A stretch of 64,000 nucleotides of DNA from Hemiscyllium ocellatum. Lineage: Eukaryota. The stretch is taken from NCBI RefSeq assembly GCF_020745735.1, contig NC_083444.1, forward strand, positions 7,694,338 to 7,758,337, read 5' to 3'. Positions 1 to 64,000 of the stretch are shown here, in pieces. Below the pieces are notes generated by a model. That model saw only the letters and a list, made by a program, of their open reading frames with translations, was not told where the DNA came from and did not search any database. Within the stretch, counting starts at the first letter, position 1, and each line of letters opens with the position of its first letter. The position numbers were made by a program, and so were the translations under genes.

Positions 1-1646
1 CCCACCCGATTTCCCATCCCCAATATGAGGTTGCGAGGACGAATAGATGGAGAGTGAGAGTGAATAAGGGTTAGAGAGGGAATTCCAGAGATTGGGACCT
101 AGACAGCTAAAGACACGGCCGCCATTGGTGGGGGGGAATGAAATGTATGAAGTCTGTCAGGTCACACTAGTGGAGCACAGAAACCATTGATAATAACGGA
201 GCTGCAGGAGGTTACAGAGATAAAGAGGGGTGTAGGGGCTGGAGGAGATGACAGAGATAGTGAGGGGTGTAGAGCTGGAGGAGGGGACAGATAGGGAAGG
301 ATAGGAGTTGGAGGAGGTTACAGACATAGGGAGGGTTTTAGGGGCTGGAGAAGATTACAGAAATAAGGAAGGGTATAGGGGCTGGAGGATTTATGGGTGG
401 GCAATAAAGGCTGGCTCAGGAAATGATGGCCACATCTGTGTGGAGGTTGTACATTCCCTCTGGATGCTCCGGTTTCCTCCCACAGTCCAAAGATGTGCAG
501 GTTAGGTGAATTGGCCATGCTTAAATTGTCAATTAGGTGCACTAGTCAGAGGGAAAAGGGGTTTGGGTGGGTTACTCTTTGGAGGGTCGGTGTGGACCTG
601 TTGGGCTGAAGGGCTTGTTTCCACACTGTAGGGGAATCTAATCTAATCTGCGTGAAGGCAGTTTTAGAAAAAATCTAGAAATATTGCTGTGGAAACAGAC
701 CGAATGCTTTCTGACAAACATCAGACCAGGACAGACTGGGAAGAATGCCAAAACATGAAGGGAAACACAATTTATACAGTTTGCAAAGGAAAATCTGACA
801 ATCCATGTAATGCTGAACCCCTCAGCTAATCATCTGGGTTTGAATCTCAGCATGGCTGATGCCAAAATCTAAATCTGTTTGATAAAATGATCTTGAATTG
901 CTGGGGGAGCAGCATGGAGACCACCCATGGAGACCTGATTCCGGACCCTCAACAATGGGCTTGATTCTAAACAGCCTCCTCGAACAGTTCCTAGCAAGTC
1001 CATGTTATCAAGGGGCAGTTAGGGATGGTCACCAAATGCCGATGATGTTGGGCAACAACTCTGTTAAGCTCCAGTGAATACGGACCCAACCCGACCATCT
1101 CTTCCTCATGTGATAAGCCCCTTCAAACTCAAGAGTCAGTCTGAGTGACCATAGGACCTTAAGATATGTCGGTAGAATTGGCCATTCCGTCTATCGGCTG
1201 CCATTGGCTGATAGGTTTCTCAACCGCATTCTCCCTGTAACCCTTGACTCCCCCTTACCAATCAAGAACCTATCTCTCTCTGAGTCATTGAGTTAAAGGC
1301 ACCCAATGACTCAGCCTCCACAGCTCTCTGCAGCAATGAGCTCCACAGAGTCACCACCCTCTAGTTGGAGACATTCCTCCTCATCTCAGTTCTAAAGGGT
1401 TGCCCCCTTCTCCCTGAGGCTGTGCTTTTGGGTCCTGGTCTCTCCTATTAATGGAAACATGTTTTCCACATCCATTCCATCCAGGCATCTCACCATCCAG
1501 TAAGATTTATTCAGTGAGCATTGTCACAACAACCTGGGTGTGTTTGGGGGCGGGGGTGGGGGGGGGGGGGGGGGGGGGGGGTTGTGATTGGTGGTGATGG
1601 TGGTGGTGAGGTGGGGTGCATTCTAACTGTATTCTGTTGTATTCAG

Positions 1647-1792
1647 AGGCAAACTCAGGCACCTGGGGGTTGACATGCGGTGTAATGATAACTCAACGAC
1701 CTATGCCCCTTTCAGTGGCAGACTGATAAAACGGGTCAATCCTTATAATAATGGCAATGCGATTGATAATGGAGTGATGATGAGAGGACAAG
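1647..1792 (+). CDS. LECT2: LECT2-like (M23 peptidase fold) internal exon, equivalent to exon 3
   Basis: Acceptor gtattcag at 1646, donor G|gtgaga at 1793. Translates (R)GKLRHLGVDMRCNDNSTTYAPFSGRLIKRVNPYNNGNAIDNGVMMRGQ(G). This aligns by eye to human LECT2 [20 protein letters not shown]...PYQNKNAINNGV and keeps the HxxxD zinc motif. Earlier exons were not found in 1-1646 and are presumably upstream of the window. Confidence 0.92.
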
Positions 1793-2528
1793 GTGAGACG
1801 CAGAGGGAGAGGGAGCGGACTGTCCCTCACAATGCACCCTCTCCATCTCCGTTTTACATCTGCCGCCTTTATCCTAAAGCTCTCATTCTAGCTTGCCCAG
1901 CATGGGGAAACATCCTCTCTACATTGACTTTGCTTGTCCTCTTTAGCATCTTATAGACCACAATTAGATCTCCTCTCATTCTAAACTGCACAGAGTATTG
2001 GCACAAACTGCTCAATTGATCCCTGTAAAACAGACCCTTCATCTCTGGAATTAAATCAGTGAACTGCCCCCAAAGCCTTGAGGAACTTTATTATGAGCTT
2101 TCTGTTCACCACTTTTATGTCTCTCATCAAATATACACACAAGATAATTCTATGACAATCCCAAATTCCACTGATAAGTAATCCACATTTTCAGATCTGA
2201 TTCATTGTGTGTTATTTAAAGTCACTTCAGCTTTTCCAGATATTCTGTGACAGTCTAGGCCATTGCTACTGGGTTATAGCATTCAATCACACTAACACAC
2301 ACACACAAACACACACAGAATCACACTAACACACATGCAGTTGCTCAATCACACACACACACACACAAAATCATACTAACACGCACACATACAATCACAC
2401 TAACACATACACACACACACAGAATCATGCCAACACACATGCAGTTGCTCAATCACACACACACACACAATCATACTAACACACATGCAGATGCACAATC
2501 ACACTAACATGCACACATGCAATCACGC

Positions 2529-2674
2529 NNNNNNNNNNNNNNNNNNNNNNNNNNNNNNNNNNNNNNNNNNNNNNNNNNNNNNNNNNNNNNNNNNNNNNNN
2601 NNNNNNNNNNNNNNNNNNNNNNNNNNNNNNNNNNNNNNNNNNNNNNNNNNNNNNNNNNNNNNNNNNNNNNNNNN
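2529..2674. other. Assembly gap (N) in LECT2-like intron, after a CA-rich repeat
   Basis: N run. Confidence 1.
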
Positions 2675-3225
2675 TATGCCATTGGATCATAGCTGATATG
2701 TTTCTCAACCTAATTCTCCTTCCTTTTCCCCATCCCCTTGATCCCTTTAACTAATCAAGAACCTATCTATCTCCAAATTAAAGACACTCAATGACTTAAC
2801 ATCTACTGCCCTGTGTTGCAATGAGTTCTACAGATTCACCATCCTCTGGCTGAAGCAATCCCTCTTCATCTTGGTTCATCCTTTCACTCTGAGGCTGTGC
2901 CCTCAGGTCCTAGTCTCTCCTACGAGTGAAAACATTTTCTCCACATGCACTCTCTCTCGGCCTTTCATTATTCTGTAAGCTTTAATTAGATCCCACCACC
3001 CCCATCTTTCTAAACTCCATCGGTACAGAGTCAGACTCCTCAACCATTCCTCATACGGCAGGCCCTTTGACCCCAGATAATTCCTGCGAACTTCCTCCAC
3101 AGCCAACATATCCTTCATTTAGGCCCGGCCCCCAGATTTGCTCATGATATTCCAAATGTAATTCTCTCAGCACTGACCCTGTCAGAATCCTCTCGGTTAA
3201 TGTCTCCTAATCTCTCTGACTGCGG

Positions 3226-3395
3226 GTTGCTGTGTGAAGATTTTCAATATTGAGCCTGATCGTTATTCTGGAGTGATCACCAAGGGTCAGAGGTTAGGGA
3301 GGCTGCTGAATGTTCAACGTGTTTACAAGGGGATAACCTCCCACGTCCACATCGAGATGTGCAACACCTCTGTTGACCCTACTCCTAACCTGTAG
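3226..3395 (+). CDS. LECT2: LECT2-like terminal exon (acceptor appears mutated; possibly a pseudogene allele)
   Basis: Phase-1 continuation gives [56 protein letters not shown] (TAG 3393-3395). It matches the human C-terminus GFCVKMFYIKPIKYKG...[22 protein letters not shown], including HxH. The expected AG at 3224-3225 is GG. Confidence 0.88.
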
Positions 3396-5496
3396 CTCCG
3401 GATTGGAAGTGGCACCCAGAGAGTTCCATAATTCTGATCTAATTCCGGCCACTCATTGATTCCAAACAACCAGTGGTGGAGACTGGGAAGAGGATGTGGG
3501 CTTTGTTTGGGGGGAATGAGGGGGGGGGAAAGGACTGAATCCAGTGGAGATTTCGAGAATGCAGCACATGGTGGAGGGGGAGGGGGGGCGGGGGATGAGG
3601 TCATCGTCTGGGATCTTCACCCTTCCCCCTTTTGGTCTGGAATCTCACATCTACTCCCGGAATGGGGCGAAATGAGGGCAAAAGCGGGCATAGAGTGGGT
3701 TGTGTTGCACCGTCTCGTGTCAGATGATGCCCTCCTGGACCTCTTCCGGTCTCTTCCCACTTTGGCTCAGCTCCTGAAGAAGGTGGGGGCTTTACAAGCC
3801 CACAGTTCACCGCCCAGAGGTGTCAACTATTCTGTGAATGTCCCTCCTTCCCCTCGGCAAACCCCTCACCAGAATCCAACACATCTCTTTTTCACCCCCC
3901 GATAACCCTTCCACCACCCCCTTCCCTAACCCACACCTCAGGGTCTGGCGTAGCTTGAACTCCAGCTCCCATTTTTAACTCCCTACACCCCACCCCTTTT
4001 CCACCATGTATCTGCTGCCATTGTCCTTCTAGGTGGTAGAGGTTGTGAGTTTGTGGATCTAAGGAGCCTTGGTGAATTGCTGGAGTGCATCTTATAGACA
4101 GTAGACTCTGCTGCCTACTGAGCATCAGTGGTGGAAGGAGTAGATACCTAGAGCCCTACAGATCTACAGCCCTGCAAAAGACCCTTTGGCCCATTGAGGC
4201 TGTGCCAGACAAAGCACAAACCCTGCTATTTATTTAAAATAAATCCCATTTTCCAGTACTTGGACCCACAGCATCACAAGCGCACACCCAGATTCTTCTC
4301 CAAAGTAATGAGGTTTTTTAGATTAGATTAGATTACTTACAGTGTGGAAACAGGCCCTTCGACCCAACAAGTCCACACCGACCCGCCGAAGCGCAACCCA
4401 CCCATACCCCTACATTAACCCCTTACATAACACTACGGGCAGTTTAGCATGGCCAATTCACCTGACCCGCACATCTTTGGACTGTGGGAGGAAACCGGAG
4501 CACCCGGAGGAAATCCACGCAGACACGGGGAGAATGTACAAACTCCACACAGTCAGCTTCTGGAATGTTTGTGGATGTGATGCCAATCAAGAGGGGGCTG
4601 CTTTCTCCCTGGAGGGTATCGAGCTTCTTGAGTGTTACGGGAGCTGCACCCATCCAGGGCAAGTGGGGAGTATTCCCTCACAGTCCTGACTGGTGCCTTG
4701 TCAATGGTGGGACAGACTTTGGGGAGTCAGGAGGTGAGGTGCTCCCAGAAATTTCTGACCTGCCCTTGTAGCCATTGTATTCATATGGAATCACCACATT
4801 TGTTCTCATCACTGATACACCCTAGCAGTAGGTTTAATGATGAAAATACTCGAAGATCAAAGGGAGACGGTTCGATTCTCCCTTGTTGGGACCTGGCTAC
4901 GGTAATGGTGCAAGTATCGCTTGCCATGTATCAACCCCAAACCTGAAGGTTGCCGTTAAAGTTCGGGCAATGAAGCATTCCATTTCCCTAAGCCTTGGTC
5001 CCCGTTCAGTTGGATCAAACCGATCCTGAATTTTTGGGAAGCCAAGACTGGATCCAGAATGAATGGACCTGGGGGGTGTGAGGAGGCAGGAAGGGGGATA
5101 TAATGAAGGTCATGGTGGGTGATGGGATAGGTCCCAGGTACGCCATATTCCCATAGGAAAAACCACCAATGATCCATGGCTACAGGGAAAACCAGCACAG
5201 TCCATTCTGAACCACAGCTTGATGTATCTCTCTTGTATGTTGAATGACAAATAAAGGAATGAAATGGTGTGCAAATTTACCTGCCCTCCGCCTCCCTCCT
5301 TGTGCTTTCTTGGCGATGTGCACACCTGAGTTTTGTGTGGATCCCTGCCTCCTCCACACAGAGATGTCTAGGCCATGGCACGCTGAGATAGGAGCACAAA
5401 GGCCATCTCTACATTGCTGTGTTCGGAGGGGTTCAGAGTTCTGCTGCATGTGAATTTCATGTAGGCCCAAGGTCATTGAGCAACCTGTGGCCAGCA

Positions 5497-5554
5497 ATGG
5501 ACATGAAACTCTCCAGTGTCACTGGAATCTGCCTCTAGCTGTTATTAACTCAAG
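5497..5554 (+). pseudogene. Nonsense-mutated duplicate of the receptor gene's leader exon
   Basis: ATGGACATGAAACTCTCCAGTGTCACTGGAATCTGCCTC TAG CTGTTATTAACTCAAG|gtaaag = MDMKLSSVTGICL*LLLTQ. It is colinear with 10973-11030, with a homologous acceptor (5464), donor and flanks. In-frame TAG at 5536-5538. Confidence 0.85.
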
Positions 5555-5589
5555 GTAAAGTAGAACAGGAGAAAACATCCTCCTTCCTT

Positions 5590-6075
5590 TCATAGTCAAC
5601 TAACTATCTGTCTGGCGGTCTGTCTATCTTTATCTGTCCGTCTATCTTTACCTGTCTGTATCTATCTCTATCTTTATCTGACTATGTCTATCTGTCTATC
5701 TCTATCTGTCTATGTCTATCTGTCTGTGTCTATCTGACTATGTCTATCTGTCTATCTCTATCTGTCTATGTCTATCTGTCTATCTTTGTCTGTCTATATC
5801 TATCTATCCATGTCTATCTGACTATGTCTATCTGACTATGTCAATCTGTCTGTCTTTGTCTGTCTATATCTATCTGCCCATGTCTATCTGACTATGTCAA
5901 TCTGTCTATATCTATCTGTCTATGACTGTCTGTCTATGTCTGTCTATCTGTCTGTGTCTATCTGTTTATGTCTATCTGTCTATGTCTATATCTATGTCAC
6001 TATCTATCTGTCTATCCCTGTGTCTATCTATTTATCTAACTATCTCTATCCATGTCTGTTTATCTTTCTCTCTCA
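5590..6075. repeat. (CTAT/CTGT)n compound microsatellite
   Basis: Tandem tetramers; a related tract follows the intact leader exon across the 11064-11200 gap. Confidence 0.9.
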
Positions 6076-6540
6076 CACTCTCCCTCTTTCTCCCTCCCTC
6101 TCTATCCGGATTATTTTCTCTGAAGGCAGATTGTGCAAGACAACCGGGGGGAATGGTGATGGCGAGACACTTAGTGAATTGCTCCTAAAGTGTCAGTATC
6201 GGCCAGCAAGCTGAATGGCCTCATTCCATGGTGGAACCATTCTGCACTTCTGTGAATGATCCATGACTGTGCGCTGAACACAAGTGAAGATCTTGGGATG
6301 ACTGACTATATTTGAAGTGTTTGAATCTTTGGTATATTGTTGGAAGTGTCAGAACTGATTTGTTCAGTTATTTTCCCAGTCTCCCTCCGGGCGAAAACTA
6401 CAACAGGGAGTGTCGAAGAAAATTCTTCCCAGGTTTCAAGTTTTATTCTGCCATGTGCAACAAGCCATAAGGATCAGAAAGATATGTTGGGTTTCACCGA
6501 ATGAACTGAGATATAACACAATAATGTTTACCTCTCACTG

Positions 6541-7485
6541 TCATAGAGTCATAGGGAAACAGACCCTTTGGTCCAACACGTCCATGCCAACCAGATATCC
6601 TAACATAATCTAGTCCCATTTTCCAGTACTTGGCCCATATCTCTCTAAACCCAGATGCCTATCCAGATGCCTTTTAAATGTTGCAATTGTACCAGCCTCC
6701 ACCACTTCCTCTGGCAGCTCATTCCATACATACTCCACCCTCTGTGTGAAAAAGTTGCCCCTTAGTTCCCTGTTATATCTTTCCCCTCTCACCCTAAACC
6801 TATGCCATTTCGTTCTGGACTCCCCTACCCCAGGGAAAATAACTTGTTGATTTGTCCTGTCCCTCATGATTTTGTAAACCTCTATAAGGTCACCCCTCAG
6901 TCTCCGACTGTCAGTTCCAGGGAAAACAGCCCCAGCCTATTCAGCCTCTCCCTGTAGCTCAAATCCTCCAACCATGGCAACATCCTTGTATATCTTTTCT
7001 GAATATTTCAAGTTTCATAACATTCTTCTAACAGGACGGAGACCAGAAATGCACGCAATATTCCAACAGTGGCTTAACCAATGCCCTGTACAGTTGCTCC
7101 CATACTCAATGCTCTGACCAATAAAGGAAAGCATACCAAATGCCTTCTTCACTATCCTATCTAATTACTACTCTAATTTCAAAAAACTATGAACCTGTAC
7201 TCCAAGGTCTCTTTGTTCAGCAACACTCCCCAGGACCTTACCATTAAGTATATAAGTCCTGCTATGATTTGATTTTCTAAAATGCAGCACTTCACATTTA
7301 TCTAAATTAAACTCCATCTGCTACACTTCAGCCAATTGGCCCATCTGATCAAGATCCCGTTGTACTCTGAGCTAACTTTATTCGCTGTCCAGACACCTCC
7401 CATTTTGGTGTCATCTGCAAAGTTACTAACTATACCTCCCATGTTAACATCCACATCAGTTATATAAATAATGAAAAACAGTGGG
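6541..7485 (-). mobile_element. CR1-type LINE 3' fragment (HER1-like)
   Basis: RT C-terminal peptide FFTQRVEYVWNELPEEVVEAGT and ctatgact-type tail. Confidence 0.85.
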
Positions 7486-10400
7486 CACAGCCTGGGAGCA
7501 TTTGATGGGGACAGTGTAGAGGAACTTTACACTGTATCTAACCCCATGTTGTCCCAGTCCTGGGAGTGTTTGATGGGGATAGTGTAGAGGGAGCTTGACT
7601 CTGTATCTAACCCCGTGCTGTCCCAGTCCTGGGACTGTTTGATGGGAATAGTGCAGAGGGAGCTTGACTCTGTATCTCACCCTATGCTGTCTGCAGTATC
7701 TTATTGGGCTCTGACCAGGGATCCCGTTCTCCTCAGTTCACTGTCGAACAGGACTTTGATCTGCAAATCGCACGTATCAGCAAAAGATGTGATCTGACTG
7801 TCATCTTGTTCCCATCTCATTGCCCTCACAGCGTCTCTCTTCATGGCTGTCTGGCCTAAGGGTGACGAAACTGCTGTGATGGGCTTGTTACCCTCTGGCC
7901 TGCAGCCAAGGCTGAGAGCTGCCAAAGGCAGCAGAATCCTAACAACTCGCCTGAGGCTTCACCCAAGTGCCAGGCCTTTGATTGCTCACCGCACTCGATC
8001 TCTCGATCTCTCACGCCAACAACACTGAGGCCCTTCATCTGCTGCTCCCTTCCCATCTGTATTACCCACCTCCTCACAATCCCCTCCCCTCATCTCCACC
8101 GAGGGAGAGTCGTTGTCCGAGGAGTTGTGAAGGATTCCTGCTCTTTCCGTCAGGCAATGGGCCTCCCTCTGAGGAGAGCATGTGGGACTAGCTGCCTTCA
8201 CCTCAATTCCAGCAGGGACCGAGATGGACTGAATGGCCTGTTCCTGTAGACCATATTGGAGACTGAGGTGATGGGTTCTGAGTGGGGAGCAATGCGACGC
8301 GATGGGCAGTGGAATGTTTGCTGTCTGCTAAACATTGGTTGCTCCACATTGACTGTGGGAAGGCTCAGTGGGCTGAATGGCCTCTTCTGTTTTGTAACCA
8401 CCCTGTCCTGTTGACCTGCAGTCAGCCAGGTCAGGAACTGACCCAGCCTGCTCTTGAAGGGACCCAGTCTCTGGGCTGGTCCGGACCTGACTACCCGCAC
8501 TGTGGGTTAGAGTGGCGTTCTGTTTTTTTAACTCCTAACCAAGCCACTCTGCTTCAGCTAGTAATGTGCCCTTTTGCTCTGTCAACAGTCAAGGCCCAGA
8601 GATTACTCATAGAAGGGGAAGTCAACAAAAGGAGGGAGGTCAATATTGTAGCCCTGTTGGTCAATGACTTTCTTGATAGTGGCCTCAGTTAGTGGTTCAC
8701 TGGGTAATGCAATATCAGTGACAGAAGATGTCAGTAATCAGCTATCCTTAAACCCCCACCCGGCTACCCCACCCAGGGTCACCTTTGCTGCCTGGCCATG
8801 AACTTACAGTCAAATGCTGCACACCCGCCCCAAAACCAACAGCCCCAACTCCGCTGCTATCACTTCTAACTGGTACCCAGGCTCCAGGTCTACTACAACC
8901 AAGACTTCCAGGCTCTGCTCCCAGGGTGTCACCTTGCCAAGAGACCTGCTCCAGCTGCCTTCCTCTGCAATGCTACTTTCTCTGCCAACAGGAAGAAGAT
9001 GCAGAAATGGAAAAGAAGGAAGACTGAAAGGGTAAGGAAAGAAGGGAAGAAAGCAGCCGGTCTGGAGAGGATGGATCAAGGAGTCTGATCACTGCCTATA
9101 TTGTGCCACCATCTTGGAAAACTTCTATGGTGCATCTGCAAAGATTGGTAAGCGTCATTGTGGATATGCCAAATTTTCTTAGCCCTCCAGAGGCATTGGT
9201 GGGCTTTCTTGGCTGTAGCATTGGTATCTGATGAAGGGCTTATGCCCGAAACGTCGAATTTCCTGCTCCTTGGATGCTGCCTGACCTGCTGCATTTTTCA
9301 AGCAAACACATTTTCAGCTCTGATCTCCAGCATCTGCAGACCTCACTTTCTCCTCCCTGTAGCATTGGTATGGATGGAACAGGATAGATCGTTGTTGATA
9401 TTTACTCATTGGAAATTGACACTCTCAACCACCTCCAACTCAGAACCATTGGTACACACACAGGAAGTGTCCACCACTCCACTTCCTGAAGTTTGTCTCC
9501 AACCCTTTCCTGAAGTCATAAGGCCTTAGTAGACTTTGGGAGGTTGGTTCCCCGATCCTAGGTTAACTGCGACATGGGCTGCTGAGAGGTTGGTCGACTG
9601 TAGAGGCATCATGGCTTAAACCTATCACTTTAAATCATCCCTTCCCCAATTTAAATGTCAAATATCAGAAAAAGAGAATGGTGCTTCGATAAAGTAGATC
9701 CTAAATGTAGAGCGAAGGTAGAATGTTCGGTTTGAACATTTGGGATACAAGATTGGCATTCAGATTTGGAACATAGAATTGAAGTGCAAGTTTGAGATGC
9801 AGGATTGAAACCCAACAGTTTCAAACTAGGATTGAGTTGTGGAGTCAGGATGTAAAATCTAGATTTTGGATAGAAGATTGAGATGTAAACTTCACCAGTT
9901 GGGAGGAAACATTGAGTTGGGGTTAGGACTGCAGATTTTGGATTGGGATTTAAGGTCAGGGTCCAGGGGTTATGAATTTGGATTCAAATGGAGAGTTGTG
10001 TTGTAAGTTAGGGATCTGTTTTTGTACATTTGCCCTGTTGGATTGGAAAATAGTAATGGGTCATGATTAGAAATTTGGATGTAGGCGAGGGATTTGGAAT
10101 GTAATTTGGAATACAGCATTGCAATGTTATGTTTGGATCCAGGTTTGGATGAAAGATTGGGGTCTAAATTTCAACTGTTGGATTGGAAAACATGGACGGC
10201 TTGAAAACATCAGAGATTTAGGATTGAGAGTTACATGAGGAATTTGAGTTTGAGTTTGGAATAGAGGGTTGCAATGTAAGATTGGGATGGAGGATTGTGC
10301 TGTAGCTTTGAAATATCAGGTGGGGGTGCTGGATTGGGAGGTGGGGGGGAGTAAGAGATATAGAGTTCAATGAAGGGATTTGGATTGGGATATGGGATTG

Positions 10401-10972
10401 GGACCATGTGTCTGGGCTATAGAATCAGGATGTAGGGCTAATAGAGGACGAGGAAGTGTGTGAGTGTGAGGGAATGGATCATTGGTGTGGATGGAACAGA
10501 ATAGATCGTTGGTGATATTTACTCCTTCGAACTTGACACTCAACCGCTTCCAACTCAGAACCATTGGTACACATGGAGATTTGGAGGTTAAAATTGTTGC
10601 ACTGGGAGCAATGTCAGCAAAGAAATTGATGGTGAGCTCGAAAGAGGATTGCAGAATCCATGGAGAGATTGTGTAAGACAAGATAAAAAAGCTTTGTCCT
10701 TGTGCAATCTGTCCTGGAATCAAAGTTAAATAGTTCTTCATGGCGACAGCAGAGACAGTGAGTCAGAATAAAACTACCCCAGCATGACCGACCTCATTGA
10801 CAGGGCTAATGCATGTCATACTGAGAATAGGAACAGAGTTCAGAGTTGAGGTCTTTCTGCACAGGACTCAGTTCCAGCCTGATTCCTCGCGGGTGATGGT
10901 TCTCCAATGTAAGACTCTGCTGTTTGTGAATTTCTTGCAGGCCCAAGATTATTGAGCAGCCTGTGGCTGGCG

Positions 10973-11030
10973 ATGAATATGAAGCTCTCCAGTGTGACTG
11001 GAATCATTCTCTTGCTGTTATTAATTCAAG
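10973..11030 (+). CDS. Signal-peptide exon of single-V IgSF receptor (gene 2)
   Basis: MNMKLSSVTGIILLLLLIQ(G) with phase-1 donor G|gtaaca. Upstream acceptor ttcttgcag at 10940. A perfect GTGAGT donor at 10758 may mark an upstream 5'UTR exon. Confidence 0.8.
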
Positions 11031-11063
11031 GTAACATGGAACAGGAGAAATCCTCCTCCTTCC

Positions 11064-11200
11064 NNNNNNNNNNNNNNNNNNNNNNNNNNNNNNNNNNNNN
11101 NNNNNNNNNNNNNNNNNNNNNNNNNNNNNNNNNNNNNNNNNNNNNNNNNNNNNNNNNNNNNNNNNNNNNNNNNNNNNNNNNNNNNNNNNNNNNNNNNNNN
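11064..11200. other. Assembly gap (N)
   Basis: N run. Confidence 1.
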
Positions 11201-12599
11201 TCTACCTATCTGTCTATTAAACTACCTTTCCGCATTTTTGTCTGTCTGTCTGTCTCTCTGTCCACCATCTATCTAATAACCAAGAGAACTGCATATGTTA
11301 TAAATCAGAAATAAAAACAGAACTTGCTGGAAAAGCTCAGCAGGTCTAGCAACATCTGTGGAGAGAAATCGGAGATAATGTTTTCGGGATGAATGACTCT
11401 TCCTCAGAATTAACTCTAACCTTAGTCTTAACCTTAAACTTAACCCTAAAACTTCTGAAGAAAGGTCACTCAACCCAAAACATTAACTCTGATTTCTCTC
11501 TACAGATGTTGCTAGACCTGCTGAGCTTTACCAGCAATTTCTGCTTTTGCATCCATCCCTCTGTCTGTCTCTCTATCTGTCTAATTTATCTATCCAGCTG
11601 CTGTTTAGGGCATAGTTCAGTTTAGTTAGCTCAGTTGGATGGATAGTGGGTTTATTGCATATCGTACTACCATAGAGTTACCATGAAGGATAATCCTTCT
11701 GAACTGCCCCCCTCACCTGAGATGTGGTGACCTCCAGGTTAAACTTCTGCAAGCTTTATATCTCTCTCTAATGAGTCATGTGGTGCCTTTACCTCCCATC
11801 TACCTTCAAAAGTATCACTATTGCTGAGAAGATATCAGCATTTTAAAAATGAGAGGCAACATCTTAACACAAGTTTTCCTCATATTTTTGTCTTGTCATA
11901 TTTTGTAGATCTGTCAGTCTATTTAAATATCCATCTTATCAACATTTCTTTAACATTTCATATTGCCATTTTTACCTCCAAAAGAAATTCAACACTCAGT
12001 CTGGCTCTCTCCATCTCTAAGTATTTTTATGGCTGTTCATTTTCTCTCTGTCTCTCTTTCTCTCTCACTGCTTCCCAACCTGTCTTGCTGATATGAATCT
12101 CTCTCTACTTTCCTGGTTTGATCTTTGTTCACCTCGGGAATTTCCTGTTCTGCCTCCGTGAGAGTGCAATGGGACTGGGGTCAATTGAGTTATCCAAGAG
12201 GGAATTGCGTTGTGTTACTCAAAAGGCAGGAAGTGCAGGATTACAGGAGGAAGGTGATGGTGAGACACCTACGGAAAGCCAGTATGGAGCCGACAGGGTG
12301 AATGGCCTCCGTCTGTGCAGGAACCATTATGTGCTTCTGTGAAGAGGAGCTTTATCTGCATGTACCGCTATGCTATCCCTGTCCTGGCAGTTTTGAGAGG
12401 CATTCCTGATGAAGGGCTTATGCCCGAAACATCGATTCTCCTGCTCCTCGGATGCTGCCTGACCTGCTGTGCTTTACCAGCCAACACACTCTCGACAGTG
12501 TAGGCAGAACTTTGTTGTCAGTTTAAAAAGGTAGAGGGAACTTTATTTTCAGTTTTAAAAAGTAAAGTAAGCTTTACATTCAGTTTACTTGCAGTTTAA

Positions 12600-13510
12600 A
12601 AGTGTAGAGAGGGCTTTACTCTGTGTCTAACTCGGTGCTGTCCCTGTCCTGAGAGTGTTTGATGGGGGCAGGGTAGAGGAAGCTTTAGTCCGTACCTAAC
12701 CCTGTCCTGAGAGTGTTTGATGGGGACACTGTAGAGGGAACTTTAGTCCGTACTTAACCCTGTTCTGAGAGTGTTTGATGGGTACAGTGTAGAGGAAGCT
12801 TTAGTCCGTACCTAACCCTGTCCTGAGAGTGTTTGATGGGGACACTGTAGAGGGAACTTTAGTCCGTACTTAACCCTGTCCTGAGAGTGTTTGATGGGGA
12901 CACTGTAGAGGGAACTTTAGTCCGTACTTAACCCTGTCCTGAGAGTGTTTGATGGGGACACTGTAGAGGGAACTTTAGTCCGTACTTAACCCTGTTCTGA
13001 CAGTGTTTGATGGGTACAGTGTAGAGGGAGCTTTAGTCTGTATATTAACCCAAGCTGTTACTGTCCAGTGAGTGATTGATGGAGGACACTGTAGAAGGAG
13101 CTTTACTCTGTATCTAATCCTGTATTATCCCTGTCCTGGGAGTGTTTGATGGAGACAGTGTAGAGGAGCTGTACTCTATACCTGGCCCTGTGCTGTCCCT
13201 AGCCTGGGAGTTTTTGCTGATGAACAGTGTCGAGAGAATATCACACTGTGTCTAACTTTTGTGGAACCTGCGATCACCTGATGAAGAGGCAGTGCCCCGA
13301 AAGCTAGTGCTTCCAAATAAATCTGTTGAACTATAACCTAGTGTGTGATTTTTAACTTTGTCCAGCCCGGTTCAACACCAGCAACTCCAAATCATAACCC
13401 TATGCTGTCTCTGCCCTGAGACTGTTTCCTGAGGGACAGTGTAGAGGGAGCTTTATTCTGTATCAAACCCCGCGCTGTCCCTGTCCTGTGAGTGTTTGGT
13501 GGGAGACAGT
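12600..13510 (+). repeat. ~58-66-bp minisatellite (gtgtagagggagctttactctgtatctaacccc...gggagtgtttgatggggaca family)
   Basis: Direct tandem units visible; same family at ~7470-7700 and ~48170-48720. Confidence 0.9.
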
Positions 13511-14117
13511 GTAGAGGCAGGTTTTGAGCAGGGAGCTTTGCCTCCAATGTTATCTCAGAGTTGATCTGTCCATTATATTTCCAAAGAAGGCCTTTCATTT
13601 GAGTAGCACCTTTTGCAGTCTTAGAACATCCCAAAGCATTTCAGAGCCACTGAGTGAGGGTTTGGAGAGTTGTCACTCTTCAAATGTAGGAAACTTGGCA
13701 GTCAATGTATGTACAGCAAGATGCCACCAACACCAATGTGACAATGACTGATGATCTGTTTGGCAGTGATGTTAAATAAATAATGAACAGTGCCTGGCCT
13801 ATTGAGGTAACCTGCTTCTTCCTACTTTGATCCAGGCCTCGGTTTAACGTCTTGTATGCTGAACCATTCCATGAAAAAGTTTTACCCTCTTCAGGAACTG
13901 CACTGGAGAGACACCTTTGATCATGCGTGGCATGTGGCGTGGTAGATAGCATCCTCACATTTGAGTCAGAAGGTCTTGGGACTAGAAAGTTAAGACTAGA
14001 ATTCCCTTTGCAGCACTGAGGGTCTTCCGCACTGTCAGAGGCACTACTTTTGGGACAAGAGACTTAATCACTAGCTCTCACAAGTGGAGCTGAAAAGTCT
14101 CACAGTCAGATTTTAAC

Positions 14118-14428
14118 AGTGGTTAGCACTGCTGCCTCACAGCGCCAGGGACCTGGGTTCAATTCCCGCCTCAGGCGACTGACTGTGTGGAGTTTGCACG
14201 TTGTCCCCGTGTCTGCGTGGGTTTCCTCCGGGTGCTCCGGTTTCCTCCCACAGTCCAAAGATGTGCGGATCAGGTGAATTGGCCATGCTAAATTGCCCGT
14301 AGTGTTAGGTAAGGGGTATATGTAGGGGTATTTGTGGGTTGTGCTTCAGCGGGTTGGTGTGGACTTGTTGGGCCGAAGGGCCTGTTTCCACACTGTAAGT
14401 AATCTAAGTAATCTAATCTAATCTAAAT
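14118..14428 (+). mobile_element. tRNA-derived shark SINE (HE1-like), representative copy
   Basis: tRNA-like head (gtggttagcactgctgcctcacagc...gggttcaattcc) and (AATCT)n tail. Other copies at about 424-649, 4320-4555(-), 22108-22405(-), 29995-30292, 31967-32250(-), 36029-36337, 50062-50312(-), 53783-54096(-), 59320-59531(-), 61924-62240 and 63459-63750. Confidence 0.9.
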
Positions 14429-14727
14429 AAATCCTTCTCCATGATACTCTGGATCCAACTCTATTCTCTAACACTCTAACATCATTATGAGATAAAGTCT
14501 GGTCATTTTCACACTGGGAGCTTAGCATGAGCAGATTGATTGCTCTACAATAAAATTTTCTTGTAGTCACAATCCAATTTTCTTGGCCACAATAGACTTT
14601 GGGACATCCCCAGGGTTGCGGGGAAGGCACTATATAAATGCAAACCTTGCTTTCTTCAATGGGTCTGGGGCTTGAGCTAAGCCGAGGTAGCAGGTCCAGT
14701 CCAATTCAATGGTCGGGGTTGACTTAG

Positions 14728-15620
14728 AGAATCATACAGGATGGAAACAGACCCTTCAGTCCACCCTGACCATAATCCCAAATTAAACTAGTCCCACCTG
14801 CCTGCACTTGGCCCATCCCTCTCTAAATCTTTCCTATTTGTGTGCTGTAATTGTACCCGCCTACACCAGTTCCTCTGAATATTCATTCCACACATAAACT
14901 ACTCTCTGTGTGAAAAAAATTGCCTCTCATGTCTTTTTTTTTAAAGTATTCTCCTCTCACCTTAAAAATATTTCTCCAAATCTTGTAATTACCCACCCTA
15001 GGGAAAAGACACCTGTCATTGTCCACACCCCTCACAATTTTATAAACCTCTGTAAGATCACCTCTCAAATCTCCTACATTCCAGTGAAAGAAGTCCCAGC
15101 CTATGCAGCCCCTCCTTAGAACACAAAACCCTCCATTCCTGGCAACGTCCTGGTAAATCTCGTCTGAATCCTCACCAGTGTAATAATATCCTTCCTATAA
15201 CAAGGCGACTGGAACTGGACTCCAGAAGAGGTTGCACCAATGTCCTGTTTAACCTCAACAGAACATCCCAACTCCTTTACTCAAAGGCCTGAGCAATGAA
15301 GGCAAGCGTGCTAAACACCTTCTTAACCACATTGTCTTTACATTTGTAAGAATTCTACAACATTACCCAAGGCCCTATTTTTAATTGTACAAATCGTGCC
15401 CTAGTTTGTTTTACTAAAATGCAACACTTTGCATTTATCCAAATTAAACTCCATCTGCCACTCTTCAGCCCATTGGATCAGTTGATTTCTTTGCACTCTT
15501 AGATAACCTTCTAGACTGTCCACTATTTTGACCTAATTTGTTGTCATCTACAAACTTTCTAACCACGTCTTCGGTATTCTTATCTAATTTATTGATATAG
15601 GTGGACCCAGTACCAAATCC
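14728..15620 (-). mobile_element. CR1-type LINE 3' fragment
   Basis: Degenerate LRGDLTEVYKIVRG motif and CR1 tail. Confidence 0.8.
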
Positions 15621-15776
15621 TATGGATCACTGTGGCCACTAATCTGAAAAACTAATCTGACCCTCTGTCTCTTCCCATCCAGCTGATGTTGTATCAAACT
15701 GGCAAACTCACACTGAACTTCACATGTTCTAACTTTGCTAATTAGTCTACTTCCCTTTTTCTCTCTCTTAAAGCAG

Positions 15777-16133
15777 GAGGTCCAGTTCATGGTGGGGTCC
15801 ACCAGTCTCCCGATTTGTTGAAGGCAGAGGAAGGGGATGATGTGGCACTACATTGCCACTTTGACCCATCCAATCACCCATCACAACTGGTAGCCTTACA
15901 ATGGAATCTGCCCGAAGGTGAGGTGTATGCGATTGTGCCTGGTAACGCTAAGGGAGGCAAGACCAGCAAGAGACTGGTACTCGAGGTGGACCTGCAAGCG
16001 AGGAGCTCCTTGTTGCGCATCAGTGGTGCCATCACCAATGACAGTGGCCTCTACGTCTGCCTCGTCGAACTCCTCGAACCTCTGCCCATTATCCAGATGA
16101 AGGGGAGTGGGACCCAGCTTCATGTCATACCAG
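15777..16133 (+). CDS. Ig V-set (VJ-type) exon, CD28/CTLA-4/NKp30-like
   Basis: Pyrimidine tract plus tandem AAG/CAG acceptor; 357 nt, phase 1-1; donor G|gtacag. GGPVHGGVHQSPDLLKAEEGDDVALHCHFDPSNHPSQLVALQWNLPEGEVYAIVPGNAKGGKTSKRLVLEVDLQARSSLLRISGAITNDSGLYVCLVELLEPLPIIQMKGSGTQLHVIP. Contains the B-strand Cys, C-strand Trp, DSGLYVC and a J-like GSGTQLHV. Confidence 0.93.
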
Positions 16134-16685
16134 GTACAGGACTGTCACCCCCTTCAACTAATGCCTGCATCAGCATTTAATTGGCACTGACTTGGCAGCT
16201 TATGTGCAGTTGCAGCCTTTTGGGACTAAGCTGAGGAGAAATGTTTTGTGGTGGTGAACCTTATGAATTCTCTCCCCTACAGCCTCAATCACAAGTATGT
16301 TAAAGACAAGCGATCATTGGTTTTCTGGGCATTTGATTTGACACGTCCAAAATGTACAAAACTAATTTATCAATTCTTCTTTTAGGAGAGAAAACCTGCC
16401 AACCTTACCTATTTTGACCTATATGTGACTCCATACCGACAGCCAGTGAGGCTGGGTCTAAATTGCCTTCTGAAGTGGCCAAGCAAAACACTCAGTTCAA
16501 GTGCCATTAGGGACTGGCAACAATACTGGACTTGGCAATGGTGCCATGAAAAAAATGAAAGATTAAATAGTAGAGTAGGGGAAACGGTAGGGGGTTATTG
16601 AATTCTCACTTTCTGCCCCTATATTTAATGAACCAGGAGCTTTGTGGTCAGGTGTCCTGAATAACTCAGTGGAGATTGGGGATGA

Positions 16686-17357
16686 AGTTAAAAAATCACA
16701 CAACGCCAGGTTATTGTCCATCAGGTTTATTTGGAAGCTTTCAGACCATTGTTCCTTCATCAGGTAGCAAGTGGAGGAGAATCACAGGTCACAGAATTTA
16801 AAGCAAAAAATCATAATGTCATACAACCGATGCGATATACTGCTGTTCAGGCTCTCATCCTTTAGAATGAGTTGCGAGTTTCAATTCATGAATATGTAAA
16901 TCCCAGAACTTCTTTCAAGTCACATTTTTGGATTTTCATATTCATGAATTGAAACCCATCCTTAAAAATGAAACACTTAACAACAATCTAGGTTTGTTCA
17001 ATATATTGCATCAGTTGTTTGACACTATGATCTTTTGCTGTAAATTCTGTGAGTCAAGATTAGAGTAGTGCTGGAAAAACACGCAGGCCAGGCAGCATCC
17101 GAAGAGCAGGAAAATCGACATTCTGGGCAAAAGCCCTTCATCAGGAATGAGGCTGCCTGGCCTGCTGTGCTTTTCCAGCACCACTCTCATCTTGACTCTA
17201 ATCTCCAGCAGCTGCAGTACCCACTTTCGCCTGTAAATTCTATGATCCTACTCCAGTAGTTATCTGACGAAGAAACAGCGCTCCAAAAGCTTGTACTGTA
17301 CTTCCAAAATAAACCTGCTGGATTATATAACCTGGTGTTGTATGATTTTTAACTTTG
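16686..17357. mobile_element. Non-autonomous element with terminal inverted repeats (Penelope-end derived or MITE-like)
   Basis: Left end aagttaaaaaatcacacaacgccaggttat...; right end ...ataacctggtgttgtatgatttttaactt. An internal inverted pair lies at ~17051-17208. The same termini occur at ~59608-59718 and from 63909 to the window end. Confidence 0.65.
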
Positions 17358-17910
17358 TCCACCCCAGTCCAACACCAGCACCTCCACATCTATCTGGGAA
17401 TAAAACATCAGCAGCATGAACTCTTGCAGCAAGCCAGAGCCGGTAAAACTGTGCCTGGCGCAAGTTTCATTAAAATTCGTTCCTTATTTTCATTCTCTTC
17501 TTCCTCTTTCCCTTTCTACATTTTGTGTCCTGTCACATGGTTGTGGATTGCGAAATGGTGCTTTGGACACGTCAACTGTGCCGGACAAGCGGGAGCAATG
17601 CAGGTTGAGCTCTCCCCATACCTTTCACAAACAGAAATAGCGGGTCCCGTCATTTTAATAGGAGGCTTGCTGTTCTGCGGTGCATGCTGGGATATTTCAT
17701 CTCCATAGCCAGCCGTATTGTGGAGCTTGTGCGCTCAGCTAAAAGGTCCAAGAAGAAGAGTTTTTATTAATATTACACCTCTCTTGAATCATTTTTGTGT
17801 TCGTCGCTGACAGTCCATCAAGTCAGGTAGGCATTAAAGGGTGAACAATCTCACTTTTACAGCTGACCTTCATAGATTTGGAGGTGCCAGAGTTGGACTG
17901 GGCTGTATAA

Positions 17911-18907
17911 AGACCTGGATTGTTGGTTACGTCTCTCATCTTTTAGATGGTTGGTTTCAGTTCTTTCATAAATCCCAGAACTTTTTAAAAGTTACACTCT
18001 CAAGTGAACTTTAACAATAGGTCCCATGTCACCTCAGATAATGCATTGAAGGTGTGAGATGGCTTGCATGAAGCTATCTGGCCTCAATGTTCATTCTGAT
18101 TCTGTTTCTACAAAAGGGCTTTTACAGAATCTTACATGGATTCATGCAGTTTTTGAGCAAAATAAAATGCAATTCTGCAAGTATTAATTAAACTGATATG
18201 TCTGTGAGTTTGTATGTATGTGTATATTTGTGAGTGTGAGTGTAAAGGGGGGAATAAGTCTGTGAGAGGGTGTGAGTGTATTTGTGAGCACATGAAACAG
18301 AGTTTGTGTATGAGAGAGAGCTTGTGTATGAGAGAGGGTCTGCATGAGTGAATGGGTCTGTAGGAGTGTGTGTGTGTGCGCGCGCGTGTGTGTGTGTGCA
18401 TGTATGTGTGTGTTTGTGTGTGTAGTGCAGTGGGGTCATCTGTAGTGTGACATGAACCCAAGGTCCCAGTTGAGGCCATCCCCATGGGTATCAGTGGGAA
18501 TGGCCTCAACCAGGACCTTGCTTCATGTCACACTACAGGTGACCCCACTGTACTACACACACAAACACACAAACACACACACACACACACCCATGGACAC
18601 ATATAAGTTTGTAAGGTGAAGTTGTACTTGCAGAATTACATTTTGTTTTGCTCAAAAACTGCATGAATCCATGTAAGAATCTGTAAATCTCTTTTGTAGA
18701 AATAGAACCAGTCTGAACATTGGGACACAGACAGCCTCACACAGGGCACCTCACACCTTCAATGCATTATCTGAGATGACATGGTACTTATTGTTAAAGT
18801 TCACTTGAAAATGTAACTTTTAAAAAGTTCTGGGATTTACATATGAAAGAACTGAAACCAGCATGATCATTTTAAAAGATGAGAGACCTAACAAACAGTC
18901 CAGGTCT
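17911..18907. repeat. ~1-kb imperfect fold-back (nested inverted repeats) in an intron of gene 2
   Basis: Outer arms ~17911-18190 and ~18600-18907; inner arms ~18421-18484 and ~18494-18557; GT tract on the left opposite a shorter CA tract on the right. Confidence 0.85.
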
Positions 18908-20519
18908 TTTTCAAGGTATAATTTCAGTTACATAACTCTGTAAGCTTTTGCTATAAATTCTGTATCTTACGGTCTTATACTCCACAACCACCTGATGAAG
19001 GAGCAGCACTTTGAAAGCTAGTGCTTTCAAATAAAGCTGTTGGACTAAAACCTGGTGTTGTGTGATTTTTAACTTTGACCTTCATATTCTCATTGCAGCC
19101 TGCATTGGCTGCAAGTGGCAGAGAATGAAACACATCATGCATCAAAGTTTGCAGGTTGAAATTTCCAGCTGGATTTATCAGCAGCTGAAAAATTACAGAG
19201 AACCTGGAGGCACTGGAAGATTATTTCAGTAGAAATAGTGCACAGAGGTATTGGGGGACAGACAGGAGTCATAGAGTCATAGTGTCACAAAGCACAGAAA
19301 CAGACCCTTCCATCCAACTTATCCAAACTGAACAGTTTTCCCAAAACAAACTAGTAGTTCTGGATGTAGGTTTGCTCACTGATCTGGAAGGTTTGTTTTC
19401 GGAGGTTTCGTCACCATACTAGGTGAACTTCTGAATGAAGCACTGGTTGTATGGCCCACTTTCTATTTACGTGTTCAGGTTTCCCTGGGTTGGTGATGGC
19501 ATGTCCTGTGGTGACATCATTTCCTGTGGTAATGTCATTTCCTGTTCTTTCCTTCAGTGGGTGGTAAATGGCATCCAAGACAATGTGTTTGTTGATAGAG
19601 TTCCGGTTGGTATGCCATGCTTTTCAGAATTCTCGTGCGAGTCTGTTTCGCTTGTCCTATGATGGATGTGTTTCAAGAGCTAGTGCAGGCAAGATGGGTT
19701 GAATATCCTCCTTCTGTACAGTAACAATTCTGTGATGCTGTGAAATAGGAACACTGCAAGACCACAAATTGTGGGTTCAATCCCCAGTTCATTGTTTGGG
19801 AACAGTCACTGCTCTGACAGTTCAATGTCCTCCTGAGAATCATACCCCTTCAGAAACAATTTGCTATTGCCATCTTTAACATGAGCTGTATAAAGCATTC
19901 CATAGATGGAAGAATAGACAAAAAAAAATTTATTTATTCAGGAAATATGGGAGCACTGGCAAGCCAAGATCCACGACCAGAGGTTAGTTAAGAAACAACC
20001 ATATTACTGTAAGCCTAGAGTCACGCATAGGCCAGAGCAAATAAAATGGCAGATTTCCTTCCCAAAAGGACTTTAGTGAACATTTTGTTTATCAATGACA
20101 ATTTACAGTGCTTTAAAGGTCACCATTAGGTTAGTCTTCTTATTAAATTCAGATTTATACTGAATTCAGATTTCCCCATCATCCACAATAGTATTTGTCC
20201 CTATGTCTGCAGAAATATTAACGTGACATTCTGGGTGACTACTGCAGTGACATTACCACTACTCCACTGCCTGCCGTGCTGTATAAAAAGTAATGATTTA
20301 AAAAATAACCTCTATGACTCCTAAAGCAGTGATCAATGTCTCAGCTGCCCTCTTCCAGACAGGAAATTCAACAGGCCTCCAATGTAACTGTACAGGATGT
20401 AGCAAAGGGCTCCACAGTACCAATGAACTAAGAAGAATCAAAATTAACTCTGCTTTCTTTCCCCATGGATGTTGCCATACTCTGCTGATTTTTGCCAGCA
20501 ATTTCTGTTTTTGTTTCAG

Positions 20520-21480
20520 ATCTCTGGCATCATAGAATGTAGAATATGGAACATTTCAACACTCAATGTTGTGGTGACCTGTGAAACCAATCTGAAGCCC
20601 ATCTAACCAACACTAATCCATTTTCATCCATATGTCTATCCAATGACCACCTAAATGTCCTTAAAGTTAGTGGGTCTACTACTGTTTCAGGCAAGGCATT
20701 CCACACCCTTACTACTCTCTAAGTAAAGAAACTACCTCTGACATCTGCCCTATGTCTATCACTCCTCAATTTAAAGCTATGTTCCCTCATGCTATCCATT
20801 ACCATCTGAGGAAAAAGGCTCTCACTGTCAACCCTATCTAACCCTCTGATTATCTTATATGTCTCAGTTAAGTCACCTCTCAACCTTCTTCTATGTAATG
20901 GAAACAACTTCAAATCCCTTAGCCTTTCCTCATATCTTCCCTCCATACCAGGCAACATCCTAGTAAATCTCTTCTGAACCCTTTCCAAAGCTTCCACATC
21001 CTTCTTATAATACAGTGACTAGAACTGTATGTAATATTCCAAGTGCGGCCGCACCAGAGTTTTGTACAGCTGCAGCATGACCTCATGGCACTGAAACTTA
21101 ATCTCTCTACTAATAAAAGCTAACACACCATATGCCTTCCTAACAACCTTATCAACCTGGGTGGCAACTTTCAGGGATCTATATACATGGACACAGATCT
21201 CTCTGCTCACCACATACCAAGAATCTTACCAATAAACCAGTATTTTGTATTCCTGTTACTTCTTCCAAAGTGAATCGCCTCTCACTTTTCTGCACTAAAG
21301 TCCATTTGCCACCTCTCAGCCCAGCTCTGCAGCTTATCTATGTCCTTCTGTAACCTGCAACATGCAACTATCCACAACACTACTGACCTTAGTGTTTACT
21401 AACCCATCTTTCCACGCCCTCATCCAGATTATTTATAAAAGATGGCACACATCAGTAGCCCCAGAACAGATCCTTGCAGA
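20520..21480 (-). mobile_element. CR1-type LINE fragment
   Basis: ALERVQKRFTRMLPG, LYKTLVRPHLEY and LRGDLTETYKII motifs. Confidence 0.85.
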
Positions 21481-22107
21481 TCTGCAGTTCTTTAGTTTGA
21501 GGAGCAACTCCTTATTTCCCCAGTCAGGAACTTGACAGTTTGTATGATTCAATATTGAATTCCACACCTTCAGAGAGCGACCTCATTTTTCTTACATACT
21601 TTTCCATCTCTCATGCCACACCCCCATCCCACCTCAATAAGTTTTGTTTGCGTCTTGTTGAGTTTGATATCAACAAAGTGGAACACTTTTTTCCTATTAA
21701 ACCCTTCATTTACACCTATTTTTCATCTCAATTGCTCTTTTGCCACCATGATTAGTACTCCCATTGTCTTTTAATGTGGGAACCCTCACCATTCTCTCAC
21801 TCCTCTTCTTCCCCTCCATCAATCATGTAAAAACTACCATTTCCAGCTCCTTTCATACCAGATTCAAAATGTTAACCCTGTTTTTCTCTCTGCATATATA
21901 TTGCCAGACCTGTTGAGTTTCACCAACATTTTCTGTTTTTTTAAGATATATCAAAGAAGGATAATGATATCTGCTGACTATTCTGTTCATCCTCAAGCAA
22001 AACTAGTGGAAACAAAGCAAATTGCTTAATCTTCTAATTTATTCGCTCACTTGGGATTTTCCTGTGTGTAAATTGGTCAGCATCACATCGCAATTAACGG
22101 TTTTTTT

Positions 22108-22405
22108 TAGATTAGATTACTTACAGTGTGGAAACAGGCCCTTCGGCCCAACAAGTCCACACCGACCCGCAACCCACCCATACCCCTACATATACCCCTT
22201 ACCTAACACTATGGGCAATTTAGCATGGCCAATTCACCTGACCCGCACATCTTTGGACTGTGGGAGGAAACCGGAGCACCCGGAGGAAACCCACGCAGAC
22301 ACGGGGAGAACTTGCAAACTCCACACAGTCAGTCGCCTGAGGCGGGAATTGAACCCAGGTCCCTGGCGCTGTGAGGCAGCAGTGCTAACCACTGTGCCAC
22401 CGAGC
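22108..22405 (-). mobile_element. HE1-like SINE, near-intact young copy
   Basis: Almost identical to 53783-54096; lies just upstream of the stalk exon. Confidence 0.9.
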
Positions 22406-22654
22406 CCGGTTGTGGAAGGAATTCAAGAAAAATTAATTCTGAGGATATAAAGATATTTCTGTTGCCCCAGGAAACAGGACAAATCAAGTCAGAAAGGAAC
22501 CCAAACACATTGAAGACTTTTCCAGTAAGTTTTCTTGGCTACATTTTATGATTTGTTCTGCTCCTTTCTCTGTGTCAGCTCAGGGTGAATTAAGGGGATC
22601 TTCTGGGGATGTGAAAGGTACTCTATAAAGGCAAGTTATTTCTTCCTCTCTCAG

Positions 22655-22708
22655 GCAATGGAACAAATCCAGGAACAAACGTGTCCAAAATGATCCTCGG
22701 ATTTACTG
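22655..22708 (+). CDS. 54-nt stalk exon of gene 2
   Basis: Strong acceptor ttcttcctctctcag and donor G|gtaagt, phase 1-1. Encodes GNGTNPGTNVSKMILGFT with two N-glycosylation sequons (NGT, NVS). Confidence 0.7.
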
Positions 22709-23699
22709 GTAAGTGCAGGGAAGCATCTCTCTGGTTAACAAGAGTTTGGAATGTCTGATAAAGCAGATAAGGGGGTGCAGGGATTTTAAAAATATATTTT
22801 TGAATAGGTTTCAGTTTCAGAATTATATTTAACCTATATCACAGCAAGCTCTGTGTTAATAGGGTAACAAACAGTGAGGATTGTTGTTCACTGACTTAAA
22901 GATTGTCAAATGTCCAATGAAAACAAAGCTAAAGAAATTCCTCCTCTTCACTTTTTGTAATGGGTGACCCCTTATCCTGAGATAAAACCCTCTTGTCCTA
23001 AACTCTCCCACAAGGGGAAACAACCTTTCCCCTGTCCAGTCCCGTAAGAATCTTGTATGTTCCAATAAGGTAGCCTCACATTCTTCTAAACTCCAGTGAT
23101 TACAGGCCTAATGCACTCAACCTGTCGTTATAAAACAGTCCCTATAAAACAGTCAGTCCATACTTGATGTCAGCCAAGTGAACCTTCCCTGGACTGCCTC
23201 CAATGCCAATCTATCCCAAAACTGTTCACTGTACTCCAGCTGTGATCTGTCTTGTGGAGTTTTAGCAAGGTCTCACAAATGTTTATAAATGAAAAAGAGA
23301 AAGGTCACAAATATCAACCAATAGATAAACAGTTACTTTTTTTGTGTGAACACAGTGGAGACCCAGTCTCAAACTGAAGTGTTTACTTTAAAAACAAAAT
23401 ATATTCACCAGTCCTAATCACCAAGCACAACTTATTTCTCTGGAGTAGTGTTCATAATGTCACTCAGCCACAGGACCACAGTAGAGAACTTCAGAAATAT
23501 GACCAGACCATATGCCACTTTTTAAAAAGCCAATCTCTAAATTTGGCGTGAACCATCAATCAGGCACCAATGCATTATCAGTAAATAAATCCCATTGGTT
23601 CACACTCTTCTCATAGACGTGCATCATCACAAACTCCACATGTGTGAAGTCATGTACCTGAAAGTAATTCTACTGTCAGACTCTCTTCCTATAGCCCCA

Positions 23700-24400
23700 T
23701 GACAACACCAAACCAGTTCTACAAGCTTGCTCACTCCCCATAGTCCAGTCTCAATCCCAGGATAATCAAATTGATTCATCCTCAATCTTGCGGCAATCTC
23801 CAAACTACTCCCACAGTGCTGCTCTCTCCCTATAGTCCTTTATCAATTCCAAACTGATCCCACTGTCGTACACACTCCTCATAGCCCAGTATCAATCCAC
23901 AAAGTAATCCCACTGCCCCACTCTCTACTCATTGCCCTGTATCAATGACAAAACTAATCCCTTTGCCCTGCTCTCTCCCCATTGCCCTATATCAATCCCA
24001 AACTCAACCCACTGCTCCATTCTCTCCTCATAGCTCTTTATCAAACCCAAACTAATCCCATTGCTTGATTCTCTCCGAAATGTCCTGCCTTAATTTCTAA
24101 CAAGTCTCACTGCCTGACTGTCTCCCCAGAGCCCTGTATCCATTCCAAACCAGCCACATTGCTTCACACACTCCTCATAGCCCTGTATCAATCTCCAAAC
24201 TAATCCCATTGCTTGACTCTCTCTGGATAGGCCTGCCATAATTTCTAACAAGTCACACTGCTGCCCTGTCTCCCCAAGGCTCTGTGTCAATCTCTGTTAG
24301 TCACCCTGCTTCACACTCTCTTCATAGACTCATAATAATCTCCAAACTAATCCCATTGCCCTATACTCTCCCCATAGCCCTGAATCAATCTAACTAAGCC
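23700..24400. repeat. ~52-bp degenerate minisatellite (aatcccactgccc...ctctccccatagccctgtatcaatc)
   Basis: Tandem units; same family at 43680-44720. Confidence 0.8.
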
Positions 24401-24859
24401 TCTGGATCACTCTCCTCATTGTCCCTCTGATCATTTTAAATTGCAAATGTTGGGGTATCTGTGGGTGGGCAGGTTTTAACACTGGGGGTTGCTTGCAATT
24501 CACTGCAAAACCTGTCACCTCCCAGCACAGCAGGAACAGAGTCCCAGACTTTGGGGAAACTCTGTGGTCACGTCCCTGAGCCTTTGTTTTCTGCATTGCT
24601 TACAAATACTGCGGAAGCGTCAAAACACTGACTCTGCACTTTCAGCAACACTGAAAGTGAATAAGCTGCATTGGGCCACGTCATCTGCTCAGTTGCTGCA
24701 GGTTTATTTCCTGTCTGTGTGAAGTTATCTTCATTCATCAAGTTTCCAGTCCCCCAATGTCAGACCAAGCACTTGATGAGTCAGCAGCTTAATCTCAGTT
24801 AGATTTCAGTAAAACGAAAGAAACACTGCCACTTGGAGGCAGACAGAGTCTCAGTCTCA

Positions 24860-25570
24860 AGACAGACTGATGGGCAGAGAGCCAGAGAGATAGGGTGGGG
24901 AGATAGAGAGAGAGGGAATGAGAGACAGGGGGAGAAAGAGAGCGCGAGAGGATGAGACAGAGAGGGAGAGGGATGGAAAGACAAAGAGAGGGAGAGGGAT
25001 GGAAAGAGAAAGAGAGGGAGAGACACAGAAAGAGAGAGGCAGAGAGAGGGGAGTGGTAGAGAAAGAGAGGCAGATAGAGAGGGCAGGAGAAATAGACAGA
25101 GAAAGAGAGAGAGGTGGGGAGACACAGAGACTGAGAAAGGGGGATAGAGAGAGAGAGCAGGAGAAACAGAGACAGCGAAAAAGAGACAAAGGAAGACACA
25201 TAGAGACTGAGTAAGGGGTAAAGGGGGACAGAGAGAGAGCCAGAGAGAGCAACAGCAGGAGAAAAAGAGAGAGAGGGAGGGATGGAGGGAGGGGGAGACA
25301 CGGATGGAGAGACAGAGAGAGAGAGAGAGAGGGAGCAGCAGAAAGACAGAGAGACATAGACGGAAGTGAGTGAGAGATAGAAAGACAGAGAGAGGAAGAC
25401 TCAGAGACAGAGAGGAATAGATGGAGACAGAGAGCACGGGAGATAAAGCGAGGGAGAGAGAAAGGCACAGAGGGTAGCAAGAGACAGAGCGACAAAGAGA
25501 AATTGAGAGAGACAAGAGACAGACAGAAAAAGTGAGACAGAGCCTGAGAGAGAATGAGTAAAGGAGAGTG
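24860..25570. repeat. GA-rich low-complexity tract
   Basis: Purine-only strand bias; the ORFs here are artefacts. Confidence 0.9.
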
Positions 25571-25866
25571 AGATAAATGGTGAGGGGGACAAAGTTGTTG
25601 GAAGGGGCATACTCTGGGATTTGAGGAGAGGGTGGTAATGGGGATGGGGGTTAGGAATGGGAATGAGGAATGGGGGATGGCGATGAGGAATGAGAAATGG
25701 GGATGGGTTTGGGGAAGGGGAGTTGGGGATGGGGTTGATGTTTGGGATGGGTTTGGGGAGTTGGAGAAGGGGATGGGGTTGGTGGTTTGGGGAATAAAGA
25801 GTCAGGATGGGATTTGAGAACTGGGGCACATTTGAGACCACCGTGTGCACGTGTTCCCCACTGCAG

Positions 25867-26072
25867 TGAATGTGATCTCGAGACCGATGATGGAGCTCAG
25901 CTGTTTCATCTCGCTCCTCTGCCTCGTCACCCTTGCCCTGGTTGCTGGCCTTGGAGATTCCGTCTGGATGAGATGGAAATTTTCCCAGAGAAGCCAGACT
26001 TACAACATCAGGCGTCACAAAGGGAACTTGCGGGTCGCTCGGAGAGGAGTCTCCTCAGTTTCAGTCATGTAG
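25867..26072 (+). CDS. Transmembrane plus short cytoplasmic terminal exon of gene 2
   Basis: Acceptor ccccactgcag; phase-1 frame VNVISRPMMELSCFISLLCLVTLALVAGLGDSVWMRWKFSQRSQTYNIRRHKGNLRVARRGVSSVSVM*. A hydrophobic segment is followed by a basic cluster. The four-exon CDS totals 675 nt (224 aa plus stop). Confidence 0.7.
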
Positions 26073-26467
26073 CGCACAAGTCAGACCCGGGCCCACTCCC
26101 CAGGCAAAGAGACCACTGTATTGGTATCAGTCCTCAAACTCTCCTCCCTCCACTCCCCAACCCCCCACTCCCTCCTCTCAACTTTCTCACCCCTCTCCCC
26201 ACTTCTCCTCATTCCCTGCTCTCCCTCCTCTCCCCACTCTTCAATTACCTACATTCACCTCAAGCTCTCTCACCCTCCTCTTCATCCTTCCCCTCTCTCT
26301 CCTCTTCACTCTGCCTCACCCTCACCCTCTCCCCCTTCCCTCACTCCCCTCTTCTGTTCCCTGACCCTCATTCACCTCTACCCCACACCTCTCACTGACC
26401 CTCACCCCTTCATTTCCTCCCTTTTCCTTTCAGCCCCACACACGTGGACACACACATACTCATATAC

Positions 26468-27378
26468 NNNNNNNNNNNNNNNNNNNNNNNNNNNNNNNNN
26501 NNNNNNNNNNNNNNNNNNNNNNNNNNNNNNNNNNNNNNNNNNNNNNNNNNNNNNNNNNNNNNNNNNNNNNNNNNNNNNNNNNNNNNNNNNNNNNNNNNNN
26601 NNNNNNNNNNNNNNNNNNNNNNNNNNNNNNNNNNNNNNNNNNNNNNNNNNNNNNNNNNNNNNNNNNNNNNNNNNNNNNNNNNNNNNNNNNNNNNNNNNNN
26701 NNNNNNNNNNNNNNNNNNNNNNNNNNNNNNNNNNNNNNNNNNNNNNNNNNNNNNNNNNNNNNNNNNNNNNNNNNNNNNNNNNNNNNNNNNNNNNNNNNNN
26801 NNNNNNNNNNNNNNNNNNNNNNNNNNNNNNNNNNNNNNNNNNNNNNNNNNNNNNNNNNNNNNNNNNNNNNNNNNNNNNNNNNNNNNNNNNNNNNNNNNNN
26901 NNNNNNNNNNNNNNNNNNNNNNNNNNNNNNNNNNNNNNNNNNNNNNNNNNNNNNNNNNNNNNNNNNNNNNNNNNNNNNNNNNNNNNNNNNNNNNNNNNNN
27001 NNNNNNNNNNNNNNNNNNNNNNNNNNNNNNNNNNNNNNNNNNNNNNNNNNNNNNNNNNNNNNNNNNNNNNNNNNNNNNNNNNNNNNNNNNNNNNNNNNNN
27101 NNNNNNNNNNNNNNNNNNNNNNNNNNNNNNNNNNNNNNNNNNNNNNNNNNNNNNNNNNNNNNNNNNNNNNNNNNNNNNNNNNNNNNNNNNNNNNNNNNNN
27201 NNNNNNNNNNNNNNNNNNNNNNNNNNNNNNNNNNNNNNNNNNNNNNNNNNNNNNNNNNNNNNNNNNNNNNNNNNNNNNNNNNNNNNNNNNNNNNNNNNNN
27301 NNNNNNNNNNNNNNNNNNNNNNNNNNNNNNNNNNNNNNNNNNNNNNNNNNNNNNNNNNNNNNNNNNNNNNNNNNNNNN
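26468..27378. other. Assembly gap (N) just 3' of the gene 2 terminal exon
   Basis: N run; could hide extra exons or 3'UTR. Confidence 1.
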
Positions 27379-27780
27379 ATTTTACTCTCTGCCCCCAGCT
27401 GACCACTTCCCAACCAGCAGAAATATTTCCTTTTTTTTAATTGACTGTACACGTTCTTCTGTATATTTTGGAAAGCTTTAATCAAATCAGCCCTTCACCA
27501 CCAAACATTGCAGAGCATGTAACCCTAGTTTGTAAACACTCTTTGTAACTTAACCTTTGGTGCCCAGGCATCATTCTATGCTGCATTCCCTCTGACATAT
27601 TTTGCATAAGAACTGCTCATAGGTGTCTACCTCTTGTATTTTAATTCTCAAGTTGAAAAAGATTGCATTCCACTAAACTGTTTTTTGCATTTACGCTCTA
27701 CCACAGCCTCTATTCCTGGGCCTCTCTGAGGCAACACTATGTACTGGGACCTCTTGTGGCTACTAAGGGAATTGTCAGAC

Positions 27781-28170
27781 TGTCATAGAGATGTACAGCA
27801 CAGAAACAGACCCTTCAGTCCACCTCAGCAATGCTGACCAGATATCCTAACCTAATCTAGTCTATTTGCCAGCATTTGGCCCATATTTCTCTAAACCCTT
27901 TTTATTTATATACCCATCCAGATGCCTTTTAAATGTAATTGTACCAGCCTCCATCACTTCCTCCTACAGCTCATTCCATATACATACCACCCTTTGTGTG
28001 AAAAGGCTGTCCCTTAGGTCCCTTTTAAATCTTTCCCCTCTCATCCTACACCACTGCCCTCTTGTTCTGTATTCCCCCACCTCAGGGAAAAGACCTTGGC
28101 TATTTATCCTATCCATGCCCCTCATGATTTTATAAACCTCTATAAGATCACCCCTCCAGGGAAAATACTT
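27781..28170 (-). mobile_element. CR1-type LINE 3' end
   Basis: Same 3' sequence as 6541-6900. Confidence 0.8.
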
Positions 28171-28529
28171 GCCTTGTGGAACTGAATTTTCCAGTGTTCA
28201 GACTCGATAAGATGATAGTAGGAGTTGAGAGACTCCTATCTGCACTCATTTAGGGGCAATTTCTGTCCCGACACAACAGGTTAAATCTATAATTTCAATT
28301 TCTTTGTAAGGTGAAAGTTTATAAAAGGATTGAAATGGCACCTATTGACAGTTCTCCCAACTGACACATGATGACGGAATCTAACAACGCAACCAATAAA
28401 CATGGTCCTCACATGTTTGTCCTGTTGCTATATTTCAATTTTTTTAAATGAAATGTCCAACATACAAGTAATCTGATCCCTAAACAAAACCAAACTCTGC
28501 TCATAATATTATCAATTTTTCATTTATTG

Positions 28530-29490
28530 CAGCCAAGAGGTACAGTTAGTAAGTTTGCAGATGATACCAAAATTGGAGGTGTAGTGGACAGCGAAGAGGG
28601 TTTTCTCAGATTACAACAGGATCTGGACCAGATGGGCCAGTGAACTGAGAAGTGGCAGATGGAGTTTGATTCAGATAAATGCAAGGTGCTGCATTTAGGG
28701 AAAGCAAATCTTAGCAGGACTTATACACTTAATGGTAAGGTCCTAGGGAGTGTTGCTGAACAAAGAGACCTTGGAGTGCAGGTTCATAGCTCCTTGAAAG
28801 TGGAGTTGCAGGTACATAGGATAGTGAAGAAGGCATTCGGTATGCTTTCCTTTATTGGTCAGAGCATTGAGGACAGGAGTTGGGAGGTCATGTTGCGGCT
28901 GTGCAGGACATTGGTTAGGACACTGTTGGAATATTGTATGCAATTCTTGTCTCTTCCTATTGGAAAGATGTTGTGAAACTTAAAAGGGTTCAAAAACGAT
29001 TTACAAGGATGTTGCCAGGGTTGGAGGATTTGAGCTATAGGGAGAGGCTGAACAGGCTGGGGCTGTTTTCCCTGGAGCATCGGAGACTGAGGGGTGAACT
29101 TGTAGAGGCTTAGAAAATTATGGGGGGCATGGATAGGATAAATAGACAAAGTCTTTTCCCTGGGATCGGGGAGTCCAGGACTAGAGGGCATAGGGTTAGG
29201 GTGAGAGGGGAAAGATATAAAAGAGACCTATGGGGCAACATTTTCATGCAGAGGATGGCATGGGTATGGAATGAGCTGCCAGACAAAGTGGTGGAGGCTG
29301 GTACAATTGCAACATTTAAGAGGCATTTGGATGGGTATATGAATAGGAAGGGTTTGGAGGGATGTGGGCCGGGCGCTGGCAGGTGGGACTAGATTGGGTT
29401 GGGATATCTGGTCGGCATGGATGAGTTGGACCGAAGGGTCTGTTTCCCTGCTGTACATCTCTATGACTCTATGACTCTATGACTCTATGA
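28530..29490 (+). mobile_element. CR1-type LINE 3' fragment with tandem (CTATGACT)n tail
   Basis: KFADDTKIGG-type RT motif, EQRDLGVQVH and WVWNELP; tail repeats at ~29459-29490. Confidence 0.88.
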
Positions 29491-30721
29491 CGGCTTTGGC
29501 ATTCAGTTAATTGCACTCTAACCTCTTAGTCTGGAGGGTTGGGGTACAAATCCCATGTTAAGTGTCTTGTGTATAAAGCTCTAGATTGGGTCTCCCTGGT
29601 ACATTGGTGATGGAATGTTGCAGAGTTGGAGGGAATAAAAGCTGCAGATGCTGGAATCCAAGGTAAACAGGCAGGGGGCTTGAAGAAACCAACAGCTTCA
29701 GGAGGTGGAGAAGTCAACCTTTCAGGTATAACCCTTCTTCAGGTCCAGGGGTGGGGGTAGGGGAGCTGCAGATAAAGGGAGGGGATGGTGGAGCGGGGGA
29801 GAGTTTTGGGTGGAGGGAGGTAATAGTGAGGTAGTGATAGGTGAATGCAGGTTGGAGGTGCTGTTTTTCAGAGGAGACATTGTACTGAAATTACACCTAT
29901 TTTCACAGGCTGGAATAAAATTCTCGTGTGGGTGCATCTTTATGCTGAGCCCTTATCCAAACATGTTTGTTTATTACTAAGATCCGTTCAGTAGGGTGGC
30001 AGGGTGGCTCAGTGGTTAGCACTGCTGCCTCACGGCACCAGCGTCCCAGATTTGATTCCAGCCTCGGGCGACTGTCTGTGTGGAGTTTGCACATTCTCCC
30101 TGTGTCTGTGAGGGTCTGCTCCGGTTTCCTCCCACAGCCCAAAGGTAAGCAGACGAGGTGAATTGGCCGTGCTAAAATTGCCTATAGTGCTAGATGCATC
30201 ATTCAAGGGGAAATGGGTCTGGGTGGGGTTACTGTTTGGAGGGTTGGTTTGGGCTGAAGGGCCTGTTTCCACACTGTAGGGAATCTAATCTAAAAACAAA
30301 ATCAGCAATTCCTATTGAACACCTCTGACCTTCGAGAACTTGCTCTGAAGCCGTTTTTGCTAACTGTTCTATAAATAACCCACTTAAGATGCTAGAATGT
30401 AACCAATCCAGATGAGTCACGTCACCTCTTGCTTGGGAGAAAACATAACTATTATAAATTTGCAACATCCATACTTCCTTCCTCTCACTGATGATTCAGC
30501 ATCAGGTGACACTTGGTCAAGCAAGTGAATTCCAAGTTTACATTTAAATCAGCTGTCAGCGTTGAAAACTGGACGATATAAACAGCCCCTGATTTACACA
30601 GTATCACACTGTAACAGCCGACTCCCTCAAATGGAGATTCATGTCAACAACCTCTTTTATAACACAGCTCTCCGTTCAGAGGAAGTTCACTCAAAGGGTC
30701 GCTAAATGAAAGTAGTTTTCC

Positions 30722-31585
30722 AATGAGAATCGGATTGAGTGTAGGACATGTTGTGGCCGTACAGGACATTGGTTAGGCCACTTTCGAAGTGAAGTGCGCA
30801 ATTCTGGTCTTCCCTGCTGTAGGAAAAAGCTTGTGAAACTTTAAAAGATTCAGAAAACATTTACAAGGATGTTGCCAGGGTTAGAGGGGTTGAGCTACAG
30901 GAAGAGGCTGAATAGGCTGGAATATTTTCCTTAGAACATCAAAGGCTGAGGAGTCACCTTACAGAGTTTTATAAAGTCATGAGGGACATGAACAGGGTGA
31001 ATAGCCAATGTCTTTTTCCCTGTGGTAAAGGAATCAAAAGCTATAGAAGGCATAGGTGGCACAGTGGCGTAGTAGTTAGCACTACTGCCTCACAGCACCA
31101 GGGTCCCAGCTTCAATTCCAGCCTCAGGTGTCTGTGTGGAGTTTGCACATCCTCCTTGTGTTTGCGTGGGTTTCCTCCCACAGTCCAAAGGTGAATTGGC
31201 CATGCTAAATTACCCCATAGTGTTGGGTCAATTAGTCAGAGGGAAATGGGTCTGTGGGTCCAATTAGTCAGAGGGTCAGTGTGGACTGGTTGGGCCGAAG
31301 GGCCCTTTTCCACACTGTATGAAATCTAACCTAGATCTAAAAGGGACCTGAGGGGACAATGTTTTCATGCAGAGGGTGGTGCGTGTATGGAATGAGCTGT
31401 CTGAAGAGGTGGTGGAGGCTAGTACAATTACAGCATTTAACAGGCATCTGGGTGGGTGTATGAATAGGAAGGGTTTAGAGGGATATGGGCCAAGTGCTGG
31501 CAAATGAGTCTAGATTAATTTAGGATATCTGGTTGGCATGGACGAGTTGTCTGTTTCCATGCTGTACGTTTCTATGACTCTGTAA
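30722..31585 (+). mobile_element. CR1 fragment interrupted by a SINE (~31057-31335)
   Basis: CR1 RT C-terminal sequence resumes after the SINE (ctaaaagggacctgagggg...). Confidence 0.75.
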
Positions 31586-33461
31586 TAAACACTGGAGAGG
31601 GTTTAGAGAGCCGAGTTACCAAGATGTTGCCCTGTGTGGACAGATTTACCAGGACGTTGGCTGGGCTGAAGAGTATCAGTTATGAAGAGAGTTTGGCCGG
31701 ACTGGGGTTGTGCTTCTTGGAGCAGACAGGGACATGATTGAGATGGATAAAATGTTAAGGAGCACAGATTGAAAGTAAGGGGCAAGAGGATTAGAGGGAA
31801 TGTGGGGAAAGTGGTTTCATCCAGAGGGGCTGTTGGGAATCTGAAACTCACCAGTTGGAAGGGGGGCGGTAGAAACTGAAACCCTCATAACATTTAAGAA
31901 GTAAATGGGTCAAAGGGCCTGCCCCTGTGCTTTACTGTCTACATTTCAAACATTGAAATGAGCACTTGATTAGATTAGAGTCCCTACAGTGCAGAAACAG
32001 GCCCTTCGGCCCAACAAGTCCGTACCGATCCTCCGAAGAGTAACCCACCTGCCTCTTACTAATGCACCTAACACTATGGACAATTTAGCGTGGCCAATTC
32101 ACTTGACCTGCACATCTTTGGAATGTGGGAGGAAACCCGTGCAGACACGTGGAGAACGTGCAAGCTCCACACAGACAGTTGTCCAAGGGTGGAATCAAAT
32201 CTGGGACCCTTGTGCTGTGAGGTAGCAGTGCTAACCACTGTTGCCACCCCAAGGCAAGTGCTGAGAAATGGGGTTAGAATCGTTGGGTGGTTGCTTTTTG
32301 ATTGGCCGAAGTGAGCCTTTTTTTCTGAGCTGTATGGAGCTCTCAGACTCTACAAGGGAAGGTGAAACAGGTCCCTGACTTTAGGAAGTCCACGACTCTA
32401 GCTACTGCAGTTCACAAGGATGGCTCAGCATTGTGTTTTCAGGGGTCAGAGACAATGGAACATGGCGGAACATGGTAAACTGTAGGCAAGCCACTGAGAT
32501 GATGTCATCCCCCCAGCCCAACCTCGCTTGTTCAAAAGAGGCCTTTAATGACCAATTGACTGGGCCTCAGTTTAACATCCCACATCCAAAAGGGAGTGGC
32601 CAGTGGCATGTTCTCACATGTTCTCCTGCTTAAGCCATGGTCAATGGATTTGACCATGTTACCATGGAATCTTAACTGTCTCTGAAGCCTCGTGTAGCCC
32701 CAGACTTTTCAGTTATGATACCACCTCTGGGATTCCCTCCCCGTCTCTCTCTCTCTCTCTATCTCAGCATCGCTCCTTAAGACCAATGTCTGGAACCAAA
32801 TATTTTGCCACATCCTCCATCACCACTTTGTGTGGCTTGGAGACAAACATCATCCAGCAATAGAAATAGGAACAGCAGCAGGTCATTCAGCCCCTTGGGC
32901 CTCCGCCGCAATATGATAGGATCATGGCTGACTCAAAGTTCCTCACATCCATCTTCCTGCTGTAACCCTTGATCAAGAATCTAACAGTTTCAGTCTTAAA
33001 TATACACAAGGACTCTGCCTCCATGGCCCCCCCTCTGCGGCAATGAGTTCCAAATACTATAACCCTCTGAGAGAAGAGATTCCTCATTATCTCGTGCTTA
33101 AAATGGTGCTCCATTACTGTGTCCCCGGTCCTGAACTCTCCCATGACATGACGTGTCCGCTGAGATCATTCCTGTGAAATATTTTGGCATGCTACATGAA
33201 TGCGGAGTGTTGTTGTTGCATTCCCACTCCACCAGCCCCTCACCCCACCTTCCCATGTGAATTTATCTTTAAAACATTTGATTAGCACCGTACTGCTGAA
33301 TGTTTACCGACTGAACCTTAAAGACCCCGGGAAAGGGATGTTAGAGGCCACGGGTAGATCAAAACCTTACTTCTGACAGTAAGGTTGGTCTCTCATTCAG
33401 CTCAACTCCAACAGATACAAGATGCAGAACACTTTGCTCATTAGATAACAAGGCAATATGG

Positions 33462-34995
33462 TTCGTCAGTTTGCAGATGTCACCAAAATTGGTGGTCTAG
33501 TGGAGAGTGAGGAAGGTTACCTCTGACTACAATGGGACCTTGATCTGACGGGCTGAGGAATGGCAGATAGATTTTAATGTAGATAAATGTGAGGTGCTGC
33601 ATTTTAGTAATAAAAACCAGGGCAGGACTTATACACTTAATATTAGGGTCCTGGGGAGTGTTGCTGAACAAAGAGACCTTGGAGTGCAGGTTCATAGCTC
33701 CTTGAAGGTGGAGTCACAGGTAAACAGGATAGTGAAGGAGGTATTTGATATGCTTGCCTTTATTGGTCAGTGCATTGAGTACAGGAGTTGGGAGGTCAAG
33801 TTACATCTCTACAGGATATTGGTTAGGCCACTTGCATTCAATTCTGGTCTCCTTGCTATAGGAAAGATGTTGTTAAGCTTGAGAGGGTGGAGAAAAGATT
33901 TACAAGGATGTTGCCGGTACTGGAGGGTTTGAGCCACAGGGAGATGCTGAATAGACGGGGGTTATTTTCCCTGTGGCATCGGAGGCCGAGGGATGACTTT
34001 ATAGAGGTTTATGAAATCATGAGGGGCATGGATAGGGCAAATAGTCAAGGTCTTTTTCCACAGGGTTGGGGAGTCAAACATTAGAGGGCATAGGTTTAGG
34101 GTGAGAGGGGAAAGATTTGAAAGGGACCTAAGGGGTAACTTTTTCACACAGAGGGTGGTTCATGTATGGAGCAAATTGCCAGAGGAAGTGGCTGGTACAA
34201 TTACAACAATCAAAAGGCATCTGGATGGGTACATGAATAGGAAGGGTTGAGAGGGATAAGGGCTAAAAGCTGTTTGGACTCAGACCAGACCCCCTCAAAC
34301 ATTCAAAGAAGTAGCTCAGACCCAAACTTTGCGAGTTGTTTTAAGCAGGTGTAAACAGGGAGTGATGCAGCTGGTCAAACCACTCAGTTTTAAACAAAAC
34401 AGCATTTATTTCCAAGATTACCGAATGAAGCACAAGCGAAAGAGAACAGAGTACAGAAAAACTTAACCTATCCGAAAACCCAGCAGATTATACCAACTTA
34501 AGGATGCAGCTCCCAATATGTGCAACAATCCCCAAAAATACCCCTTGGCACAAAAGATAAAGTCAAACATAAGAATTTACAGGAGAGAGAGAGTTAGCTG
34601 AAAAAACACCTCTTCCATGTAGCAATTCCATGTAGCCTCGAACTGCCTGACTGATTTCAGTGAATAGCCAACTTGCCAAAACCAAATCAAACCAGAGAAA
34701 AACTGAGCTGGGAGAAATTGCCACTCCCCTTTCATTGTACAAGTGTTCTTTCTCAATGTAAAAGCTTTGTGCCTGAGGCAGTATCCGTTAGCTATAATCA
34801 GATTGGCCCTAAAACCCATACTTTTCTCCAAACATGTCTTAACAACCTCCTGAAAAATAAACTAAGAACAACAGAATCTTGTTAGAGGAGCAGCATCGTC
34901 ACAAACAGGGCTTGTTTAGTTTGGGATATCTGGTCAGCAAGGCCAAGTTGGGCTGAAGGGGTCTGTTTCTGTGCAGTATGGCTCTATGACTCTGT
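33462..34995 (+). mobile_element. CR1 fragment interrupted near its 3' end by a 633-bp insert
   Basis: CR1 RT motifs at 33462-34270; tail resumes at 34904-34995. Confidence 0.8.
34271..34903 (-). mobile_element. Probable solo LTR nested in CR1
   Basis: TG...CA termini (tgtttgg...cgtcaca), non-CR1 internal sequence, AATAAA on the minus strand. No clean target-site duplication seen. Confidence 0.45.
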
Positions 34996-37269
34996 CTCTA
35001 TTTCTGGGAAACTGAAAAAGTGTGTGTGTGTGACAGAAAAAGAGAAAGGGAAGGAGGGAAAGAGAAAGACAGAAGAAAGGTTGAATTGCATGATATTACA
35101 TGCTCAGAGAAGAGCTGGTAAGACAGAGTGAGGAGGGGAGGAGTGGGGCGGCAAATTATTGATTACCCTCACTTCTGAAAATCTGGGAATCTCACCACTG
35201 ACTGAGGAAGAATGCCCGGATTCATAAGTGAAAGCAAAGAAACGCAGCATTGATGTCATAACATCAGAAAATGTCTGCTTCCTTCTGAAAACTTATTGGG
35301 CAAGAGAGTCACAGGACACTGGTGTGACTGTGGCTTTACTTCACACGCTTTGGATGATTAAGCATCATGTTACAACTGAGGTTTCCATGAACTGCTTTTC
35401 CAGTCCATCATAAACCCCCGAGTGCCACTGGGGCACTCCCTGGAACGTCAAAGGAGGGAGTCCTGCTTTCAACTTGTAACCCTCTGAGTCAGAATGTCAA
35501 TGGGTTCAAGTCCCACCCAAAGATTTCAGTCAAAACACACAGCTGCCAATGTTGTTTCAAAACAGAGGCTTTTCATTTATAGTATGAAGTCCATCCTTCC
35601 CCACTGTTATTAGACCTACGAACAGACCTCTTATATATTATTTTCTGCACCTTCTCTGCGGCTGTAACCCTATATTCTGCATTCTGTTCGATTACCCTGA
35701 CGTACTTATGTAAGGTATGATGTGTCTGGATAGCTCGCAAAATAAGCTTGTACAACAATAAATAAAATCAATTTAAAAATGCACAGTTTATGTCCCAATT
35801 TATGCACAGCAGGTTCCCCTAATCTAGTCAATTTTGGATTGAGGGATGAACATAAAACATACAAGCAAGAACAGACCACCTTGAGCCTGCTCCACCATTC
35901 AATAAAATCATGGCTGATCTTTTTCATGAACTCACTTTTTCACGAACATACTTTGTCATGAAGTAAGTTTGCAGATGACACCAAAATTGGAGGTGTAGTG
36001 GACAGCGAAGAGGGTTACCTCAGACTACAGGTGGCACAGTGGCTCAGTGGTTAGCACTGCTGCCTCACAGTACCATGGACCCAGGTTCGGTTCCTGCCTT
36101 GGGTGACTGTCTGTGTGGAGTTTGCACATTCTCCCTGTGTCTGTGTGGGTTTGCTCTGGTTTCCTCCCACAATTCAAAGATGTGCAGATCAGGTAAATTG
36201 GCCATGCAAAATTGCCCCCTAATGGTAAACTGACCATTAGTCAGGGGTAAATATGGGGTAGGGGAATGCGTCTGGATGGGTTGCTCTTCAGAGTTGTTTA
36301 GCTGTAGGCCTGTTTCCATACTGTAGGGAATCTAATTGGGTTGGGGTTTCTGGTTGGCATGGACAAGTTGGACCGAAGGGTCTGTTTCCGTGCTGTACAT
36401 CTCTGTGACTCAATAACTCAGCTCCACTTACCCGCCCACTCACCATGACCCTTACTTCCTTTCCTGTTCAAAAGTCTGTCTTTGCCTTAAAAGCATTCAA
36501 CGAGGCAACCTCAACTGCTTTCCTGGGCAGGGAATTCCACGGATTCACAACTCTTTGGGGGAAGACGTTCCTCCTCAACTCAGCCCCAAATCTGCTCCCC
36601 TTCATTCTGAGGCTGTGCCCCCTCATTCTAGTTTCACCCACCAGTGGAAACAAACTTCCTGCTTCTGTCTTATGTATCTCGTTCGTCATTTTATATGTTT
36701 CCACAAGATCCTTCCTCATTCTTCTAAATTCCAATGAGTATAGTCCCAGTCTGCTCAATCTCTCCTCGTTACCAATCCTCTCAACTCTGGAATCAACCTC
36801 GTGAACCTCCTCTGCACCCCCTCCAGTGCCAGTACATCCACTGCTTAAGGACACTGGAAAGGACACATTTGCTGTTCATGTCAGCGCAGCCAGTCAAGTG
36901 GATTAGATGAAGTCTCATCTCGGGAAACAGCATAGTCAACAGTGAGTGTGGTATTGTAAGGAGTCAGCCTGTTTTATCTGTTCAGCTCTTTGGAGTGGGG
37001 CTTCAATGCTTCGGCTTTCATCCCAGGAGCTGGAAAGACACCCATCCATTCACAAGCACAGCCCCTCAATAGTTCAAACTCATTCAGAGTCTGGCCTGCC
37101 CAACTCCAATAGATGGGCAAGGTCATATGGCATGTGTTTCAAGATCAGACGAGTTCTTCCTGTGAACCGTAGGCTAGAATTTTAAAACAGCAAGGCGCCT
37201 CCTGACTCCTGAATACTGAAGGGAGTAACTCACCTCCTGACTCCCCGAACCCAGCAATAACTCACCTCC

Positions 37270-37830
37270 TGACTCCACAAATATTACACCTCCTGACTCC
37301 CCAAAGCCTGTCCACCATCGACAAGGCACAACTCAGGAGGGTGAGGGAATACTGTCCACTTGCCTGGATGGGGCCAGCTCCAACAATACTCAAAAAGCTC
37401 GACATCGTCCAGGATAAAGCAATGCCCGCTTGATTGGCACCACATCCACGAACATTTACTCCCTCCACCATCGACGCTCAGTACCAACAGTAGAATCTAT
37501 AAGATGCGCTGCAATATACTCACCAAAGATGTTCTGACAGTATCTACCAAACCTGCAATTTCTTCCATCTAGGACGACAAGGGCAGAAGATACATGGGAA
37601 TACCAGCCCCTGCAAGATATCCTCTGAGCCACTCACCATCCCAACTTGGAAATATATCGGCCGTTCCTTCGGTGTCACTGGGTCAGAATTCTGCAACTCC
37701 CTCCCTAGCAGCACCGAATGGGTTTCCCTACACAACACGGACTGCAACGGTTCAGTTAGGGAGCTCACCCCCCCACCTTCTCAAGGATCAATTAGGGATG
37801 GGGCCATAAATGCTGGGCCCAGCCAGAGAC
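37270..37830 (+). mobile_element. LINE 3' fragment (L2/CR1 clade, separate family)
   Basis: EYCPLAWM...KLDIVQDKA-like C-terminal motif. Related copies at ~4557-4780(-), ~46440-46790(-), ~50630-51145 and ~51965-52330. Confidence 0.65.
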
Positions 37831-38171
37831 ACCTCCAACCAGTGAGAAAAATAAACAAAGGACACTCCCCTCCCACTTCTAACCTATTGTCAGGTAATAA
37901 CTCCTCCTGCCAGTTGGAAAAAGAGAAATGAGGTTGAGATACATATCAGTTATGATCAAATGGCGGAACACACCTGATGGGCCAAATGGCCTAATTCTCC
38001 ATAGAATCCCTACTGTGTGAGAACAGGCTATACAGCCTAACAAGTCCACACCAAACCATCCCCTGTGACCCTACATTTCCCATGGCTAAAGCCACTTAAC
38101 TTACATACCTCTGAACACAATGGGGCAATTTAGCACAGCCAATCCACCCTAACCTACACATCTTTGGAGGT

Positions 38172-39210
38172 TCTTTTTCGGAATGGCAGCCGGTGACAAG
38201 CGGTGTCCCGCAGGGTTCAGTGTTGGGGCCGCAGCTGTTCACATTATATATTAATGATCTGGATGAAGGGACTGGGGGCATTCTAGCGAAGTTTGCCGAT
38301 GATACAAAGTTAGGTGGACAGGCAGGTAGTACTGAGGAAGTGGGGAGGCTGCAGAAGGATCTAGACAGTTTGGGAGAATAGTCCAGGAAATGGCTGATGG
38401 AATTCAACGTGAACAAATGCGAGGTCTTGCACTTTGAAAAAAAGAATAAAAGCATAGACTACTTTCTAAACAGTGAGAAAATTCATAAAGCCAAAGTACA
38501 AAGGGATCTGGGAGTACTAGTCGAGGATTCTCTAAAGGTAAACATGCAGGTTGAGTCCGTGATTAAGAAAGCAAATGCAATGTTGTCATTTATCTCAAGA
38601 GGGTTGAAATATAAAAGCACCCTTGTGCTACTGAGACTTTATAAAGCTCTGGTTAGGCCCCATTTGGAGTACTGTGTCCAGTTTTGGTCCCCACACCTCA
38701 GGAAGGATATACTGGCACTGGAACGTGTCCAGCGGAGAATCACACGGATGATCCCTGGAATGGTAGGTCTAACATATGAGGAACGGCTGAGGATCCTGGA
38801 ATTGTATTCATTGGAGTTTAGAAGATTAAGGGGAGACTTATTAGAAACTTACAAGATAATACATGGCTTGGAAAGGGTGGACGCTAGGGAATTTTTTCCG
38901 TTATGCGAGGAGACTAGGACCCGTGGACACAGCCTTAAAATTAGAGGGGGTCAATTCAGAACAGAAATGCGGAGACATTTCTTCAGCCAGAGGGTGGTGG
39001 GCCTGTGGAATTAATTGCCGCAGAGTGCAGCGGAGGCCGGGACGCTAAATGTCTTCAAGGCAGAGATTGATAGATTCTTGATGTCTCGAGGAATTAAGGG
39101 CTACGGGGAAAATGCGGATAAGTGGAGCTGAAATGTCCATCAGCCAAGATTGAATGGCGGAGTGGACTCGATGGGCCGAATGGCCTTACTTCCACTCCTA
39201 TGTCTTATGG
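38172..39210 (+). mobile_element. CR1-type LINE 3' fragment, second subfamily, relatively intact
   Basis: [21 protein letters not shown] and KFADDTK RT motifs; 205-aa ORF 38397-39014. Confidence 0.92.
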
Positions 39211-39951
39211 AAACCCACACAAGCACAGGGAGAATGTGCAAATTCCACACAGACAGTGACTCAAGGATGGAATCGAACCTGGATCCCCGGCACTGTGAGG
39301 CAGCAGTGCCACCCTACTATTTCACATTTTAATCTTTTTTTAAATTCATTCATCCATGGGATATGGATGTTATTGGCCAGGCCAGTATTTAGTGCCCATC
39401 TCTATTTAAATCAACTACACTGCTGTGGGGCTGGAAGTCACGTGTGGTCCAGGGTGAGTACAGCTGATTTCCTTCCTGAAACAGCATTCGTAAGTCAGAT
39501 GTTTCTTCAGTCAAATTTGGTAATGGTCATGGTTAGATTCTTAAATCCCAGATTTTTATTGAATTCAAATTCCACCATCTCCTGGTGGCAGGATTCAAAG
39601 CAGGTCCCCAGAGAATTACTTGGATTAGTAATTGGTGTGATAATGCCATTAGGCCATCACCTCCCCGTCTTCTGGTCTAACTCCTCATTGACTCGAGGGA
39701 AACCCCTTTGAGATTTTGAAGGCCCCAATTCAATGTCTATCTTGGTCTCCTCTCCTGTGAGTTTCCCCGAATCTTTCCAATGCTAGCAGACAGCAGCAAC
39801 AAAGCAAGAGTCAGTCGATCTCATTCTGCCTAGTCTAGGCTTTGCAAATCGCAACTATAGTCTCTACAGAATGTTCAAAAGGCTCATTCAATAGCCAAAC
39901 ATGATTCTCAAACATGACAGGATAAAGTGAGGTCTGCAGATGCTGGAGAGC

Positions 39952-40143
39952 AGAGCTGAAAATGTGTTGCTGGAAAAGCGCAGCAGGTCAGGCAGCATCC
40001 AAGGAACAGGAGATTCGACGTTTCGGGCATAAGCCCTTCTTCAGGAATTCCTGAAGAAGGGCTTATGCCCGAAATGTCGAATCTCCTGTTCCCTGGATGC
40101 TGCCTGACCTGCTGCGCTTTTCCAGCAACGCATTTTCAGCTCT
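39952..40143. repeat. Loopless 192-bp palindrome made of two inverted Penelope-type terminal repeats
   Basis: 96-bp arms centred on GAATTC (40045-40050), three mismatches counted by eye. Direct repeat CTCAAACATGAC at 39907-39918 and 40142-40153. Confidence 0.9.
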
Positions 40144-40434
40144 CAAACATGACACTCAAACATGATTCTCTGTCACGATAGCGTAGTGCAACTAATGGTG
40201 TCACTTCTAACCAGATGATAAAATATTGCTTAACTTTTAGCAAAAACGAAAGAGCTTCGCAGAATGTGAGCTTTCCACTGTTCATTGCGAACTGTTAAAG
40301 GCTGATGGTAAATTGACCATGGAGGTTTCTGAGGTTAAAATGTTGCTGTATTTTCCATTGTGATTTCAAATATGCTCCACTTCTTCAAACAGCTGAAGAA
40401 AGTCAGCATGCCTGCAAGGATTCTTACAGGTGCA

Positions 40435-40885
40435 CCAGAGGTTGCCTCCTGTCTGGATGCATCACAGCTTGGTATAGCGACTGCTCTGCCCAAGACCTGA
40501 AGAAATGACAGTCTTGTGGACCCAACCCAGTTCATCACACAAACCAGCCTCCCATCCATTGACTGCATCTACACTTCCCACTGCCTCGGAAAAGCAGCTA
40601 ACGTCATCAAAGACCCCTCCCACCCCGGTCATAATCTCTTCTACCCTCTTCCGTTGGGTAGAAGGCACAAAAGTTTGAAAACATGTACCAACAATGTTCT
40701 CCCCCGCTGTTATCAGACTTTTGAAAGCACCTCTCATATAGTAGAGTTGATCTTTGTCTCCCTGCAGCAGTATCATTGTATTCTTCATTCTATTACCCTG
40801 ACGTATTTGAGTAAGGTATGATTTGCCTGGTTAGCACCGTACTTTTCACTGTATCTCAGTACATCTGACAATCATAAATAAAATC
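40435..40885 (+). mobile_element. Rex1/Babar-type LINE 3' fragment
   Basis: ITQTSLPSIDCIYTSHCLGKAANVIKDPSHPGHNLFYPLPLGRR is characteristic of the Rex-Babar RT C-terminus. Related tail at ~35580-35770. Confidence 0.75.
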
Positions 40886-41419
40886 AGAATATCCAGCATT
40901 TACAGCTTTTTACAAAGAGAAATGCCTTTTTGCAGCTCTAATCTCTCAAAGTGCCGTTATGATTCCCTGCACCTCCAGCAGCACAGCCTCCCAATGCCAG
41001 CAGTTTTCACCATGGTGTTCCGGAGTCAGAATTGGGAGCATCTCCTCTCATTACAAACACAGCCCCCTCCCCCCTCACTTCCTGATACACAGCGGCTGGA
41101 CAGTGAGACACAAAAGATTTACATCTGCCACAACAGAGCTGCGTCCAAAAGTGATGAGAGAGACACAGTCAGAGAGATCTGATTGTTGTTTAGAAATGGG
41201 GAAGGATCATAAATGCAAAAATGTGATCAAACAATTCGAGTATTTGCGTGAGTGCGTGATCGTGTATGTCAGGGTGTGAATCTATGTGGAGTAAGTGAGG
41301 TCTGCAGATGCTGGAGATCAGAGCTGAAAATGTGTTGCTGGAAAAGCGCAGCAGGTCAGGCAGCATCCAATGAACAGGAAATTCAACGTTTCGGGCATAA
41401 GCCATTCATCAGCCATTCA

Positions 41420-41872
41420 TCTATGTGTCCGTCTGAGTGTGTGTATGAATATGTGCATGAGTGTGTGTGTGAATGCGTGATTGTATATGTCTGGGTGTGA
41501 ATCTATGTGTTGGTGTGAATGTGTGTATAAATATGTGTATGAGTGTGTGTGTGTGTATGAATATGTGCATGAGTGTGTGTGTGTGTGTGTGTGTGTGAGT
41601 GTGTGATTGTGTGTGTCTGGGTGTGAATCTATGTGTCCGTGTGAGTGTGTGTATGAATATGTGCATGAGTGTGTGTGCGTGCGTGTGTGTGTGTGTGTGT
41701 GTGATTGTGTATGTCTGGGTGTGAATCTATGTGTCTGTGTGAGTGTGTGTATGAATATGTGCTTGAGTGTGTGTGTGTATGTGTGTGTGTGTCCGTGTGT
41801 GTGAGTGCGTGATAGTGTATGCCTGGGTGTGAATCTATGTGTCTGTGTGAGCGTGTGTATGAATATGTGCAT

Positions 41873-41914
<42 letters not shown>

Positions 41915-41915
41915 A

Positions 41916-41949
<34 letters not shown>

Positions 41950-42012
41950 ATTGTGTATGTCTGGGTGTGAATCTATGTGTCCGTGTGAGTGTGTGTATGA
42001 ATATGTGCATGA

Positions 42013-42043
<31 letters not shown>

Positions 42044-43255
42044 ATTGTGTATGTCTGCATGTGAATCTATGTATGAATATGTGCATGAGTGTGTCTGTGT
42101 TTGTGTGTGTGTGAAAGTGTATGCCTTGGTGTGAATCTATGTGTCCGTGTGAGTGTGTGTATGAATATGTGCATGAGTGTGCGTGTGTGTGTGTGTGCGC
42201 GTGATTGCGTATGTCTGGGTGTGAATCTATGTGTCTGTGTGAGTGTGTGTATGAATATGTGCATGAGTGTGTGTGTGTGTGTGTATGTGTGATTGTGTAT
42301 GTCTGGGTGTGAATCTATGTGTCCGTGTGAGTGTGAAAGTGTATGTGTGCACATGGGTGTATGAATATGTGCATGAGTGTGTGTGTGTATGTGTGTGTGT
42401 GTGTGTGTGTGTGCGTGATTGTGTATGTCTGCGTGTGAATCTATGTATGAATATGTGCATGAGAGTGTGTGTGTGTGTGTGTGTGTGAAAGTGTATGTCT
42501 TGGTGTGAATCTATGTGTCCGTGTGAATGTGTGTATGAATATGTGCATGAGTGTGTGTGTGTGTGAAGGTGTATGTCTGGGTGTGAATATATGTGTCCGT
42601 GTGAGTGTGTGTATGAATATGTGCATGAGTGTGTGTGTGTGTGTGTGTCTGAGTGTGTATGTGTGAATGTGTGTGTGTGTGTGATTGTGTATGTCTGGGT
42701 ATGAATCTATGTGTCCATGCGAGTGTGTGTATGAATATGTGCATGAGTGTGCGTGTGAGTGTGTGTATGAATATGTGCATGAGTGTGTGTGAGTGTGTGT
42801 GAGTATTTGTGTGTATGTGTGAGCATGCGTGTGTGAGTGTGTGCATGCATGTGTGTGAGAGTATGTGTGTGAAAGTGTATGTGTGCACATGGGTGTGACA
42901 ATGTGTGTGCATACATATAAGTGTGTTTGTGTGAGAGAGTGCGTGAATGTGTGTGTGTGTGAGTCTGTGTGTGTGTCAATGTGCATGTGTGTGTGTTCAT
43001 GCATGTGTGTGAGAGAGTGTGTGTTTGAATATGTGTGTGTTTGTATGTGTGAGTGTGTGTGAGAATGTGTTTGTGTGAGTGTGTGACAATGTGTGTGTGA
43101 GCATGTGTGTTGGTATGTGTGTGTGTGCGCACGCATGTGTGAGTTTGAGTGTGTGCATGCGTGCATGTGTGTGAGTGAGTGTGTGCGTGTGTGAGTGCGT
43201 GCATGCATGTGTATGAGTGTGTGTGTTTGCATGTGTGTGAGTGTGTGTGTGTGTG
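41420..43255. repeat. GT-rich higher-order tandem repeat
   Basis: Recurrent gtatgaatatgtgcatgagt-(GT)n-gattgtgtatgtctgggtgtgaatctatgtgtccgtgtgagt units that decay to plain (GT)n at the right end. Confidence 0.9.
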
Positions 43256-43679
43256 CAGTTCATGTGGTTACGCAGCTCAGAAAGCAACTCCAATTTATCT
43301 CTGCTCAATGGAAATTATCAGCACTGTTTGCAAAAGGGGCATTTCAACTTCTTTCCTAATCAGTTTCACAAACAAGAAACACTCAGAGTTTAGATTAGAG
43401 TGGCGCTGAAAAAGCACAACAGGTCAGGCAGCATCCGAGGAATAGGCCTGAGCATAAACATCCCATCCCATCCAGCATCCTCACCCTCCCCCACTGATCT
43501 ATGTCCAGGGAGAAACACTCATTGACCCCATTTTCAGGACATTCTGAAGCAGTTACACCAGTATCCCGGGATACTGGGGGCTATCAAATAACATAGCAAC
43601 ATATTTCCCGGTCCAGCCCAACTGATAGACTCAGCAGGCTATTTAAACATAGGCTCAGTAACATTGGAGGATATTACAT

Positions 43680-44720
43680 GTAAAAATTCCCAAACTAATC
43701 CCACTGCACCATTCTTGTCCCATAGCTCTGTATCAATCCTAAACTAATCTCCCCTACCCCGTACTCTTCCACAGCCCTGTATCAATCCCCAAATATCCAA
43801 CTATCCAACACTCTCCTGTAGCCCTGCATCAATTCCAAACTAATCCCATTGTGCAGAGTTCTCTCATATCCCTGTATCAATCCCCAACTGTCCTGCTCTC
43901 ACCCCACATCACTGCATCTGTCCAAATGAATTCTACTGCCCCACTTTCTCCCTATAGTCCTGTACCAATCACCAAGCTAATCCCACTGCCACACTTTCTC
44001 CCCACATCCCTGCATTAATCCTAAATTAATCCCACTGCCCCGCAATCTCCCCATATTTCTGCATCAATCCAAAATTAATCCCATGGCCCCTCTCTCTACT
44101 CACATTGCTGTATCTATCCCAAATTAATTCCAATGCCCTGCTCTTGCCCCATAGTCCTGTAGGAATCCCCAAACTAATCCCACTGCCCCACAGTCTCCCC
44201 ACATCTCTGTATCAATCCCAGATTAATCCCACTGCCCAATTCTCTCCGCACACCCCTGCACTTATCCCAAAATAATCCCACTGCCCCACAATCCCTCTGC
44301 ATCTCTGCATTTATCCCAAATTAATCCCACTCCCCACACTCTCCCTACATCTCTGGAGCAATCCCAAATTAAACCCACTGCCCCGCTCTCTCCCATAGTC
44401 CTGCATCAAACCCAAATTAATCCCACTGCCCGGCTTCCTCCCCACATCCCTGCATAAATCCCAAATTAATCCCACTGCCCTGCCCTCTCCCCACATCTCT
44501 GCACCTGCCCCAAATTAATCCATCTGCCCCGCTCCCTCTCAACATCTATGTTACAATCCCAAATTAATCCTACTACCCAGATCTCTCCCCACATCCCTGC
44601 ACCTATCTCAAATTAAACCCACTGCCCCCCACTCTCTCCCATAGTCCTGCATCAATCCCACTGCCCGGCTTCTTCCTCAGATTCCTGCACCTGTCCCAAA
44701 TTAATCCCACTGCCCCGCTC
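43680..44720. repeat. ~52-bp minisatellite directly upstream of the gene 3 promoter
   Basis: About 20 degenerate units of aaattaatcccactgccc...ctccccacatc. Confidence 0.85.
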
Positions 44721-44830
44721 TCTCACCCCTAATCCCTGGTGCCATTTCCAGAAGCCACCGTCCCCGTTCTATCACTCTCCCAGCTGGTATTTTCCACATC
44801 GCAGGCGAATAGCCACGTTTTGCTCCGTGT

Positions 44831-45063
44831 GGGGATTTTTGTTTGTCCACTCGGTCTGCCTCATTTACAAACTGCCTGACAGAGCACACTCAGACTTGTC
44901 TGGTTTCCTTTGCAAACCACAAGCATTCGTGTTGGTGTGAGTCATCGGGTTTGAGATTTCCCGTTTTGCTACGCAGCCAATGACAAGGTTCCTCATATAA
45001 ACACGCAGGACTCAGCATAGAATAGCCTCCGGCAGCAAAAGGTCCACTCAATTTTGACAACAG
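44831..45063 (+). promoter_or_regulatory. Putative promoter and short non-coding exon 1 of the B7-like gene
   Basis: TATAAA 44996-45001; AGCCAATGA (NF-Y box) around 44975-44983; TGAGTCA (AP-1) 44938-44944; AACCACA (RUNX) 44915-44921; kB-like GAGATTTCCC 44953-44962 and GGGGATTTTT 44831-44840; donor CAG|GTCGGT at 45064. Confidence 0.55.
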
Positions 45064-45284
45064 GTCGGTATTGAATGTTGCTTTGCAATCGGCTCCAGTA
45101 CCCTCCCTCCTTGACCCACTCTTCAGAGGAAGCCCTGTTTCTCCCTGCTTGATGTAAGTATGATTTTAGTTAATTTGGGATCTGTTTCTGAAATTGACTC
45201 CAATCGTTCCCAGGCTGAAAGAGTGAGAGGGAGAGGAAAAGAGAGAGAGAGAGAGTGGCCTGATCTAGAATTGAAACAAGGGGA

Positions 45285-45720
45285 GAATAGGGAGAAGCTG
45301 AACAGGCTGACGGCTGTTTTCCCTGGACCGTCAGACACTGAGGGGTGACCTTATAGAGGTTTATAAAATCATGAGGGGATATGAATAGGGTAAATAGAAG
45401 GTCTTTTCCCTGGGGTGGAGGAGTTCAGAATTAGAGGGCATAGGTTTAGGGTGAGGGGGAAAGCTATAAAAGGGTCAAAATGGGCAACTTTTTCACACAG
45501 AAAGTGATGCGGTAATGGAATGAGATGCCAGAGGAAGAGGTGGAGGCTGGTACAATTACAGCATTTAAAAGGCATCTGGATGGGTATATGAATTGGAAGG
45601 GTTTAGAGGGATATAGCCCAAATGCTGGCAAATGGGACTAGATTAGGTTAGGGTATCTGGTCAGCACGGACGAGTTGGGCCAAAGGGTCTGTTTCCGTGC
45701 TGTACGTATCTATGACTCTG
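45285..45720 (+). mobile_element. CR1 3' end
   Basis: Typical CR1 3' sequence and tail ending ctatgactct. Confidence 0.8.
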
Positions 45721-48029
45721 AGAGAACGGGACAGTGGACTTCATTTCTGTTGTAACGCCTTCCCAGCTCCTTCAATCCCCCACATAGCGTTGCTCCCCAA
45801 TACTGGGCCCCTGGGGGGTGTCTTAACTCTGGTCTAGCCTGGGGTGTGGGGAAGTGATTTGATTCACAGGGGCGAGCGATTATGTAGCACTGTCCCCCAC
45901 CCCAGAGTAGCCCCATGAAGTACTTGGAACAGGGAGGGTGGGACATGGGCTGAGGGTTGTAGCTAATCGGTCACCAGTACCCATCATCTCACCTTTGCTC
46001 CAGATGTCCCTTCAAATCTAGCTGGGAACTACCAACCTCATGGTTTAGAATTAACAACTACTCTGGTATCACTGGCACCGAGATGCATGCCACTTCCCCC
46101 TGTCTGGGTGAGGCCATTGAGCACAGTCCACAGAGATGCCTTGCTCTGAGAGAATTGCTTCTGTATCATTCAATAGGCCTCACAGCCCACTCCCATGGGG
46201 CCAAGTGAGGATGAAGGGCCAGCACAGGGCTCAGTGTTGGAGAGTTTCCCACTGTCCCTAAAGGGAGTCTGGCTTGATTGTCTTTACCCACCTCTCTCAG
46301 CCATTCACCAGTTTGCTTGATTCTGTGCTCTGAGCAGCATTAAACATGCATTTGCATAGCACCCTTTGACCAGATTTTTAAACAACAGGCCAGTTCATGT
46401 GCTCTGCGGGAGGCTGGCGCTGCAGAGATTTATTTTGCCTTCACTCGTGGGCATCACTGGCTGAGTGGGCCTGGCCTTTCTCACCCTGTCCCTAATTGCC
46501 CCTCCAGTCGGTGGGGGAGGGCAGCCTTCTTGAACCGCTGCAGTCCACATGTGATAGGTTGACCCACAATGCCCTTAGGCAGGGAATTCCAGTAACTTGA
46601 CCCAGTGGCACTACGGGAGTGACCAATGTATTTCCAAGTCAGAATAGTGAGGGGTTTAGAGGGGAACTTGCAGGGGGTGGTGTTCCTATATATGGAAGTG
46701 GTCGTGGCGTTGGAAGGTGTTGTCTGGGGACCTTTGCTCCTCAGAATCCAAGGATCAAGGAAGTTGATAGCATGGGTTGTGAGGAGTTTGGAAATACTAA
46801 CCGGTGACAGACAGCTTAGCCAAAAAGTTTAGTTTTGAAGATTGTATTCAAGGAAGCAGAAATAGAGAAGCTTAGGATAGTGAACTCCAGGACTAGGCAC
46901 TGCAGATGAAGCCTAATGTGTCTGGCAGAGAAGCTGAGACACACATTCATGCAGCGAGACTCAACCAGTCATTTACAAAGGATGACCAAATCCCTCCCCC
47001 AACCTGCTTTCGGAGATACCTTCAGTGCCAACCAGTCCTGAGGAGTCATTACACACCTCTGGAGTAGGGATTGGGGGAGCGTGAACCCAGGTCTTTCAGC
47101 CCAGAGATAAGGACACTATCACTGTGCCACAACAGCACTAATCTCTAGTTTAGGCCATAAGGTAGAGGAGCAAAATTAGACCATTCAGCCCATTGAGTCT
47201 GCTCTGCCGTTCGATCATGGCAGATATGTTTCTCAACCCCATTCTTCTGCCTTGTCTCCATAACCCCTGACCCGCTTTCTAATCAAGAACTTCACTTTGG
47301 CTTCAAGACACTCAGTGACTTGGCCTCCACAGCCCCCTGTGGCCATGAGTTCCACAGAGCCACCACCCTCTGGCTGAAGAAATTCCTCCCCATCTCAGTC
47401 CACCCCTTTACCCTGAGGCTGTGCCCTCAGTTCCTAGTCACTCTGACCGGTGGAAATGCCTTCTCCATACACACTCTATCCAGGCCTCTTGGAATTCTGT
47501 ACGTTTCAAACAGATCCCACCCACCCTCATCCTTGTAATCTCCACCCAGAGCCCTCAACCACTCCACTTGACAAACCCTTCATCCCGGGGATTATTCTTG
47601 TGAATCTCGTCTGGACAACATGGCAAAGTACAAAGAACAATACAGCACAGGAACGGGCCCTTTAGCATTCCAAGCCTGCGCCGATACATTCATCCCATCA
47701 GTAATGATAAGATCCCATATTCAGTTAATCTGCATGACATATCTTGGAGCATTTGCATTCTGGAGCATTGCGAAAGAGCCATTGATTTTTTTGGTTGACA
47801 TTCTGTTTGGAAATTGAGCTTTCTGTTTGCATTACTGACTCGTGATTCACTTTTTCAGGAAAGGGTCATATCAAAACTGTGAACAAACAGATTGTGATAC
47901 TGTACAACTTCCTGAGATCAAACAGCGTACTGGTTTCTGTGGTTTCACTGTGGACCAGCATTGACTTACACTGCACTGACAAATATATCTCTGACTCCGG
48001 ACCCAGACCTGTCTCCTGTGATTAAAGAA

Positions 48030-48090
48030 ATGACCACCGTGCATTTCGGATTGATGCTCGGCCTTCTCTTGGTCGGAGACTCCTTACCAG
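48030..48090 (+). CDS. Signal-peptide exon of B7/BTN-like gene (gene 3)
   Basis: MTTVHFGLMLGLLLVGDSLP with phase-1 donor G|gtaaga. Strong upstream acceptor ctttttcag at 47858, with no ATG seen between it and 48030. Confidence 0.82.
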
Positions 48091-48169
48091 GTAAGATAGA
48101 TGGCTGCCTTTCCCACCCTCTTCCCCCTTGCACAAAGACATTTCAGGGAATGTTCCTGCTCCCTGTGAG

Positions 48170-48720
48170 TGTGCAAGTGGACAGCTTTACTCTGTATCTG
48201 GCCCTGTGCTGTCCCTGTTCCTGGGAGTGTTTGATAGGAGTCAATGTAGAGAGAGCTTTACTCTGTATCTGTCACCGTGCTGTCCCTGTTCTGGGAAGTG
48301 TTTGATGGGGGACAGTGTAGAGGGAGCTTTACTCTGTATCTAACCCCGTGCTGTCCCTGTCCTGGGAGTGTTTGATCAGGGACAGTGTAGAAGGAGCTTT
48401 ACTCTGTATCTAACCCCGTGCTGTCCCTGTCCTGGGAGAGTTTGATGGGGAACAGTGTAGAGGGAGCTTTACTCTGTATCTAACCCCGTGCTGTCCCTGT
48501 CCTGGGAGAGTCTGATGGGGGACAGTGTAGAGGGAGTTTTTCTCTGTATCTAACCCTGTACTGTCCCTGTTCCTGGGAGTGTTTGATGGGAGTCAATGTA
48601 GAGGGAGCTTTACTCTGTGTCTGTCACCGTGCTGTCCTGTCCTGGGGAGTGTTTGATCAGGGACAGTGTAGAGGGAGCTTTACTCTGTATCTAACCTCCT
48701 GCTGTCCCTGTCCTGGGAGT
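48170..48720 (+). repeat. ~66-bp minisatellite, same family as 12600-13510
   Basis: About eight tandem units between the leader and V exons of gene 3. Confidence 0.9.
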
Positions 48721-49058
48721 GAAAGGCCGATGGAGAAACAACGTGAAGGTAGAGTCGGACGGAATTGATAAAAGTGAGACCAAGTTGGATAGAAACCCCG
48801 AGCGAGAGTTAGACACGGTGACAGATAGATTAGTAAGCAGTCTGACATGGGTTAAGGTAAAACTAAAGTCATCTCAGTCCCAGATGACCAAAGTCCTGCT
48901 CTATCATTGGAGAGAAACAATTGCTGATGGATTTACTCTGACGGTCGGCATGTCTCATGCAAAGGCTGAGGTTGAGAAGGTGGGGCTTTCATAGTGTGGA
49001 GTTATACTGAGGGTAGTGCACCCTTAATATTGACTGAATTTATCCCTTTCCTTTGCAG

Positions 49059-49418
49059 AGGCCATACAATGTGAAAAAAATGTAAAGCCCGTGACAGCTA
49101 TGCAGGGAAGCACGGTTTATTTGCCATGTTCCTTTAGGTCCGAGGCACAGCCTGATAAGCTGTTGGTGTCCTGGCAAAAGGCACATCGGGACTACCCCTT
49201 GATCGTGCATGCAGAGAGGCGAGGGGGTGAGATGCAGGGACAGCAGGACAACAGCTTTAAAGGCCGCACGGCTCTCCCTCCTTACTGGTATCAAACGGGG
49301 AGCGCGACTCTGCAGCTCCAAGGGCTGAGGAGCACCGATTCTGGGAACTATACCTGTTACGTGAGAGCAGAGCAACGTTCCACCATCTGTGCCTCGCTGC
49401 GGCTCACTGTGAACTCAG
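49059..49418 (+). CDS. Ig V-set exon, B7 family/butyrophilin type (B7-H4/HHLA2/BTN-like)
   Basis: Acceptor ccctttcctttgcag; 360 nt, phase 1-1; donor G|gtaagc. EAIQCEKNVKPVTAMQGSTVYLPCSFRSEAQPDKLLVSWQKAHRDYPLIVHAERRGGEMQGQQDNSFKGRTALPPYWYQTGSATLQLQGLRSTDSGNYTCYVRAEQRSTICASLRLTVNS. The VH...Q..F.GRT.L and A.L.L......D.G.YTCYV patterns are typical of B7/BTN V domains. Confidence 0.93.
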
Positions 49419-50347
49419 GTAAGCAGGATTCTGATTCTGTTGCAACGTATAAGTCCTTACCCCCAACCTCAGAGCACCCTTCAATAGGACTCTTTGCTGA
49501 AATACAGTCACTGTTTCTTTCCTTAATTCATGGAGTGAGGGTGTCGCTGGCTAGGTGAGCATTTATTGCTGTGAAGGGTGAAGCAGATTGCTATGGGTCT
49601 GGACATGTAAGCTGGACCAGACAAGGATAGCAGTTTCCTTCTCTAAAGGACACAAGTGAACCAGATGTTTTTTATCCTCCCAAAAGGTGACAGTGGATTC
49701 ATGGTCATCACTAGATTCTTTATTGGATTCTAATTCCTCTATCTGCCATGGCAGGATTTGAACTCAGTTCCCCGGAACACTATCTGCGGCTCTGGATTAA
49801 CAGTCCAGCGACAATATCATGACCTGTCGCCTCTTCTTTTTGACATGGGAAATCCAGCAGGTGACCGGTTCATGGGAAGATCCCACAGGCAATGGTCTGA
49901 TGGTCCAGATTGCATTTATTTTTAATAAGAGACGTGAGGTTTAGTGTTGGAGACCAGTTCTCTATTTAATATTCATGCGTGAAAGAGGTCAGAGAGGAAA
50001 GTGAAGGTTTTGCATGAAGCTCCATAGTGTCCTGACCACTTTCACTGAGGTTAGCATTCTTAGAATCCCTACAGTGTGGAAACAGGCCATTCGGTCCATA
50101 CCGACCCACCCGGACCTTCAATTACTCTACATTTCCCTTGACTAATGCACCCAACACTATGGGCAATTTAGCATGGCCAATCCACCTAACCTAACCTACA
50201 AATCTTTGAATTGTTGGAGGAAACCCAAGCACCCGGAGGAAAGCCAGGCAGACACGGGGAGAACGTGCAAACTCCACGCAGACAGTTGCCTGAGGCTAAC
50301 AACTATGCCACGCACAAATTAAACAGGTGTCAGGACAAAACAAGTTG

Positions 50348-50419
50348 AGGTTCCACCGAGATTCAAACTCGGATCGTTGGATTCATAGTTCTGAATGCTA
50401 GTCATTACACCAACGAACT
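50348..50419 (-). pseudogene. tRNA-Gln-derived pseudogene
   Basis: Reverse complement AGTTCGTTGGTGTAATGACTAGCATTCAGAACTATGAATCCAACGATCCGAGTTTGAATCTCGGTGGAACCT is colinear (72 nt) with vertebrate tRNA-Gln. Acceptor stem is broken, anticodon reads ATG, and a TTTT run lies downstream. Confidence 0.85.
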
Positions 50420-63441: not shown

Positions 63442-63818
63442 GCCCATGCCACCTCAGTGTGGGCGGCACGGTGGCACAGCTGTTAGCACCCCGGTTCAAT
63501 TCCTGCCTCAGGCGACTGACAGTGTGGAGTTTGCACATCCTCCCTGTGTCTGCGTAGGTTTCCTCCGGGTGCTCCGGTTTCCTCCCACAGTCTAAAAGTG
63601 TGCAGGTTAGGTGAATTGGCCATGCTAAATTGCCCGTAGTGTTAGGTGCAGGGGTAAATGTAGGGGAATGGGTCAGGGTGGGTGCCCTTCGGCGGGTCAA
63701 TGTGGACTTGTTGGGCCGAAGGGCCTGTTTCCACATTGTAAGTAATCTAATCAGTCAGGAGAACATGAGATTCTTAACCCCAGGATTAAGGTTGTGTGTT
63801 CGAGGCCCACATTGGGTG
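63442..63818 (+). pseudogene. tRNA-Lys(CTT)-derived pseudogene, copy 2, split by a SINE
   Basis: GCCCATGCCACCTCAGT [SINE 63459-63750] TCAGTCAGGAGAACATGAGATTCTTAACCCCAGGATTAAGGTTGTGTGTTCGAGGCCCACATTGGGTG; homologous to 59223-59304. Confidence 0.8.
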
Positions 63819-64000
63819 AAGTCTTCCTTTTCAATAAAACACTGTCCCACACCTTCTTATCAACAGCTCAGTCCCACTTGGCTGATCTTTCACTGGTCGT
63901 AGTGAATCAAGTTAAAAATCACACAACACCAGGTTACAGTTGAATAGGTTTATTTGGAAGTGAAGCGTTTAAATAAAACTGTTAGACTATAACCTGGTAT

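Follow-up and report, generated by a model that had tools for sequence, protein, structure and literature searches.

A CTLA-4-like F-G loop on the single V domain of an unnamed gene of cartilaginous fishes with a B7-H3-like neighbour

The exon at positions 15777-16133 of the window (the whole stretch of DNA analysed, 64,000 nucleotides from the epaulette shark, Hemiscyllium ocellatum) is a real V-set head exon of an annotated gene, which confirms what a sequence-only reading of this DNA had observed. The gene, LOC132835256, is already annotated, is unnamed, and is apparently undescribed in the literature that we found. We consider it probable, at roughly 0.6, that the gene stands for a separate and so far unnamed lineage of single-V receptors of the CD28/CTLA-4-like type, for which loop-mediated binding of a B7-family protein is likely. 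Sharks, rays and chimaeras have retained this lineage as one orthologous gene. Its link to the CD28 family is weak outside the F-G region, and the first two thirds of the domain are closer to the V domain of TCR alpha than to any CD28-family member.

The head exon and the gene that carries it

The exon is the second of five in RefSeq LOC132835256, an "uncharacterized" gene of Hemiscyllium ocellatum. It is flanked by an AG at 15775-15776 and a GT at 16134-16135 and is in phase 1 at both ends. Translation of 15779-16132 on the forward strand gives a domain of 118 amino acids, and the peptide quoted in the sequence-only reading is indeed present in its C-terminal part, at the end of the translation. 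The domain matches the Pfam V-set profile above the curated cut-off (E 3.6e-10). The other four exons were located by tblastn with the Stegostoma protein XP_048380297 (74% identical), which was the top match of a whole-library phmmer search. All five exons lie on the same strand with canonical splice sites and, when exon 2 is taken from 15774, their spliced product agrees letter for letter with RefSeq isoform X1 of LOC132835256 (P0085, 243 amino acids). The features of the gene are as follows.

10973-11030, forward strand: exon 1, with the start codon and a hydrophobic leader; its 3' end is in phase 1, before a GT donor at 11031 (tblastn, spliced model)
15777-16133, forward strand: exon 2, a complete VJ-type V-set Ig domain, phase 1-1 (AlphaFold2, Pfam, splice sites)
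16073-16090, forward strand: codons of L99-E-P-L-P-I104, the tip of the F-G hairpin and CDR3 equivalent (alignment, CTLA-4 register, interface model)
16100-16126, forward strand: J-like G strand K-G-S-G-T-Q-L-H-V, in the same exon as the V and germline-joined
22471-22524, forward strand: exon 3, 54 nt in phase 1-1, encoding the first stalk repeat of 18 amino acids, which bears the sequon N-R-T (tblastn, spliced model)
22655-22708, forward strand: exon 4, 54 nt in phase 1-1, encoding the second stalk repeat of 18 amino acids, which bears the sequons N-G-T and N-V-S (tblastn, spliced model)
25867-26072, forward strand: exon 5, with a membrane-proximal Cys, the transmembrane helix, a basic tail of 38 amino acids and the stop codon at 26070-26072 (tblastn, spliced model)

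The two possible starts of exon 2 correspond to a tandem NAGNAG acceptor at 15772-15776 (aaAGcAG). RefSeq isoform X1 takes the upstream AG, which adds one Ala and places the exon start at 15774, and the start at 15777 given in the sequence-only reading is that of the downstream AG.

The predicted layout of the protein is a leader, a VJ-type IgV domain, a stalk of repeats, a transmembrane helix and a short basic tail, with three N-glycosylation sequons in the stalk and one Cys at the outer membrane boundary. The product is predicted to be an intact type I membrane protein of 242-243 amino acids with exon 2 as its ligand-binding head. None of the tyrosine motifs is conserved in the tails of the orthologues, and the single Tyr in the tail of the epaulette shark is His or absent in its closest relatives. 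The hydrophobic membrane span holds no Arg or Lys, and an Asp at its end is confined to orectolobiform sharks. The product would probably act as a counter-receptor or adhesion-type partner, or else signal via an associated chain and not by itself. The number of stalk repeats ranges from two in the epaulette shark to about five in Scyliorhinus canicula and varies by species and isoform (P0086, P0075, P0007, P0082, P0084). Because RefSeq isoforms differ by exactly one stalk repeat, exon duplication and exon skipping are suggested to tune the length of the stalk.

V and J form one uninterrupted exon in five species (epaulette shark, Stegostoma, Scyliorhinus, Amblyraja and Callorhinchus), and neither a CACAGTG nor a CACTGTG heptamer occurs within the exon at 15777-16133. 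The description of the domain as a germline-joined VJ domain, with a V-set and a J-like strand in one exon lacking a heptamer, is therefore borne out, and the same two observations speak against a rearranging antigen-receptor V gene. In the alignment of 11 domains, G109, T112 and L114 of the J-like strand are invariant, and the strand can be aligned to J segments of TCR alpha and also to G-x-G-T-Q in CTLA-4. The sequence-only reading had proposed a structure prediction of the F-G loop; the AlphaFold2 model, built on 11 orthologues (mean pLDDT 89.2), has the full set of V-domain strands and a long F-G hairpin with P-L-P-I at its tip.

It is hardly credible that the exon is a chance open frame or part of a dead gene copy. 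There is, 5.4 kb upstream, a degenerate leader-exon copy that contains an in-frame stop, but the gene itself has an intact frame over five canonically spliced exons, a dN/dS of 0.33 for the V exon in comparison with Stegostoma, orthologues throughout the class and a RefSeq model. The degenerate copy, at 5440-5587 on the forward strand, resembles the 5' end and leader exon of the receptor gene (84% identity over 148 nt), carries its stop in the leader, and has no second V exon downstream of it in the window. In a sequencing run that is probably RNA from the same organism, 0.70 of the sampled words of 15700-16200 were present, 0.69 being expected if only the exon were covered, and 0.53 of the words of 25700-26300; the DNA runs gave 0.93-1.0. 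This word content fits a spliced transcript, short of proof, and gives a hint of expression.

The remainder of the window holds fragments of reverse-transcriptase-type retroelement open reading frames at 20719-20997 (reverse strand), 28659-29392, 33594-33932, 36468-36866 (reverse strand) and 38397-39014, which have motifs in common and are found again in the skate and zebra-shark loci. Runs of N occupy 2529-2674, 11064-11200 and 26468-27378, and long low-complexity tracts at 24800-26400 and 41400-43300 yield spurious long open reading frames.

Conservation of the domain and likeness of its loop to CTLA-4

Ten further species of chondrichthyans have full-length orthologues (Stegostoma, Rhincodon, Heterodontus, Cetorhinus, two Scyliorhinus species, Narcine, Hypanus, Amblyraja and Callorhinchus), and every one of them is named "uncharacterized". 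The sequence-only reading had allowed that the domain might simply belong to the annotated one-to-one orthologue of a known shark gene. That alternative is half borne out: annotated one-to-one orthologues do exist in other sharks, but all of them are called uncharacterized. The orthologue V domains form one clade (98/99 support) whose inner branching matches the species tree, in a phylogeny that included no NKp30, CD28 or CTLA-4 references and that leaves the branching between groups unsettled. One supported clade that tracks the species tree indicates a single old gene. A profile of the family separates its members, which score at least 150 bits, from all other V domains, which score at most 76 bits.

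Relatives with more than one V domain, or more than one such gene, were also observed. In Hypanus P0002 (three V domains) and Amblyraja P0006 (two), the LEPLPI domain is kept at the N-terminal tip, and the lower V domains belong to a different chondrichthyan clade with a similar loop, a clade also found in the multi-V proteins P0012, P0013 and P0022. The Narcine orthologue (P0007) has a single V domain. In Rhincodon (P0054, P0083) and Heterodontus (P0003, P0009), a second V protein of the PLPI-type group lies seemingly on the same contig as the orthologue, and the loop of the second Rhincodon protein reads P-I-P-I. These observations hint at a chromosomal cluster of PLPI-type V genes in the whale shark and the horn shark.

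Conservation within the V domain is concentrated at the hairpin tip. Residues L99, P101, L102, P103 and I104 do not vary among the 11 chondrichthyan domains, and residue 100 is Glu in 10 of the 11 and Lys in the basking shark, Cetorhinus. The conservation score is 1.0 for P-L-P-I (101-104) compared with 0.49 for the BC loop, the least conserved part of the domain. The C-strand motif W42-x-L44-P45 is also invariant across the family. An invariant L-x-P-L-P-I core is what would be expected of a binding motif. CTLA-4, CD28 and PD-1 bind B7-family ligands through the GFCC' face, and the invariant proline-braced tip, together with the invariant C-strand motif, marks the GFCC' face of the shark domain as a putative binding surface.

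We searched a fragment of 43 amino acids covering strands E, F and G against all PDB sequences and obtained 68 matches at E <= 10. The top 18 are all CTLA-4 (E 1.2e-5 to 4.5e-5), with the displayed alignments ungapped over 39 residues and with 20 of the 39 identical to chain 4kkn, and CD28 appears only at E 0.3-0.5. In these alignments P101 and P103 fall on the first and third Pro of MYPPPY, so that P-L-P lies on P-P-P, and the G-x-G-T-Q that follows is in register. At the level of sequence, the CTLA-4 likeness of the E-F-G region is beyond chance. The claim that the domain has a CTLA-4-like F-G loop with the ligand motif replaced therefore holds: the signature Y-x-C-x6-P-x-P-x5-G-x-G has the canonical CTLA-4 spacing, and LEPLPI stands in place of MYPPPY. 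The replacement may confer an altered ligand specificity, as that reading had proposed.

The full-length domain gives a different picture from its E-F-G part. Over its whole length it is matched best in the PDB by V-J chains of TCR alpha (about 37 bits, E 2.8e-8); the search with the family profile gave the same result. The V domain of TCR delta is the top structural match (Z 15.7, rmsd 2.2 Å over 108 residues), in a ranking in which all V domains tie (Z 14-15.7; Foldseek E about 1e-8), so that fold searches do not discriminate among the V domains of TCR, antibodies, CTLA-4, CD28 and TMIGD2. In Foldseek against Swiss-Prot models, TCR alpha, CTLA-4, CD28 and TMIGD2 are jointly top-ranked, and the neighbours in a protein language model are clusters named 'CTLA-4-like' and 'CD28'. 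The domain is a mosaic: strands A to E are TCR-alpha-like, the F-G hairpin is CTLA-4-like, and the J motif is almost complete.

Several properties that distinguish the CD28 family were compared with those of LOC132835256. The V domain agrees (Pfam V-set, one V exon in a five-exon gene, an AlphaFold2 V-domain model), and so does the loop, which has a Pro motif at the canonical position followed by G-x-G, with the exact MYPPPY and E-I-P both absent. Chondrichthyan CD28/CTLA4-related genes are reported to carry P-[P/L]-P, then G-x-G (PMC11599192). The conserved tyrosine-based tail motif of the family is missing from these tails, which are short and basic. None of 12 members of the LOC132835256 family matches Pfam V-set_2 (PF15910, the CD28/ICOS type) at E <= 10, a profile that a lungfish CD28-like protein does match. 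The lungfish protein aligns with the family over 41 E-F-G residues only and scores 25 bits with the family profile; a search seeded by it returned nothing but itself. A further profile search was swamped by word-sharing candidates and added no named protein.

The CD28-family members of jawed vertebrates have been catalogued as nine, in a study that included the epaulette-shark assembly (Quiniou et al. 2024, PMC11599192). This shark has a CD28/CTLA4-related cluster of three genes with P-P-P loops (XP_060684085, XP_060684151 and XP_060684086) as well as CD28H, CD28HL1, CD28HL2, CD28X and PD-1 (PMC11599192). The LEPLPI loop occurs in none of the listed epaulette-shark members, nor anywhere in the supplements (PMC11599192). 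Because all catalogued members have other loops and LEPLPI is not among them, LOC132835256 is not a CD28/CTLA-4 orthologue and is absent from the catalogue. It is accordingly very improbable that we are dealing with the shark's own CD28, CTLA-4 or ICOS with a drifted motif. Such an orthologue would explain why CTLA-4 is the best, ungapped match of the F-G region and would agree with the P-[P/L]-P and G-x-G pattern reported for chondrichthyan relatives (PMC11599192), but the shark already has the P-P-P cluster and the other members, and the missing V-set_2 match (0 of 12), the tail without a conserved tyrosine motif and the five exons with stalk repeats all speak against it. Of the sequence-only assignment to the CD28/NKp30 family, the CD28-like V domain and loop stand, and V-set_2, the tail motif, membership in the catalogue and the NKp30 component do not.

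The B7-H3-like neighbour and its modelled pairing

Following the receptor gene on the same strand, 22 kb downstream, is a V-only gene that resembles B7-H3.

49059-49418, forward strand: V exon of the B7-H3-like neighbour, a separate gene and candidate partner (PDB match, complex model, skate synteny)

The best PDB match of the neighbour's V domain is CD276/B7-H3 (E 3.3e-19), followed by MOG, B7-H4 and butyrophilins. In the skate Amblyraja, the receptor orthologue is accompanied on its own strand by an orthologous B7-like V exon 7.7 kb downstream (39% identity, E 5e-15). In Stegostoma the receptor orthologue is followed, 9.5 kb downstream, by a called V-set gene, and the intergenic DNA is collinear with the window as far as the flank extends. 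Within 10 kb downstream of the orthologue, no B7-like V exon was found in Callorhinchus or Scyliorhinus canicula. When genes upstream of the skate and catshark orthologues were sought in the window, only retroelement repeats matched. The B7-H3-like V domain has an extra pair of cysteines, the first close to the N-terminus and the second in the G strand, kept in both the shark exon (49059-49418) and the skate exon (L003, 24257-24589). Tandem repeat units of about 70 nt occupy 48180-48720, in intron 1 of the B7-like gene, and similar arrays occur in the Stegostoma and Callorhinchus loci.

We modelled the receptor V domain in complex with that of the neighbour. The pair scores 0.63, compared with 0.01 for the best control, the controls being unrelated proteins and not Ig V domains, so that the pass may reflect remembered CTLA-4/B7 or PD-1/PD-L1 complexes. 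A score of 0.63 is attained by 51 of 78 solved complexes and by 2 of 108 mismatched pairs, and in a blind test of the method 7 of 44 neighbouring gene pairs passed. Three runs share at least 91% of contacts, with a partner pLDDT of at least 87. On the receptor, the modelled contacts are E97, L99, P101-Q106, residues 31-33 of the BC loop, residues 37 and 39 of the C strand and residue 52 of the C' strand. Among alignable contact residues of the partner, 3 of 13 are identical between shark and skate, compared with 38 of 97 elsewhere in the domain. Such poorly conserved contacts on the partner fit badly with an invariant loop on the receptor.

We propose that a rigid, proline-containing F-G tip (L-E-P-L-P-I) is presented on the GFCC' face in the manner of CTLA-4 and would bind the front sheet of a B7-family V domain, for which the likeliest partner would be the B7-H3-like V-only protein encoded downstream. 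Binding of a B7-type V domain through the loop, as a general mechanism, is the likelier part of this proposal and we regard it as probable; that the B7-H3-like neighbour is the specific binding partner, as the complex model suggests, is possible at somewhat less than even odds. The shark-skate split dates to roughly 300 million years ago. That receptor and downstream neighbour are an ancient, co-inherited binding pair that has been adjacent since before this split is a tentative suggestion, and on balance a doubtful one.

The same model could be read in another way, in which the VJ domain and the neighbouring V domain pair side by side on one cell as an Fv-like heterodimer, making the gene a non-rearranging relative of antigen receptors. 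This reading draws on the TCR matches (TCR alpha V-J as the best full-length PDB match, TCR delta V as the best structural match) and the nearly complete J motif, on a modelled interface that joins two front sheets, as in both Fv and PD-1/PD-L1, and on a receptor tail without an evident signalling motif. However, the fold does not discriminate, with Z 14-15.7 for all V domains, the PDB contains a great excess of TCR chains, no J motif is present in the B7-like V domain, and the complex model cannot tell pairing on one cell from pairing between two. We consider the Fv-like heterodimer quite unlikely and retain the receptor with a B7-family ligand as the preferred reading.

Relation to NKp30 and other known receptors

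The sequence-only reading had also likened the domain to NKp30, and this part of it fails: neither the domain, the family profile, the fragment nor the fold searches yielded NKp30. It is absent from the best 60 PDB matches of the shark domain and of the family profile, from the 68 PDB matches of the E-F-G fragment (E <= 10) and from the top 30 Swiss-Prot fold matches. In mammalian NKp30 a basic residue in the membrane span pairs with signalling adaptors. The likeness thus fails on sequence, on fold ranking and on the lack of such a residue in the shark membrane span. No MHC marker was found in the 64-kb window.

The nearest relatives beyond the core clade are chondrichthyan multi-V proteins and amphibian proteins of roughly 200 amino acids. 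For the PLPI protein of Xenopus, the best solved structure of a non-rearranging protein is NKp30 (full-length alignment, E 1.4e-4). An alternative is that the gene belongs to the NKp30 (NCR3) family, perhaps as one of the strongly diverged NCR3 subtypes reported from the nurse shark, with the B7-like neighbour in the place of B7-H6. Such a placement would suit the one VJ domain that does not rearrange, the short, motif-free tail and the B7-family gene next to it. It would also suit the amphibian proteins, which share the P-L-P-I loop, come next after the chondrichthyan PLPI-type V domains and include the Xenopus protein that matches NKp30. NCR3 is moreover seen as an old VJ gene co-evolving with B7-H6 (PMC12227049). 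But NKp30 is missing from the PDB and fold matches listed, the membrane span has no basic residue, and the neighbour resembles B7-H3, MOG and B7-H4, B7-H6 not being among its 60 listed PDB matches; a homologue search that returned no nurse-shark protein adds weak evidence in the same direction. We hold membership in the NKp30 family to be rather unlikely. The family sits between the CD28 and NKp30 groups of joined-VJ receptors described in the literature, with a binding loop that follows the CTLA-4 plan. UrIg and UrIg2 were considered as well and rejected, these being V-C1-C2-C3 proteins and LOC132835256 having no C domain.

The 2024 catalogue of the jawed-vertebrate CD28 and B7 families omits this lineage, despite its CTLA-4 loop architecture and its maintenance by selection across cartilaginous fishes. 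The invariant, hydrophobic, proline-braced loop points to one conserved partner, and the presence of a B7-H3-like gene next door in sharks and skates makes a receptor-ligand hypothesis open to direct testing. To our knowledge, the receptor for ligands of the B7-H3 lineage is still unsettled in mammals. If the co-inherited pair were real, the gene would represent a tenth CD28-like lineage and would provide a concrete candidate for the type of receptor that B7-H3-lineage ligands use. The mosaic domain is also a data point on how non-rearranging VJ domains relate to antigen receptors, without implying the status of an ancestor; any bearing on antigen-receptor origins would come only from its TCR-alpha-like front half and good J motif.

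Compared with TCR alpha V-J chains, the shark domain shares the motifs of strands A to E, the J-like G strand and the fold (Z about 15), but it is germline-joined, with no heptamer in the exon and no constant domain, and its CDR3-equivalent loop is invariant where that of TCR is diverse. With NKp30 it has in common the non-rearranging VJ single-V architecture, a short tail and a ligand of the B7 family (putative in the shark), but there is no detectable NKp30 match in the domain and no arginine in the membrane span. In the unnamed 'PLPI' V proteins of amphibians and chondrichthyans, such as Xenopus LOC121401187, P-L-P-I is followed by G-x-G with the same spacing, and the tails are very short. 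The family profile gives these proteins 50-76 bits; in the tree they lie apart from the core clade, which is well supported, and they do not have the W-x-L-P motif of the C strand.

CD28H (TMIGD2) and CD28HL2, a paralogue of CD28H, resemble the shark gene in having a Pro at C+7 in the CDR3-like loop (PMC11599192), and since CD28HL2 allows E-I-P-[P/A/L/V]-[P/F/L], P-L-P occurs there too (PMC11599192). In the fold search, human TMIGD2 ranks near the top (TM 0.79, rmsd 2.7 Å). However, the shark loop has L-E-P where E-I-P is defining, the Y-x-N-x tail motif is absent, and the epaulette-shark CD28H and CD28HL2 entries have other loops (PMC11599192).

The differences from CTLA-4 and CD28 are that the first two thirds of the shark domain are not CTLA-4-like, that LEPLPI replaces MYPPPY, that V-set_2, the YxxM/YxN tail motif and the conserved YxxxxT of the membrane span are missing, and that the gene has extra stalk-repeat exons and lies apart from the shark's own CD28/CTLA4 cluster. 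With CTLA-4, CD28 and the chondrichthyan cluster it nevertheless shares a single IgV ectodomain, the spacing of the F-G signature and a place in the fold ranking. As in CTLA-4 and CD28, the partner in our complex model is a B7-family V domain, which would be contacted by the F-G loop and the GFCC' face.
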